Positions 1-64,000 of a stretch of 64,000 nt of DNA are shown here, piece by piece. Location: the NCBI GenBank assembly GCA_965199855.1, contig OZ241326.1:1024001-1088000 (forward strand). Direction: 5' to 3'. The translations under genes were made by a program, and so were the position numbers. The notes under the pieces were generated by a model that was not told where the DNA came from, ran no database searches, and saw only the letters and a list, made by a program, of their open reading frames with translations. This DNA is from a bacterium. Lineage in GTDB: Bacteria > UBA8248. Position 1 is the stretch's first letter, and each line of letters starts with the position of its first letter.

Positions 1-166
1 CACCGCGGCTTTTCCCGGGCGTCGCGATGTCGTATTCTTGGACGAAAGCGACTTTTCCGTCTCCCGAGGCTCGCATCTCGCACGCCCGACTGGAGGTTCC
101 CATGGCGGCGAGGGTGATGTTCAGAAAAGTAATGAGATAAAGCGATAAATCGCGTATGAACTTCAA
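1..166 (-). CDS. Possible 5' part of an exported hypothetical protein running off the window edge
   Basis: Open minus frame LKFIRDLSLYLITFLNITLAAMGTSSRACEMRASGDGKVAFVQEYDI resembles a signal peptide plus mature start; start codon uncertain. Confidence 0.3.
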   Translation of the reverse strand, partial: MKFIRDLSLYLITFLNITLAAMGTSSRACEMRASGDGKVAFVQEYDIATPGKSRG

Positions 167-193
167 CCACCAACATAGAGGATATGGGCATCA

Positions 194-603
194 ATGGATA
201 GATTTATGTTTTGATTTTCCTAATGTTTATGGCTTATGCAATGGTAGGGGATTCATCGGCACAAACCATCAGCTCAATCACCTTTGAACAGGTTGAGCGG
301 AATTTTGGCTCTAAATCATCCTTAACGGAGCTACAAAAGGATCAGCATTGGAAGCGCTATAAAGGAGCGTGTGTTAAATGGACAGGAAAGCTTGTACATG
401 TCCAAGAAGGGTGGCTGGGTGGTATTACTTTGGGATTTCAACATCAGCCTGCCACTTTCACTTATGATGTCTTGCTATCGGCTCCAAGCTCCTATAAGGA
501 CATAGCTTTAAGCATGCAGAAGAATAATTATTATGAATATACTGCTACATTGAAGAACTACGGTGGGCCCATTCTTCCAATTACAGCGGACGCGGGCTGT
601 TAA
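194..603 (+). CDS. Exported small OB-fold-like protein (AT-rich), apparent one-base frameshift in signal peptide
   Basis: ORF 211-603 with WKRYKGACVKWTGKLVHV motif. AGAGGA RBS precedes ATG 194; one extra T in the T4 run at 209-212 gives signal peptide MDRFMFLIFLMFMAYAMVGDSSA-Q. Confidence 0.6.
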
Positions 604-618
604 TTGAGCAGATGGCAC

Positions 619-645
619 AGGGGGAACCTTTCAAGCCCCTTTTTT
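619..645 (+). terminator. Probable intrinsic terminator
   Basis: AGGGG...CCCCT stem followed by a T run just after ORF 211-603. Confidence 0.4.
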
Positions 646-719
646 GATGTTCCAAAACGTTGTTCTTTCGGGCTGGGTGCTCACGATGGGCACACTTTCG
701 GAACACGGCGGAGGAGCCC

Positions 720-1748
720 ATGAAAGCGGCGCTGCTCGAGAAGGCGCGGGTGATGAACGTGGGCGAGCGGCCGGACCCGGAACTTCCCGCCGACCACGCG
801 CTGGTGCGGGTGGCGACCTCCGCCATCTGCGGCACGGACGTCTCCATCTGGGCGGGAAAGATGCCCGCCAGGATTCCCCTGATTCCCGGCCACGAGTGCG
901 CGGGCGTGGTGGAGCGCGCGGGCGCGGACGTCACCCGTCTCAAGGTCGGCGACCGCGTGGTGCTGAATCCGCTCTCGAGCTGCGGGACGTGCTTCTACTG
1001 CGCGCGCGGACTGACGAACGTCTGCCTGAACGGAGGTCTCAGGGGCCGCGAGGTTCCCGGCACCTTCGCCGAATACGTCGCCGTGCGGGAGACGGAGGCG
1101 TTCCCCTTCCCGGAGAGCGTGAGCTTCGCCGCGGCGACGAACTTCGTGGGCCTCTACACGGTCGTGTACAGCCAGAGGAAGGCGCCTTACGTCGCGGGCT
1201 CGCGGGTGGTCGTGCTGGGGCAGGGGAGCAGCGGCCTGCTCCACACCCAGCTGGCGAAGGCGTCCGGGGCGGCGCGCGTCATCGCCGTGACCAGAAGCGG
1301 GTGGAAGCTCGAGGCGGCCCGCAGGCTGGGCGCCGACGAAATCATCCCGGCGGGCGAGACCGACCCGGTGGAGGCCGTGCGCGACCTGACGGACGGCCTC
1401 GGCGCCGACGTGGTGATCGAGACGGCCGGCGCCGCCGAGACCATGCTCCAGGCCTACGAGATGGCGCGCCCCGGCGGCGTCATCCTGCAGTTCGGCATCG
1501 GCCCGGCGCGGCTGGACGGCGTTCCGGGCCAAGCCTACTACTTCAAGGACTTGACCGTCATCGGCTCGCGCGCCGGCCTGCCGGAGGACTTCGAGCGCGC
1601 CGTCCGCCTGGTGGCGACCGGCCAGATCGACCTGGAGCCGCTCATCACCCACCGCTTCGCCCTTGACGAGATTCAGAAGGGCTTCGAATTCATCGACGGG
1701 GGCGGAGACGGCGGCACCCTGCGGGCGGTGATCGAGGTCGGGGGATGA
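720..1748 (+). CDS. Zn-dependent medium-chain alcohol/polyol dehydrogenase (MDR)
   Basis: ICGTD, GHECAG and structural Zn CGTCFYCARGLTNVC motifs; GAGGAG RBS before ATG 720. Confidence 0.9.
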   Translation: MKAALLEKARVMNVGERPDPELPADHALVRVATSAICGTDVSIWAGKMPARIPLIPGHECAGVVERAGADVTRLKVGDRVVLNPLSSCGTCFYCARGLTNVCLNGGLRGREVPGTFAEYVAVRETEAFPFPESVSFAAATNFVGLYTVVYSQRKAPYVAGSRVVVLGQGSSGLLHTQLAKASGAARVIAVTRSGWKLEAARRLGADEIIPAGETDPVEAVRDLTDGLGADVVIETAGAAETMLQAYEMARPGGVILQFGIGPARLDGVPGQAYYFKDLTVIGSRAGLPEDFERAVRLVATGQIDLEPLITHRFALDEIQKGFEFIDGGGDGGTLRAVIEVGG

Positions 1749-1793
1749 CGCTCGCGCGAGTCCGCGCCCCGCGCGGAGACGGGGGAGGCGCCC

Positions 1794-2666
1794 ATGCCGC
1801 TTGAACACCCATACGTCCGAATCGCCAGCGTCGCGCCCGAGAAGCTGGACGCGAGGGAGGGCTGGGCGGTCTCCGACTTTCGGGTGATCATCAGCGGGCG
1901 GGAGGGCTGCTCCTCCATCATGTATCACGCCACCCTCCTGCCCGGGGACGTCCACCACAAGCACCGCTACGAGAACTGCGACATGCAGTATTACGTCGTG
2001 AGCGGCCACGGCCTGGCGGGAGCGGGGGCGGACCGCGTCGAGGTGCACGCGGGCCACTTCCATCTCATCCCGAAGGGCGTGGAGCACTGGCTCGTCAACC
2101 TGGGCAGGCACGACCCACTCGTCATCATCGGGTTCTACGACCGGGTTCCTCATCTGAAGGACGCGGGCCGCGTCTATCTGGGCGAGGTGGGCGAGGCCGA
2201 CCTCGCCGCGCCCCGGACGCTCCGGGCGGCGGGGCTGGAGTGCCCCCTCGTCCACAACGACGAAGTGCCCTTCGTCAAGGTGTCGAAGGAGGAGGGTTGG
2301 ACGCAGGATTACTTCAACGAGCCGCTCAACCGCAGCCACGGCGCGGGGACGTGCTGGATGCAGGGCTACTTCGGCCCCGGCACCGTCCACATGAAGCACC
2401 GCCACAACCGCTGCGAGGAAATATGCTACATCCTGAAAGGCCATGGACTGGCCGGCGTGGGGGCGGATCGCGCCGAAGTGTTCGCCGGAGACGTCCACTA
2501 CATCCCCGCCGCCACGGAGCACTGGCTCGCGAACATCAGCGAGACGGAGGATCTCTCCGCCCCCGGCTGGTATATCGGCGTCGGCGGGCTCGACGAGAGC
2601 GGCTTCGAGTATCTGGGGCCGGTGACGGAAGCCGACCTCAAGGAGCGAACCGGGGCGATCGAATAG
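1794..2666 (+). CDS. Bicupin protein (paralog 1)
   Basis: Two cupin repeats: HHKHRYENCDMQYYV..IPKGVEH and HMKHRHNRCEEICYI..IPAATEH; GGAGG RBS. Confidence 0.85.
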   Translation: MPLEHPYVRIASVAPEKLDAREGWAVSDFRVIISGREGCSSIMYHATLLPGDVHHKHRYENCDMQYYVVSGHGLAGAGADRVEVHAGHFHLIPKGVEHWLVNLGRHDPLVIIGFYDRVPHLKDAGRVYLGEVGEADLAAPRTLRAAGLECPLVHNDEVPFVKVSKEEGWTQDYFNEPLNRSHGAGTCWMQGYFGPGTVHMKHRHNRCEEICYILKGHGLAGVGADRAEVFAGDVHYIPAATEHWLANISETEDLSAPGWYIGVGGLDESGFEYLGPVTEADLKERTGAIE

Positions 2667-2815
2667 CCGATTGGCGAGGCGCGCCATGGCCCTCGGCGAA
2701 AGGCGCGGCCGCGGGCGATGAAAGGGAGCGAACTGAAAAAGAGGGGAGCGTCCGGCGGATAAGGCCGCCGCCCGGCGAATCCGCTCTCCGACTCGACTTT
2801 GTTGCGAGAATGAAT

Positions 2816-3673
2816 ATGGCGCTTCAATACCCGCTGGTTCATATCGACGACGCGGCCCCCGAGCGGATGGAGAAGAAGGAGGGCTGGGCGATCTCGGAGT
2901 TCCGCCTGCCCATCACCGGCGCCTGCGGAAGCTCGACGACCGCCTTTCACTCCGTTTTCCGGCCCGGCTCCACGCACGCGAAGCACCTGCACGCCGAGTG
3001 CGAGGAGATCGCCGTTTATCTCAAGGGAAACGGCGTGGTGGGCCAAGGAGATGAGCGCGCCGGGGTGCGGGCGGGCCACTGCCGGCTCATGCCGAGGGGA
3101 TCGACGCACTTCTTCTACAACGAGACGAAGGACGAGGAGGCGGTGGTGGTCGGATTCTATCTCGGCGCCCCGGGCGTGGAGGAGACGGGCTATCGCTTCT
3201 GCGGCGAGGTGACGCGGGAAGACCTCGACATGCCGCGCGGGGGGCTGACCGAGGGCGTCCTCGTCCATCTCGACGACGTTCCGCGCGAGCGCATGAACGA
3301 GGAGGAGGGCTGGTCGATCACCGACTTCCGCCTCCCCCTGAGCCGGCGCAACGGGAGCGCGACGACGCTGTTTCGCGCGAGGTTCTTCCCCGGCGCGGTG
3401 CACAGGAAGCACAGGCACGACAACTGCGAGGAGATCTACTACGTCATCAGCGGCCGCGGGCTGGCGGGGGCGGGGACGGATCGCGTCGAGGTGCGCGGCG
3501 GACACTTCCACTACATCCCCAAGGGGGTGGAGCACTGGCTCCACAACCTGAGCGGGACGGAGCCCATCGAGGCGGTGGGCGTCTATATCGGAAGCGGGAG
3601 CGTGGAGGAGACGGGCTACGTCTATATGGGAGACGTGACGGAAGAAGACTTGCGGGAGCGCACGCCGCTCTAG
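2816..3673 (+). CDS. Bicupin protein (paralog 2)
   Basis: MALQYPLV aligns with MPLEHPYV of the upstream paralog; HAKHLHAECEE and HRKHRHDNCEE cupin motifs. Confidence 0.85.
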   Translation: MALQYPLVHIDDAAPERMEKKEGWAISEFRLPITGACGSSTTAFHSVFRPGSTHAKHLHAECEEIAVYLKGNGVVGQGDERAGVRAGHCRLMPRGSTHFFYNETKDEEAVVVGFYLGAPGVEETGYRFCGEVTREDLDMPRGGLTEGVLVHLDDVPRERMNEEEGWSITDFRLPLSRRNGSATTLFRARFFPGAVHRKHRHDNCEEIYYVISGRGLAGAGTDRVEVRGGHFHYIPKGVEHWLHNLSGTEPIEAVGVYIGSGSVEETGYVYMGDVTEEDLRERTPL

Positions 3674-3825
3674 CGGCTCCGGCGGGGGGTGGGCGAGGCA
3701 CCCGGGAGGCGCGCCCCTCCGCCCTTTTTCCGTTGCCTTTTCGGGGAGCCGTGCTATGCTTGAGAAGCGGGAGGCGCTCCCGATGATGCGGCGATTGTCG
3801 TCATACACCTGATGGAGCCAGTGCC

Positions 3826-4374
3826 ATGCGGATAACCGAGGCGGCGGCGGAGAAAGTCAAGGAAATCATGGAGCAGAACGGCGGCGGCTTCGCCGGAATC
3901 CTCATCAGCTTCGAGGGCGGCTACAAGCTCGACCTGGTGCGGGAGGAGGACGCGGCGCAATACGCCCGGGTGGAGAATCCCCTGCTGGGCGTGTTCGCCC
4001 CGCCCGAGCATCTGCCGAGGGCGGAGGCCGCCCAGATCGAGTTCGTGACCGAGGGCCCCACGAGCGGGTTCAAGGTGACGCGCGAGATGTCGGACGGCGA
4101 CTCTTCCCTCCTGGAGCGGATTCAGGAGATCATCGACACGGAGATCAACCCGGCCGTCGCCTCCCACGGCGGCGTCATCAACCTGCTGGACGTGGAGGAG
4201 AAGCGCGTGTTCGTGCAGATGGGCGGGGGCTGCGCGGGCTGCGGCATGGCGGACGTGACGCTCAAGTCCGGCGTCGAGGCGCGCCTCCAGCAGCTCGACC
4301 CCGAAATTCGGGTGGTGGACACCACCGACCACGCATCCGGCACGAACCCCTATTACGCGCCGACGAGGAAGTAG
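3826..4374 (+). CDS. nfuA: NfuA-type Fe-S cluster carrier
   Basis: N-terminal degenerate A-type domain (ITEAAAEKV); C-terminal NifU domain INPAVASHGG..GGGCAGC..DTTDHASGTNPYY. Confidence 0.85.
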   Translation: MRITEAAAEKVKEIMEQNGGGFAGILISFEGGYKLDLVREEDAAQYARVENPLLGVFAPPEHLPRAEAAQIEFVTEGPTSGFKVTREMSDGDSSLLERIQEIIDTEINPAVASHGGVINLLDVEEKRVFVQMGGGCAGCGMADVTLKSGVEARLQQLDPEIRVVDTTDHASGTNPYYAPTRK

Positions 4375-4406
4375 GGGCGTTTCACTTGCGCGAGCCTCCA
4401 AGTTGA

Positions 4407-5225
4407 ATGGTCAAAAAAAGGGGCATAAGTGACAGTTTGCGAGTTCTCGGTGTCGATTTAGCATCAAGAAGCTGGTCTGATAACGGCTCAGCGGTCCTTA
4501 CGTTCCAAAGTTCACCCCAGCCACAGTGGTTGTCCCTCGAATATGGATGTATTCGTTGGCCAGCCTCTGCCGTGACGGCTACCGCCATGGCCGAGGTCAT
4601 TCATTCTTATGTTACGGAAAAGCGACTCGACGCGGTTAGCCTTGATGGGCCCCAGGGGTGGCGAGAACCAAACGCTGGATCTCGACCAGGGGTTGGCCGA
4701 TGGTGTGAATACCTTTGCAAATGTCAAGGTAAAATGGGTGAATATGGCAAAATATACCCACGCAGCTACGGGACTTGGATACAGTTTTGTCTTGATGTTT
4801 TTGAGACGCTGCTAGAAAAAGGAGACGCCCGGTTGGTTAATGATGCCGATGTGAAAACCTTGGAGCTATTGAACGGACGCGGGTATTGGTTGCTGGAATG
4901 TTTCCCTACATCTATTTGGAAAACCAGCGGATTGAAGCCCTTGCCTGGAAAAAAGAAGCTCGCCGGAAATCCTCATGAAGTTTTCTCTTATGCAAGAGAC
5001 CTGAAACAGTCCTACAACTTGCCGAACCTTGAAGACTGGAAAGGGACGCATGACGATCTGCAAGCAGTTGTGGCTGCGTTGCCAGCCGCCGGTTTGCTAG
5101 GGGGGCCTTGTCGTCCGTTGCCGAAGGGGAAGCCCGGCAGATTCGTGGATATGTATGCGGATATCCCGCGGCATTGGGTCGAAGGTATCATTTGGGATAG
5201 TGAGCCGCTCAATAAAATAGATTGA
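4407..5225 (+). CDS. DUF429-like putative RNase H-fold nuclease (lower GC)
   Basis: VLGVDLA, SLDGPQGW, R.CE, LECFP and HDDLQAVVAAL motifs. Confidence 0.65.
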   Translation: MVKKRGISDSLRVLGVDLASRSWSDNGSAVLTFQSSPQPQWLSLEYGCIRWPASAVTATAMAEVIHSYVTEKRLDAVSLDGPQGWREPNAGSRPGVGRWCEYLCKCQGKMGEYGKIYPRSYGTWIQFCLDVFETLLEKGDARLVNDADVKTLELLNGRGYWLLECFPTSIWKTSGLKPLPGKKKLAGNPHEVFSYARDLKQSYNLPNLEDWKGTHDDLQAVVAALPAAGLLGGPCRPLPKGKPGRFVDMYADIPRHWVEGIIWDSEPLNKID

Positions 5226-5229
5226 TTTT

Positions 5230-5253
5230 GATGGATTCTTTATAGAATCCATC
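5230..5253. terminator. Hairpin between convergent genes
   Basis: Perfect 10-bp stem GATGGATTCT-TTAT-AGAATCCATC. Confidence 0.55.
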
Positions 5254-5276
5254 CGGTTTGTTTATTGTTATTAAAG

Positions 5277-6536
5277 CTATTCATCGGGCCCGAAATCGAA
5301 CGCGAGTTTTCCGTGCGCGGCGCGCAGGGCGGCCTCCGCCTCCTCGGGCCGCCGCCCCTTGGCGAAGATGAAGCCGAGATACCTGTCCCCCTCCGGCAGG
5401 GGCGTCACGCGGCCGCCGACGCGGATGGAGATCTCGATTCTCTCTACGCCGGGGACGGCGAGCGCCTCCGCCTCGCCGCGGACGCCCCTCAAAACGCCCC
5501 CGGCGGGAATGGGAATCATCATCACGCCCGAGGCGGCCTCCTCCCGCTCCAGGGAGGGCGGCGCGACGCCCAGCGCCTGGGACAATATGAGATGCTCGAG
5601 CGCGAGGCCGCCTCCGAATGAGAGGGCGCCCGAGCATTTCCCGCCGATGGATCGGCTCGCGGCGTCGATCACCCATACCTCGCCCGCGTCGTCGATTCGC
5701 AGCTCGGCGTGAAGCGGGCCCTCCCGCAGGCGAATCGCCCGGGCGGCGCGAACCGTCTCTTTGCGGATTTTGGCCTGCGTCTCATCGGGCAGCCGCGAGG
5801 GCGTGACGTAAATCGTTTCCTCAAAGAAGGGCCCCTCGAGCGGATCGGGCTTGTCGAAGATGGCGAGAACGTGAACCTCGCCCCGTATGACGAGTCCCTC
5901 CACCGCCGCCTCGACGCCCGGCAGGTAATCCTCCACCAGAATCATCCGCGCCTCCTCCCCGCCCCGGGCGAGGGTCTCCGGCTCCTCCAGGATGGCGGCG
6001 ACGCGGCGGTAGGCCTGGGCGAACTCCGCCTCGTCGTTCGCGCGAATCACGCCCCGGCTGGCCGAGAGAAACGTGGGCTTGAGCACGCAGGGGTAGCGGA
6101 CGGACGCCGCGATTCTCTCCGGCGCCTCCTGGGCGGAGACGAGACGGAAGGCGGGCGAGGGGAGGCCCTCCTCGGCGAGCGTTTTTCTGAGCTCGTATTT
6201 GCTTCTCGTGGCGCGGGCGGCCTCGACGGGGTGAAAGGGCAGGCCGAGCGACTCCGCCGCCATGGCCCCCAGGATGAGGGCGTCGTCGTCCACCGGCGCG
6301 ATAGCGTGGAGGGGAAACGACTTTGCGAACGATTCGATGAGGGCGGCGCCCGCCTCGGGGCGCGCGTAGTCCAGGGCGAGGGCGGCGCCCGTGTTCAGGT
6401 CGGCGAGAACATCCGGCCTGTCGGTTCCCACCGTAAGGAGCAACCCCATCTCCTCGGCCGCCGTCACGTAGGCGGAGGCGCGGTAGGTCGCCGTCGTCAT
6501 CAGGAGGAGGACGCGCTTCGCTTCCTCAGGCGGCAT
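5277..6536 (-). CDS. ATP-grasp domain protein (ligase of unknown specificity)
   Basis: SKYELR, YPCVLKP..SASRGV, EDYLPG.E, HAELR motifs. Confidence 0.85.
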   Translation of the reverse strand: MPPEEAKRVLLLMTTATYRASAYVTAAEEMGLLLTVGTDRPDVLADLNTGAALALDYARPEAGAALIESFAKSFPLHAIAPVDDDALILGAMAAESLGLPFHPVEAARATRSKYELRKTLAEEGLPSPAFRLVSAQEAPERIAASVRYPCVLKPTFLSASRGVIRANDEAEFAQAYRRVAAILEEPETLARGGEEARMILVEDYLPGVEAAVEGLVIRGEVHVLAIFDKPDPLEGPFFEETIYVTPSRLPDETQAKIRKETVRAARAIRLREGPLHAELRIDDAGEVWVIDAASRSIGGKCSGALSFGGGLALEHLILSQALGVAPPSLEREEAASGVMMIPIPAGGVLRGVRGEAEALAVPGVERIEISIRVGGRVTPLPEGDRYLGFIFAKGRRPEEAEAALRAAHGKLAFDFGPDE

Positions 6537-7305
6537 ACCATCCGCCGTCCACGAGGAGCGACGCGCCGGTGACCAGGCTGCTGGCGCTCGAGGCGAGGAA
6601 TATGGCCGGGCCGACGATCTCCTCCATCCGCCCGAAGCGCCCCATAGGCGTTCTCGCGCAGATGGCGTCGTGGATGAGCGCGTCCTCCTTGAGGGCGGCG
6701 GTGAGCGGCGTTTCGATGAAGGTGGGGCAGATGGCGTTCACCTGGATGTTCTCCTTCGCCCACTCGGAGGCGAACACGCGGGTGAGGCCGATGAGGCCGC
6801 TTTTCGAGGACGTGTAGGGCCCGTAGGTCTGCCCCCGGGGGTTTCGGAAGACCGACCAGCCCATGAGCGAGGCGACGTTGATCACCTTGCCGCCGCCCGC
6901 CTTCTTCATCTCCTCGCCCGCGCGCCGCGTGACGAAGAAGATGCTCTTGAGGTTCAGGTCGAGCACCCTGTCCCAGTCGTCCTCGGTCAGATCGGCGAGC
7001 GTCTTGCGCACGTTCGTGCCCGCGTTGTTCACCAGGATGGTGAGTCCGCCCAGCGCGTCCGCCGCCTCCTCCACCATGCGCTCGGCGTCCTCCGCCTCGG
7101 TCACGTCCGCCTGGATGAGCGCGCACTTGCGGCCCGCCTTCTCGATGGCCGCCTTCGCCTCCCCGGCGGGGGCGAGGTCGATGTCAGCGACGGCGACGTC
7201 CGCGCCGGCGGCGGCGAGACCCTCGGCCAGCGTTCGCCCGATGCCGCGCGCCGCGCCCGTGACGAGCGCCTTGCCCCCGCTCAGATCGAAAAGAGATTGG
7301 CTCAT
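6526..7305 (-). CDS. Short-chain dehydrogenase/reductase (KduD/IdnO-like)
   Basis: TGAARGIG, NNAG, YTSSK, NAICP motifs. Confidence 0.9.
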   Translation of the reverse strand: MSQSLFDLSGGKALVTGAARGIGRTLAEGLAAAGADVAVADIDLAPAGEAKAAIEKAGRKCALIQADVTEAEDAERMVEEAADALGGLTILVNNAGTNVRKTLADLTEDDWDRVLDLNLKSIFFVTRRAGEEMKKAGGGKVINVASLMGWSVFRNPRGQTYGPYTSSKSGLIGLTRVFASEWAKENIQVNAICPTFIETPLTAALKEDALIHDAICARTPMGRFGRMEEIVGPAIFLASSASSLVTGASLLVDGGWYAA

Positions 7306-7490
7306 GCGTGGATTCTCCTTGGCTGGAATACAGGGTCCTCCCGATTCTCTCCGCGCGGGCGTCTTCGGTCAACGGGAGCGGGCGATCTCGCTTGCCTTTC
7401 GGGGCGAGTGTGGTAAGCAGTGGGAAACGCTTCTCTCTTTTTTCGCCTGTCCCGCGCGGGGGCGGTCGCGGCTCGCATGGGCGAGGGTGA

Positions 7491-9143
7491 ATGATGGCGG
7501 AAGCCCGGAAAAACGGCGCGGGAAAAGAGCGTCCCCTCCGCCCGGCGGCCTACAATTCGGGCAAGCCGGTGCCGGTGGTCTATGGGCCGGACGCCCCGGA
7601 CGCGGCCTATCGGGAGAAGCTCGGCGCGCCGGGAGAATACCCCTACACGCGCGGCATCTACCCCACCATGTATCGCGGCTCCCTGTGGGCGATGCGGCAG
7701 TATGCGGGCTTTTCCACTTCGGCGGACACCAACGCGCGCTTCCGCTTTCTGCTCGAAAACGGCCAGACGGGCCTCTCGATGGCCTACGACCTCCCCACCC
7801 AGCTGGGTCTCGACTCCGACGACGAGGCGGCCCGGGACGACGCGGGACGCCTGGGGGTCGCCGTGGACACCGCCGAGGACATGGCCGCCGTCTTCGAGGG
7901 CATTCCGCTGGACCGGGTGAGCGTCTCGCACACCATCAACTCCACCGCCGCCGTCATGGCGGCGTTCTGGCTGCTCGCCGCCGAGGCGCAGGGAGTCGCG
8001 CGGGAGAAGCTGCGCGGAACCTTTCAGAACGACATGCTCAAGGAATACATCGGCAGAGGAACCTGGATATTCCCGCCCCGCCCCTCCATGCGGCTCGTGG
8101 CCGACCTCATCGAATACAACGCGAGGCATTGCCCGCGCGTCAACGCCGTCAGCGTGTCCGCCACCCACATCGCCGAGACGGGCGCCACCCTCGCCCAGGA
8201 CGTGGCCTTTCCCCTCCTGAACGCCCTGGCCTACATCCGCGAGCTCGCCGCGCGCGGCCTCCACGTGGACGACTTCGTCCCCACCATGTCGTTCCATCTC
8301 TCCGTGGGGGGCGGGGTGGGGCCGTTCAACCTCTTCGAGTCGATCGGCAAGCTGCGGGCGGCGCGGCGCATCTGGGCGCGGACGATGAAGGAGAAATACG
8401 GCGCGAAGAATCCAAAGACCATGCAGCTCAGATTCTCGACGGGCAACTGCGGCAGCCGCATGGCGGCGCGCGAGCCGCTGAACAACATCGTGCGCCAGAC
8501 GCTCTTCACCTTGGCCGCCGTGCTGGGAGGCACGCGCTCGGTCAACATGGCCTGCTTCGACGAGGCGTTCGAGATTCCCTCGGAGGAGTCCATCCGCACG
8601 GCGCTGCGCATCCAGCAGGTGATCGCCCACGAGAGCGGCGTGGCCGACACCGTGGATCCCCTGGCGGGCAGCTACGCCCTGGAGTCGGTGACGGATCAGG
8701 TGGAGGAGGAGATTCAGGCCATCGTGGACGACTACGAGTCTCGCGGCGGCATCGTTCCCTTCATCGAGAGCGGCGAGATTCAGAGGCTTCTGGCGCGCCA
8801 GGCCTATGAGCACCAGCGCAGGATAGCGTCCGGCGAGCAGGCGTGGGTGGGCGTCAACAAATTCGCCTCCGGGGAGGACGACCGCATGAGCGAGGGCGAG
8901 GGTCTCCACGAGGCGGACGCTTCCGTCCTGGAGCGGCAGAGGGCGCGGCTGGAGGAGGCGAAGGCCGCCCGCGACCCGGCGGAGGTCGAGGCGCGGCTCG
9001 AAAAGCTGCGGCGGGCGTGCGAATCGGGCGAGAACCTGATGCCCGTCTTGATCGAGGCCGCCCGCGCGCGCCTCACGGTGGGCGAGATGACGGACGTGAT
9101 GCGCGGCGTCTTCGGCGCCTACGCCGAGCCGTCGGTGGTTTGA
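7491..9143 (+). CDS. B12-dependent acyl-CoA mutase, large (substrate-binding) subunit, atypical
   Basis: PGEYPYTRGIYPTMYRG, RQYAGF, GLSMAYDLPTQLG, QNDMLKEY, DEA, VDPLAGSY. Confidence 0.92.
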   Translation: MMAEARKNGAGKERPLRPAAYNSGKPVPVVYGPDAPDAAYREKLGAPGEYPYTRGIYPTMYRGSLWAMRQYAGFSTSADTNARFRFLLENGQTGLSMAYDLPTQLGLDSDDEAARDDAGRLGVAVDTAEDMAAVFEGIPLDRVSVSHTINSTAAVMAAFWLLAAEAQGVAREKLRGTFQNDMLKEYIGRGTWIFPPRPSMRLVADLIEYNARHCPRVNAVSVSATHIAETGATLAQDVAFPLLNALAYIRELAARGLHVDDFVPTMSFHLSVGGGVGPFNLFESIGKLRAARRIWARTMKEKYGAKNPKTMQLRFSTGNCGSRMAAREPLNNIVRQTLFTLAAVLGGTRSVNMACFDEAFEIPSEESIRTALRIQQVIAHESGVADTVDPLAGSYALESVTDQVEEEIQAIVDDYESRGGIVPFIESGEIQRLLARQAYEHQRRIASGEQAWVGVNKFASGEDDRMSEGEGLHEADASVLERQRARLEEAKAARDPAEVEARLEKLRRACESGENLMPVLIEAARARLTVGEMTDVMRGVFGAYAEPSVV

Positions 9144-9173
9144 CGGGGAGCGCGGCGGGGACGGGAGCCTGCG

Positions 9174-9599
9174 ATGAAGAGCGGAAGACGCATCCGCGTG
9201 CTGATGGCGAAGCCGGGCCTGGACGGGCACGACAGGGGGGTGAAGGTCGTCATCCACGCGCTCAGGGACGCCGGCATGGAGGTGATCTACTCGGGCCTCA
9301 GGCAGACGGTGGAGCAGATCGCGGCCGTCGCGGCCCAGGAGAACGTGGACGTGATAGGTCTGAGCGTGCTCTCGGGCTCCTACATGGGAATCGCGCGCAG
9401 GATGGCGGAGCGGATGCGGGAGGCGGGCCTCGAGGACTGCCTTCTCATTTTGGGCGGCAACATTCTGGCGCGCCACGTGGAGGAGCTCAGGGTCCTGGGC
9501 GTGGCCGAGGTTTTCAACCACCACGCGGACATGGCGGAGGTCGTCTCATACATCCGCGAGAACGCGGGCCGCGCCCGGGGGCGCCCCCCCGCCTTTTGA
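9174..9599 (+). CDS. Cobalamin-binding small subunit of acyl-CoA mutase
   Basis: KPGLDGHDRG (DxHxxG), SVLSG and GG motifs. Confidence 0.92.
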   Translation: MKSGRRIRVLMAKPGLDGHDRGVKVVIHALRDAGMEVIYSGLRQTVEQIAAVAAQENVDVIGLSVLSGSYMGIARRMAERMREAGLEDCLLILGGNILARHVEELRVLGVAEVFNHHADMAEVVSYIRENAGRARGRPPAF

Positions 9600-9610
9600 A
9601 GGGGGAGATT

Positions 9611-10804
9611 TTGGAAAAACCGCTCGAGGGCGTCCGCATCCTCGACCTTTCCGCCCTGCTCGCCGGCCCCTACGGCAGCATGGTGCTGGCCGATCTGGGC
9701 GCGGACGTCATCAAGATAGAAGCGCCGGGGCGGGGCGACCTCGTCCGCACCATGCCCCCGCACTACGTGGGGGAGACGAGCGCCTACTTCATCGCCCTGA
9801 ACAGGAACAAGCGGGGCGTGTCCCTGAACCTGAAGGACGAAGAGGGCTATCGCGTCTTCCGCGAGCTGGTGAGGCGCTCGGACGTCGTCTACGACAACTA
9901 CCGCCCCGGCGTTCTCGAGCGGCTGGGGGCGGACTACGAGACGCTCAGGCGGGCGAACCCCCGCATCATCAGCGCTTCCGTCACCGGCTACGGACTCACC
10001 GGCCCGCAGAAGGACAAGCCCGCCCTCGACCTCATCATCCAGGGGCGCGGCGGCATCATGAGCTTCACCGGCGAGCCGGGCAGGCCGCCCGTGCGCCTGG
10101 GCGCGCCCATGGGGGACATCGGCGGCGGCCTGTTCGCCGCCCACGGGATTCTCGCGGCGCTCTACAGGCGCGAGCGGACGGGCGTCGGCCAGAAGGTGGA
10201 CGTCTCGCTCCTGGACTGCCAGCTGTATCTCTCCAGCTACCGCGCGCAGTATTATCTGACGGCGGGCGAGGTGGCGAAGCCCATGGGCACGGGCCACGCC
10301 TCCGCCGTTCCCATCGGCGCGTATCGATGCGGCGACGGCAGATGGCTCGTGCTCGACGCGATTCTGGATCATTTCTTCCAGGGCCTCTGCGACGCTCTGG
10401 ATCATCCCGAATGGAAGGACGACCCCCGGATGAAGGATCGCCCGGCGCGCCTCGAGAACCGCGAATACGTGGACGCGAAGCTCGCCGAGGCGTTCGGGAC
10501 GGACTCCGCGGCGCGCTGGATAGAGAAAATCGAGGCGCGCGGCGTTCCCTGCGGGCCGATTCAGGGCATCGACGAGGCGCTGAACGACCCCCAGACGCGG
10601 GCGCGCGAGATGGTGGTGGAGATGGCGCACCCCGAGCTCGGCGCGATGGAGACCTTCAACACGCCGGTCAAGATGGAGGGCACCTGGGGGGCGGCTCCCT
10701 CGCCGCCTCCCCTCATGGGCGAGCACACCGCGGAGGTGCTCCGGGAGACGCTTGACCTGAATGATGAGGACATCGCGCGGCTCAAAGAGCGCGGGGCGAT
10801 TTGA
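9611..10804 (+). CDS. Family III (CaiB/BaiF) CoA-transferase
   Basis: PLEGVRILDLS, LADLGADVIKIE, NRNKR, NYRPG, catalytic Asp in PMGDIGGG; TTG start after GGAG. Confidence 0.92.
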   Translation: MEKPLEGVRILDLSALLAGPYGSMVLADLGADVIKIEAPGRGDLVRTMPPHYVGETSAYFIALNRNKRGVSLNLKDEEGYRVFRELVRRSDVVYDNYRPGVLERLGADYETLRRANPRIISASVTGYGLTGPQKDKPALDLIIQGRGGIMSFTGEPGRPPVRLGAPMGDIGGGLFAAHGILAALYRRERTGVGQKVDVSLLDCQLYLSSYRAQYYLTAGEVAKPMGTGHASAVPIGAYRCGDGRWLVLDAILDHFFQGLCDALDHPEWKDDPRMKDRPARLENREYVDAKLAEAFGTDSAARWIEKIEARGVPCGPIQGIDEALNDPQTRAREMVVEMAHPELGAMETFNTPVKMEGTWGAAPSPPPLMGEHTAEVLRETLDLNDEDIARLKERGAI

Positions 10805-11601
10805 GGGGCGTCGTGTTCCGGGACAGGAAGGCTTTCGTGTTCGACCTGGAAGGGGTGTTCTTCGCCGGAGGCGAGGTGATGCCCGGCGGCCGGGAGCTGA
10901 TGCGCGCCCTCAAGGAAAGAGACCTTCCACGACGCTTCATCACGAACATCAGCCGCAGCACGGCGGCCGAGGTTCGCGCCCACATGGCGGGGCTCGGCGT
11001 TGACCCTGGCGAGAACCTCATCGTGAGCGCGCTCGACCGCGTCGGGGCTTTTTTGAGAAAGACCTGCGGGTCGGGCCGCGCCTACGTGCTGGGGACGGAC
11101 GCGCTCAAGAGCGCCGCCGCCTCGGGCGGCTTCGAGGCGGTGGGCGAGGACGAGGCGGAGAGCGCCGACGTCGTCCTGGTCGGCCTGGACGAGCGCCTCA
11201 CCTACCGCACGCTGAGCGCAGCCGCCCGGGCGGTGAGCCGAGGGGCGCGCTTCGTCGCCATGAACCCCGACGTGCGCCTGCCGCGCGAGGACGGCTCGTT
11301 CTCCCTCGGCGGCGGCGCCATCGTGGCGGCCGTGCGTGCGGCGGCGGGCAGGGAGCCTGTGTTCTTCGGGAAGCCCGAGCCCTTTCTGTTCGAGGAGGCG
11401 CTGGCGGAGCTGGGCGTGGAGGGGCGCGAGGCCGTCATGGTGGGCGACAACCTGAGAACCGACATCGCGGGCGGCAGAGACATGGGAATGGCCACCGTCT
11501 GGGTGAACCGCTGGGGAGCGATAGCGGGAGATCCGGACGCGCCGGCGGATCTCGAGGTGAAGCGGGTCGATGAACTGATTCCGCATCTGCCGGGCGGATG
11601 A
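10801..11601 (+). CDS. HAD-IIA (NagD-like) hydrolase
   Basis: FDLEGV motif I variant, ITN, GKPEP, VGDNLRTDI. Confidence 0.85.
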   Translation: MRGVVFRDRKAFVFDLEGVFFAGGEVMPGGRELMRALKERDLPRRFITNISRSTAAEVRAHMAGLGVDPGENLIVSALDRVGAFLRKTCGSGRAYVLGTDALKSAAASGGFEAVGEDEAESADVVLVGLDERLTYRTLSAAARAVSRGARFVAMNPDVRLPREDGSFSLGGGAIVAAVRAAAGREPVFFGKPEPFLFEEALAELGVEGREAVMVGDNLRTDIAGGRDMGMATVWVNRWGAIAGDPDAPADLEVKRVDELIPHLPGG

Positions 11602-11623
11602 CGGCGCGGGAGAGAGAAGAGGC

Positions 11624-11883
11624 GTGGAGCGGATTCCGCATGAAGTGAGGGACAGGCTGGCCTCCATCACGCTGGCCAGGCCGGAAAAGAAAACGCGATC
11701 AACCGAGGGATGACCGCGCGCGCTTCCGCGCTTTTCGCCGAAGTCGAGCGCGACCCCGAGGCTTGGGGCTGTCTCATCACGGGCGCAGGGGACGTGATTG
11801 TGAAGCGTCTCCTCAATGCCGGGGACGCCGCCAAGGGCGTCCGGGCGTTCAAGGAGAGGAGTCCGCCCCGCTTCCAGGGCAGG
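11624..11883 (+). pseudogene. Enoyl-CoA hydratase (crotonase) remnant with frameshift and large internal deletion
   Basis: N-terminus VERIPHEVRDRLASITLARPEK/NAINRGM..DPEAWGCLITGAGD joined directly to the C-terminus GDAAKGVRAFKERSPPRFQGR; one A missing near 11690. Confidence 0.75.
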
Positions 11884-11937
11884 CCAGGATGCTTCCGTCC
11901 TCCCCCGCTCCATCCATTTCCGGCAAAGGAGACCCCG

Positions 11938-13098
11938 GTGAATTTCGACCTCACGGATTCCCAGAAGCGGATTCAGCAGAAGGCTCGCGAGGTCGCCGCG
12001 CGAGAGATAGCGCCCAAGGCGGCGCTTTGGGATCGCACCGAAGAATACCCTTGGGAGAACGTCCGAATCCTCGCGGAGGCGGGCTTCATGGGCATGAACG
12101 TTCCCGGGGAATATGGCGGGCCGGAGCGTCCGCTCATCGAGGCCGTCCTGGTGGTCGAGGAGATGGCGAAGGTCTGCGGCATCACGGGGCGCATCGTTGT
12201 GGACGCCAATATGGGGGTGGTGGGGGCCATCGTCCGCTACGGAACCGAGGCGCAGAAGAGGAAGTATCTGCCCATGGTGATCGAAGGGGACAAGCCCGCC
12301 ATCGCCATCACCGAACCCGAGGCGGGGAGCGCCGCCACCGACATGACGACGCGCGCCGCGCTCGACGGCGGCGAATACGTCCTGAACGGAAGGAAGAAGT
12401 GGATCACCGGCGCGGGCGTCTCCCGCGTCAACCTCGTGTTCGCCCGCGTCGTCCATGGAGGAGAGGAGCAGGGAATCGGCGCTCTCATCGTAGAGCTGGG
12501 CGCCGAGGGCTTCCGCGTCGGGGAGCGCGCCTGGATGATGGGCTTGAGGGGAATCCCCGAAGGGGAGGAAATTTTCGAGAACTGCCGCGTGCCCGCGGAA
12601 AACCTGGTGACGGTGGGCTTCGGGCGCCTCATGGCCGCCTACAACGCCCAGCGGGTGGGCGCGGGGACGGTGGCTTTAGGCATCGCCGAGGGCGCCTTCG
12701 CGCAGGCGGTGGCGTACGCCGGCGAGCGCGAGCAGTTCGGCCGCCCGATTGCGGAGTTTCAGGGGCTTCAGTGGATGCTGGCGGACGCGCGCATCCAGCT
12801 CGACGCCGCGCGGCTCCTGCTCCATCGCGCGGCGGTTCGGCAGGACCCGAAAACGGGGTTTCCCGACGTGAGCCTGGCCGCCATCGCCAAGACGTTCTCG
12901 GCGGAGGCCGCGATCCGGGTGACGAACGACGCCCTCCAGATTTTCGGCGCGGCGGGCTACGCGCGCGATCTGCCGCTCGAGCGCATGGCGCGCGACGCGC
13001 GGATGTTCACCATCGGCGGCGGCACCACCCAGGCGCAACGCAACGTCATCGCCTCGGGCATCTTCGGCAGAAAATTCTCGCAGCGCCGCGGCGGGTAG
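11938..13098 (+). CDS. acdA: 3-sulfinopropionyl-CoA desulfinase-like member of the acyl-CoA dehydrogenase family
   Basis: YPWENV, GRIVVDANMG, GDKPAI, MGLRGIPE, YNAQRVGAG, RDARMFTIGGGT match my recollection of Advenella/Variovorax Acd; no catalytic Glu; GTG start after AAAGGAG. Confidence 0.8.
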   Translation: MNFDLTDSQKRIQQKAREVAAREIAPKAALWDRTEEYPWENVRILAEAGFMGMNVPGEYGGPERPLIEAVLVVEEMAKVCGITGRIVVDANMGVVGAIVRYGTEAQKRKYLPMVIEGDKPAIAITEPEAGSAATDMTTRAALDGGEYVLNGRKKWITGAGVSRVNLVFARVVHGGEEQGIGALIVELGAEGFRVGERAWMMGLRGIPEGEEIFENCRVPAENLVTVGFGRLMAAYNAQRVGAGTVALGIAEGAFAQAVAYAGEREQFGRPIAEFQGLQWMLADARIQLDAARLLLHRAAVRQDPKTGFPDVSLAAIAKTFSAEAAIRVTNDALQIFGAAGYARDLPLERMARDARMFTIGGGTTQAQRNVIASGIFGRKFSQRRGG

Positions 13099-13149
13099 GC
13101 GTCCCTTCGGAGCGCCTTCTTTCTGGGGCGGAGCGGCGGGCGGCGGCCT

Positions 13150-14370
13150 CTAGCCGTATTGGAGGATCATGCCCGTCAGACCGCATTCGATGCAGCCGGC
13201 CACCTCGATGCAGCGCGAGTTCGCGGGCGGCATCACCACGCCGGTGATGCCCTCGCGGTAGAACCGCTCAAAGGGATAGCGCCGCGCGATGGAGCGTCCC
13301 CCCACGAGCCGCATCGCGCGCTGCACCGCCTTGGCGCAAATTTCGCAGGAGACGTATTTCGACTGCATGACGGTCTTCACCGTGTTCTGGTTCGCCATGC
13401 CGTCGCCCTGCTCCTTCACGTGGCACGCCTCGTAGAGAAGCATCCGCGCGGCGCGAAGCTCGGCGCTCAGCTCGCCTATCGCGCTCTGGTAGAGCTCGTT
13501 GTGGCTCAGGGGCTCCGGGTTGGGCGCGTATTTCGTCGTCCTCACGTAGTCCACCAGGTGCCCGTAGGCGCCCTCCGCGATGCCCAGATAGGCGGCGGAA
13601 AACCCGAGGTGAAACATGGTGATGTCGATCTTCCCCAGTGCGCCGATGAAGTTCTCTCCGCCCAGGATGTCCTCGTCCGGCACGAAGGCGTCCTCGAAGA
13701 GGATGTCGTCGCTCGCCGTTCCGCGCATCGACATGGTGTCCCACACCACCTCCACCGACGCCCCGGGCGCGTCCTTGCGTATGACGGCGGTCATGATGGC
13801 TTCGCCGGCGGTTTTCTTTCCCGCCAGGAAGCCGGTGGTGAAGTAGTAGTCGGCGTGCTCGCCCACCGAGGCGGAAATCTTCCTTCCGTTCAGGCGATAG
13901 CCGCCCTCGACGGGGGTGAAGATGCTCTTGAGCGTCACCAGGTGGCGGAAGCTCATGCCCCGCTCCGCCGTGACGGAGGAGAAGAGCTTGCCGTTTTCGG
14001 TGACGTCGGGAAGCACCCGCTTTTTCTGCTCTTCGTTCGCCAGGGCGAAGAAGAGGCTCACGCAGGTCTGGTGCATGTTCCAGGTGAGGGCGGTGGAGGC
14101 GCACGCCTTGCCCAGTTCGTGGAGCGCCATGTTGTAGGTGAGGGAGTTCGCGCCCGCCCCGCCCCATTCCTCGGGGATGCACACGGCGTTCAGGCCCGCC
14201 TCGTTGAGCAACTGGAAGTTTTCGACGGGGAAGCGCCCCTCTCGGTCGATCTCGGCCGCCAGCTCGGCGATCCGCGGCGTCAGGGACTTCACCTTGTCCA
14301 GGATTTCCCTGTCGTATTTCAGCTCCATCAGCGTTTCGTAGGATTCACTCGCCGCGGCATCGGAACCCAT
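13150..14370 (-). CDS. Acyl-CoA dehydrogenase-fold flavoprotein lacking the canonical Glu
   Basis: LNGRK, WDTMSMRGTASDD, ERFYRE..VVMPP. Confidence 0.8.
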   Translation of the reverse strand: MGSDAAASESYETLMELKYDREILDKVKSLTPRIAELAAEIDREGRFPVENFQLLNEAGLNAVCIPEEWGGAGANSLTYNMALHELGKACASTALTWNMHQTCVSLFFALANEEQKKRVLPDVTENGKLFSSVTAERGMSFRHLVTLKSIFTPVEGGYRLNGRKISASVGEHADYYFTTGFLAGKKTAGEAIMTAVIRKDAPGASVEVVWDTMSMRGTASDDILFEDAFVPDEDILGGENFIGALGKIDITMFHLGFSAAYLGIAEGAYGHLVDYVRTTKYAPNPEPLSHNELYQSAIGELSAELRAARMLLYEACHVKEQGDGMANQNTVKTVMQSKYVSCEICAKAVQRAMRLVGGRSIARRYPFERFYREGITGVVMPPANSRCIEVAGCIECGLTGMILQYG

Positions 14371-14475
14371 CGCATCCCCTCCCCGCGTCAAAGAGAAAAT
14401 CAGTTCGTTTCGGCCGCGCGGCGTCCTTTCCCGCCGGGAGAGGAAGGATCGATTCTCCCGAAAGCGCCTTTTCGT

Positions 14476-14504
14476 TTGACAGCGCACTGTCACAGAATTA
14501 TAAG
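14476..14504 (+). promoter_or_regulatory. Sigma70 promoter with overlapping palindromic operator
   Basis: TTGACA-17 bp-TATAAG; perfect TGACAG-CGCA-CTGTCA inverted repeat at 14477-14492. Confidence 0.65.
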
Positions 14505-14573
14505 GGAAAATTAAGCAAAAAGATAAGATCGGTTTTTTGTTGAGCGCCGCGGCGAGGGAAGCGATTGCCTGTT

Positions 14574-15584
14574 ATGAGCAAAATCGACAGTCTTTTGAAC
14601 ACCATTCAATGCGGTGATTCAACGCTGATATTGAAAACCATCCCCGACGACAGTATAGACCTCGTTGTTACCTCGCCTCCGTATTACATGCAGAGAGATT
14701 ACAACGATATGGGGCTCGGGACGGGGCATGAGAGCGCAGTCGATAAATACATCGATTCACTGCTCGAAACATTCGAGGAAGTGATACGGGTCCTGAAATC
14801 GACCGGAAACATCATTTACAACATCGGCGACAAGTATATCGGCAGTTCGCTTTTGCTTGTCCCGTATAGATTCGCCATAAGCGCGACAAGGCGGTATCCG
14901 ATTCGTCTCATCAACGATATAACGTGGGTGAAGCGAAACCCGACGCCCCGCCAGTTTGCCCGCCGATTGGTCAGCGGCACCGAGCCGTTCTTTCATTTTG
15001 CCAAAGGGTCGGACTACTATTACGATTTGGAAAATTTCCTTAAGTGTGAAGATAAGGACAAACGCCCCGCTCCGACCGGTCGGATGGGGGAGCGGTACAG
15101 ATCGTTGATAGCGCAGTCGAACCTGTCTGACGCCCAGAAGCGAAGGGCGAACGAGTCTTTGGACAACGCCATTCGGGAGGTGACGCGCGGGGAAATTCAG
15201 AGTTTTCGCATGAAGATCAAGGGAATACACGCGGAGGCTTTTGGCGGCCAGGAAGGCGGCAGGAAACTGCAAATGGACAACAACGGCTTCACTATAATCA
15301 GAATACATGGAAAAAAGATGAAAAAAGACGTCATCGATTCGCCGGTGGAGTCGATTCCCGGAATGAGGCATACGGCGATATTCCCTCTTTCAATTATACG
15401 AGAGCTCGTCAAATTGCTTTCCCCGATGGAGGGGGTCGTCTTGGACCCCTATATTGGAAGCGGAACTACCGCCATTGCCGCGCTGGAGGAAGGCCGTGAT
15501 TACATAGGAATCGACATAGATTCTCACTATTGCGGTCTCGTCCTCGACAGAATAGAGAAATGCAAAAAGAAAAGCGCTTGTTAG
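14574..15584 (+). CDS. Beta-class amino-DNA methyltransferase (probably N4-cytosine)
   Basis: Motif IV VTSPPY precedes motif I DPYIGSGTT; HTAIFP; lower GC. Confidence 0.9.
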   Translation: MSKIDSLLNTIQCGDSTLILKTIPDDSIDLVVTSPPYYMQRDYNDMGLGTGHESAVDKYIDSLLETFEEVIRVLKSTGNIIYNIGDKYIGSSLLLVPYRFAISATRRYPIRLINDITWVKRNPTPRQFARRLVSGTEPFFHFAKGSDYYYDLENFLKCEDKDKRPAPTGRMGERYRSLIAQSNLSDAQKRRANESLDNAIREVTRGEIQSFRMKIKGIHAEAFGGQEGGRKLQMDNNGFTIIRIHGKKMKKDVIDSPVESIPGMRHTAIFPLSIIRELVKLLSPMEGVVLDPYIGSGTTAIAALEEGRDYIGIDIDSHYCGLVLDRIEKCKKKSAC

Positions 15585-16687
15585 AGCATTTGTTTCGGGA
15601 GTCCGCGACCGATCCCCCGGAAAGCGGTTTGCGGCCTGGGATGCTTGAACAGCGGCCGCTGCTCGACCTGATAGTGGACAGTGCCTGCCGCGGGAGAAAC
15701 AAGGCCGCTCTGGCCGTGACTATTACGTTGCTCTTACGAAAGGCGACTCACCCCAAGCAGGATATTCGTCTTCATCAGGCTGGAATGGAGAATGGGTTTT
15801 CTGGCAGAGGTCTGGATGAAAGGGTTGTAACTCCGTTTTTGAGAGAGCAGAGCTTTCCATTCATGGGATCGGGTTCCGGATGGCTGACAAGATCGTTTGA
15901 GCAGGCGCATCCTTACAATCTCGATTATCCCGGCAAAATAACTCCCGTGGCGTTAAGAGATGCTTTCCTGAACGTCATCAACGAAGTGGAAAAGGAAAAG
16001 CATTTTGATTTTGCATCGGATCATTTGCGGTACGTCTTCTGTCGATTGAGGAAATGGCGCGAACAAAACTCTGCTCTCAAGTTGGCGAAGCCTACGAACA
16101 GGCGCATTGAAGAGATCATAGCCCTCGTCAAAAAGCATTGGGACAGTGAGTTGCCCGGAGTCGCCAAGCTCCCCGTTCTGGCCGTTTATGCGGTGTATGA
16201 ATGCCTGATTTCAGAAGTTTCGAGATACAGAGATTGTCGGTTGCGCGATTTGCTCCCTCATACCGCCGCCGATGCCAGGACAGAACGACTGGGTGATGTC
16301 GATATCGAAAGCCGCGTTGATGGAGGCGCAATCGAGGCCATCGAGATCAAGCATGGATTGACCATCAATGCTTCCTTGATAAGAACCCTGCGGGACAAAA
16401 TCGCGAAAGCGGGAGTAAAGCGTTTTTATATTCTAAGCACCAGGGAGGACATAGACTCGAATGATCTGACGGAAATGACGAATATGCTGATTGACATCAG
16501 AAGGAATTACGGGTGCCAAGTTATACTGAATGGAGTATCGAACAGCATAAAATACTATCTTCGCCTGCTGTCCGATACCGACAGGTTTTTAATCAACTAC
16601 GTCTCCATGGTTGAGGCAGACGCGGATATCCCTTTCACCTTGAAAAGCCGGTGGAATGAAATCATCGACTCGCATCAAGAGAGTTAG
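15560..16687 (+). CDS. Putative type II restriction endonuclease
   Basis: Overlaps the MTase stop; GDVDI..EAIEIK PD-(D/E)xK-like motif; lower GC. Confidence 0.7.
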   Translation: MQKEKRLLEHLFRESATDPPESGLRPGMLEQRPLLDLIVDSACRGRNKAALAVTITLLLRKATHPKQDIRLHQAGMENGFSGRGLDERVVTPFLREQSFPFMGSGSGWLTRSFEQAHPYNLDYPGKITPVALRDAFLNVINEVEKEKHFDFASDHLRYVFCRLRKWREQNSALKLAKPTNRRIEEIIALVKKHWDSELPGVAKLPVLAVYAVYECLISEVSRYRDCRLRDLLPHTAADARTERLGDVDIESRVDGGAIEAIEIKHGLTINASLIRTLRDKIAKAGVKRFYILSTREDIDSNDLTEMTNMLIDIRRNYGCQVILNGVSNSIKYYLRLLSDTDRFLINYVSMVEADADIPFTLKSRWNEIIDSHQES

Positions 16688-16782
16688 AAGCGCCTCGTTC
16701 GTATATTTCGGGGTTTCGCGCGCTTTCCGCATACGCTGACCCATCCAAAGCTTTCGCGCCGCAGATTTATGGGAGATTTGCG

Positions 16783-17784
16783 ATGCCGCCCCGCGTGCTG
16801 CTTTCCACCGTGCCGTTCGGGGAGATTGATCCGAAACCCCTCACGATGCTCGAAGGCGCGGGCGTGGAGTGCGCGCGCAACCCTCTGGGCAGGCGGCCGG
16901 GCGAGGCGGAGCTCGCCTCCATGCTGGGGGAGGGCTTCGACGCCGTCATCGCGGGCCTCGAGCCCTTCACGCCGAAAGTCCTGGACGCGGCGCGGGGACT
17001 GCGGCTCATCTCGCGCGCCACGGTGGGCCTCGAGACGGTGGATCTCAACGCGGCGCGCGAGCGGGGCGTGCTGGTGGCGCACACCCCCGGAGCGAACGCC
17101 CAGGCAGTGGCGGAGCTCGCGCTGAACCACCTGCTCTCGCTCCTGCGGGGCGTCCACCGATCGCACGATGCGCTCAGGCGCGGCGAATGGCTCCAGGTCA
17201 TGGGCCGGACGCTGGAGGAGATCACCCTGGGCGTCATCGGCGCGGGGCGCATCGGCAGGCGGGTGATTCGCCACGCCGCCGCCTTCGGAGCGAAAATCCT
17301 GGCGAACGACCTGGCGCCCGATGAGGCGTTCGGCGAGCGCCATGGCGTCGAGTGGACAGAGAAGGAGGAAATCTACCGGCGCGCCGACGCCGTCTCCCTG
17401 CATGTTCCCGCCACGCCGGCGACGGTCGGCCTCATCGGGGAGGCGGAGCTCGCCATGATGAAGAAGGGCGCATTTCTCATCAACACCGCCCGGGGCGTCC
17501 TCGTGGACGAGGAGGCGCTGGCGCGCGCGCTGGGCTCGGGGCGGCTGGGCGGCGCCGGAATCGACGTGTTCTCCGAAGAGCCCTACCGGGGCGTCCTCTC
17601 GGACGCGCCCAACTGCGTTCTCACCGCCCACCTCGGGGCGCGGGCGCGATCCGCGCGCCTTCGGATGGAGCTGGACGCGGCGGAAAACGTCCTTCGCTTT
17701 CTGGCGGGAGAGCCGATTCCGGGGCTCGCGGCCGAGGAGGAATACGAGATGCAGCGCGCCGTCATGGCCGGGGCGAACCCGTGA
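16783..17784 (+). CDS. D-isomer 2-hydroxyacid dehydrogenase (SerA-like, no ACT domain)
   Basis: GVIGAGRIG, INTARG, DVFSEEP, LTAHLG. Confidence 0.9.
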   Translation: MPPRVLLSTVPFGEIDPKPLTMLEGAGVECARNPLGRRPGEAELASMLGEGFDAVIAGLEPFTPKVLDAARGLRLISRATVGLETVDLNAARERGVLVAHTPGANAQAVAELALNHLLSLLRGVHRSHDALRRGEWLQVMGRTLEEITLGVIGAGRIGRRVIRHAAAFGAKILANDLAPDEAFGERHGVEWTEKEEIYRRADAVSLHVPATPATVGLIGEAELAMMKKGAFLINTARGVLVDEEALARALGSGRLGGAGIDVFSEEPYRGVLSDAPNCVLTAHLGARARSARLRMELDAAENVLRFLAGEPIPGLAAEEEYEMQRAVMAGANP

Positions 17785-17823
17785 GCCTGCGGGGGGATTT
17801 TCTCATTCAGGGGAGGCTTTCCG

Positions 17824-18588
17824 ATGCCGAAGACGCCTGACTACTTCTCGGGCAGGACCATCATCATCACCGGCGCGGCGAGCGGCATCGGGGAGGAGGC
17901 CGCCCTCGTCTTCGGGCGCGAGGGAGCGAACGTCCTCTGCGCGGACATGAACGAGGAGGGCGCCGCCGGGGTCGCCGAGCGGGTCTCGGAGAAGGGAGGG
18001 CGGGGCGTTCACATGAAGGTGGACGTAACCTTGCGCGAGGAGGCCTTCGCCATGGTCGCGCGCGCCAGAGAGCGCTTCGGCCGCGTGAACTTCTCGCTCA
18101 ACTCGGCGGGCGCGGCTCTCCGGCGCTCGGATTTTCTCGGCATCGACGACGCGCTCTGGGAGAAGACGTTCGACCTCAACGTCAAGGGCGTTTTCTACTG
18201 CATGCAGGCCGTGATTCCCGAAATGCTGGCGAGCGGCAAGGGCGTCATCGTCAACATGGGAAGCATGGCCCATCGGCGCGGGGGGGCGGGCCATTCGGTG
18301 CACTACGCGGCGGCCAAGGGCGCGGTGGTGACGATGAGCATGGGCGTGGGCCGCGAATACGCCGACCGGGGCATCCGGTGCATGTCCATCTCCCCGGGGC
18401 CCATCGAGACGCCGTTTCACGATGTCTCATCGCCCGCGCTCAAGGAGTCCATGAAGAGCCAGATACCGATGGGACGCTTCGGCTCGCCGGAGGAAATCGC
18501 CGAGCTGGTTCTCTTTCTGTGCTCGGACGCCTGCGAGTTCATGACGGCGGACACCGTTCTGGTGAACGGCGGCGGGGGCTGGAAGTAG
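17824..18588 (+). CDS. Short-chain dehydrogenase/reductase
   Basis: TGAASGIG, NSAG, YAAAK, SPGPIET. Confidence 0.9.
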   Translation: MPKTPDYFSGRTIIITGAASGIGEEAALVFGREGANVLCADMNEEGAAGVAERVSEKGGRGVHMKVDVTLREEAFAMVARARERFGRVNFSLNSAGAALRRSDFLGIDDALWEKTFDLNVKGVFYCMQAVIPEMLASGKGVIVNMGSMAHRRGGAGHSVHYAAAKGAVVTMSMGVGREYADRGIRCMSISPGPIETPFHDVSSPALKESMKSQIPMGRFGSPEEIAELVLFLCSDACEFMTADTVLVNGGGGWK

Positions 18589-18612
18589 CGCGCGCCGCCG
18601 CGAGAGAGAGGG

Positions 18613-18837
18613 CTATTTTCTCGAAAAAAGATTCAGCAACAGCGTCAGCAGAACGCTGATGACGATGCAGGTCACAACCGGGAAGGAGAAGCTCCAGTTC
18701 TTCCCGCGCAGGTGAATGTCGCCCGGCAGCTTTCCCAGAAGCGGAATTTTCGGCGCGACGAGAAGCGCGACGCCCAGGCCCGCCAGAACCAGGCCGAGCA
18801 GAATCAGCGTTTTCGCAAAGCCGCCGAAAGGCTCCAT
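18613..18837 (-). CDS. DUF2905 small membrane protein
   Basis: LGKLPGDI..FPVVTCIVISVLLTLLL; usual ruvB neighbour. Confidence 0.85.
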   Translation of the reverse strand: MEPFGGFAKTLILLGLVLAGLGVALLVAPKIPLLGKLPGDIHLRGKNWSFSFPVVTCIVISVLLTLLLNLFSRK

Positions 18838-18855
18838 CCCGAAAACCCCTCCCTC

Positions 18856-19923
18856 TCAGGGTTCAGCGGATTCGCCGGCTTCCGGGTTCCCGGCGGCCTC
18901 CCAGAGGGCACGCTGGGCGCCCCTGGGCGGCGCGATTCCCAGATGCGCGCAGGCGGCCGGCGAGGCGCGCCGCCCGCCGCGCGTGCGCTGCGCGAACCCC
19001 GCTCGCAGGAGGAAAGGCTCCACCATGTCCACGAGGGTGTCGGATTCCTCGTTCATGGTGGCGGCGATGGCCTCCACGCCCACGGGGCCGCCGCCGTATT
19101 GCTCGATGATCGTCCGCAGGTATTTTCTGTCCAGCCCGTCGAGGCCGGCCTCGTCCACCCCCTCCATGGCGAGCGCCTCGCGCGTGGCGGCGAGGCTCAC
19201 GGCGCCGTCGCCGCGCGCCTGGCTGAAGTCGCGCGCCCAGAGGAGGAGCCGGTTCGCCGTCCGGGGCGTGCCCCGGCTTCTGCGGGCGAGCTCGCGCGCC
19301 GCCTCCTTCTCGATGGGCGCCTCCAGGCGCGCCGCGCTTCGCAGCAGGATGCGCTCGAGCTCCTCTTCGGAATAGAAATCCACGTGATAGATGAGGTAGA
19401 AGCGCTCCCTCAGGGCGGCGGTCAGGGCTCCGGGGCGCGTCGTGGCGCCGATGGCCGTGAACATCTTGAGGGGGAAGTTGATGGTGCGGGCCATGGGGCC
19501 CTGATCGACCACGAAGTCCACGCGGTAGTCCTCCATCGCGGGATAGAGGAACTCCTCCACCGCGCTCGGCATCCGGTGAATCTCGTCGATGAAGAGCGCG
19601 TCGCCGCGCTGAAGGCCGGTGATGATGCCCATGAGGTCGGCCGGCCTGGAGAGCGAGGGGCCGGAGGTCTTGACGAGGCGCGCGCCCGTCTCCTCGGCGA
19701 TGATGTGGGAGAGCGTCGTCTTCCCCAGCCCCGGCGGCCCGTGGAAGAGAACGTGGCCCAGAGGCTCCCCCCGCTTTCCGGAGGCTTCGAGGGCGATCCG
19801 CAGCTTCGCCACCAGTTCGGTCTGCCCCACGTATTCGGCGAGCCTCTTCGGGCGAAGCGAGGTGAAGGTCTGCTCTTCCGCCGGGCTGCCCGCCTTCGCG
19901 CTCACGCGCCGCTCGATGACCAT
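18856..19923 (-). CDS. ruvB: Holliday junction branch migration ATPase RuvB
   Basis: LRPK..YVGQ, GPPGLGKTT, FIDEIHR, GATTR, RGTPR. Confidence 0.97.
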   Translation of the reverse strand: MVIERRVSAKAGSPAEEQTFTSLRPKRLAEYVGQTELVAKLRIALEASGKRGEPLGHVLFHGPPGLGKTTLSHIIAEETGARLVKTSGPSLSRPADLMGIITGLQRGDALFIDEIHRMPSAVEEFLYPAMEDYRVDFVVDQGPMARTINFPLKMFTAIGATTRPGALTAALRERFYLIYHVDFYSEEELERILLRSAARLEAPIEKEAARELARRSRGTPRTANRLLLWARDFSQARGDGAVSLAATREALAMEGVDEAGLDGLDRKYLRTIIEQYGGGPVGVEAIAATMNEESDTLVDMVEPFLLRAGFAQRTRGGRRASPAACAHLGIAPPRGAQRALWEAAGNPEAGESAEP

Positions 19924-19938
19924 GTTTTCTCCCGCCTC

Positions 19939-20571
19939 CTACCGGCTCAGCCGGAACACTTCCTGCAGGACGGCCTCGGCCTCCGCGTCCTCCCCCAGGG
20001 CGGCGAGGGCGCGCTCCACGAGATTCTCCGCCTCGGGCGTGCGGTATCCCAGCTGCCCCACCAGAACGGCCATGACGTCGCCGCGCGGAGGGGCGGCGCG
20101 GGTTCCGTCCGGCGCGGGCGCGGCCTCCCCCGCCAGATTGAGCTCCATGATTTCCTCCCGGATTCGGGCGACCACCTGCTCGGCCTTTTTCTTTCCGATG
20201 CCGGGCAGCCTGGTGAGCAGGGCGGCGTTCGCCTCCGCAATGGCCTGGGCGATCCGGAGGGGCGAGAGGCTCAGCGCCCGCATCGCGCTCCGGGGGCTGA
20301 TGCCGGGCGCCTTGATGAAGCACAGGAAAAACGCCCGCTCCTCCGCCGACAGGAAGCCCGCCAGCCGGGGCAGGAGCTGGCCGGTGGCCACGTTGCCCTC
20401 CAGGTAGTGGTAGGTGTGGAGCTCCGCCGCCTCGCGCGCGTCCATGAGCGCCTGAAGCTCGGGGAGGGCGTATCCGCCCACCTGGACTTCGTAGGCGAGG
20501 CCGGCCGGGGTCTGGAGGACGGCGCTTTCGCCCGCGACCTCGAGGATTTCCCCGCGGACCCGGCGAATCAC
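19939..20571 (-). CDS. ruvA: Holliday junction DNA-binding protein RuvA
   Basis: HhH motif LPGIGKKKAE; position between ruvC and ruvB. Confidence 0.9.
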   Translation of the reverse strand: MIRRVRGEILEVAGESAVLQTPAGLAYEVQVGGYALPELQALMDAREAAELHTYHYLEGNVATGQLLPRLAGFLSAEERAFFLCFIKAPGISPRSAMRALSLSPLRIAQAIAEANAALLTRLPGIGKKKAEQVVARIREEIMELNLAGEAAPAPDGTRAAPPRGDVMAVLVGQLGYRTPEAENLVERALAALGEDAEAEAVLQEVFRLSR

Positions 20572-21101
20572 GCCCCGCTCCCGACGGCGTGGGCGCTTCT
20601 CAGGAGGCTTCTGTCGATGTGGCAGTAGGCCGCGGCGACGGCGTCGGCGAAGTCCTCGGGCTCGGGCGGCTCGGCGAGGCCCAGGCGCTGCTGCGCCATG
20701 CGCTGCACCTGCGCCTTCGTGGCGCGCCCGACGCCGACGAGCGATTTCTTGATCTCCGTGGCCGCGTAGCTCTCCACGGCGACGCCGGCCTGCGCGGCGG
20801 CGAGGAAGATGACCCCGCGCGCGTGTCCCATGACGATGGAGGTGCGGGGGTGCTTGTAGTGGCTGTAGAGGCTCTCCACCGCCATGGCGTGGGGCTCGCG
20901 CGCCCGGAGGACGCAGGCGAGATCCTCGTGCAGCTCGCGCAGGCGCGCCTCGATGGGCGCTCTGGCGTCGCTCTTGAGCACGCCGCCGTCGATGAGGCGC
21001 GGCTCGCGCTCCGCATCGTCGAGGGAGAGGACGGCGTAGCCGGTGACGCCGAGGCCTGGGTCCACGCCCATCACGCGAAACGCTGCTTCGGACTGCGGCA
21101 A
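20568..21101 (-). CDS. ruvC: Crossover junction endodeoxyribonuclease RuvC
   Basis: GVDPG..TGY, HARGV, KKSLVG.G.ATK.QV, DFADA. Confidence 0.95.
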   Translation of the reverse strand: MPQSEAAFRVMGVDPGLGVTGYAVLSLDDAEREPRLIDGGVLKSDARAPIEARLRELHEDLACVLRAREPHAMAVESLYSHYKHPRTSIVMGHARGVIFLAAAQAGVAVESYAATEIKKSLVGVGRATKAQVQRMAQQRLGLAEPPEPEDFADAVAAAYCHIDRSLLRSAHAVGSGA

Positions 21102-21134
21102 GGGGACGGCTCCGCGGGCGGCGGGCGTTCGGTC

Positions 21135-21884
21135 TTACGCGGACGCCTTCGCCATCTGCTCTTCGGAGATGTCGAAGTTGGCGCAGACGTTCTGAACGTC
21201 GTCGTTTTCCTCGAGCGCCTCCATCAGGCGGAGCATCTGCTCCGCCTCCCTGCCCTCGAGCGCGACCGTCGATTTGGGCAGCATGGCGAGTTCGGCGGAT
21301 TCAATCGGGACCCCGCCTTTCTCCAGCGCCTCGCGCACGGCCTCGAAGGCCTCCGGCGGGGCGTGAACTTCAAAGAACGCGCCGGCCGGCTCCAGGTCCT
21401 CCGCCCCCGCTTCGAGGGCGAGCTCCATGAGCGCCTCCTCGTCCGCCCCTTCCCGCGGAACCAGGAACAGCCCTTTTTTCTCGAAGTTCCACGCCACGGC
21501 GTTCGGCTCGGCCATGGCGCCGCTGTTCTTCGTCAGGATGTGGCGGATTTCCGCCCCCGTTCTGTTGCGGTTGTCGGTCAGCACCGAGATGAGAATGGCC
21601 ACCCCGCTCGGGCCGTAGCCCTCGTAGGCGCATTCCTCGTAGCTCACCCCTTCGAGCTCGCCCGTTCCCTTGGCGATGGCGCGCGCGATGTTCTCCTGGG
21701 GCATGTTCGCCCCCTTCGCCGTCTGAATGGCCGTCCTCAGCCGGGGATTGCCGTCGGGGTCGCCTCCGCCGAGCTTGGCGGCGATGGTGATCTCCTTGAT
21801 GAGCTTGGTGAAAATCTTCCCGCGCTTGGCGTCGAGCGCGCCCTTTTTCCGCTTGATGGTGCTCCACTTGGAATGACCGGACAT
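21135..21884 (-). CDS. yebC: YebC/PmpR family protein
   Basis: [33 protein letters not shown]. Confidence 0.97.
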
Positions 21885-22108
21885 GGTTTGGCGACTCCCG
21901 CGATTCCGTCCCGGCAGCGTTCGTTTTCCCGATGCGTTCTCGCTATAATTTCTAGCACGAGCGCGCCCCGCAGTAAAGACGCCGACGGGGCGGGGAGAGC
22001 GGGCGCCGGGAGGCCCTTCGGACGCTTTCCGGCGGGAGCGCGGCGTTGTTTTGCGGCGCACGGCGCGGGAGGGGACGAGCGCTGAACTCCGAGAAAACAA
22101 AATCTTCG

Positions 22109-23071
22109 ATGAATCCCGTCGAGCGGGGCGCGCGCACCCTGCGCGTCGAGGCCGAGGCGCTGGCCTCGCTGGTCGAGCGGCTGGATGAGGAATTCGCCAG
22201 AGCGGTCGATATCGTGCTACGGTGCCGGGGCAGGGTCGCTGTCACCGGCATGGGCAAAAGCGGGCTGATCGGCCAGAAGATTTCCGCCACCCTCGCCAGC
22301 ACGGGCACGCCCTCCTATTTTCTCCACCCCGCCGAGGGCGCCCACGGCGATCTGGGCATGGTGACGAAGGACGACGCCGTCGTCGCGCTCTCCTACAGCG
22401 GCGAGACGGAGGAGCTGCTGCGCATCCTGCCCGTATTCGCCCGCCTGGGGACGCCCCTCATCGCCATCACCGGCGGGGAGAACTCCACCCTTTGGCGGGA
22501 GGCGCAGGCCGTCCTCAACGTGTTCGTGAAGGAGGAGGCCTGCCCGATTCAGCTCGCGCCCACGGCGAGCAGCGCCGCGTCCCTGGCCATGGGCGACGCG
22601 CTGGCGATGGCAGTCCTTGAGGCGCGCGGGTTTCAGCCGGAGGATTTCGCCCGCTTTCACCCGGGCGGCGCGCTGGGCAGGAAGCTGGTTCGCGTGCGGG
22701 AGCTCATGGTCTCGGGCAGCGGCATCCCGCAGGTGGACGAGGCCGCCCCGCTCGATGAGGTCGTGCGCGAGATGAGCGCGAAGAGGCTGGGCATGACGTG
22801 CGTGATGGACGCGGGGGGGGCGCTTGCGGGCGTCATAACGGACGGAGACTTGAGGCGCGCCCTGGAGAGCGTCGGGACGCTGCCCGAGCGCAGGGCGCGG
22901 GATTTGATGACGCCCGCGCCCAGGACGATCCGCGAGGACGATATGGCCGCCGGCGCGATTCGGCTGATGGAGGCGAGCGCCATCACCTCCCTTGCGGTCA
23001 CCGGGGGCGCGGAGGGACGCCTGACGGGCGTCATCCATCTGCACCACCTGCTGCGGGCGGGCGTGGTGTAG
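22109..23071 (+). CDS. kdsD: Arabinose-5-phosphate isomerase (KpsF/GutQ; SIS + 2 CBS domains)
   Basis: [34 protein letters not shown]. Confidence 0.93.
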
Positions 23072-23141
23072 GCGCTCCTCCGCTCCGAGGCCGGGGATTC
23101 TCCGCGCCGGGCGGTGCGGCCGGCGTCACGGAGGCGGCGCC

Positions 23142-23885
23142 TCACTTCCAGCCCGACGGCCCGAAAATCAGAAGGGCGAGCCCCGCCGCCGTCATCAGCG
23201 CGAGGCCGCCCGCGTAGCCGAGAGCGGGCGGGAGGCGTCCGCGCAGCAGCCTCCCCGCGGCAAAACCGGCGAGGGCGGGCGGAACGCACGCGGCCGAGCG
23301 CGCGGCTTCGGCTATGCCCAGCGCGCCCGCGCCGCCCAGCGCGGCCACCTGAACGACGGCGAACGCCAGCGCGCTCGCGCAGACGAGCCGCATCATCCGG
23401 GCGCGGCCGACGCCCGCGCTGTCGAGGTAGATGACGCTCAAGGGGCCTCCGGAGAAGGAAAAGCCGCTCAGGCCGCCGGCGAAAAAGCCGGCGAGCCATG
23501 TGAAGAAGGCCTCGTCCCGCGTGTCGAGCTGGATTCTTCGGCGCGAGAGGGCGTGAGCGGCGAAAAGGAGCGCGAGCGCGCCCACCGACCACTTGAGGAA
23601 CGTGGGCGGACTCGAAACGAGAATCAGGACGCCCAGCGCCGCCCCCGCCGCGCCCGCGCCGAGAAAGGGCGCGAGGCGCCTGAGCGAGGCGGCGGGAACC
23701 CCGCCGCCGGCGGCGCGAACGCCCAGCAGGACGAGATTCGGAAGCGAGAGGGCGAGCACGGAATCGCGCACGCCGAGGATGGCGCCGAGCGCGGGCGCGG
23801 CCATGAGGCCGAAGTCGAAGCCCGCCGCGCCCTCCATGAGCCCCGCGGCGAAGACGAGAAGCGCGATGTCCCAGGATGGCCACAT
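23142..23885 (-). CDS. TauE/SafE-family membrane protein
   Basis: Multiple TM helices, GFDFGL and GGP repeats. Confidence 0.7.
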   Translation of the reverse strand: MWPSWDIALLVFAAGLMEGAAGFDFGLMAAPALGAILGVRDSVLALSLPNLVLLGVRAAGGGVPAASLRRLAPFLGAGAAGAALGVLILVSSPPTFLKWSVGALALLFAAHALSRRRIQLDTRDEAFFTWLAGFFAGGLSGFSFSGGPLSVIYLDSAGVGRARMMRLVCASALAFAVVQVAALGGAGALGIAEAARSAACVPPALAGFAAGRLLRGRLPPALGYAGGLALMTAAGLALLIFGPSGWK

Positions 23886-23903
23886 GGGTTGAGCCGCGTC
23901 CGG

Positions 23904-24887
23904 CTACAGGTTCAGCAGGGCCCGGACGTTTCCGTGCGAGACGTTCTCGTATTCCTCCCGGCTCAGCCCCGATTGTTCGAGCGTCTCGACCGCTTGGACG
24001 TCCGTCATGTCGTAGGGCAGGTCCGTCCCCAGTAGCACCCTGTCTCCGCCCATCACGTCCACCAGGAACCGCACGACGGGCGGGTGGAACACCAGCATGT
24101 CCAGATAGAAGTTCTCTCTCAGGTAATCGAGCGGCGGGCGCGGGACGCTCCCGCACTCGGGCCGCACCTTCCAGCCGTGCGCGAAGCGGCCGATGAGGTA
24201 GGGGACGACTCCCCCGCCGTGCAGGAAGATGAAGCGCAGGTTCGGCAGCCGCTCGAACAGGCCGGAGAAGATCAGGCGGCCGATGCAGTTCGCGCTCTCC
24301 GTGGGGAATCCGACAAGGTTGAACAGGTGGTAGTCCCTCATCCGCTCCATGCCCGCCGGGTTCGCCGGATGGACGATGAGGGGAACGTCCAGGGCGGCGG
24401 CCGCCTCGTAGAGGGAATAGAAGCTCTCATGGTCGAGATAGCGGCCGTTCACGTTCGTGCCGAGGAAGCCGCCCTTGAGCCCCAGCTGCCCCACGGCGCG
24501 CTCGAGCTCTCTCACCGAACGGGAGATGCTCTGCGCGGGCAGGGCGGCTAGGGCGTGAAATTTGTCGGGATGCTCTTCGATGATGCGGGCGTAAGCGTCG
24601 TTCGCCGCCTGCGAGAGCTCCTCGCCCAGACCCTCGTCCGCCCAATACACGCCCGGGTTCGAGGAGAAGGAGAGGACGTTCATGTCCAGCCTCATCTCCT
24701 CCATCGTCCGGAGCCTGCGCTCGACGTTGACGAAAGGCTCGATGGGCGGGTGCATCGCGCCCTTGATGTCCACGCGGCGCGCCCCCTCCTCGTCCGTGAA
24801 CAGCCGGACGCCGTAGCGCGGGCCCTCCTTCCCCAGCAGGTCGAAGTATTCTTCCGGGTAAATGTGGCAATGGGCGTCAATGTGCAT
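23904..24887 (-). CDS. Amidohydrolase_2 (ACMSD-like) metalloenzyme
   Basis: IDAHCH, IVHP, HGGG, GTDLPY. Confidence 0.88.
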   Translation of the reverse strand: MHIDAHCHIYPEEYFDLLGKEGPRYGVRLFTDEEGARRVDIKGAMHPPIEPFVNVERRLRTMEEMRLDMNVLSFSSNPGVYWADEGLGEELSQAANDAYARIIEEHPDKFHALAALPAQSISRSVRELERAVGQLGLKGGFLGTNVNGRYLDHESFYSLYEAAAALDVPLIVHPANPAGMERMRDYHLFNLVGFPTESANCIGRLIFSGLFERLPNLRFIFLHGGGVVPYLIGRFAHGWKVRPECGSVPRPPLDYLRENFYLDMLVFHPPVVRFLVDVMGGDRVLLGTDLPYDMTDVQAVETLEQSGLSREEYENVSHGNVRALLNL

Positions 24888-25064
24888 TCCGGGCGCTCTC
24901 CATGGTGCGGCGGGTCGAGCCGGATGGTTAGCATCCGCCGCCGGGCGGTGTCAACGAAGGGCGGCGCGCCCGCGCTCCTCCTCGCGCGTGAAAGGCGCGC
25001 GGCGCGGCCCGGTTTTCGGACGCCGGGAGAAGTTCGAGAGGCTCGGCCGCAAGACGAAGAAGAA

Positions 25065-25817
25065 TCAGGGCTTGGCGGCGCGGATGGTCGCGCTTTTCAG
25101 CTCCGGCGCGACGTAGGGCTTTCGGTCGAGAATTTTCACGTCGATGAAGCCTGCCTCGCGCAGGCCGGCGACATACTCCTCCTCCCGGATGGCGCCCGCG
25201 ACGCACGCGCACCAGTCCCCGACGGAGACGGCCTCCGCGCTCTCGCCCGTCCTGATGACGTCCGAGACCACGAAGCGCCCGCCCGGGCGCAGCGCGCGGA
25301 ACGATTCCCGAAAGACGGCCGGCTTGTCCGGCGAGAGGTTCACCACGCAGTTGCTGATGATGACATCGACGGCGCCGCTTTCAACCGGCATGTTCTCCAT
25401 CTCGCCCTTCCGGAACGCCGCGTTCGGGACGCCGAGGCTTCGCCGGTTCTTCTCCGCCTTCTCCAGCATGGCGTCCGTCATGTCCAGGCCGATGACGCTC
25501 CCCTCCGGCCCCACCGCCTTCGCGGCGAGAAAGCAGTCCAGCCCCGCGCCGCAACCCAGGTCGAGCACCGTCTCGCCCGCCCGCGGCCGCGCCGCCTCGA
25601 TGGGATTTCCGCATCCCGCGTTGGCGCTCAGGACGTCTTCGGGAACCTCCCGGACGGCCTCCTCCCCATAGCCGATGGAGCAGGCGTTCGCGGCGCCCGC
25701 GACCATTCCGGAATGCGGCTCTCCGCAACAGGAAACTTCCCCTGCGGCGATCCTGGCGTAGAGGTCGCGGACGGCGCTTTTTATCCGCTCGGCGTCGTCC
25801 CGGGGCCGCGTGGACAT
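25065..25817 (-). CDS. arsM: Arsenite methyltransferase-like SAM-dependent methyltransferase
   Basis: SCC, GCGNP, LDLGCGAGLD, ISNCVVNL, WCACVAGA. Confidence 0.8.
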   Translation of the reverse strand: MSTRPRDDAERIKSAVRDLYARIAAGEVSCCGEPHSGMVAGAANACSIGYGEEAVREVPEDVLSANAGCGNPIEAARPRAGETVLDLGCGAGLDCFLAAKAVGPEGSVIGLDMTDAMLEKAEKNRRSLGVPNAAFRKGEMENMPVESGAVDVIISNCVVNLSPDKPAVFRESFRALRPGGRFVVSDVIRTGESAEAVSVGDWCACVAGAIREEEYVAGLREAGFIDVKILDRKPYVAPELKSATIRAAKP

Positions 25818-26069
25818 GGATGCGCTCTCCCTGCGGGCGGCGTTTCCGGCGCTTTGGAAAAGACGTCCCAAGCGCGGGCAGGATAGCAGGCGTTGGGGAG
25901 AGAGGAAAGGAGCGCCCGCGCGGGGAGGAGGCGCGACGCGAAAGAGAGATTACAGAAGAAGCCGGGCGTTGTATAAAGGAGCGCGACCCATGCTTGGACG
26001 CGCGCGGGAGGCCGCTTCCGCGCGGGCCTTTTTCCGGATTGGCGCCGCTTCCTTTTCCCGTGGCGGGAC

Positions 26070-28808
26070 ATGGCCGAGACACAGAAGGAAATCTATCTGA
26101 TCGACGGCTCGGGCTACATGTTCCGCGCCTACTACGCCATGATGCGCCAGCGCCTCTCGAACTCGAAGGGGACGCCCACGGGCGCGACCCTGGCGTTCGC
26201 GCGAATGCTTTTGAAGGTGATACGCGAGCGCGCTCCCGAATACGTCGCCGTCGCCTTCGATCGCCCCGAACCCACCTTTCGCCACGAGCTCTACCCCGAC
26301 TACAAGGCGAACAGGGACGCCGCGCCCGAGGATCTGGTCGAGCAGATTCCCTACATGCGCCGCGTCGTCGAGGCGCTGCGGATTCCGCTTCTCGCCCGCG
26401 CGGGCGCCGAGGCCGACGACATCATCGGCACGCTCGCCGCGCGCGCGGAGGAGGAGGGCTTTCGGGTCGTCCTGGTCACGGCCGACAAGGACTTCGCCCA
26501 GCTGGTATCCGAAAGCGCGCGCATCTGGGATCCGATGAAGGACGAGGAGATGGGCCCCGCCGAGGTCGAGGCGAAATGGGGCGTGCCGCCGGATAAATTC
26601 GTAGACGTTCAGGCGCTCATGGGAGATTCCACGGACAACGTGCCGGGCGTGCCGGGAATCGGGGAGAAGACCGCCGTCGCGCTGATTCAGCAGTTTGGCG
26701 GCCTCGAGGAGGTTCTTGGCTCGCCGGAGCAAATCCAGCGGCCCAAGCAGCGCGAGAGCATCGAGGAAAACGCGGAGCTGGCGAGGCTCTCCCGCGAGCT
26801 TTGCGCCATCAGGCGCGATCTGCCCCTTGAAGGCGATCTGGAGTCCTGCCGCCTGGGCGCCGCCGACTTCGAGGCGGCCCGCAAACTCTTCCTCGATGAG
26901 CTGGAGTTCAGGAACATCCTCAAGGATCTTCCGGGATACGACGCGGCCATGCACGCGCGGGACGCGCCCGCCTCCGCCGCGGATGAGCGCGACTATAGAA
27001 TCGTCCGCTCCATGAAGGAGCTCAAGGCGGTGCGCCGGGAGCTCGAGAAGGCGGGGCGCTTCGCCTTCGACCTCGAGACCACCTCGCTCGACCCCATGCG
27101 GGCGCGCATCGTGGGGATGAGCTTCTCCGCGCGCGCGGGGCGGGCGTTCTACGTTCCCGTGGGACACGAAACGGTGGATTCCGGCCCCCAGCTCGCGCCC
27201 GAAGACGCCCTGGGGGAGGTCTCCGACCTGCTGGAATCGCCCGAAATCGAAAAAATCGGACAGAACGTCAAATACGACATCGCGGTGCTCCAGGGGGCCG
27301 GCCGCGCCGTTCGCGGGCCCCTGTTCGACACCATGCTCGCCTCCTATCTTCTGCGCTCCGGCCGCGCGAGCGAGGGGCTGGATCATACGAGTCATGGAAT
27401 CGATCACCTCGCGCGCGAGTTCTTCGGAATCGCGACCATCAAATACGCCGACCTCTGCGGCCGGGGCGCGAAGGAGATACCCTTCTCGCAGGTGCCCGTC
27501 GAGGCGGCGGCGCCCTACGCCTGCCAGGACGCGGACCTCGCCTGGCGCCTCGCTGAGGCGATGGCGCCGCAGCTGCGCGGCGCCGGGCTGATGAGCCTGT
27601 TCGAGGAGCTGGAAATCCCCCTCCTGCGCGTTCTGCTCGACATGGAGCGCGCGGGCGTGCGGCTGGATCAGCGCTTCCTCCAGGACATGGGCAAGGAGCT
27701 CGAGGCGCGCCTGGACGAGATGCGCGCCCGCATTCACGAGCTGGCGGGGGAGGAGTTCAACGTCAACTCCACCCAGCAGCTGCGCGTCATCCTGTTCGAG
27801 AAGCTGGGGCTTCCGGTCGTCAAGAAAACGAAAACAGGCGCCTCCACCGACATCGACGCGCTGGAGAGGCTCGCTCCCCAGCACCCTCTGCCCCAGGAGA
27901 TTCTGAATTTCCGGCAACTCTCGAAACTCAAGAACACCTACGTCGATACCCTGCCCGAGCTGGTGAACCCGGCCACGGGCCGCATCCACGCCCGCTTCAA
28001 CCAGACCGTCGCCGCCACGGGCCGGCTGAGCAGCTCCGACCCCAACCTCCAGAACATCCCCATCCGCACGGAGCTCGGCCGCCAGATACGCCGCGCCTTC
28101 CTGCCCGAGGAGGGTTGGCGGCTCCTCTCGGCGGACTACAGCCAGATCGAACTGCGGGTTCTCGCGCATTTCACGAACGACCCGGCGCTGGTGGACGCCT
28201 TCGCCAGGGGGGAGGACGTTCACGCGACGACCGCCTCGGCCGTCTATGGCGTGGCGCTCGATGCTGTGAGCGCCGAGATGCGCCGCGTCGCCAAGGCGGT
28301 GAACTTCGGCATCATCTACGGGCAGGGGGCCTTCGGCCTCTCCCAGGCCATCGGCATTCCCCAGTCGGAGGCGCGCTCGTTCATCGAGACCTACTTCGAG
28401 CGCTTCGCCGCCGTGCCCGCCTTCGTGGAGGCGACCATCGAGGAGGGGCGCGCGCGCGGCTGGGTCTCCACCATCATGGGGCGGCGCAGATACCTGCCCG
28501 ATCTCAACAGCCGAAGCCGCAACGCGAGAAGCGCCGCCGAGCGGCGAGCCGTGAACTCCGTCATCCAGGGCAGCGCGGCCGACATCATCAAACTGGCGAT
28601 GATCGCCATCGCCGAACGCCTGAAGAAAGAGGAGCGGGAGGCGCGGATGCTCGTGCAGGTGCACGACGAGCTCCTCTTCGAGGCGCCGCCCCGTGAAGTC
28701 GAAGTCCTCTCCGCCCTGGTCGGGGAGGAGATGCGGGGCGCGATGCGCCTGCGCGTTCCGCTCGAGGTGGACGTGAGCGCGGGCGAGAACTGGGGCGCGC
28801 TGAAGTAG
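26070..28808 (+). CDS. polA: DNA polymerase I
   Basis: 5'-3' exonuclease (EADD, GDSTDN), DLET 3'-5' exo, DYSQIELR, KAVNFGIIYG, VHDEL. Confidence 0.98.
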   Translation: MAETQKEIYLIDGSGYMFRAYYAMMRQRLSNSKGTPTGATLAFARMLLKVIRERAPEYVAVAFDRPEPTFRHELYPDYKANRDAAPEDLVEQIPYMRRVVEALRIPLLARAGAEADDIIGTLAARAEEEGFRVVLVTADKDFAQLVSESARIWDPMKDEEMGPAEVEAKWGVPPDKFVDVQALMGDSTDNVPGVPGIGEKTAVALIQQFGGLEEVLGSPEQIQRPKQRESIEENAELARLSRELCAIRRDLPLEGDLESCRLGAADFEAARKLFLDELEFRNILKDLPGYDAAMHARDAPASAADERDYRIVRSMKELKAVRRELEKAGRFAFDLETTSLDPMRARIVGMSFSARAGRAFYVPVGHETVDSGPQLAPEDALGEVSDLLESPEIEKIGQNVKYDIAVLQGAGRAVRGPLFDTMLASYLLRSGRASEGLDHTSHGIDHLAREFFGIATIKYADLCGRGAKEIPFSQVPVEAAAPYACQDADLAWRLAEAMAPQLRGAGLMSLFEELEIPLLRVLLDMERAGVRLDQRFLQDMGKELEARLDEMRARIHELAGEEFNVNSTQQLRVILFEKLGLPVVKKTKTGASTDIDALERLAPQHPLPQEILNFRQLSKLKNTYVDTLPELVNPATGRIHARFNQTVAATGRLSSSDPNLQNIPIRTELGRQIRRAFLPEEGWRLLSADYSQIELRVLAHFTNDPALVDAFARGEDVHATTASAVYGVALDAVSAEMRRVAKAVNFGIIYGQGAFGLSQAIGIPQSEARSFIETYFERFAAVPAFVEATIEEGRARGWVSTIMGRRRYLPDLNSRSRNARSAAERRAVNSVIQGSAADIIKLAMIAIAERLKKEEREARMLVQVHDELLFEAPPREVEVLSALVGEEMRGAMRLRVPLEVDVSAGENWGALK

Positions 28809-28984
28809 CCGAAGGAGCGGCGCGCGAATCGGGAGCGTCATGGATTTTCCCGCGCGCGCCGCCGCGCCGGAGCTTGCGGACAAAGCGCCGCCTTGCGCGT
28901 CCGCGCGACGCCCCCTAGAATCGGATGCGCCGTCCGCCTCCGAAGCCATGGCGCTCGCGCTTTTCGGGAGACCCCCGCTTCCTC

Positions 28985-29650
28985 ATGTCCAGCCTCTACG
29001 CCATCGGCGACATTCACGGCCAGCTGCGCATGCTGGAGGCGCTGGTGGAGCGCGTCCCCTTCCGGGAAGAGGATGAAATCGTCTTTCTCGGAGACTTCAT
29101 CGACCGGGGGCGCGACTCCAGGGGCGTGGTCGAGTTCCTGATGGCGTTCAAGCGCGAATATCCCAAGGCGGTGTGCCTGCGCGGCAACCACGAGGACATG
29201 TTGCTGGATTACTTGGCGGGCGGAGGGCGCTATTCTCCGAACATCTATCTGATGAACGGCGGCCTGGAAACCCTCAGAGGCTACGGCGCGTCCCCGCGGG
29301 AGGAATTCCGGCTCCCGCCCGCGCACCGGGAGTTCTTCGACGCGCTTCAGTGGACGCACGAGGCGCGGGGCTTCATATTCGTCCACGCGGGCTTGAGGCC
29401 GGGCGTTCCCCTCGACCGGCAGGATCCGATGGATCTGGTCTGGATACGCGAGGAGTTCATCGGGGCGAGGCACGATTTCGGCCGGCCCGTCGTCTTCGGC
29501 CACACGCCGGGGTGGGAGATAAAAAACGAGCTCCCGCTCTTTCTGGGCATCGACACGCGCGCCGTGACCGGCGGATGCCTCACCTGCGTCCGCCTCGCCG
29601 ACGATGAGCTCGTGGACTGCCATCAGGTCCTCGCGCGGGAAGTCGAATGA
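28985..29650 (+). CDS. Calcineurin-like metallophosphoesterase (Ser/Thr phosphatase type)
   Basis: GDIHG, GDFIDRG, GNHE, HAG, FGHT. Confidence 0.92.
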   Translation: MSSLYAIGDIHGQLRMLEALVERVPFREEDEIVFLGDFIDRGRDSRGVVEFLMAFKREYPKAVCLRGNHEDMLLDYLAGGGRYSPNIYLMNGGLETLRGYGASPREEFRLPPAHREFFDALQWTHEARGFIFVHAGLRPGVPLDRQDPMDLVWIREEFIGARHDFGRPVVFGHTPGWEIKNELPLFLGIDTRAVTGGCLTCVRLADDELVDCHQVLAREVE

Positions 29651-29662
29651 GTTGAACCATCC

Positions 29663-31942
29663 GTGAGGCGCGAACCCGGCGGAATCCCCGACGAGAAGAC
29701 GATTCTCGGCCTGCTCGCCAAAGAGGGCAGGCCCATGGCCGCGCGCGAGCTCATCCGCGCCCTCGCCGTCCCCGCGGCTGCGCGCCCTCTTCTCAGAAAG
29801 CGCCTGCGCGCCATGGCGGAGGCTGGCGCTCTTCTGCGGGTTCGCGCCCGCTACGCGGCGCCTGGGTCGCTCTCCGTCTTTCGGGGCGTCTTTCGCGGAC
29901 ACCGGCGGGGCTACGGGTTCGTCGCGCCGGAGGCGGCGGACGGGCGGGAACGTCCCCCCGACGTCATGGTCAGAAAAACCCGGACGCGCGGCGCGATGGA
30001 AGGGGACGTGGTCTCCGCCAGGGTGGAGAGGACGCACCCCGACGGCAGGCGCGAGGGCGGCGTCCTGGAGGTGCTCGAGCGCGCGCATGAGACCTTGGTG
30101 GGCAGGCTTTGCGCGGAGGGCGCGCGCGCCTGGGTGGAGCCCCGGGATGATCGCATCCCCCATCTTGTGCTGCTCGACGCCGGGGCGCGCGGGGGCGCCA
30201 AGCGGGGCGAATGGGTGGAGGTCGCCATAAGCCGGCATCCAACAGAAAGAACGCCGGCCAGGGGGCGCGTTCTCCGATCCTTCGGCTATCCCGACGACCC
30301 GGCCGCCGAGCAGAGGGCGGCGCTCGCCCGACGCGGGATGCGCGAGGAATTTCCCCGGGAGGCGCTGGAGGAGGCGATGCGGGAGCGCCCGCCGGGGGAG
30401 GACGAGCCCTTCCCGGAGGGGGTGGAGGATTTTCAGGAGCTTCGCGTCTTCGCCATCGACCCCTTCGACGCGCGCGACCGGGACGACGCGGTCTCCATCG
30501 AGAAGCTGGAGCGGGGCGGCCGCCGCCTCGGGGCGCACGTCGCCGACGTGAGCCATTACGTCCGAGAGGGCGGCGCGATGGACCGGGAGGCGCGCGCCCG
30601 GGGCGCGAGCGTCTATTTTCCGGATCGCGCCGTTCCCATGCTGCCGCCCCGCCTCACGGGCGAGGTCTGCTCCCTGGGCGAGGGGGCGGTTCGCCGGACC
30701 CTGAGCGTTCTGCTCGATTTCGACCGGCAGGGGAACCAGACGGGGATGCGCCTCGTCCAGGCGCGGATTCGCTCGCGCGCCTCCCTCACCTATCGGGGAA
30801 CGGCCGCCGTCCTGGAGGGCGCGGAGATTCCCCAAGAGAGCGAGGCGGAGAAGGCCCGCGCCCTCGCCGTCCCGCTCGGGGAGCTGTCAGCCCTCGCGGA
30901 GCGGCTCCGCGCGCGGCGCATGGCCGGGGGCAGCCTCGACTTCGACCTGCCCGAGGCGCGCTTCGCGCTCGACGCGGAGGGAATGCCCCTGGGCGTCGGG
31001 CGCGAGCCTCGAACCTCCGCCCATCGCCTGATCGAGGAGTGCATGCTGGCGGCGAACCGGGCGGTGGCCGAGCGTCTCGCCGAGGCGGGCGGCGCGTCCG
31101 TCTTTCGCGCGCACGCTCCGCCGGACGAGGAGGATCTGGAGGGCGTTCGCGGGATTCTCTCCGCGCTGGGCATCAAGGCGCCTCCGCTCGCCGCCCTGAA
31201 GCGGCCGGGAGGGCTGCAGGAGGTTTTTGACGCCGCACGCGGCACGGACGCGGAGCGCTGCGTGAATTTCGCCGCGCTCAGAAGCATGAAGCTCGCGCGC
31301 TACGAAGCCGCCCCCGCCCCGCACTTCGGTCTCGGCTTCGCGCGCTACGCGCATTTCACCTCGCCGATTCGCCGCTATGCGGACATCTGCGTTCACAGAA
31401 GGCTCAAAAGGCTCATGCGGGGCGACGCGCGAAAGCCGCCGACCGGGCGAATCGCCGCCCTCTGCCGCGAGATTTCGGAGAAGGACCGCGCGGCGGAGGC
31501 CGCCTCGCGCGAGGTGGCGGATTTTATGAAGGCGCTTTTCATGCGGGAGAAGGTCGGCGAGCGCCATCGGGGGCGCGTCTCGGGCGTCGCGCGCTTCGGG
31601 GTTTTCGTGGAGCTCGACGAGATTTTCGTGGAGGGCATGGTTCCGCTCGAATCCATGAAGGAGGATTACTATCGCTTCCTTCCCGAGGAATACGCCCTGC
31701 TGGGCGAGAGGACGGGCCGGCGGCTTCGTCCGGGCGACACCGTCACGGTTCGGGTGGAAGGCGTCGATCTGGCCGCGCGGCGCGTGACGCTTCAGCTGCT
31801 GGCCGGCGGCTCGAGGGAGGCGCGCCGCGGCCCGCCCCCCTCCCGACGCGCGACGCGGCGAAGTCCCGGGGAAAGAAAGCGCCCGCTCCTCCGTCGCCCG
31901 AAGGGAGGAAAGCCGGGAGGCGGCGGAAAGAGGCGTCGATGA
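29663..31942 (+). CDS. rnr: Ribonuclease R
   Basis: IDP..ARDRDDAV, HFTSPIRRYAD, S1 domain, basic tail. Confidence 0.95.
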   Translation: MRREPGGIPDEKTILGLLAKEGRPMAARELIRALAVPAAARPLLRKRLRAMAEAGALLRVRARYAAPGSLSVFRGVFRGHRRGYGFVAPEAADGRERPPDVMVRKTRTRGAMEGDVVSARVERTHPDGRREGGVLEVLERAHETLVGRLCAEGARAWVEPRDDRIPHLVLLDAGARGGAKRGEWVEVAISRHPTERTPARGRVLRSFGYPDDPAAEQRAALARRGMREEFPREALEEAMRERPPGEDEPFPEGVEDFQELRVFAIDPFDARDRDDAVSIEKLERGGRRLGAHVADVSHYVREGGAMDREARARGASVYFPDRAVPMLPPRLTGEVCSLGEGAVRRTLSVLLDFDRQGNQTGMRLVQARIRSRASLTYRGTAAVLEGAEIPQESEAEKARALAVPLGELSALAERLRARRMAGGSLDFDLPEARFALDAEGMPLGVGREPRTSAHRLIEECMLAANRAVAERLAEAGGASVFRAHAPPDEEDLEGVRGILSALGIKAPPLAALKRPGGLQEVFDAARGTDAERCVNFAALRSMKLARYEAAPAPHFGLGFARYAHFTSPIRRYADICVHRRLKRLMRGDARKPPTGRIAALCREISEKDRAAEAASREVADFMKALFMREKVGERHRGRVSGVARFGVFVELDEIFVEGMVPLESMKEDYYRFLPEEYALLGERTGRRLRPGDTVTVRVEGVDLAARRVTLQLLAGGSREARRGPPPSRRATRRSPGERKRPLLRRPKGGKPGGGGKRRR

Positions 31943-32111
31943 CCCCGATGGCCGCTTCCTCCCCGGAGAAGAAAGGAGCGCCCGACGCGAGGGACGAATT
32001 TCGGGGGTGGCGAAAAATCGCGCGAGGGGCTATATTGTCTCCCGATGACGGGAGAGACTCGGGGAGCTGTGCGCTCCTTTTTCTTTTCCCGTCTTTTCGG
32101 AGGACGGGGCG

Positions 32112-32576
32112 ATGGCGGGCGGGGTGAAAATCATCGCGGAGAACAGGCGCGCCCGCGCCGATTACGCGATTGACGAGACCTACGAGGCGGGCCTCGTCCT
32201 CACGGGCACGGAGGTGAAGGCGCTGCGCGAGGGCCGCGCGAACCTCAAGGAGAGCTACGGCGACATCGTCGGCGGCGAGGCCTGGCTGGTCGATTGCCAC
32301 ATCAGCCCCTACGGGCACGGCAACGTCAACAACCACGAGCCCACGCGCCGCAGAAAGCTGCTGCTCCACAGGCGGGAGATCGGGCGGCTCATCGGCCGCG
32401 TGAACGAGAAGGGGATGACGCTCGTGCCGATGAAGATGTATTTCTCCCGCGGCCGCGCCAAACTGGAAATCGGCGTGGGCAGGGGCAAGAAGCGCCACGA
32501 CCGCCGGGAGGAGCTGAAAAAGCGAGCGGCCGAGCGCGAGATCGAGCGCGCCCTCCGGGAGCGGAACCGCGCCTGA
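32112..32576 (+). CDS. smpB: SsrA-binding protein
   Basis: [30 protein letters not shown]. Confidence 0.97.
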
Positions 32577-32691
32577 CGGGCGCCTTGGGAGGATGCGCGG
32601 CTTTTCCGTCCCGCTGAGCGGGGCGGCGACAGGATATGCGAATCGGCCCGGGGCGCAGGATCGCCGCCCCGGGCCGGCGTTCATCTTTCAT

Positions 32692-33051
32692 GGGGGCGAT
32701 CCGGTTTCGACGGGAGGATTTGAAGTCTGAGCCGCGCGCCGGGGACGCCACTTGGCCCCGTCATCAATGTGGCGAATCACACCAGCCGACAACGAGCTGG
32801 CTCTCGCTGCCTAGACGCTAGCGAGCGCTTCCCCTCGCCTCGTCCGCGGGCGGGGAGCGGAGCGTCATGAAGCGGACTAGCCGAACCGGGCTTCTGTCCG
32901 CAGCCCGATAGGCGAACCTCAATCGGACTAGCGCGGAGGAAGGCCCGCCGGCGGGCCTGAAACCGGGCGAAGCCTTCACCGCCGGCTACGCGCGTAGACG
33001 CTCACGACGGAAGCCTTTCGGACGCGGGTTCGATTCCCGCCGCCTCCACCA
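32692..33051 (+). ncRNA. ssrA: tmRNA; tag peptide (A)ADNELALAA at 32785-32814
   Basis: 5' GGGGGCG pairs with 3' CGCCTCC-ACCA including G3.U; T arm GGTTCGATTCC; follows smpB. Confidence 0.96.
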
Positions 33052-33328
33052 GAACCATCCATCCCTGCGGATGGCGGAAGTGAACCGCCTTTTCCGCCCT
33101 CGGGGCGTTCCCGCTCGGCAAGCGCGGGCGGGGCTCTCGAAGACGCGCGCGCCCTCTCCCCCCGCCTCGCCTTTCCATTCGGGGCGGACGCCGCCGCTTT
33201 CCCCGACAAAACAGCCTCTTTTTTCCCGAAGCGGCGTTGGCGGCGGGAATTTGCGCCGCGGCGCGCGGGGGGATTACAATGGATTCGCTCGACGTGATTC
33301 GACCTGGGGTCCGGGCTTCCGCGGGAGG

Positions 33329-35497
33329 ATGAAGAGCGTGGCGCATCTGGTGGAAGAGCGAAGGGCGGCGGTCGCCGCCGAGACGCCGACCGAGCCGAGA
33401 CGCCGCTACCTGAACCGGGAGCTCTCCTGGCTCGCCTTCAACTGGCGCGTGCTCGCCGAGGCGAGCAACCGCCGGCATCCCCCGCTCGAGCGGCTGCGCT
33501 TCCTCTCCATTTCGGCGAGCAACCTCGATGAGTTCTTCATGGTGCGGCTGGCGGGCCTCAAGGGGCAGGTGGCGAACGGGGTCACCCAGAGAAGCCTGGA
33601 CGGCCGGACGCCCGCCGAGCAGCTGGCCGAAGTCGCCCGGGAGAGCGCGCGGCTGATTCGGGAGCAGGAGGCGGCGTGGACGAGCCTGCGGGCGGAGCTC
33701 GCCGGAGCCGGCATCTCGGTGGTCTCGGCGGAGGAGCTGAGCCCCGGGGACGTGGAGTGGCTCGGCGACTACTTCCTTCGCCAGGTCTTTCCCGTGCTGA
33801 CGCCTCTCGCCATCGATCCGGCGCACCCGTTTCCGTTCATCGCCAATCGAGGCTTCGGCCTCGCGCTCGAACTCGAAGCCATCGACGGCGCGCGCGCGAT
33901 GCGGGCGCTGGTTCCGCTGCCCGATCAGGCGCCCCGCTTCACCCGTCTGCCGGGCGAGGAGATACGCTTCATCGCCCTGGAGAGCCTCGCCCGGCTGTTC
34001 ATCGACGACCTGTTCCCCGGCTACCGGATCGTCGGCAGCGGCGTGTTCCGCCTGATCCGGGACAGCGACATCGAATACGAGGAGGAGGCGGAGGACCTCG
34101 TCCTGCTGTTCGAGGCGATGCTGCGCCGGCGGCGGCTCGGCGGCGTGGTGCGCCTGAGCCTGAGCGCGGACATGCCCGCCTCGCTGCGCGCGCTGGTGAT
34201 CAACGAGTTCGACGCCCAGCCGGAGGACATCGTGGAGCTGACCGGCATGGTCGGCATGGCGCAGCTGGGCGAGCTGATCGACTGCGGACGGGAGGATTTG
34301 ACGTTCCCGGACTACCGGGCGCGCTTTCCCGAGCGCATCCGAGAATACGACAACGACTGCTTCGCGGCGATTCGCCACAAGGACATCGTCGTCCATCACC
34401 CCTACGAGAGCTTCGACGTGGTGGTGCAGTTTCTCGAGCAGGCGGCGGCCGACGCGAGCGTGCTGGCCATCAAGCAGACGCTGTATCGGACGACCGCCGA
34501 GTCGCCCATCGTCAAGGCGCTCATCGCGGCGGCGGAGTCGGGCAAGTCGGTCACCGCGCTGGTCGAGCTCAAGGCGCGGTTCGACGAGGAGGCCAACCTC
34601 AAGCTCTCGCGGTCGCTCGAGCGCGCGGGCGTCCACGTGGTCTATGGCTTCATGAAGCTCAAGACGCACGCCAAGGTAACCTGCGTCGTGCGCCGGGAGG
34701 GCGACGGCCTGCGAAGCTACGTGCATTTCGGCACGGGCAACTACCATCCGGTCACCGCGCGAATCTACACCGACCTCTCTTTCTTCACGTGCGACGCGCG
34801 CCTCGCCCGCGACGCCGCGCGGGTGTTCAACTTCACCACCGGCTACGCGGAGCCGCGCAGCTTCGAGCGCGTCGCCGTGGCGCCCTCGGGGCTGCGCCAT
34901 TCGGTGCTGGCGCTGATCGACGAGGAAATCGCCAACGCCGAGGCCGGACGCCCCGCCGCCGTCTGGGCGAAGATGAACTCGCTGGTGGACGGCGCGGTCA
35001 TCGACAGGCTCTACGAGGCGAGCGCGGCGGGCGTGCAGATCGACCTGGTGGTGCGCGGGGTGTGCTGCCTGCGTCCGGGGGTGCCGGGGCTGTCCGACAA
35101 CATCCGGGTCAAGAGCATCATCGGGCGCTTTCTCGAGCACTCGCGCGTTGTCTGCTTCGCCAACGGCCGCCCGCTGCCCTCGCCCCGCGCAAAGGTGTTC
35201 ATCACCTCGGCGGACTGGATGCCGCGCAACTTCGACCGCCGCTGCGAGGTGCTGGTGCCGATAGAGAACGAAACCGTGCATCAGCAGGTGCTCGAGCAGA
35301 TCATGGTGGCCAACTTCAAGGACGACGCGCAGAGCTGGAGCATGGCCGGCGACGGGAGCTACGACCGCGTTCCGCCCGGCGAGGAAGGCTTCGCCGCCCA
35401 CACCTATTTCATGACCAACCCGAGCCTGTCCGGCCGCGGAAGCGCGCTGAGGCGGGCCGGGGGGCCGGCGAGGCTGCGGATTGCGGAAGACGGCTGA
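33329..35497 (+). CDS. ppk1: Polyphosphate kinase 1
   Basis: [45 protein letters not shown]. Confidence 0.97.
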
Positions 35498-37007
35498 GCG
35501 GTCGCGCCCGACGGCCGCGGCGGCCGGCGTCGGCGAGCGGTACGGCGTCATCGACATCGGGTCGAACTCGATTCGCCTGGTCGTGTTCGACGGGCTGCGG
35601 CGCGCCCCCCTCCCCCTGTTCGACGAAAGAGTCATGTGCGGCCTGGGCCGGGGCCTGGGCGAGTCCGGCCGGCTCGATCCGGAGGGTGTCGAGCGGGCCC
35701 TCGCCAGCCTCGATCGCTTCGGGGCGCTGCTGCGGACGATGGGCGCGGAGCGCTTCGACGCCGTCGCCACGGCGGCCGTGCGCGAGGCGGAGGACGGCGG
35801 CGCGTTCGTCGCCGAGGTCGAGCGGCGGTGCGGCTTTCGCGTCCGCGCGCTCTCGGGCGCCGAGGAGGCGGAGACGGCCGCCCTCGGCGTGCTGAGCGGA
35901 ATGCCCGGGGCGGACGGGCTGATGGGCGATCTGGGGGGCGGCAGCCTTGAACTGGCGCGCCTGGTCGGGGGCGCCGCCGCCGAACGCGCGACGCTTCCTC
36001 TGGGGCCGCTCAGCCTGTTTGCCGCGGCGGGCGGGCGGCGCGAGCGGGCGCGGGGGATCATCGACGAGGCGCTGGCCGAACTGCCCTGGCTGAAAGAGGC
36101 TCGCGGGCGCGCCTTCTACGCCGTCGGCGGCAACTGGCGCGCCCTGGCGCGGGCGCACATGGCGCAGGCGGGCTATCCGCTCAAGATCATTCATCACTAC
36201 CGGCTGCGCCGGGGCGATCTCGCCGGGGTCGCCGGCCTGCTCGCCCGGCAGAGCGCCGGGTCGCCGGCGGGCGTCGAGGGCGTGTCGAGCCGGCGGGTCG
36301 GCCTGCTGCCGCTCGCCGCGCTGGTGATGGATCGCCTGCTGGCCGCCGCCGCCCCGCGCGAGGTCGTCTTCTCCGCGATCGGACTGCGCGAGGGGCTGGC
36401 CTACGCGCGCCTGGACGAGCGGCTGAGGGGCGAGGATCCCCTGCTGGCCGCCGCGCGGGACATCGCCGCGCGCGCCTCCCGGTTTCCCGAACGCGGCGCC
36501 GAGCTGGAGGAGTGGACGGACGGCCTGTTTCCGGAGGAGACCGCCGGGGAGCGCCGCCTGCGCCGCGCCGCCTGTCTGCTGAGCGACATAGGCTGGCGGA
36601 CGCATCCGGACTACCGGGCGGCCCACGCCTGCGCGGAGGCGCTGCGCGCGCGCGCCTTGTACGCCAGCCACCAGGAGCGCGCGTTTCTCGCCCTCGCCGT
36701 CTTCGGCCGCTATACGAGCCGCGAGACGAGCGGGGAGCTGCGCGCGGTCGAGCGGCTGCTGAGCGGGGAGGCGGCGCAGCGGGCGCGAACCTTGGGCCTG
36801 ACCCTGCGCCTGGGCGAGACCCTCTGCGGCGGCGCGCCCGGGACGCTGGGCCGCTTCGCGATCGAGCCCGCCCCAAGGCGCGGTCTCCTGAATCTGCGCT
36901 GCCGCCCCGGGGACCGCGGCCTGGTGGGGGAGGTCGTCATGCGCCGCTTCAAGGCGCTGGCCGCGCGGATGGAGCTGGCGCCGCGCCTGCGCGTCCGGGG
37001 GGAGTGA
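35481..37007 (+). CDS. ppx: Exopolyphosphatase Ppx/GppA
   Basis: [29 protein letters not shown]. Confidence 0.93.
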
Positions 37008-37155
37008 GGCGGACGCCCGAAGAATGGGAGTCCGCCCGCCGGAGTTTCCCGCCGCGCCTCCGTGCGCTACATTGCAGGCGCATTCCGGGGAGAACAAGAC
37101 GAAGCCTCATCCACCCGAACGACGGCGCGGGAGTCGCCGGAAAGAAACGAAAGCC

Positions 37156-37533
37156 ATGAAAGTCGCATACGTTTTCGCCACGGATACGGCGGCGACCTAC
37201 AAGCTCGCCACCATGATTCTGCCCCAGCTCGAGGACGGCTCGCACGGGGCGAGCGTCGTCGGCATGTTCTTCTTCGACGACAACCTCTTCTGCCTGCGGG
37301 CGGGCGACCCCGTGGGCGAGCGGCTGGCGAAGGTGGCCGCCGAGCAGAACATCCTTCTCATGATCTGCGATCAGTGCGCCGTGCGGCGGCACCTCGCCGA
37401 GGGAACCTTCGAGCAGTGCGGCAAGGGCGAGGTCAAGCCGAAGGGAACCGTCGCCGGGGTGCACGCCGGCTGCTTCCCGCAGCTCTACGCCGCCCTGGCT
37501 CCCAATCCGCCGGATCAGGTCATCACGCTTTGA
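37156..37533 (+). CDS. DsrE-like protein (SaoD type)
   Basis: MKVAYVF..MILPQLE..GMFFFDDN..CDQCA..GCFP. Confidence 0.75.
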   Translation: MKVAYVFATDTAATYKLATMILPQLEDGSHGASVVGMFFFDDNLFCLRAGDPVGERLAKVAAEQNILLMICDQCAVRRHLAEGTFEQCGKGEVKPKGTVAGVHAGCFPQLYAALAPNPPDQVITL

Positions 37534-37631
37534 GGGATTGAGGCGTCCCGCCCGCGCTGCGAAAGCGGCGCTCGGGCGGCTTCGGGGAAGCGGGACCCAT
37601 ATATGGGCGTCCCCTCCCCGGCGGCCGCGCC

Positions 37632-38453
37632 TCAGGACGCCTTGAGGACGCAGTAGCGGTAAAGCTCCATGAGTTGGGAGAGGCCCGCCGCGGCTTCGGG
37701 CGCGCGGCGGCGGCCGACGTCGATCATGCTGCCGGATTCGGCCACGGCGAGGCCGTGCCTCTCCTCGAAGACGGCGAGGTCGTCGAAGCCGCTCAGCCAC
37801 TTCACCCCGAAGGCGCTCTCGAAGAAGTCGGTCGCCTCGGTCACCTTCTCATCGCCCGAGGTCCGGTCGATGACTTTTCGGGAGAAGTAGTCGAAGGCGA
37901 TGGTCATGGCCGGGAGCCGCGCGCGCAGCCGGGCGAGGAAGTCGTGGATGAGGTCGCGCGGCAGATACATCGTGTTCCCCTCCCACACGAACAGCGTGGG
38001 CGCTTCGAGGTCGAAGCCCGCCTCGGCGAGCTTTTCGGGCAGATCGACCTTCAGGTAGTCGCACGGAATCGCCGCGCAGGGCGCCGCGCCGCGCCCCTCC
38101 AGCACCTTGCGCTTGAACGCCACGACCGCCGGCTGATCCACGTCGCAGAAGCGCGCCCCCGCCGCGCCGAAGACGTGCGAGCGCATGTCGAAGCCCGCTC
38201 CCAGCGAGACGATCTGCCGCGCGCCCCCGGCGATTTCGCGCTCGACGATCTCGTTCATCGCGCAGACCCGGTAGCGCACCAGCTCCCGCGAGGGCGGATA
38301 GACGCGGATCAGCTCGCGCACCTTCTCCTCCACCTCGTCGTTCACGAACCACGCCGCGTAGGGGTCGTCGAAGAGCCTGCGCTCCTCGCCGCCCTCCATC
38401 GCCCTCATGCAGGAGATGACGAACGCGGTCGCGCCGATTTCGTTGATGTCCAT
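37632..38453 (-). CDS. LCM-type SAM-dependent methyltransferase
   Basis: RAME..FDDPYA, QIVSLGAGFDMR, WEGNTMYL. Confidence 0.88.
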   Translation of the reverse strand: MDINEIGATAFVISCMRAMEGGEERRLFDDPYAAWFVNDEVEEKVRELIRVYPPSRELVRYRVCAMNEIVEREIAGGARQIVSLGAGFDMRSHVFGAAGARFCDVDQPAVVAFKRKVLEGRGAAPCAAIPCDYLKVDLPEKLAEAGFDLEAPTLFVWEGNTMYLPRDLIHDFLARLRARLPAMTIAFDYFSRKVIDRTSGDEKVTEATDFFESAFGVKWLSGFDDLAVFEERHGLAVAESGSMIDVGRRRAPEAAAGLSQLMELYRYCVLKAS

Positions 38454-38739
38454 CCATGAGCCTCCCCGGGATGTCGGACGGCCTCTCCCGCCGCGCGGGG
38501 ATGATAGCCGAATGCGCCCGCCGCGGGCAATCCGCCCGGAGGGGGCGCGGGTCGAGGAACTTCGCCGGAAGCTCCCGGCCGGGGACATCCTCGCCGACTC
38601 CGCCCCGCCCCGCCGGGGGGCGCTCTTCGGGGGTTGACTCAGGCGGCCGCGCGCGGATGCGGGCAGATGCGGGCAAACGCCGCGGCCGCGTGAAATGACC
38701 TCTCCGGGAGCCTCTTGATCCATATAATCCGTTTATTTT

Positions 38740-38840
38740 CAATGACTTGATATTTTTTCCGCGCTCCGAAGGGTCTTGAATTTGTCGAAAAAAGGCGTGA
38801 ATTTGCGGGATAAGGCCGTGAATTTGTCGGATTTTGTCGA
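38740..38840. promoter_or_regulatory. IHF consensus plus 21-bp-phased direct repeats
   Basis: Minus-strand TATCAAGTCATTG (WATCAANNNNTTR) at 38740-38752; GAATTTG(T)CG at 38778, 38799 and 38820. Confidence 0.5.
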
Positions 38841-39209
38841 AAACGGAATCGTTTTCATCATGGCGCGAACGGAGCGCGCGCGTCGCGCCTGAAACGCGCA
38901 GGGGCGACCCTTCATCGGGGCAGCCCCACGATTCGCGAATCGCCCGTCGCCGGACGACAACCCCCGGATTCCGCAATCTTGCCTCCTCGCCGAGATTGAC
39001 GACGCGGGAACGGCGCGGGACGAAAAACGCCCTGACCCACGCCTTCGCCTTCGTCATCATCCGCTTCCCGAAGTCCATGCGTTCGCCTCCTCCCTCTCGC
39101 GGCGGATTCTCGCGCATTCTCGGGGAAGCCCGACAGGCGCAAATGCGGGCAAATGCGCGATCGATTCCGACGGGGCGGAGGAATCGTCCCGGCGGGGCGG
39201 TCATAAACC

Positions 39210-39505
39210 AAACCCTGGATTCCGGCCTTCGCCGGAATGACGACGGAAGGACGCGGGGCGGACAACCACCGGTGGTTGTCCCTGCGGGCCGCGGCATCGC
39301 CGACCCGCGGAACGGGGCGCAAGAATGCGCCCCCTACGGGCGGCGGCGATTTTGATTTTGCGTAGGGGACGCATATATGCGTCCCGCCCGGCGTTCGGCG
39401 GGAGACATGGGTTTCATGTTTTCGTAGGGGCGGTTCACGAACGACCCCTACGGGATTTTCATCCGGCGGAGGAGTGCCGCGGGGGTTGTCCCCACGGCAA
39501 GCCCC
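39210..39505. repeat. REP cluster (CGTC- and GTAG-type palindromes), left flank of autotransporter
   Basis: CTGGATTCCGGCCTTCGCCGGAATGACG; GGGGCGCAAGAATGCGCCCCCTACG; CGTAGGGGACGCATATATGCGTCCC; CGTAGGGGCGGTTCACGAACGACCCCTACG. Confidence 0.8.
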
Positions 39506-39511
39506 TCGCTC

Positions 39512-42500
39512 CTAGAATTGCGCGCTCAGGCTCACCGCGGCGCCGTATTCCTTCGTCCCGCTCCCGCTCGCCTCGTAGTGGCCGGAGAGGGTGAGCGCCG
39601 CGCTCCCGCCCAGGGGGAGGGCGCCGCCGACGCCCAGCCGCAGCGTGGTCGAGGCGCTTTCCGTGTCGAGCCCGGCGTCGCCGACCTCCACGCTCGTCTC
39701 GTCGGAGAACTCCTGCTCGAGGTCCGCCGAGGCGAAAAGGCGGCCCCCCTCGCCCGCGCCCGTCTCCAGGGTGAAGCCGGCCCGCGCCCGCGCGCTCCAC
39801 GCCTTCTCCACCGAGACCCGCGCGGCGGAGCCGACCGAATCCGTGAAGTCGCCCAGGTCCGCGTTCGACCAGACGAGCCCCAGGCGCGGGGTGACGGCGA
39901 GGGCGCCCTCCATAAAGGACGCCCGGCGGCCGATCTCGACCCCCAGCGCGAAGCCCTTGCCGCTCGCGTCCTTCTCCAGCTTGCCGCTGACGGACGAGTC
40001 GAACTCCGCGTCGAACCAGGTCGCCTGCCCGGAGAAGTCCAGGTGAAAGCCGCCCCAGAGCCAGGTGGCCGAGGCGCCCGCGCCCATTCCGCTCACGGCC
40101 ATCTCGCCCACGGCGTCCATCTCCGCCTTGCCCTTGAGAAAGTGGGCCGAGAGGCCGAAGCGCGCCCCCGCGCCCTCGAAGTCGAATCCCGCGCGCCCGC
40201 CGGCGACGTCGTAGTCGTAGGCGAGCCTCTCGCTCCCTGCGACCGAATCCGCCGCGTCGGCCGTCCATTCGCCCTGCGCCGCCTCCACACGCCCCCAGAC
40301 GCCGTTCGACCCCCGCGGGGCGGCCATCCGCTCGGCGTAGGCGGGAAGCCGGTTCAGCGCCAGAAGGAGGGAGGGCAGCGCCTCGTAGAGCTCGCAACGC
40401 CTGTCCGTCGCCATGCCGCAGTCGAACCGGGAGACCAGAAGCTCGTCGAGCGCCGGCGCGCCCCCGGCGTCGAGCGGCACGGGCTGGAGATGGCCGGTGG
40501 CGAACCCGTCCCGGGTCTCGGAGACGACCAGGCTGATCTCCCCGCCCTCGCCGCCGATGCCGCCCCCCACCCGGGCGACCGCCGCGCGGGCGACCTCCTG
40601 GGTGAGACCGCCCGAGGCTTGAACCACGATCTTCGTGGGCGCGTCGCCCCGAATCGCCATCTCCGCCCCGTTCGCCTCCACCGAGCCGGTGAGGCCGATG
40701 GTCACCGTCCCCCCGCCCGTCAGGTGAACCGCCGCCGGCGCGCCCGCCCCGCCCCGGACCGTCCCGCGAATGACGATGATCGCCCGGCCCGGATCGTTCA
40801 CCAGAACCGCCCGGCCCGAGGCGCCCGCGAGAACCTCGCCCGTCCCGCCCACCAGCAGCGTCCCGCCGCCCGAGAGATGAACGGCCGCGTCGGAGCCGCC
40901 CCGCACCACGCCGTGAACTGCCACGAACTGCCGGCGCAGGTTCTTCTCGTCCGCCGTCAGACCCAGCGCGCGGCCCGCGGGCTCGTCCCGCCCCAGGCGG
41001 CCCAGACCCGCGCCCGAGACGAAGACGCCCGCCCGCTCCCCCGCTATCTCCGCGCCCTTGGAGACGTTCACCATGATCGCGCCGTTGCCGTCATGCTCAA
41101 GGACGTAGCGCGCGTGAACCCCGTCGCCCCCGGACGTGATGGAGCCCCCGGTCACGTCCACGCGGACGTCGCCCGCGTTGTAGCTGGCCGCGCGCCGCCG
41201 CACCTCGTCCTTCCAGGCGTCCGTATAGACAGTCGGAAGCGCGGCGAGGGCGGTATCCAGGTCGCCCCCCGTCAGCGCGGCTTCGAGAACCGTCCGCTCG
41301 GCGGCCGAGAGAAGCGCCTGCGCCGCCAGCGTCGCCTTCTGCTGCGTCGTGCGGCTCGCCTCGTCGATGGCGAGGATCGCCGGGTCCCGATCGCCTTCCC
41401 GGACGTGATCGGCGATCTCCGCGTGGGAAAGCGCCAGGGCGCGAATCCCCGCGCGGGGAATTTCCAGAATCTCCCCGGCGGCCTCATGCGCCAAGGGGGA
41501 GGCGTCCGTCGGCGCCCAGCCGCGCTTGCGCAGAAGGTTCCGCGCCTCCGCCTTCCAGGCATCGTCGTAGTCCGCGGGAAGGGCGTCGAGCGCCGTATCC
41601 AGCGCGTCGGAATCCCCCGCCTCGACCGCCGAGAGGACGGACTGCTCCGCCGCCGAGAGCGTCCCGTCCTCCCCCGCCACCTTGGCTCTTATGAAGGTGT
41701 CCGTCACGCCCGCGCCGACGGTGACGTCCCCGCTCGATATGACGTGAATCATCGGCGCCGTCCGGCTCGCGTCGTCCGCCGTTTGGGTCCCCTCCCCGAA
41801 GGTGGAGCCGCTCGAACGCGCCGCCCAGGCGAGAACGCCGACCTCCCGCGCCTCCACCGCGCCCCCGTTCGTGACGAGGAGGCGGCCGGCCGCGTTCGCG
41901 TCGCTCGTCAGGCGCCCCTCCGCCCCGATGAAAAACGGCGACACGATCGAGGTCTCCGCGCCCGTCGTCAGCGAAACGGAGCCGAGACCCTCGTGGATTC
42001 CGTAAAAGCCCCTCGCGCTCAGACCCTCCGCCGAGACCGAACCCCCGCCAGCCCCGACGGAGACGTCCGCCTCGCTCGCGGCGCGGCGAATATGGCCCCA
42101 AACGCCGTGGACGCCGTCGCCCGCCGTCTTGACGGAGACGTCCCTCATATCGACCGCGATGTCGCCGCCCGCGCCCGTCTGGTAGGCGAAGACGCCGTAG
42201 GCTCTTGCGCCGGTCGTCTCGACGGTGACGCCGGCCAGATCCATGTCGATTCCGCCCGTGCCCGTTTGGTTGGCCCAGACACCGTAGCTACCCTCGCCCG
42301 CCGTCGTGATGGAGCCGCCGGACACATCCATATCGATTCCGCCCGCGGTCACATGGTGGACGAAGACGCCGTGGGCGTAATCGCCCTTCGTTGCGATGGC
42401 GACGTCGTTCAGATTGATGGAGACGCGGCCCCTCGCGCCCAAGTACTGGACATAGACGGCTTTGGAGACGATGCCCGCCGTCTTGACGGAGCCGCCGGAC

Positions 42501-43114
42501 AGGGTGATGGCGACATCCGCCTCGCTCGCGGCGTTGCTGATCAGGCTGTAGACGCCGTAGCTGTCGTGACCCTTCGTCACAAGCGAACTGTCCCGAACGT
42601 CGATGCTGACGGCGCCCGCGCTCATGCCGCCCTGCGAGCCGAAAATGGCGCGGGCGTGGTTGCCCTCCGTCGTGATTTCGGCGCCGTTCGCGCTGATGGC
42701 GACGTCGCCCGAGCCGCCCAGATGGTGGCCCCAGACGCCTTCGGCGACGCGGCCCGCTGTCGTGATGGAGCCACCCACGATATCGATGTCGATGGCGCCC
42801 GTCCCCTCATGGCGGCCATAAACGCCGTAGGCTAACCGGCCCGCCGTTGCGATTCCGGCGCCGGTCAGATCGATGTCGATCCCGCCCGTCCCCCGGTGAC
42901 GGCCATAAACGCCGTAGGCGTTGGCGGCCGACGTCGAGATGGAGGGGTTCATCGCGTCGATGGTGACGTCCTGCGCGGAGCCGCTGGCGCCCTCGCACGC
43001 GATTCTCTGGCCCGCCCCCGGCGTGTCGCTGCACACGGCGGTCTGCGCCGCCGCCTCCCCCGCGCAGAGAAGCAGCCCGAGCGCCAGGGCGAGCGCGCCC
43101 GCCCGCGCCCTCAC
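39512..43114 (-). CDS. Type Va autotransporter (beta-helix passenger, C-terminal beta-barrel)
   Basis: AAGGAG-6 nt-GTG start, signal peptide MRARAGALALALGLLLCAGEAAA-Q, many I.T.G..AYGVY repeats, linker YEALPS, barrel ending in ..VSLSAQF. Confidence 0.88.
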   Translation of the reverse strand: MRARAGALALALGLLLCAGEAAAQTAVCSDTPGAGQRIACEGASGSAQDVTIDAMNPSISTSAANAYGVYGRHRGTGGIDIDLTGAGIATAGRLAYGVYGRHEGTGAIDIDIVGGSITTAGRVAEGVWGHHLGGSGDVAISANGAEITTEGNHARAIFGSQGGMSAGAVSIDVRDSSLVTKGHDSYGVYSLISNAASEADVAITLSGGSVKTAGIVSKAVYVQYLGARGRVSINLNDVAIATKGDYAHGVFVHHVTAGGIDMDVSGGSITTAGEGSYGVWANQTGTGGIDMDLAGVTVETTGARAYGVFAYQTGAGGDIAVDMRDVSVKTAGDGVHGVWGHIRRAASEADVSVGAGGGSVSAEGLSARGFYGIHEGLGSVSLTTGAETSIVSPFFIGAEGRLTSDANAAGRLLVTNGGAVEAREVGVLAWAARSSGSTFGEGTQTADDASRTAPMIHVISSGDVTVGAGVTDTFIRAKVAGEDGTLSAAEQSVLSAVEAGDSDALDTALDALPADYDDAWKAEARNLLRKRGWAPTDASPLAHEAAGEILEIPRAGIRALALSHAEIADHVREGDRDPAILAIDEASRTTQQKATLAAQALLSAAERTVLEAALTGGDLDTALAALPTVYTDAWKDEVRRRAASYNAGDVRVDVTGGSITSGGDGVHARYVLEHDGNGAIMVNVSKGAEIAGERAGVFVSGAGLGRLGRDEPAGRALGLTADEKNLRRQFVAVHGVVRGGSDAAVHLSGGGTLLVGGTGEVLAGASGRAVLVNDPGRAIIVIRGTVRGGAGAPAAVHLTGGGTVTIGLTGSVEANGAEMAIRGDAPTKIVVQASGGLTQEVARAAVARVGGGIGGEGGEISLVVSETRDGFATGHLQPVPLDAGGAPALDELLVSRFDCGMATDRRCELYEALPSLLLALNRLPAYAERMAAPRGSNGVWGRVEAAQGEWTADAADSVAGSERLAYDYDVAGGRAGFDFEGAGARFGLSAHFLKGKAEMDAVGEMAVSGMGAGASATWLWGGFHLDFSGQATWFDAEFDSSVSGKLEKDASGKGFALGVEIGRRASFMEGALAVTPRLGLVWSNADLGDFTDSVGSAARVSVEKAWSARARAGFTLETGAGEGGRLFASADLEQEFSDETSVEVGDAGLDTESASTTLRLGVGGALPLGGSAALTLSGHYEASGSGTKEYGAAVSLSAQF

Positions 43115-43127
43115 GCCGCGCTCCTTC

Positions 43128-43304
43128 TCATGTCGGTGAGTCGGTGAGTCGGTGAGTCGGTGAGTCGGTGAGTCGGTGAGTCGGTGAGTCGGTGAGTCGG
43201 TGAGTCGGTGAGTCGGTGAGTCGGTGAGTCGGTGAGTCGGTGAGTCGGTGAGTCGGTGAGTCGGACGCAGTATGCCGCAGGCTCGCGGCGAAGGCAAACA
43301 GCAT
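43128..43304 (-). CDS. Leader ORF crossing the octamer repeat
   Basis: GAGGAGG RBS before ATG 43304; MLFAFAASLRHTAS then (DSPTHRLT)n, TGA at 43130-43128. Confidence 0.5.
   Translation of the reverse strand: MLFAFAASLRHTASDSPTHRLTDSPTHRLTDSPTHRLTDSPTHRLTDSPTHRLTDSPT
43132..43264. repeat. Perfect 8-bp tandem repeat (GTCGGTGA)x16 plus 5 bp
   Basis: Counted directly in the sequence. Confidence 0.98.
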
Positions 43305-43430
43305 CGCGGTTCCTCCTCGCGGAAAAGCGGATGATTTTTCATCATCATTATATTTCGGAGAAGGATAGAGAAGCAAGACGCGATTGCCGGGGGGAGGATT
43401 CGCCCCGCCGCGCCATTCGGCGGGGTTTTC

Positions 43431-44066
43431 CGTAGGGGACGCATTCATGCGTCCCGCCCGCATTCAAGGGGCGTTCGCGTCGGAGGCGGCGGGTCGTTCC
43501 CGAACGACCCCTACGGGGATGGTCGCGCCCCGGCGGGATGCGGATGCGGCGCGGACAACAACGGGGGATTGTCCCTACGATCCGCCCCGCGTTATCGCCG
43601 GGCCCGCAACGGGGCGCAAGAATGCGCCCCCTACGGGGGAGGCGGCAATGGTTTCGTAGGGGCGATTCGTGAACCGCCCGTTTTGAAGGGAAGACAATCG
43701 AAACCCTGGATTCCGGCCTTCGCCGGAATGACGGGTTTTGCGGCGGCGCGCGGCGGAGGGGAAATCCTCGTTGCCGTCTCGATGTTGTTCCCTGTCAGAT
43801 CGAAGGGACGCCGGGGTTGGTCTTTCGCCGTCATTCCGGCGAAGGCCGGAATCCAGAACCGGGGCGCGCGGCGGCAAACGGGCGTTCCCGGCCAATCCAT
43901 GCGCGGGATTCATGTTTTCGTAGGGGGCGCCCCACAATTCGGGAACCGCCCGTATTCCAAAGACATTCGCATCGGAGGCGGCGGGTCGTTCCCGAACGAC
44001 CCCTACGGGGATGGTCGCCCATGGAGGGTAATGGGCCGTAGGGACAACCCCCTGTGGTTGTCCCCG
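43431..44066. repeat. Large REP mosaic (BIME-like), upstream of the autotransporter
   Basis: About seven GTAG-type units, an inverted pair of CGTC-type REPs (about 43705 and 43829), and a 47-bp direct repeat at 43480 and 43972. Confidence 0.82.
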
Positions 44067-44124
44067 CATTCCCGGCGGCTCCGAGGGGCCGGCTCCCCGG
44101 TTCATCCCCCGCGCGGGCGCCGCG

Positions 44125-44673
44125 TCAATAGCGGCGGAAGGGACGCCAGAGGCGGTCCGCCGGGCCGCGCGGGTCGAAGCGGTCTATCGGGTCGCGCGGG
44201 TCGAACTCGTCCCCCCAGACGCCGCGCCGGTAGGTCTTGGCGAGGTTCTCCGCCTCTATCAGCTCCTCTCGGTAGCGCACGTTGGGGTGCTTGACGAGGG
44301 CGCGGCCCATCCCCCGGAACACCACGAGCGCGTTCACGAGCGCGCCGTCCTTGAGGAAGACGTAGTATTGCGTCTGTCCGTGGTCGTCGATCGGCTTCCT
44401 GTCGATTTCGAGGGCGACTTCGCGGTTCTCGATGAGGCGTCTGAGGAAGGCGCGCGCCTGCGCCCAGCCGGGCACGCCGGGGCGGGGGGCGGCCACGCCG
44501 ATGAGCGAGGAGCGCAGGCCGCCGCCGAGCTGGAAGGTCGCCCCGTCATAGACCTTCGTGACGCGCGCGGCGAGGCGCCTCTCAAGGCGCGCCTCCCCCC
44601 CGGAGAGGGCGGGCGGATGCGCGAGGGCGGCGAGGGCGAGCGCGCAGAGGAGCCGGGCGGTTTTCTTCGTCAT
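44125..44673 (-). CDS. Exported staphylococcal-nuclease (SNase)-fold protein with degenerate catalytic residues
   Basis: Signal peptide; VYDGATF, LIGVAAP, VNALVV.RGM, AE..AK..RRGVW. Confidence 0.75.
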   Translation of the reverse strand: MTKKTARLLCALALAALAHPPALSGGEARLERRLAARVTKVYDGATFQLGGGLRSSLIGVAAPRPGVPGWAQARAFLRRLIENREVALEIDRKPIDDHGQTQYYVFLKDGALVNALVVFRGMGRALVKHPNVRYREELIEAENLAKTYRRGVWGDEFDPRDPIDRFDPRGPADRLWRPFRRY

Positions 44674-44857
44674 GGCGTCGCGCACCCCGCGTCCTTTTCG
44701 GGTTTCTCCCGGCCCGCGCGGCGCTCCCGCGCGGAGAAGCGCCAGGAGGAGAGGGGCATTGTATGCGGATTCCGCGCCGTTTTTCCACCCGGCGGGGGAG
44801 GGGGGCGCCCGCGCCGATTGCGGGGCCGACGGTTTCCAGCAGGGGCGGCGACGGTTT

Positions 44858-44882
44858 CGTAGGGGCGGCTCGCGAGCCGCCC
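44858..44882. repeat. Single GTAG-type REP
   Basis: CGTAGGGGCGGCTCGCGAGCCGCCC. Confidence 0.7.
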
Positions 44883-44927
44883 GCTGCCGCTGGCGGCGCG
44901 GGATTGCGCCCGCGTCCATATCGACGA

Positions 44928-45149
44928 CTAGGGCGCGGGAGCGTTCAGCAGCTTCGCCTTGTATTGCGTTTTTCTGAAGCGCTTCCAGGATCTTGCGCAC
45001 AGACAGCTGGGGTGGATATCCCACCAGTCAGAGGGGAGATGCTTCAGGTTTCTCCGGCCTCTTATCTTGACGGGATACTCCTCCTCCCTCCACGCCTGAA
45101 CCCAGCGCTTTTCGTTGGTCGTCCGAATGCGCTCTCGAAAATATCTCAT
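44928..45149 (-). CDS. Small basic, Trp-rich hypothetical protein
   Basis: GGAGG RBS; RTTNEKRW..RGRRN..LPSDWWD..RSWKRFRKTQYK; lower GC than flanks. Confidence 0.65.
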   Translation of the reverse strand: MRYFRERIRTTNEKRWVQAWREEEYPVKIRGRRNLKHLPSDWWDIHPSCLCARSWKRFRKTQYKAKLLNAPAP

Positions 45150-45387
45150 GGGCGTCATCCCTCCGGGGGCCGCATCGCCGACGGGCTTCATCGACGAGGG
45201 GCGCGGCCGCCGCGCCGCCCGAAATATAGCCGTCCGTCCGCGTTTCGGTCAAGAAAAAACGAAGCGCGAGGCGGCTCCCGGGCAAGATCTCCGCGCGCGA
45301 GCCGCGCTCTCGTTGCGGCGCGCGCCCGCTTGCCCCTACAATGCCGCCTCCGGTCATGGAGAGCGGGGGTTCGGGAGGAGCGGGTTC

Positions 45388-46380
45388 GTGGCGAAGATAG
45401 CGGCGCTGCGGGAGGGCGAGCGCTTCGACGCCTTCTTCCGGGTCAGGGAGCGCGAGGCGCGCCTGAGCAGGGCGGGCCGGGAGTATCTCGACCTGGTTCT
45501 GGAGGACGCGACGGGCGAGATTCCCGCCAAGGTGTGGGAGCCGGCCGAGCAGGCGGAGGGGCCCGTCGAGGCGGGCGACTTCATCAAGGCGCGGGCGGTG
45601 GCGGAGAACTACCGGGGCCGCCGCCAGCTGCGGGTGGAGCGCATCCGCCGGGTGAACGACGCGGATTACGAAGGCGGCTTCCGACCCGAGGACTGCGCGC
45701 CGCGCACCCCCTACGACATCGACGTGATGTGGGAGGAGATGCGGCGCGTCGCCGCCGCCCGCCACCCGCTCGTGGCCGCCTATCTGGGCGCGATACTCGA
45801 CGCCTACGAGGAGAAGTTCCGCGCGTGGCCCGCCTCCCAGCGCATTCACCACCCCTATCTGGGCGGCCTGCTCGAGCACACCCTCTCGGTGACGAAGACC
45901 TGCCTCTACTTCGCGGACAAATACGAGGTCTCGAAGGACCTCCTCGTCGCGGGCGCGCTCCTGCACGACGTCGGGAAGCTGGAGGAGCTCTCCGCCGAGG
46001 GCGCCACGCGCTACACGACGAAGGGAAGGCTCGTCGGCCACGTGGCGATGGGGCGCGACGTCGTCCGCGAGTGGGCGCGGCGCGAGGGCGTCTTCCCCGA
46101 GGGGGAGGGGCTGCCCGAGGATTTTCTGCTGCACCTGGAGCACCTCGTCCTCTCGCACCAGGGGCAGGTCGAGTGGGGGGCGGCGAAGGTTCCCATGTCG
46201 GCGGAGGCGCTCCTGCTCCACTACGCCGACGACGTGGACGCCAAGTTCAACCTGCTCAGGCGCGCGGTGGCGGCGGGCGACGGGGATGAGGAGTTCACGA
46301 GCGTGAACCGCACCATGGGGCGCGCCTTCTACAAGGGCGGCCCGCCCCTGCCGCCGCGCGAGGCGGAGGATTCCCCCTGA
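45388..46380 (+). CDS. yhaM: YhaM/Cbf1-like OB + HD 3'-5' exoribonuclease
   Basis: OB fold (YLDLVLEDATGEI), HHPYLGGLLEHT, LLHDVGK, GH, SH, ADD.DAK. Confidence 0.88.
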   Translation: MAKIAALREGERFDAFFRVREREARLSRAGREYLDLVLEDATGEIPAKVWEPAEQAEGPVEAGDFIKARAVAENYRGRRQLRVERIRRVNDADYEGGFRPEDCAPRTPYDIDVMWEEMRRVAAARHPLVAAYLGAILDAYEEKFRAWPASQRIHHPYLGGLLEHTLSVTKTCLYFADKYEVSKDLLVAGALLHDVGKLEELSAEGATRYTTKGRLVGHVAMGRDVVREWARREGVFPEGEGLPEDFLLHLEHLVLSHQGQVEWGAAKVPMSAEALLLHYADDVDAKFNLLRRAVAAGDGDEEFTSVNRTMGRAFYKGGPPLPPREAEDSP

Positions 46381-46419
46381 CGCGCCGCCGGCGGGGGGAT
46401 GAGCGGGGGAGGGGAGGCC

Positions 46420-47331
46420 ATGGCCGGGCTCGAGGCGATTCTGAACGAGCGGACGAAGCGCGTCGTGATGCTCGCGGCGGATCACGGCTACTTCCAGGGG
46501 CCGACCTCGGGGCTCGAGGAGCCCCGCAAGACCCTGGCGCCCCTGCTTCCCCTCTGCGACGCCGTGAGCCCCTCGAAGGGCGTTTTTCTGCGCTGCTTCC
46601 CGCCCGACGGCGCGGCGCCGGTGATTCTCCGCGCCTCGGGCGGAAACGCGGTCGTCTATTCCGACCCGGTGGAGCTCGAGCGCGAGCTGGCGATTCGGGG
46701 GGCGGGCGTTGAGGACGCGGCGGGGCGCGAGGCGTTGCGCGAGCGCATCGCCGATGAAATCGCGAACCGCGAGCTCTCGAACGAGGGGCTGACCCTCTCG
46801 GCGGCCGAGGCCAGGCGGCTGGGGGCGGCGGGCGTTTCCGTCTCGATCTACGCGGGCGCGCGCTATCAGAGGGAATCCATCCTGAACCTGGCGCGCATGA
46901 GCGAGGAGGGGCGCAGGGAGGGCCTGCTCGTCCTGGGCATTACGGCGGTGGGGCGGGAGATGACGCGCGACGCGCGCTATCTGGGGCTGGCCTCGCGCAT
47001 CGCGGCGGAGCACGGGGCAGACCTCGTGAAGACCTACTTCTGCGAGGGCTTCGAGGAGGTGGCGCGCGGGTGCTTCGTCCCCATCGTCATCGCCGGCGGA
47101 AAGAAGATTCCCGAGCGGGAGGCGCTCGCCTTCTGCCGCCGCGCCGTCGACGCGGGGGCGATCGGCGTGGACATGGGCCGCAACATCTTCCAGAGCGCGC
47201 GCCCCGCCGCCATGATGCGGGCGGTGCGCGGCGTCGTGCACGAGGACATGACGCCCGACGCGGCCTTCGAGATGTTCGAGGACCTGGGCGCGGATTCCGC
47301 CGAGCGGGACGCGCGCGGAAGAGGGGAGTGA
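46420..47331 (+). CDS. lsrF: LsrF-like class I aldolase/thiolase
   Basis: DHGYFQGPTSGLE, ELSNE, RDARY..ASRIAAE, VKTY, IAGGKK, GVDMGRNIFQS. Confidence 0.85.
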   Translation: MAGLEAILNERTKRVVMLAADHGYFQGPTSGLEEPRKTLAPLLPLCDAVSPSKGVFLRCFPPDGAAPVILRASGGNAVVYSDPVELERELAIRGAGVEDAAGREALRERIADEIANRELSNEGLTLSAAEARRLGAAGVSVSIYAGARYQRESILNLARMSEEGRREGLLVLGITAVGREMTRDARYLGLASRIAAEHGADLVKTYFCEGFEEVARGCFVPIVIAGGKKIPEREALAFCRRAVDAGAIGVDMGRNIFQSARPAAMMRAVRGVVHEDMTPDAAFEMFEDLGADSAERDARGRGE

Positions 47332-48365
47332 TGGCCGCGCCGGCGACCATGCGGGCGGCGGTCTATTACCGAAACGACGACGTGCGCGTCGAGGAGATGC
47401 CGAAGCCCCGCGCGGGGGCGGGCGAGCTGCTGGTGGAGACGCGGCTGAGCGGCGTCTGCGGAAGCGACGTGATGGAGTGGTATCGGCTCGAAAGCGCCCC
47501 GCGCGTGCTGGGCCACGAGGTCGTGGGCGTGATCGCCGAGGCGGGGGCGGGAGTCGCGGATTTTCGCCCCGGGGATCGCGTCTTCGTCACCCATCACGTC
47601 CCCTGCGGCGCCTGCGCCCTCTGCCTGCGCGGGGAGCACACCGCCTGCGAGACGCTCAGGCGGACGAATTTCGACCCCGGCGGCTTCGCCGAGTTCATCC
47701 GCGCGCCCGCCCTCAACGTCGAGCGCGGGACGCTCCGCCTGCCCGATGACGTCTCCGATGAGGCGGGCGTGTTCATCGAGCCGCTCGGCTGCGTCCTGCG
47801 CGGCTGGCGGCGTCTGCGGACGTCGCCGGGCCTCTCCGTTCTCGTGGTGGGAAGCGGGGCGTCGGGGCTGCTCTTCGTCCAGGCGGCGCGCGCCCTGGGC
47901 GCGGGGCCCGTCTTCGCGGCGGACGTTCAGCCCCGGCGTCTGGAGGCCGCGGAGAGGTTCGGCGCGCGCGCGCTTCCTCCCGGCGAGGACGCGGCGGAGG
48001 CGCTTCGGGAGGCGAACGGGGGGCGTCTGGCGGATCGCGTCGTCCTGTGCGCGGGCGCGCCTGCCGCGCTCGAAGCCGCGCTCGCCTGCGTCGCCCCCTG
48101 CGGCGTCCTCCTGCTTTTCGCCCCCGCTCCGCCGGATCATCGCCCTCCGGCGGACTGGAACCGAATCTGGCGCGAGCAGATATCCGTCACGACCACCTAC
48201 GGCGCGGCCCCGCTCGATTTGCATGAGGCTCTGGCGCTGCTTCGCGCGCGGCGCGTCAGGCCGGAAGGCATGATCACCCACCGGCTTCCGCTCGCGCGCG
48301 CCCAGGAGGGCTTTCGCCTCGTCGCCGAGGCGGGGGAGTCGCTCAAGGTGGTGCTTCAGCCGTAG
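47331..48365 (+). CDS. Zn-dependent polyol dehydrogenase (MDR)
   Basis: VCGSD, GHE, CGACALC..C, EPLGC. Confidence 0.9.
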   Translation: MAAPATMRAAVYYRNDDVRVEEMPKPRAGAGELLVETRLSGVCGSDVMEWYRLESAPRVLGHEVVGVIAEAGAGVADFRPGDRVFVTHHVPCGACALCLRGEHTACETLRRTNFDPGGFAEFIRAPALNVERGTLRLPDDVSDEAGVFIEPLGCVLRGWRRLRTSPGLSVLVVGSGASGLLFVQAARALGAGPVFAADVQPRRLEAAERFGARALPPGEDAAEALREANGGRLADRVVLCAGAPAALEAALACVAPCGVLLLFAPAPPDHRPPADWNRIWREQISVTTTYGAAPLDLHEALALLRARRVRPEGMITHRLPLARAQEGFRLVAEAGESLKVVLQP

Positions 48366-48495
48366 GAGGCGGCCGCGCCGGGCGGCGCGGAGCAATCGAA
48401 TCTTGCCGTCGGGCGCGAAAGCGGCTAATATCCTCGCGTGAAGTCGAGCGGCGGCCGATACGATCCGGGTTCGCGTTTGCGGAGAGGGGGAGGCG

Positions 48496-48714
48496 ATGAG
48501 GACGCGGAAGCGGCGGGACGGCATTGAAAAGAAAAACGGCGCGAAGGATCTCGCGGACGCGCGCGGCGGGGATTTCTTCTCCGACGTTCTCGACATGTAT
48601 GCCCCGCCAGAATTCATCCGGCTTCGGAAGACGAGCGTTGGCCGCGCCGGCTTCGAGCGCGACAAGGCGGCGATAAGGAGCTACTTCAGAATGGCCAGGG
48701 AAAAAGCCGGGTGA
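48496..48714 (+). CDS. Small hypothetical protein coupled to the DUF2335 gene
   Basis: GGAGG RBS; GTGA overlap with the next gene. Confidence 0.55.
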   Translation: MRTRKRRDGIEKKNGAKDLADARGGDFFSDVLDMYAPPEFIRLRKTSVGRAGFERDKAAIRSYFRMAREKAG

Positions 48715-49147
48715 GCGAATCGGAAGAAGAAAGGCCCGACGGCCCGCCCGCGCAAAGCGGAGCGGCCACGCCTGAAAAAGAAGTCAGAAAAATCCTCTCG
48801 AAACTTCCACGAGACACACCTCCCGACGTCATCGAGGCGATAGCGCAACTGGACTATTCGGGGCCTTTGCCTTTGCCCGCGATGATGCGTGAATACGAAA
48901 GCGTGAAGCCCGGTCTGGCCGACCGGATTATGAGGTTGGCCGAGAATGAACAGCAAATCCGCAAGCGTGACAATGGGCGCATTCTCTTCAATGACGGAGT
49001 GCGGATCTGGGGAAGCGTCTTTGTTTCGCTCTGCCTCATCGCCGCCGGAGTTTTTTGGGCGTTATCGGCGAACCATGGCTCGGGGGCGTATTGGGCACAT
49101 CGGGTGCGGTTGCGGGCATTGTAAGGGCTCTTCTCAAGCGCGGTTGA
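48711..49147 (+). CDS. DUF2335 membrane protein with one-base frameshift at T6 (49051-49056)
   Basis: YSGPLP..EYE..PG.ADRIM..AE.EQ motif; one extra T restores a second TM helix GVFLGVIGEPWLGGVLGTSGAVAGIVRALLKRG. Confidence 0.75.
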
Positions 49148-49172
49148 ACCGCGTTTCTGAGACCTGCGCGCC

Positions 49173-51692
49173 CTACTCCTCCACCGGGTGGTAGGTGAGT
49201 TCGCCCGCGGGCGGGGCGTCGTCCTCCCCTCCGGCGGTCTCCTCTCCGGCCTCCTCGTCGTAGAGGGCGTCGGGCGGGGCCTCTTCGATGGTTCGCGCCT
49301 CCTCCCCGGCGGCGCTTCCGGCTTCCGGGCGCGGCGCGGCCTCGTCCTCGGGCAGGGGCGCCAGGTTCGCCTCCCGGCGGATTCTTTCGGGCAGACCGCT
49401 CCACCGCCGCCTCACGCTCGCGTTTCCCACCGCCATGCCGAGCGCCTTTTTCGCGCCGACCAGCACGGCGAGGCGCTTCGCCCGCGTGAGCGCGGTATAG
49501 ACGAGGTTGCGCTGGAGCATCGGGTAGTGCTGGGTGTGCAGCGGGATGACGACGACGGGATACTCGCTCCCCTGGCTCTTGTGGACGGTGATGGCGTAGG
49601 CGTGCGTCACCTCGTCCAGCGCGCCGCGCGCGTATTCCACGACGCCCGAATCGAAGGCCACGCGGACGCTTCCCGCCTCGGGCGAGACGCTCCTGACGAC
49701 GCCGATGTCGCCGTTGAACACCTCCTTCTCGTAGTTGTTCCGCGCCTGGATGAGCTTGTCGCCCGCGCGGAACGTCCGTCCCCCGCTCTGGAGGGCGCGC
49801 GCGCCGCCCGCCGGGTTGAGCGCCTCCTGGAGCCGCGCGTTCAGGCTCTGCACGCCGAGGGCGCCGCGCTGCATGGGCGAGATGACCTGGAGCTCGGCGA
49901 TGGGATCGACCCCGAACTTCTCCGGAATGCGCGCGCGGCAGAGCTCGATGACGAGGTCCGCGCACCGCTCCGCCTCGGCCTCCTCGATGAAGTAGTAGTC
50001 GAGCGGCGCGTCCTCCCGCTCCCCCTTTCCGCTCCGCGGCATCTCGCCCCGGTTCACGCGGTGGGCGTTTTCGACGATGAGGCTCGCCCGCGCCTGGCGG
50101 AACACCTCGGTGAGCCGCGCGACGGGGAGGGTCTCGGAATCGATGACGTCGCGCAGCACGTTGCCCGGCCCCACGGAGGGGAGCTGATCCACGTCGCCCA
50201 CCATGACGAGCGTCGCCTCGTCCGGCACCGCGCGCAGGAGGTGGGCCGTCAGGTGCACGTCGAGCATCGAGGCCTCGTCGATGATCACGACGTCCCCCGT
50301 GAGCGGGTTTTCCGCGTCGCGCGTGAAGCCGCCCGCGTGCCACTTGAACTCCAGCAGTCTGTGGATGGTGGCCGCCTCGTGGCCGGTGACCTCCGAGAGG
50401 CGCTTGGCCGCCCGGCCCGTGGGCGCGCCCAGGATCACCTCGAGACCGAGCTTCGAGTAGAGGCCGGCGACGGCGCTCACGATGGTCGTCTTCCCCGTGC
50501 CGGGGCCTCCCGTCACGACGAGCGCCTTCCGGGTGAGCGCGCCCTCGATGGCCGCGCCCTGATCCTTCGTGGCCATTCCCCCCTCGAGGGCGCGCCGGGC
50601 GAGATGCCCCAGACGCTCCGGGATCGTCCCCCCGGGCGCGCCCTGGCCCCGCAGGGCGGCCTCGAGGCGCGCCGCGTCGCGCGGGGCGTTCAGGATGGCG
50701 GCGAGGCGGCGGGCGACCTCGCACTCGGCGGCGTGGAGGGGGCGCGCATAGACGCGCTTGTGGGCGGTCGAGGCGACGTTCTCCGCCCGGCTCGCCGATT
50801 CGATCACCAGGGCGCCGTCCCTGCCCATGCCGTCCAGGACGGGGGCGAGCGCCTCGGGCGGCGTCTCCAGCATGTCGGCGGCGGTCTCGACCAGATCCGC
50901 GTAGGGCGAGAAGCAGTGCCCCTCGCGCTCGGCGAGCTGGTTGAGGGCGTAGATCGCCCCCGCCGCCAGACGCTTGGGCGAGTCCGCGGGAATCCCCAGG
51001 TTCCGCGCGATGCGGTCCGCGCTCTTGAAGCCCACCCCGTGAATGTCCGCCGCCAGACGATAGGGGTCCTCGCGCAGAATCCGCGCCGAAGCCTCGCCGT
51101 AGGTTCTCAGGATTTTCTCGGAGAGGTGAAGCGGAACGTCGTATTGCTGGAGGAAGAGCATGATTTCCCTGACCTCGCTCTGGCTCTTCCAGCTCTCGAC
51201 GATGGCCGCCAGCTTCTTCTCGCCCAGGCCGGGAACCTCCTTGAGCCGTTCGGGATGCGCGTCGAGCACGTCGAGGGCGCGCTCGCCGAAGCGCGCCACG
51301 ATGCGGCGGGCGAGAGCGGGGCCGATGTTCTTCACGATGCCCGAGGCCAGGTATTTCTCGATGCCCTCGACCGTCGTGGGCGGCAGCGGGCTGGCGCGCT
51401 CGGCGTGGAACTGGCGGCCGAAGCGGGGGTGCTCCTTCCAGCGGCCCTCGAAGCGGACGCGCTCCCCCTCCCGGATGGCCGAGAGATGCCCCACCACGGC
51501 CACGCGCGGGCTGTCCGGGTTGTCCGGCTGGAGGAGGAGGACGGTATAGCCGGTGTCCTCCGCGCGAAAGCGAATTCGCTCGACCGCGCCGGTGAGCTCG
51601 AAGCCCTCGCCGGGGAACAGGCCCGTCTGGGGAGGCGCCGCGCCTCTGGCGGGCGCGCCTGCGGGGCGGCGCTTTCCGGGCTTGCGCGTCAT
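49173..51692 (-). CDS. recD2: RecD2 helicase
   Basis: HPRFGRQF, HhH repeats, GGPGTGKTT, DEASM, GDVDQLPSVGPG, HKSQGSEY. Confidence 0.96.
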   Translation of the reverse strand: MTRKPGKRRPAGAPARGAAPPQTGLFPGEGFELTGAVERIRFRAEDTGYTVLLLQPDNPDSPRVAVVGHLSAIREGERVRFEGRWKEHPRFGRQFHAERASPLPPTTVEGIEKYLASGIVKNIGPALARRIVARFGERALDVLDAHPERLKEVPGLGEKKLAAIVESWKSQSEVREIMLFLQQYDVPLHLSEKILRTYGEASARILREDPYRLAADIHGVGFKSADRIARNLGIPADSPKRLAAGAIYALNQLAEREGHCFSPYADLVETAADMLETPPEALAPVLDGMGRDGALVIESASRAENVASTAHKRVYARPLHAAECEVARRLAAILNAPRDAARLEAALRGQGAPGGTIPERLGHLARRALEGGMATKDQGAAIEGALTRKALVVTGGPGTGKTTIVSAVAGLYSKLGLEVILGAPTGRAAKRLSEVTGHEAATIHRLLEFKWHAGGFTRDAENPLTGDVVIIDEASMLDVHLTAHLLRAVPDEATLVMVGDVDQLPSVGPGNVLRDVIDSETLPVARLTEVFRQARASLIVENAHRVNRGEMPRSGKGEREDAPLDYYFIEEAEAERCADLVIELCRARIPEKFGVDPIAELQVISPMQRGALGVQSLNARLQEALNPAGGARALQSGGRTFRAGDKLIQARNNYEKEVFNGDIGVVRSVSPEAGSVRVAFDSGVVEYARGALDEVTHAYAITVHKSQGSEYPVVVIPLHTQHYPMLQRNLVYTALTRAKRLAVLVGAKKALGMAVGNASVRRRWSGLPERIRREANLAPLPEDEAAPRPEAGSAAGEEARTIEEAPPDALYDEEAGEETAGGEDDAPPAGELTYHPVEE

Positions 51693-51732
51693 GGGTTCTT
51701 CCCGGCGGGGCGGGCGGGCGTTCGGGGGCGCG

Positions 51733-52542
51733 TCAGGGGAGGCCCTCCCCGGCGCGGGCGCTTTTCGCCTCCCGCCAGAGGGCTTCCAGCGCCTCGGGCG
51801 GAGCGTCCTCGGGCGAGAGGCCCCGGGCGCGGAGCGCCTCCTCCACGTGGTGAAAGCGCGCGATGAAGCGCGCGGTGCTGGCGCGCGCCGCCCCCTCGGC
51901 GCTCACGCCGAGCTTGCGGGCCAGGTTCACCGCCGCGAAGAGGAAGTCCCCCATCTCCGCCTCGACGGCGCCGGGGTCTCTCCCGCGCATCGCCTCTGCG
52001 AGCTCCCCCCATTCCTCGGCCACCTTCTCCGCCGCGCCGTCCGCGTCCGGCCAGTCGAAGCCCACGCGCGAGGCCTTTCCCTGGAGCCTCTGGGCGCGCT
52101 GGAGGGCGGGCATGGCGGCGGGCACCCCGTCCAGAATCGAGGCGGGGCGCTCCTCCTGATCCGCGCGGGCGTTTCTCTTGCTGATCTCCCAGTTGCGGAG
52201 CACCTCGCCGCTGCTCCGCGCCCGCTCGCTCTGGAATACGTGGGGGTGGCGGTCGATCATCTTCTGCGCGAGGGCGCGGGCGGCCTCCTCGGCGTCGAAG
52301 AGCCCCCTCTCCTTCGCCAGCTGGCAGTGGAAGAGCACCTGGAGCAGAAGGTCGCCCAGCTCCTCCTTGAGCGTCCCCGCGTCGCCCGACTCGATGGCCT
52401 CCATCACCTCGTAGGCCTCCTCGACGAGGAAGGGCTTGAGGGTATGGTGGCTCTGCTCCCTGTCCCAGGGGCATCCGTCGGGCGCTCTGAGGCGGGCCAT
52501 CACCTCCACCGCGCGCTCGAAGCCGCTTTTCCGCTCGCTCAC
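51733..52542 (-). CDS. mazG: Nucleoside triphosphate pyrophosphohydrolase MazG
   Basis: GCPWDREQ, EEAYEV, EELGDLLLQ, RHPHVF, GFDW, EMGDFLF. Confidence 0.96.
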   Translation of the reverse strand: MSERKSGFERAVEVMARLRAPDGCPWDREQSHHTLKPFLVEEAYEVMEAIESGDAGTLKEELGDLLLQVLFHCQLAKERGLFDAEEAARALAQKMIDRHPHVFQSERARSSGEVLRNWEISKRNARADQEERPASILDGVPAAMPALQRAQRLQGKASRVGFDWPDADGAAEKVAEEWGELAEAMRGRDPGAVEAEMGDFLFAAVNLARKLGVSAEGAARASTARFIARFHHVEEALRARGLSPEDAPPEALEALWREAKSARAGEGLP

Positions 52543-52630
52543 GGAAGCCTCTCGCGTTTCGGGAATCGGCGTCCGCGCCATTATACGCCGAACGCCCCCG
52601 AAGGCAAGGAACGACCGGGCGGGAAGCGTC

Positions 52631-52676
52631 CCACGATATGGCGTATTTTGACGCCGGAAAGCGCAATATATTGTGG
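52631..52676. promoter_or_regulatory. Tandem NrdR-box-like operators
   Basis: GCGCAATATATTGTGG (52661-52676) matches acaCwAtATaTwGtgt; weaker CCACGATATGGCGTAT 30 bp upstream. Confidence 0.55.
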
Positions 52677-52740
52677 TTTTCGCTTGACAACGCGCCCGAC
52701 ATGGGGGAAATTTCCTTTTTTCTCGCGTGAGGAATCCCCC

Positions 52741-54549
52741 GTGAGCGAAGCGTCGCGCATACGCATACTCCCCGAGGCGCTGGCGAACCAGATCGCCGCG
52801 GGCGAGGTCGTCCAGCGTCCCGCCTCCGTCCTGAAGGAGCTGGTGGAGAACAGCCTCGACGCGGGCGCGGCGAGGGTGGAAATCGACCTGGAAGCCGGCG
52901 GCGCCTCGCGCGTTCAGGTGACGGACGACGGCTGCGGCATGAGCGCGGACGACGCGCTTCTGTGCCTGGAGCGCCACGCGACGAGCAAGATCGCCACGGA
53001 CGCGGACCTGGGCCGCGTCGCCACCCTGGGCTTTCGGGGCGAGGCGCTGCCGAGCATCGCCGCCGTCTCGAGGATGACCATCACCACCAGAAGGCCGGAG
53101 GACGCCCTGGGGGCGGAGGTGCGCATCGACGGCGGAACGCTCCGGCGCGCCACCGAGATGGGCGCCCCGCCCGGCACCCGCGTCGAGGCGCGCGCGCTGT
53201 TCTACAACCTGCCGGCGCGGCGGAAATTTCTCAAGAGAAAGGAAACCGAGCTCGCCCGCTGCATCGAGGTGGCGAACCAGGCGGCCATGGCGAACCCGGA
53301 CGTAGCCTTCGCCCTGCGCCACGGGCGAAGGACGCTGCTCGAGCTCGGCGGCTCGGGCGAGGCGATGAGGCGCGCGGCGGAGCTCGTAGGGAAGGCGGCG
53401 GCCTCCCAGCTCATGGAGATTCCCCGCGCCTCTTCGGGGAGCATGATCTTCGGCGGCTGGGCGGGGGCGCCGGGCCTGAGCCGCTCCACCCGGGACGCGC
53501 AGTATCTCTTCGTGAACGGGCGCCCCATACGGGATCGCCTCTTCGTCCACGCGGCGTATGCGGCCTACCGCAGCTTCATGCCGGTGAAGCGCCACCCGGT
53601 GTTCATCCTCTTTCTGGAGATGCCGCCCGAGGACGTGGACGTGAACGTCCATCCCGCCAAGCAGGAGGTGCGCTTCCGCTTCGCCTCGCGCGTGTATGAC
53701 CTGGTGCGCGAGAGCGTGGCCGCCGTCCTGGGCGCGCCGCCCGAAAGGAGGCGGCGGGCCTTCGCCGGGCAGGGAGCGGCCCCGGGAGGAGGCTTCGCGC
53801 CGCCGGCGCGCTCGCCCTCCCTGCTGGGCGGCGGGGGATACTTCGGGAGCTCTTTCGCGGAAGTCCCGCCCGTTCCCGCGCCTTCCGGCGAGCCCCCCCC
53901 GCCCGGGGACGCCCCGCGCGCGCCCATCGAGCGAATCCTGGAGCCGCCCCATCCGGCCGATCCCGTCGTCCTCTCGGAGTGCCGCTATCTGGGCCAGTGG
54001 GAGGGGTGTTTCCTGCTGTTCGAGGCGCCGCAGGGTCTGGCGCTCGTCGATCAGCACGCCGCGCATGAGCGGGTGCTCTACAACCGCTTCCGCGATCAGT
54101 TCCGGGAGGGAAGCGTGGAGAGCCAGACCTGCCTCGCGCCGCAGACCCTGCGGTTGCGGCCCGAGGAGGCGCTGAGCCTGGAGGCGCATCGGGAGGATCT
54201 GCTGCGCTCCGGCTTCGAGCTTGAAGACGCGGGGCCCGGCGAATACAGGATTCTCGCCGTGCCCGCGCTTCTGGCGGACAGCGACCCCGCCGGCGCGGCG
54301 TGCCAGGTGATCGAGGGGCTGGCGGACCTAGAGCGGCCCGTCAGCTTCGCCGACCTCATCGACGGCATCATCGCGCGGATGAGCTGCCGCGGAGCGGTGA
54401 AGGCGGCGCGCCCCATGCGGCCGGAGGAGGTCGCCGCCCTCGTTGCGGAGCTGGAGCGGACGCCGGGCAGGTGGACCTGCCCGCACGGGCGTCCCGTCAT
54501 GCTGGTGTTGGGCGCGGGTGCCGCGCGAAGCCGCTTTTTGCGCTCCTGA
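52741..54549 (+). CDS. mutL: DNA mismatch repair protein MutL (endonuclease type)
   Basis: NQIAAGEVV, GFRGEAL, DVNVHPAK.EV, DQHAAHER, CPHGRP. Confidence 0.97.
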   Translation: MSEASRIRILPEALANQIAAGEVVQRPASVLKELVENSLDAGAARVEIDLEAGGASRVQVTDDGCGMSADDALLCLERHATSKIATDADLGRVATLGFRGEALPSIAAVSRMTITTRRPEDALGAEVRIDGGTLRRATEMGAPPGTRVEARALFYNLPARRKFLKRKETELARCIEVANQAAMANPDVAFALRHGRRTLLELGGSGEAMRRAAELVGKAAASQLMEIPRASSGSMIFGGWAGAPGLSRSTRDAQYLFVNGRPIRDRLFVHAAYAAYRSFMPVKRHPVFILFLEMPPEDVDVNVHPAKQEVRFRFASRVYDLVRESVAAVLGAPPERRRRAFAGQGAAPGGGFAPPARSPSLLGGGGYFGSSFAEVPPVPAPSGEPPPPGDAPRAPIERILEPPHPADPVVLSECRYLGQWEGCFLLFEAPQGLALVDQHAAHERVLYNRFRDQFREGSVESQTCLAPQTLRLRPEEALSLEAHREDLLRSGFELEDAGPGEYRILAVPALLADSDPAGAACQVIEGLADLERPVSFADLIDGIIARMSCRGAVKAARPMRPEEVAALVAELERTPGRWTCPHGRPVMLVLGAGAARSRFLRS

Positions 54550-54583
54550 ACGAGGCGTCCGCGCCCCGGGGAAGGAAGCGCGC

Positions 54584-54612
54584 TTGACGCCGGCGCGCGG
54601 GCGCGGAACAAT
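54584..54612 (+). promoter_or_regulatory. Possible sigma70 promoter for guaBA
   Basis: TTGACG-17 bp-AACAAT. Confidence 0.4.
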
Positions 54613-54769
54613 GCCGGGACAGCGAGAACCGGGGGGTTCGTCGGGGAGAACCCTTCGGTCGCCGCCTCTCGCGGGGATCATCGGCCGCCGGCCCGGGAGG
54701 CGTCCGATACGCCCGCTCTTGTTCCTTCACGGCGCAATCGCGGCGGGCGTTTTCTTTCCTTCGTCCTGA

Positions 54770-56338
<1,569 letters not shown>

Positions 56339-56411
56339 CTTCACGCGGGCGGGCGCTTTCGCCTGGCCGCCCGCCGCGTTCGCTCAAGCGGCCTGACTCA
56401 TCGGTGGTCTG

Positions 56412-57941
56412 ATGCGGGATCGGATACTCATCCTCGACTTCGGCTCGCAATACACCCAGCTCATCGCCCGGCGCGTGCGCGAGCTGGGCGTCTATTGCGA
56501 GATTCACCCGTGCGGCTCCGACTGGGGCGCGCTGGCGGACGCGGGCGTCCGCGGCGTCATCCTCTCGGGCGGGCCGATGAGCGTATACGAGGAGGGCGCG
56601 CCCACGGTGGACGCCGCCCTCCTGCGCGCCGACGTGCCCCTCCTCGGCATCTGCTACGGGATGCAGCTGATGACCCACCTTCTGGGCGGCAGCGTCGGCG
56701 CGCGGAGAAAGCGGGAATACGGGCGCGCGGAGCTCGCGGTCGATGAGGCGGCGGGCATCTTCCGCGGCCTCTCGGACGCCGAGACCGTCTGGATGAGCCA
56801 CGGCGACGCCATAGAAGCCCCGCCGCCCGGCTACAGGCCCCTCGCCCGCTCGAACGGCTCTCCCGTCGCGGCGATGGCCTCCGACGACGGGCGGCGCTAC
56901 GGCATCCAGTTCCACCCGGAGGTGGCGCACACCCCGCGCGGCAGGGAGATTCTGGAGAATTTCGCGCGCGGGGTCTGCGGGTGCGAAGGGAACTGGACGA
57001 TGCGCTCCTTCGTCGAGGAGGCGGTGGAGCGCGTCAGGGAGCAGGTGGGCGGGGAGCGCGTGGTGTGCGGCCTCTCGGGCGGGGTGGACTCGGCCGTCGC
57101 GGCGACCCTCGTCGAGCGGGCGGTGGGCGAGCGGCTCACCTGCGTCTTCGTGGACAACGGCCTGCTCCGGAAGAACGAGGCGGAGGAGGTGGCGGCCGCG
57201 TTCGGCCCGAGGCTCCGCCTGGTATGCGTGGACGCCGGCGCCGAATTCCTGGGCGCGCTGCGCGGCGTCGCGGATCCGGAGGAGAAGCGCAGGCGGGTGG
57301 GCGAGACCTTCATCCGCGTGTTCGAGCGCGAGGCGGCGAAGCTGGGCGACGTGAAGTTTCTCGCCCAGGGGACGCTCTACCCCGACGTCATCGAGAGCGT
57401 CTCCCTCAAGGGCCCCTCGGCGACCATCAAGACCCACCACAACGTGGGCGGGCTTCCCGAGCGGATGCGCTTCGAGCTCGTGGAGCCCCTGCGCGAGCTC
57501 TTCAAGGACGAGGCGCGCGCCGCGGGCGAGGCGCTCGGCCTGCCCCGAGAGATGCTCTGGCGGCACCCGTTTCCCGGCCCCGGCCTCGCCGTGCGCGTGC
57601 TGGGCGAGGTGACGGAAGCGCGCGCGGCGACCCTCCGGGAGGCGGACGCCATCTTCATCGAGACGCTCAGGGCGCATGGCTTCTACGACAAGGTCTGGCA
57701 GGCGTTCGCCGCGCTGCTGCCCGTGCGCGCCGTGGGGGTGATGGGCGACGCGCGCACCTACGAGAACGCGCTCGCGCTGCGCGCCGTCACCAGCGCGGAC
57801 GGGATGACGGCGGACTGGGCGCGGCTGCCGCCCGAGCTGCTCGCCGAGGCTTCCTCGCGCATCATCAACGAGGTGCGCGGCGTGAACCGCGTGGCCTACG
57901 ACGTATCCTCCAAGCCGCCGGGGACGATTGAGTGGGAGTGA
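56412..57941 (+). CDS. guaA: GMP synthase (glutamine-hydrolysing)
   Basis: [39 protein letters not shown]. Confidence 0.98.
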
Positions 57942-58069
57942 GGGGATTGAAATCGGCAAGCGCAAGGCTGGATACTGACGCCCGTCCCTTGCCAGATGGG
58001 ATAGAATCATCCCGCCGCGCCGTTTGCGAAATTTCGCCGCCGGTTTGAAATTTTCTTTGGGGAGCGTCA

Positions 58070-58588
58070 ATGAGAGCGCATCGCGCATGGAAGGCGTCCG
58101 TTTTTCCGCTTCTTCTCGCCGTCTCGCTTCTCCCGGCGGCGGGCGCTCAGGGCGGCGAGGCGGAGCGGCGTCCCGGGCATGAGCCGAAGAAGCCCCGCGC
58201 CCACGCCGTGAAGCGGGGCCATGGAAAGATGAAGCATTCCGTAAAAATCGTTCCGGCGGACTTCCCCAACCCCCCGGGCGTGAGGCTGCGTCTGGAGGAG
58301 GACGCCCACGCGAAGGGAGCGGTGAACCTGTTTCTGGATTTGAGGAATTTTCGCTTCGCCCCGGCGGAGGTGAACAAAACCTCGAGGATCGGCGAGGGAC
58401 ACGCCCACCTCTACGTCAACGGCGAGAAGCGCCCCCGGCTCTACGGCGCCGCCTATTTCCTCGAAAACCTGCCGAAGGGCAGGGTGAAAATCCGCGTCAC
58501 GCTGAACACGAACGCCCATGAGGATCTGATCCGCAAGGGGCGACTGATAGAGGACGTCGTGGAATACCGGGTGGAGCACAGGAATTGA
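58070..58588 (+). CDS. Exported His-containing, possibly metal-binding protein
   Basis: Signal peptide; GEGHAHLYVNG and LNTNAH motifs. Confidence 0.7.
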   Translation: MRAHRAWKASVFPLLLAVSLLPAAGAQGGEAERRPGHEPKKPRAHAVKRGHGKMKHSVKIVPADFPNPPGVRLRLEEDAHAKGAVNLFLDLRNFRFAPAEVNKTSRIGEGHAHLYVNGEKRPRLYGAAYFLENLPKGRVKIRVTLNTNAHEDLIRKGRLIEDVVEYRVEHRN

Positions 58589-58630
58589 GCGGACGCGCGG
58601 CGCCCTCAAGCCCGCCCGCGTGAGGCGGAA

Positions 58631-59515
58631 ATGGCCCGCTCGCTCAGGAGGCGCTTGGGATTCATCGTCAAGCGCTGGCATTCCAGGCTCACGACCCTCA
58701 TAAGCGGGCGTTCGGCGGTCGCCATTCTTACCGAAGGAAGCAACGGGCGGCTTCTCGTCGCGCCGGACGACTCGGGCGTCGGATACGCGCTCAGGACGAA
58801 GGGGGAATACGGAGCGCGCGAGCTCGAGAGAATTTGCGGGCTTCTGTCGCCGGACTCCCACGTTCTCTTCATCGGCGCGCACGTGGGCGCCCTGGCCATA
58901 CCGGTTTCCAGAAAATGCGCGCGCGTCACGGCGATTGAGGCCAACCCGGACACATTCGCCCTGCTGGAGGCCAACGCGCGGATGAACGGCTGCGCCAACG
59001 TGCGGCTGCTGAATTTCGCCGCCGGCGAGCGGCGCGGCAAGGCGCGCTTCCTGAAAAGCAGGGTGAACTCCGGGGGCTCGAAGCGGGAGCCGCTGGTTTT
59101 CAGAAAAATGTATTATTATGACGACCCGAAGGTCGTCGAGACGCCCGTGAGAGTCCTGGACGAGGAACTGGAGGATGCTTTCTCCCTGGTGGTCATGGAC
59201 ATAGAGGGCTCGGAGTATTTCGCGCTCTCGGGGATGCGAAGGATTCTGGAGAGTGCGGAGGCGCTGATTACGGAGTTCGTCCCGCGTCACTTGAGGGACG
59301 TCGCCGGGGTCGGCGTGGAGGAGTTTCTGGAGAAGGTCGGCCCCTCCTTCGACAGGCTGACCATCCCCTCGCTGGGAATCTCCGTCGGCAGGGAGGGCTT
59401 CGCCCCGACCCTCGATCGGATGTTCGAGGGCGGCGAGGAGGACGAGGGCGTCATTTTTGAAAAATCCCGGACGGCGGCGCGGGGCGCCGCCCGCGGAGGG
59501 GAGGCGGAATCTTGA
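58631..59515 (+). CDS. FkbM-family methyltransferase
   Basis: IGAHVG, IEANP, MDIEGSE. Confidence 0.85.
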   Translation: MARSLRRRLGFIVKRWHSRLTTLISGRSAVAILTEGSNGRLLVAPDDSGVGYALRTKGEYGARELERICGLLSPDSHVLFIGAHVGALAIPVSRKCARVTAIEANPDTFALLEANARMNGCANVRLLNFAAGERRGKARFLKSRVNSGGSKREPLVFRKMYYYDDPKVVETPVRVLDEELEDAFSLVVMDIEGSEYFALSGMRRILESAEALITEFVPRHLRDVAGVGVEEFLEKVGPSFDRLTIPSLGISVGREGFAPTLDRMFEGGEEDEGVIFEKSRTAARGAARGGEAES

Positions 59516-59877
59516 TCGTATGGGCGCATTTCCTGACGGCGGCGGCGGCGGTCGTCCTGGGCCTCGTCAATCTGGCCTCGGCGAAGGGAACGCCCAGGCA
59601 CCGCTTCATCGGCTGGTGCTGGATGGGCGTCATGACGTTCGTCACGGTCTCCTCGTTCTGGATCAGGGAGCTGAACGACGGCGACTTCAGCTGGATACAC
59701 CTGCTCACGATATGGACGATGATTTCCATGGCCGCCGCCATCCTCTCCATCAGGCGCGGCAGGGTGCGCGTGCACGCCCTGTTCATGGCGGGAACGATGA
59801 TAGGCGCCCTCGTCGCCGGCGCACTCGCCATGATGCCCGGCCGCTTCATCAGCGAGATTCTGGGCTACGCCGGCTGA
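59512..59877 (+). CDS. DUF2306 membrane protein
   Basis: KGTPRHR..G, SSFWI, FSWIHLL, PGR. Confidence 0.8.
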   Translation: MIVWAHFLTAAAAVVLGLVNLASAKGTPRHRFIGWCWMGVMTFVTVSSFWIRELNDGDFSWIHLLTIWTMISMAAAILSIRRGRVRVHALFMAGTMIGALVAGALAMMPGRFISEILGYAG

Positions 59878-59984
59878 TCGCCGCCGGCGGGGGGCTGAAA
59901 AGCGGATCCGGAAGGAAGATTCAAAGCGGCGGGAGCGCATGAAGGCGCGCCCGCGCGAAAAACACCGCCCCGTGGGAGCAGGAC

Positions 59985-62900
59985 ATGCCCGCCGAATTCG
60001 TTCATCTGCATCTGCACTCCCAATACAGCCTTCTGGACGGCACCACGCGCATCGACGACCTGGTGAGGCGCGCCGCCGAGCTCGGGCAGCCCGCCGTGGC
60101 GCTCACCGACCACGGGAACATGTTCGGCGCGGTGAAGTTCCACGAGGCGGCGCGGAGGGCGGGCGTCAAGCCCATCATCGGCTGCGAGGTCTATGTCGCC
60201 CCCGGAAGCCGCTTCGAGAAGGGCGGGCGCGCCGGCGGGGGGCGCGCCTACCACATGGTGCTGCTGGCGCAGAACCGGACGGGCTACAACAACCTGTGCG
60301 AGCTCGTGACGCGCGGCTTCACCGAGGGGATGTATTATTTCCCGCGGGTGGACCGGGAGCTGCTGGCGAGCCATGCCGAGGGACTCATCTGCACCTCCGC
60401 CTGCCTGCGCGGGGAGGTGAACGACCACCTCCTGCACGGCCGCCCGGAGGCGGCGCGCGAGGCGGCGGAGTTCTACAGGGATCTCTTCCCGGGACGCTAC
60501 TACATCGAGCTCCAGGACCACGGGATGCGGGAGGACAGGGAGGTCATCCCCAGGGCGATCGAGCTGGCGAGGGAGATGGACATCCCCCTCGTCGCCGCCA
60601 ACGACGTGCACTACCTCGACAAGGGGGATCACGGCGCCCAGGAGGTGCTCATCTGCATCCAGACGGGCAAGACCCTGAACGACCCCAACCGCATGTCGAT
60701 CAAGAGCGAGGAGTTCTACATGAAGGACGCCGCCGAAATGGAGGCGCTCTTCGGCGAGGTTCCCGAGGCGCTCGCCAACACGCTCGCCGTCGCCGAGCAG
60801 TGCGATTTCGAGTTTGAATTCGGCGCGGCGCACTACCCCGACTTCCAGACGCCCGACGGCGCGGGAAAGAAGGAATACCTCGCGCGCGCCGCGGAGGAGG
60901 GGCTCGCGCGCAAGCTCGCGCGCTTCGGCGTCAAGGGCGCCGAGGCGGAGCGCTACCGCGAGCGGCTGCGGATGGAGCTCGAGGTCATCAGCGGCCAGAA
61001 CTACGAGGGCTACTTCCTCATCGTGTCGGACTTCATCCGCCACGCGAAGGAGCGGGGCATCCCCGTGGGGCCGGGGCGGGGGTCGGCGGCGGGCAGCCTC
61101 GCCGCCTACGCGCTGGACATCACGGGCATCGACCCCCTGAAATACTCGCTCCTCTTCGAGCGCTTCCTGAACCCCGAGCGCATCAGCCCGCCGGACGTGG
61201 ACATCGACTTCTGCATGGACAGGCGCGACGAGGTCATCCGCTACGTGCAGGAGAAATACGGACGCGAGAACGTCTGCCAGATCATCACCTTCGGGAGCAT
61301 GCTGGCGAAGGGCGTCCTGCGCGACGTGGGCCGGGTGATGGACATGCCCTACGGGGAGGTGGACCGCATCGCCAAGCTGGTGCCCAACGAGCTCAAAATC
61401 ACGCTCGAGGACGCCATGAAGAAGGAGCCGCGCCTGCGCGACACCGTGTCGCGCGACCCCCGGGTGGGCGAGCTGATGGACACGGCGCGGAAGCTCGAGG
61501 GCAACATCCGCCACGCGGGAACGCACGCGGCGGGGGTGGTCATCGCTCCCTCGAAGCTCACCGACTTCGCGCCGCTCTACCAGGCCTCGGGCGGCGAGGT
61601 GATGACCCAGTTCGACATGAAGGACATCGAGGAGATCGGCCTTCTCAAGATGGACTTTCTGGGCCTCAAGACGCTCACGGCGCTGGACCGCGCCGAGCGC
61701 CTCGTGCGCGAGGGCGGCGGCGCGCTCGACATCGAGACGCTCCCCCTCGACGACGCGGCGACCTACCGCCTCCTCGCCGAGGGCAGGACGACCGGCATCT
61801 TCCAGCTGGAGAGCCGCGGCATCCGCGAGTATCTGCGGAAGCTCGCGCCCACGACCTTCGAGGACCTGATCGCCATGGTGGCGCTCTACCGCCCCGGCCC
61901 GCTCGAGAGCGGCATGGTGGACGCCTTCATCAACCGCAAGCACGGGCGCGCCGAGGTGGACTACGTCTTCGAGGAGCTTCGCCCCATCCTCGAGAGCACC
62001 TACGGCGTCATGGTGTATCAGGAGCAGGTCATGCAGATATCGAACGCGCTCGCGGGCTTCTCCATGGGGCGGGCGGACGTGCTCAGGAAGGCGATGGGCA
62101 AGAAGAGCCCCGAGCTCATGGCCGAGCAGCGCAGCGACTTCGTGGAGGGCGCCGCCGCGCGGGGGCGCGACAGGAGCAAGGTCGAGTTCCTGTGGGAGCA
62201 GATTCAGCAGTTCGCCGGCTACGGCTTCAACAAGAGCCACAGCGCCGCCTACGCCCTCATCGCCTACCGCACGGCCTACATGAAGGCCCACCACCCGCGC
62301 GAGTTCATGTCCGCGCTTCTCACGTGCGACCGCGAGAGCGCGGACAAGGTCATCAAGGACATCGCCGAGTGCCGGAGCATGAGCATCTCCGTCCTTCCCC
62401 CGGACGTGAACGCCAGCCAGAAGGACTTCACGGTCGAGGCGGAGGCCATCCGCTTCGGGCTGGCGGCCGTCAAGAACGTGGGCGAGGGGCTGGTGGACGC
62501 CGTCCTGGCGAGCCGCGGCGAGGACGGCCCCTTCGAGAGCCTGGAGGATTTTTGCCGGCGCGTGGATCACCAGCACCTGAACCGGCGGGCGCTCGAGAGC
62601 CTCATCAAGGCGGCGGCCTTCGACTCTTTGGGCATCGGGCGCGCGCAGGCGGTCGCGTCGCTGGACATCGTACTCGAGGCCGCGGTTCGGGAGCAGAAAA
62701 GCGCCGCCATGGGGCAGGGAGCCCTCTTCGGGGAGGAGCAGGCGCCCAGGAGCGCGCTGCATCTGCCCGAGGTGGCCGAGTGGGAGCACAGGGAGCGCCT
62801 GGCCAGCGAGCGGGAGGTGCTCGGCTTCTACGTGTCGGGGCATCCGCTCGACGACTACCGCGAAGTCATCGAGCGCTTCGCCAACGTCGACGCTACGGGG

Positions 62901-63416
62901 CTCGCCGAGGCCGCCAACGCGCGCCGGATCAGGATGGCGGGCCTCATCCGCTCCTACCGCCTGCGCACGACGCGCGCGGGCCGGCGCATGGCGAACTTCG
63001 TGCTGGAGGATCAGGCGGGCACGGCGGAGATGACGGTGTTTCCCGACGTGTTCGAGAGCTGCCATGAAATTCTGGAGAGCGAGGAGCCCGTTCTCGTCGA
63101 GGGCGCCGTCGAGGCCTCCGAGGACGGGACGCAGGTGGTCGCGCGCGCCATCGAGCCCCTCTCGGGCGTGGAGGTCAGCCGCGCGAGCAGGGTGCTGGTC
63201 GATCTGGCGCCCGAGTGCCGCGCGCCCAATCGCCTGCAGTCCATCCGCGAGGCGCTGGCCAGGCACCCGGGCAGCTGCGCCGTGCTCTTCACGCTGCGGT
63301 TTCCCGACCGGGAGGTGCGCATCGAGGCGGGCCGGGAATACGCGGCGGCGGCGACGGCGGAGCTCACGGCCGAGCTCGGGGAGCTGGCGGGCGCGGGAGC
63401 GGTTCATCTTGAGTAG
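59985..63416 (+). CDS. dnaE: DNA polymerase III alpha subunit
   Basis: HLHLHSQYSLLDG, GRGSAAGS, PDVDIDF, HAAGVVI, KMDFLGL, YGFNKSH. Confidence 0.98.
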   Translation: MPAEFVHLHLHSQYSLLDGTTRIDDLVRRAAELGQPAVALTDHGNMFGAVKFHEAARRAGVKPIIGCEVYVAPGSRFEKGGRAGGGRAYHMVLLAQNRTGYNNLCELVTRGFTEGMYYFPRVDRELLASHAEGLICTSACLRGEVNDHLLHGRPEAAREAAEFYRDLFPGRYYIELQDHGMREDREVIPRAIELAREMDIPLVAANDVHYLDKGDHGAQEVLICIQTGKTLNDPNRMSIKSEEFYMKDAAEMEALFGEVPEALANTLAVAEQCDFEFEFGAAHYPDFQTPDGAGKKEYLARAAEEGLARKLARFGVKGAEAERYRERLRMELEVISGQNYEGYFLIVSDFIRHAKERGIPVGPGRGSAAGSLAAYALDITGIDPLKYSLLFERFLNPERISPPDVDIDFCMDRRDEVIRYVQEKYGRENVCQIITFGSMLAKGVLRDVGRVMDMPYGEVDRIAKLVPNELKITLEDAMKKEPRLRDTVSRDPRVGELMDTARKLEGNIRHAGTHAAGVVIAPSKLTDFAPLYQASGGEVMTQFDMKDIEEIGLLKMDFLGLKTLTALDRAERLVREGGGALDIETLPLDDAATYRLLAEGRTTGIFQLESRGIREYLRKLAPTTFEDLIAMVALYRPGPLESGMVDAFINRKHGRAEVDYVFEELRPILESTYGVMVYQEQVMQISNALAGFSMGRADVLRKAMGKKSPELMAEQRSDFVEGAAARGRDRSKVEFLWEQIQQFAGYGFNKSHSAAYALIAYRTAYMKAHHPREFMSALLTCDRESADKVIKDIAECRSMSISVLPPDVNASQKDFTVEAEAIRFGLAAVKNVGEGLVDAVLASRGEDGPFESLEDFCRRVDHQHLNRRALESLIKAAAFDSLGIGRAQAVASLDIVLEAAVREQKSAAMGQGALFGEEQAPRSALHLPEVAEWEHRERLASEREVLGFYVSGHPLDDYREVIERFANVDATGLAEAANARRIRMAGLIRSYRLRTTRAGRRMANFVLEDQAGTAEMTVFPDVFESCHEILESEEPVLVEGAVEASEDGTQVVARAIEPLSGVEVSRASRVLVDLAPECRAPNRLQSIREALARHPGSCAVLFTLRFPDREVRIEAGREYAAAATAELTAELGELAGAGAVHLE

Positions 63417-64000
63417 CGGGCCGCCCCTCCGCGCCGCCTTCCTGGGCCGGACGGGGTTCATGGAAGCCTGGGCGCTGCAGAAGCGCCTGTGGGCGTCGCG
63501 CGCCGAGGGGCGCCTGCGGGAGGACGCGCTTCTTCTCCTGGAGCACGATCCCGTCCTCACGCTGGGCAGGGGCGGGAGCGAGGAGAACGTGCTGTCGAGG
63601 GTCTCTCCCGTCGACGGCGCGGAGGTTCCGCTCGCGCGCGTCAACCGGGGCGGCGAGGTGACCTTTCACGGACCGGGCCAGCTGATGCTCTACGCGATCT
63701 GCGATCTCAGGGAGCGCGAGCGCGACGTGCACCTTCATTGCAGGCGGCTGGAGGAGGTCTTCGCGCGCTGCCTCGAGGCCAGGGGCCTGCGCGCGGAAAG
63801 GAGGGCGGGCAGCCCGGGCCTGTGGGTGGGCGGCGGGAAGATTCTCTCCCTCGGCGTGGGCGCGAGGCGCTGGGTGACGATGCACGGCGTTTCGTTCAAC
63901 GCCTCGCCCGATCTCAGATATTTCGGGATGATGCACCCCTGCGGCGAGGTGGGCGGACGCGCGACCTCCCTGGAGAAGCTCCTGGGGGACGCGCCGCCGC
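63409..64000 (+). CDS. lipB: Octanoyltransferase LipB (3'-truncated by the window)
   Basis: LEHDPVLTLGR, NRGGEVTFHGPGQL, KILSLG, HGVSFN, PCG; TTG start overlaps the dnaE end. Confidence 0.92.
   Translation, partial: MSSGPPLRAAFLGRTGFMEAWALQKRLWASRAEGRLREDALLLLEHDPVLTLGRGGSEENVLSRVSPVDGAEVPLARVNRGGEVTFHGPGQLMLYAICDLRERERDVHLHCRRLEEVFARCLEARGLRAERRAGSPGLWVGGGKILSLGVGARRWVTMHGVSFNASPDLRYFGMMHPCGEVGGRATSLEKLLGDAPP

Follow-up and report, generated by a model that had tools for sequence, protein, structure and literature searches.

A 3-sulfinopropionyl-CoA desulfinase-type gene beside a module most likely encoding methylmalonyl-CoA mutase in a sponge- or marine-associated bacterial lineage

The locus lies in the window, the whole 64,000-nucleotide stretch of contig OZ241326.1 that was analyzed. 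Its genes between 7491 and 13098 are all present and co-directional on the + strand, as judged from open reading frame calls and a high third-position GC content. This is the run of mutase, transferase, HAD, crotonase remnant and ACAD genes that the original prediction had described. With their neighbors, the genes are:

5277..6536, − strand: ATP-grasp protein, L-amino-acid-ligase-like (Pfam ATP-grasp_4 and LAL_C2), divergent from the mutase operon
6526..7305, − strand: short-chain dehydrogenase/reductase (SDR; Pfam adh_short_C2, E 6e-62), divergent from the mutase operon, syntenic in relatives
7491..9143, + strand: mutase large subunit (PF01642, E 6.9e-178; TIGR00641, 600 bits)
9174..9599, + strand: B12-binding small subunit (PF02310; TIGR00640, 126 bits against a cut-off of 57; DGHDRG motif)
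9611..10804, + strand: family III CoA-transferase (PF02515, E 1.2e-132), start probably the TTG at 9611, behind GGGGGAG
10801..11601, + strand: HAD-IIA hydrolase (TIGR01460, 140 bits against a cut-off of 100)
11633..11883, + strand: crotonase (enoyl-CoA hydratase) pseudogene, found by tblastn with the intact 251-aa gene of a relative (locus L119)
11938..13098, + strand: Acd, an ACAD-fold protein (Pfam Acyl-CoA_dh_N, _M and _1), start GTG behind AAGGAG
13150..14493, − strand: second divergent ACAD-fold protein (Pfam ACAD domains), convergent with acd

In the crotonase remnant, codons 4-22 and 22-56 of the L119 gene are recognizable in two different frames, followed directly by codons 220-251. 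The frameshift near codon 22 and the internal deletion of codons ~57-219 make it a pseudogene. The deleted state is identical in contigs of four runs, and the gene is full-length in 16/17 loci of the genus.

Acd is a 3-sulfinopropionyl-CoA (3SP-CoA) desulfinase-type protein, predicted from its sequence to release sulfite from 3SP-CoA. Its closest solved structure is AcdDPN7 (5af7; E 1.2e-125, 422 bits), with the next match at 6e-81 and 275 bits. The best NCBIfam model is SulpropCoADesulf (NF042439) at 550 bits, which falls under the equivalog cut-off of 600 bits, though it leads the next model (348 bits) by 200 bits. In an HMMER alignment, the motifs GRIVVDAN and YNAQRVG of Acd fall on Arg84 and Gln246 of the 5af7 chain, residues that we take to have the catalytic roles they have in AcdDPN7. 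Alignment to 5ol2 places a Gly (IGGGTTQ) opposite the catalytic Glu that ordinary ACADs carry in YEGT. The Gln of YNAQRVG, not a Glu, occupies what is presumably the position of the IVD-type catalytic Glu. Of the 120 top Acd homologues, 119 have the Arg84 equivalent, and all 120 have the Gln246 equivalent and the Gly-for-Glu replacement. Residue 122 is Cys in 5af7 and Ala in Acd; since the position varies across the same homologues (Ala in 43, Val in 48, Cys in 29), Cys122 is probably not defining for a desulfinase. Homologues at 78% and 62% identity to Acd are named ‘3-sulfinopropanoyl-CoA desulfinase’ by JGI. The desulfinase assignment, its two-residue signature, the missing Glu and the Ala at position 122 thus all stand as originally predicted.

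Acd resembles AcdDPN7 of Advenella mimigardefordensis (5af7/5ahs) and AcdA of Variovorax paradoxus TBEA6 in its ACAD fold, its Arg84 and Gln246 equivalents and its Gly for Glu. The hosts of those enzymes are betaproteobacteria, whereas the host here belongs to a sponge and marine lineage whose close relatives are labeled Nitrospinae/Tectomicrobia by NCBI. PMC5373536 and PMC6370202 describe, as found here, genes for a family III CoA-transferase and for a crotonase near acd in Advenella and Variovorax. The same papers state that the Acd reaction gives propionyl-CoA, that the pathway requires a CoA donor, and that Advenella routes propionyl-CoA into the methylcitrate cycle. Unlike in Advenella and Variovorax, the nearby transferase here belongs to the mutase module, and acd has no adjacent mdo; a CDO_I gene lies ~545 kb off.

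The mutase large subunit is most likely a methylmalonyl-CoA mutase (MCM) of a subfamily with Thr for Tyr243. With MCM (P. shermanii 1req; human 2xij) it shares the PF01642 domain, a B12-binding partner subunit with DxHxxG and four ligand residues, Tyr89, Gln197, Arg207 and His244 (P. shermanii numbering, 1req chain index +1). We take these to be the substrate-carboxylate and thioester ligands of MCM; they are kept in the alignment to 1req and invariant in 120/120 top mutase homologues. The protein differs from MCM in its split subunits, in a 5-residue insert at 272-276, in an FSTG where both MCM and HCM carry HCQT, and in Thr225 at the position of Tyr243. Thr stands there in 120/120 top homologues as well, placing the mutase in a large split-mutase subfamily. 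It does not reach the fused-MCM equivalog NF006944 (516 against 876), and in the window no gene for MeaB, an epimerase, a carboxyltransferase or a decarboxylase adjoins it. Its own clade (identity at least 72%) is a long-branched sister of clades with methylmalonyl-pathway neighbors. The clade carries 27 substitutions of its own, among them Gly188 (adjacent to Arg207), Glu361 and a new Arg323, and its insert is two residues longer.

Two other B12 mutases were considered and rejected. The best-scoring solved structure is that of the 2-hydroxyisobutyryl-CoA mutase HcmA (4r3u, 461 bits), which has the same split architecture. HCM Ile90 and Asp117, presumably the specificity determinants of HcmA, align with Tyr71 and Ala98 of the mutase, and the mutase keeps the carboxylate-binding Arg207 where HcmA has Gln. 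In isobutyryl-CoA mutase, Phe and Gln replace Tyr89 and Arg207; both residues are kept here, and IcmF scores only 268 bits.

The family III transferase and the mutase form a conserved pair. We sampled 80 metagenome loci of the mutase subfamily with a Thr243-specific DNA pattern, and a transferase homologue adjoins the mutase in 39 of them, at 48-57% identity, or 36-40% in the few that are cut fragments. Transferase paralogues within the genome that holds the window reach no more than 44%. An Acd-like neighbor was found in none of the 80 loci (0/80); the transferase that the original prediction took for ‘act’ goes with the mutase, not with acd, and adjacency of mutase, act and acd was seen in a single genus only. 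The transferase reaches no NCBIfam equivalog (the best model gives 288 bits where 700 are required), and its best PDB match is succinate-hydroxymethylglutarate CoA-transferase. It is probably a succinyl-CoA/propionyl-CoA-dependent acid CoA-transferase, and a candidate activator of 3-sulfinopropionate (3SP).

Recurrent neighbors in the subfamily include genes of methylmalonyl-CoA metabolism: a methylmalonyl-CoA epimerase cluster in 16/80 loci (for example TIGR03081, scoring 120.3 bits over a threshold of 114.95), a carboxyltransferase in 15/80, ScpC-type transferases in 7 + 5 of 80 (for example NF053853, scoring 505 bits over a threshold of 500) and a Na+-decarboxylase beta subunit in 4/80. Loci L151 and L189 house relatives of the mutase in succinate-to-propionate operons (ScpC, MCM, epimerase, Na+-pumping methylmalonyl-CoA decarboxylase), and the operon slot that ScpC fills there is taken by a family III transferase in L170, L206 and L220. 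The window's own clade differs from these operons. Neighboring epimerase or carboxyltransferase genes were never seen in it; HAD, SDR and ATP-grasp genes are found there instead. The HAD gene 3′ of the transferase is kept only in this clade (including L190 and L222), and the ATP-grasp gene is syntenic throughout it, adjoining the mutase in the genus loci and in G034, G039, L156, L222 and L226.

Synteny and presence/absence patterns, like the family assignments and residues above, are direct observations. The order atp-grasp/sdr / mutL-mutS-act-had-ech-acd is complete in 16/17 fetched loci of the genus. Across 51 genomes of the window's phylum, 21 carry both mutase and Acd, 7 the mutase only, 1 Acd only and 22 neither, and the two genes are adjacent in one genus only. 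The mutase occurs without Acd in 7/28 mutase-bearing genomes (G028, G034, G010, G011, G013, G038 and G041). Conversely, Acd persists in G024, where the mutase and transferase are deleted, and in G039 the mutase and Acd lie ~780 kb apart. In G037, acd is flanked by genes for an amidase and a TPP enzyme, and the 13 kb covered there contain no mutase. In relatives the gap between ech and acd is ~400 nt wide, and acd could therefore be transcribed from a promoter of its own. The mutase and Acd modules are separable and therefore need not work together.

Acd is associated with propionyl-CoA disposal independently in a second phylum. Acd-like genes (55-65% identity) occur in 82/201 genomes of a Rokubacteria-type phylum, and of 20 fetched loci, 5 have a propionyl-CoA carboxylase beta (PCC beta) gene within 8 kb and 4 a canonical SGYH mutase.

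The best explanation, to which we give about an even chance, is that two modules have become neighbors in a single genus of this sponge- or marine-associated lineage: a sulfite-releasing Acd, and an MCM and transferase that would return propionyl-CoA to succinyl-CoA. The first module, an old conserved unit, would comprise both mutase subunits, the family III CoA-transferase and the HAD protein. The second would comprise the crotonase, Acd and the second ACAD-fold gene, and would carry the 3SP-CoA desulfinase. The transferase would move CoA from succinyl-CoA to 3SP, a succinate analogue, and Acd would convert the resulting 3SP-CoA to propionyl-CoA and sulfite. Propionyl-CoA would then be carboxylated and epimerized by genes elsewhere in the genome, where a carboxyltransferase (at 2.60 Mb), epimerase-like genes and MeaB (at 2.00 Mb) are found, and the mutase would regenerate succinyl-CoA, the CoA donor. 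With the steps in this order, the mutase would come into play once sulfite has been released, with an ordinary carboxylate as its substrate, and not earlier with a sulfinate. We infer from the genes and their arrangement every substrate in this scheme, the way in which flux runs and whatever functional connection the modules have. What has been known so far is the desulfinase family; here a new member of it is found beside an ordinary-looking B12 mutase.

It is possible, although we think it rather unlikely, that the modules are unrelated neighbors with no shared pathway, the ech-acd-acad2 block having been inserted beside a propionate/succinate mutase-transferase module in the ancestor of one genus. 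Since every case of adjacency comes from that genus, the cases amount to one evolutionary event. The independent presence and absence of the two genes in the phylum, the intergenic gap 5′ of acd and the setting of acd in G037 are all consistent with chance proximity. Against it, the propionyl-CoA product of Acd and its need for a CoA donor, as given in PMC5373536 and PMC6370202, fit what the adjoining module would make or consume, and an independent Acd-MCM-PCC neighborhood occurs in the second phylum.

We consider it improbable that the mutase clade, rather than being an MCM, rearranges a different dicarboxylyl-CoA (a substituted succinyl-CoA, for instance) in a pathway that includes the HAD, SDR and ATP-grasp proteins. 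There is a precedent in the iaa cluster of Aromatoleum aromaticum (PMC8360864), which, compared by protein family, likewise joins a family III transferase (IaaL), a mutase (IaaGH) and an ACAD (IaaF); IaaGH is proposed to rearrange a substituted succinyl-CoA in auxin degradation. IaaF is a decarboxylating dehydrogenase, whereas Acd lacks the catalytic Glu. Thr243, the clade-specific Gly188 and Arg323 and the longer insert could alter the pocket, and the clade has constant HAD, SDR and ATP-grasp neighbors of its own in place of epimerase or carboxyltransferase. Thr243 itself, however, is common to relatives in clear methylmalonyl-CoA operons, and the only mutase matches at E ≤ 1e-100 in G038 (93% complete) are of the Thr243 type, which suits a housekeeping MCM.

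A related and even less probable reading is that the clade rearranges some other anionic acyl-CoA in sponge-associated bacteria, possibly a sulfinate-substituted or otherwise substituted succinyl-CoA analogue. It would draw on Thr243, Gly188, Arg323, Glu361, the longer insert and the constant pairing with transferase, HAD, SDR and ATP-grasp genes. If true, the genus-wide joining to ech-acd would reflect a real organosulfur pathway.

The original prediction had gone furthest, proposing a new B12 enzyme that converts a branched sulfinoacyl-CoA (e.g. 2-sulfinopropionyl-CoA) to 3SP-CoA upstream of Acd. We regard this as extremely unlikely: the adjacency to acd in 16/17 fetched genus loci, the kept carboxylate-binding Tyr89 and Arg207, which could bind a sulfinate, the divergence of the clade and the separate canonical mutase elsewhere in the window's genome are set against a catalytic-site signature common to relatives in methylmalonyl-CoA operons, the absence of Acd beside any sampled subfamily mutase and from a quarter of the mutase-transferase genomes, the solitary or distant Acd of G024 and G039, and the pairing of Acd-like genes elsewhere with canonical MCM and PCC beta. 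Nor are we aware of any natural source of 2-sulfinopropionate. The mutase-transferase pair most likely does no more than recycle the propionyl-CoA from Acd, which makes a novel B12 chemistry on sulfur compounds unlikely. Of the proposed coupling of mutase, act and acd, the desulfinase survives; the sulfinate-rearranging mutase is not supported, the enzyme looking like an MCM and its linkage to acd being unconserved beyond the genus, two outcomes that the original prediction had itself named as refuting it and that now largely apply.

The HAD, SDR and ATP-grasp proteins of the mutase clade are not explained by the two-module model, and a further MCM looks redundant in a genome that already encodes a canonical (GYH) mutase and a third paralogue. 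A CDO_I thiol dioxygenase, which could supply sulfinate from a thiol, is encoded at 481 kb in the window's genome, unlinked to acd; such a dioxygenase is found in 36/42 genomes of the family, of which far fewer carry Acd. The second ACAD-fold gene adjoins acd in 15/17 genus loci and also in G037. Its product has weak, mixed NCBIfam and PDB matches, and resembles both ordinary ACADs and flavin monooxygenases of the DszC/SfnB type.

Genes of the window were called by third-position GC, which serves to pick out the real genes of a GC-rich stretch such as this, and were confirmed with Pfam and NCBIfam. The co-directional run of genes described in the original prediction is present as reported, with further genes on both sides.

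Genes of the locus (window positions)
5277-6536, divergent, upstream of the mutase genes: ATP-grasp gene
6526-7305, divergent, upstream of the mutase genes: SDR
7491-9143 (+): mutase large subunit, mutL (PF01642, E 6.9e-178)
9174-9599 (+): B12-binding small subunit, mutS
about 9611-10804 (+): family III CoA-transferase, act (PF02515, E 1.2e-132)
10801-11601 (+): HAD-IIA hydrolase, had
11633-11883 (+): crotonase remnant, ech
11938-13098 (+): ACAD-fold gene, acd
13150-14493 (-), downstream of and convergent with acd: second, divergent ACAD-fold gene
14565-16687, beyond the second ACAD-fold gene: low-GC island with a DNA methylase

The last gene of the run encodes a protein of the 3-sulfinopropionyl-CoA (3SP-CoA) desulfinase type. 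Its closest solved structure is 5af7/5ahs (E 1.2e-125, the next structure following at 6e-81), which we take to be the desulfinase of Advenella (its PDB title reads only "acyl-CoA dehydrogenase"). Against the NCBIfam model SulpropCoADesulf the protein scores 550 bits, below the cut-off of 600 yet 200 bits over the next model. Counted on the 5af7 alignment, GRIVVD holds the equivalent of Arg84 and YNAQRVG that of Gln246, both of which are presumably catalytic in the desulfinase. The same alignment places Gly where ordinary acyl-CoA dehydrogenases have the Glu of YEGT, and Ala at position 122. A comparison with the 120 top-ranking database homologues (60-98% identity) shows the Arg in 119 of them and the Gln and the Gly in all 120; position 122 is Ala in 43, Val in 48 and Cys in 29. 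According to PMC9293079, the desulfinase lacks the catalytic glutamate. Structure match, model ranking, residues and their conservation together support the assignment to this family, and the original prediction was right on this point.

The second ACAD-fold protein matches acyl-CoA dehydrogenases and DszC/SfnB-type flavin monooxygenases at roughly equal distance, and its translation, read by eye, lacks the EGT glutamate motif. It might act in the oxidation of a sulfur compound.

The crotonase gene is a pseudogene. Compared with an intact 251-aa gene from a related locus (L119, 7841-8596), it retains codons 4-22 and 22-56 in two different frames and then continues directly from codon 56 to codons 220-251, so that a frameshift and the loss of about 163 codons separate it from a working copy. 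The identical deletion occurs in contigs of four public sequencing runs and is thus not an assembly error. An undamaged copy is present at 16 of 17 loci from the window's genus, and a different partial deletion is seen in the genus genome G024. The part of the cluster that has been lost differs among the three smallest genus genomes (the window's own, G024 and G034).

The closest solved structure of the mutase is HcmA (4r3u, 461 bits; human methylmalonyl-CoA mutase, or MCM, scores 398 bits), but Ile90 and Asp117 of HcmA are Tyr and Ala in the window protein. In contrast, Tyr89, Gln197, Arg207 and His244 of Propionibacterium shermanii MCM (chain index +1) are all retained; only Tyr243 is changed, to Thr225, and there is a five-residue insert. 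All 120 of the best mutase homologues carry Thr at position 243 and all 120 keep the other four residues, so the window mutase belongs to a large subfamily and is not a singular enzyme. The genome encodes three mutase large subunits, a canonical one with GYH at 907 kb, one with GAH at 1.45 Mb and the window's with ATH, and just two B12-binding small subunits. In the 1.45-Mb paralogue, Ala replaces the Tyr243 equivalent. Mutase-related sites elsewhere in the genome lie at 907 kb, 1.357 Mb, 1.45 Mb and 2.00 Mb; the last is that of MeaB, which is linked to none of the subunit genes.

The neighbours of other Thr243 mutases point to the function of the subfamily. An earlier scan of genome contigs with a mutase alignment had listed, on a generic motif, 80 loci at 44-52% identity; the Thr243 pattern occurs in 0 of these 80, so that scan is uninformative on the subfamily, though by chance it gave L042, a locus considered below. 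A Thr243-specific DNA pattern, which matched all orthologues fetched earlier and none of those 80 canonical loci, was then used to scan metagenome contigs, and 80 loci among the matches listed (L151-L230) were searched for neighbours by tblastn. The immediate neighbour of the mutase is a transferase homologue in 39 of the 80, many loci being truncated. These transferases are 48-57% identical to the window's (36-40% for a few cut fragments); the closest paralogue of the window transferase in its own genome reaches only 44%. HAD, SDR and ATP-grasp genes occur only in the few listed loci whose identity is at least 72%. Matches to acyl-CoA dehydrogenases appear in 5 of the 80, all at 31-38% identity, leaving 0 of 80 listed loci with an Acd-like neighbour.

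When the remaining reading frames of these 80 loci were clustered and examples named, a methylmalonyl-CoA epimerase was found in 16 (one example matches TIGR03081 at 120.3 bits, cut-off 114.95), an mmdA-type carboxyltransferase in 15, ScpC-type transferases in 7 + 5 (one example matches NF053853 at 505 bits, cut-off 500) and a Na+-decarboxylase beta subunit in 4. The order act-mutL-mutS-carboxyltransferase-epimerase recurs in L170, L206 and L220, and the order ScpC-mutL-mutS-decarboxylase beta-carboxyltransferase-epimerase in L151 and L189. These are operons of the succinate/propionate (methylmalonyl-CoA) pathway, and in the first three a family III transferase stands where the other two have ScpC. 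This resembles non-orthologous replacement at the succinate/propionate CoA-transferase step. In the mutase tree the window's clade is a long-branched sister of the clades found in methylmalonyl-CoA operons. For this reason the case that the window mutase is an MCM is good but not certain. The clade also differs by 27 specific substitutions, among them Gly188, which adjoins Arg207, and a newly gained Arg323.

A conserved linkage of mutase and acd, as originally proposed, does not hold up. Among 51 genomes of the window's phylum searched with both proteins, 21 have both the mutase type and Acd, 7 the mutase type only (G028, G034, G010, G011, G013, G038 and G041, from four genera), 1 Acd only (G024) and 22 neither. 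Nineteen Acd loci were fetched: one each from G037 and G039, and 17 from the genus, which has 19 Acd-positive genomes; G016 and G022 were omitted because of short contigs. Of the 17 genus loci, 16 show the full order, ATP-grasp and SDR genes followed by mutL-mutS-act-had-ech-acd, and in 15 acd is succeeded by the second ACAD-fold gene, a pairing that also occurs in G037. G024 retains had and acd, but mutL, mutS and the larger part of act are gone; G034 has the mutase module (mutL-mutS-act-had) and lacks ech, acd and the second ACAD-fold gene. G038 has the module without Acd, and G037 carries module and Acd on separate contigs. In G039, where the contig is 3.68 Mb long, the module sits at 0.76 Mb and an Acd-like gene of 58% identity at 3.66 Mb. 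Adjacency confined to one genus, together with these losses, indicates a single event joining two modules that each persist alone. The listed metagenome loci agree.

Acd-like genes are also common in another phylum. In L042, from a Rokubacteria-labelled metagenome-assembled genome, an Acd-like gene of 59% identity lies near the beta subunit of propionyl-CoA carboxylase (PCC) and a canonical mutase. In a Rokubacteria-type soil phylum (G051 and relatives), 82 of 201 sampled genomes, a tally including the two unpublished genomes G084 and G113, encode such a gene, of the family with the Arg/Gln/Gly signature, at 55-65% identity. Twenty of these loci (L303-L322) were fetched, picked for length of contig. 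The Acd-like gene directly follows E2-E3 genes in 8 of the 20; the one such operon checked (L312) is a pyruvate dehydrogenase-type E1ab-E2-E3. PCC beta lies within 8 kb in 5 of the 20, a canonical SGYH mutase is nearby in 4, and a homologue of act in 0.

The original prediction held that the B12 mutase converts a branched sulfinoacyl-CoA to 3SP-CoA upstream of Acd. The adjacency of the two genes within the genus speaks in its favour. Against it stand the MCM-like residues, the relatives in methylmalonyl-CoA operons and the unconserved linkage, and the Rokubacteria-type neighbourhoods fit disposal of propionyl-CoA via methylmalonyl-CoA and do not fit a special sulfinate mutase. We consider such a rearrangement highly improbable.

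An ordinary reading of the locus starts from known steps. According to two reports (PMC6370202, PMC5373536), Mdo oxidizes 3-mercaptopropionate to 3-sulfinopropionate (3SP), which is activated either by SucCD or by a succinyl-CoA-dependent Act, and Acd converts 3SP-CoA to propionyl-CoA and sulfite. In the window, the transferase of the mutase module would activate 3SP and the mutase would close the loop back to succinyl-CoA. Genes for a carboxyltransferase, for epimerase-like proteins and for MeaB lie elsewhere in the same genome. A CDO_I-family thiol dioxygenase at 481 kb (G000:C1:481355-481666), unlinked to acd, is a candidate for sulfinate formation. It occurs in 21 of 22 genus genomes, the exception being G034, the one complete genus genome that also lacks Acd. 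Because the gene is found in 36 of the family's 42 genomes, commonly without Acd, this co-occurrence is weak evidence.

If the ordinary reading is true, the range of the 3SP-CoA desulfinase family grows beyond a few soil betaproteobacteria to include uncultured lineages, and the locus suggests a closed succinyl-CoA cycle for the removal of sulfite from 3SP. This compound is formed from 3-mercaptopropionate and may therefore arise when DMSP is broken down. Two by-products may outweigh the original claim in usefulness: a large, apparently unstudied subfamily of split Thr243 MCMs with a dedicated family III CoA-transferase, and the abundance of Acd-like genes in the Rokubacteria-type phylum, which poses the question of where its 3SP-CoA comes from.

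Near-identical DNA (57-80% of sampled words) was found in runs labelled sponge metagenome (two studies) and marine metagenome (one study); runs of coded organisms contained all sampled words. No RNA run was among the matches listed, which carries no information on expression. Close homologues are labelled at NCBI as "Nitrospinae", "Nitrospinota" or "Tectomicrobia" bacterium.

Three further features of the window lie around the cluster. A 272-aa reading frame without a Pfam match (4407-5222, +) occupies a lower-GC stretch (0.57) between a NifU-like gene and the ATP-grasp gene. A membrane protein of the TauE/SafE ("sulfite exporter") family is encoded roughly 10 kb downstream from acd (23142-23885, -; 55.7 bits, cut-off 32.6). 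The insert at 14565-16687, with a GC content of 52-55%, lies between the ACAD genes and a 2-hydroxyacid dehydrogenase; it encodes an N6/N4 DNA methylase and a 385-aa reading frame without a Pfam match, and is probably a mobile restriction-modification island.
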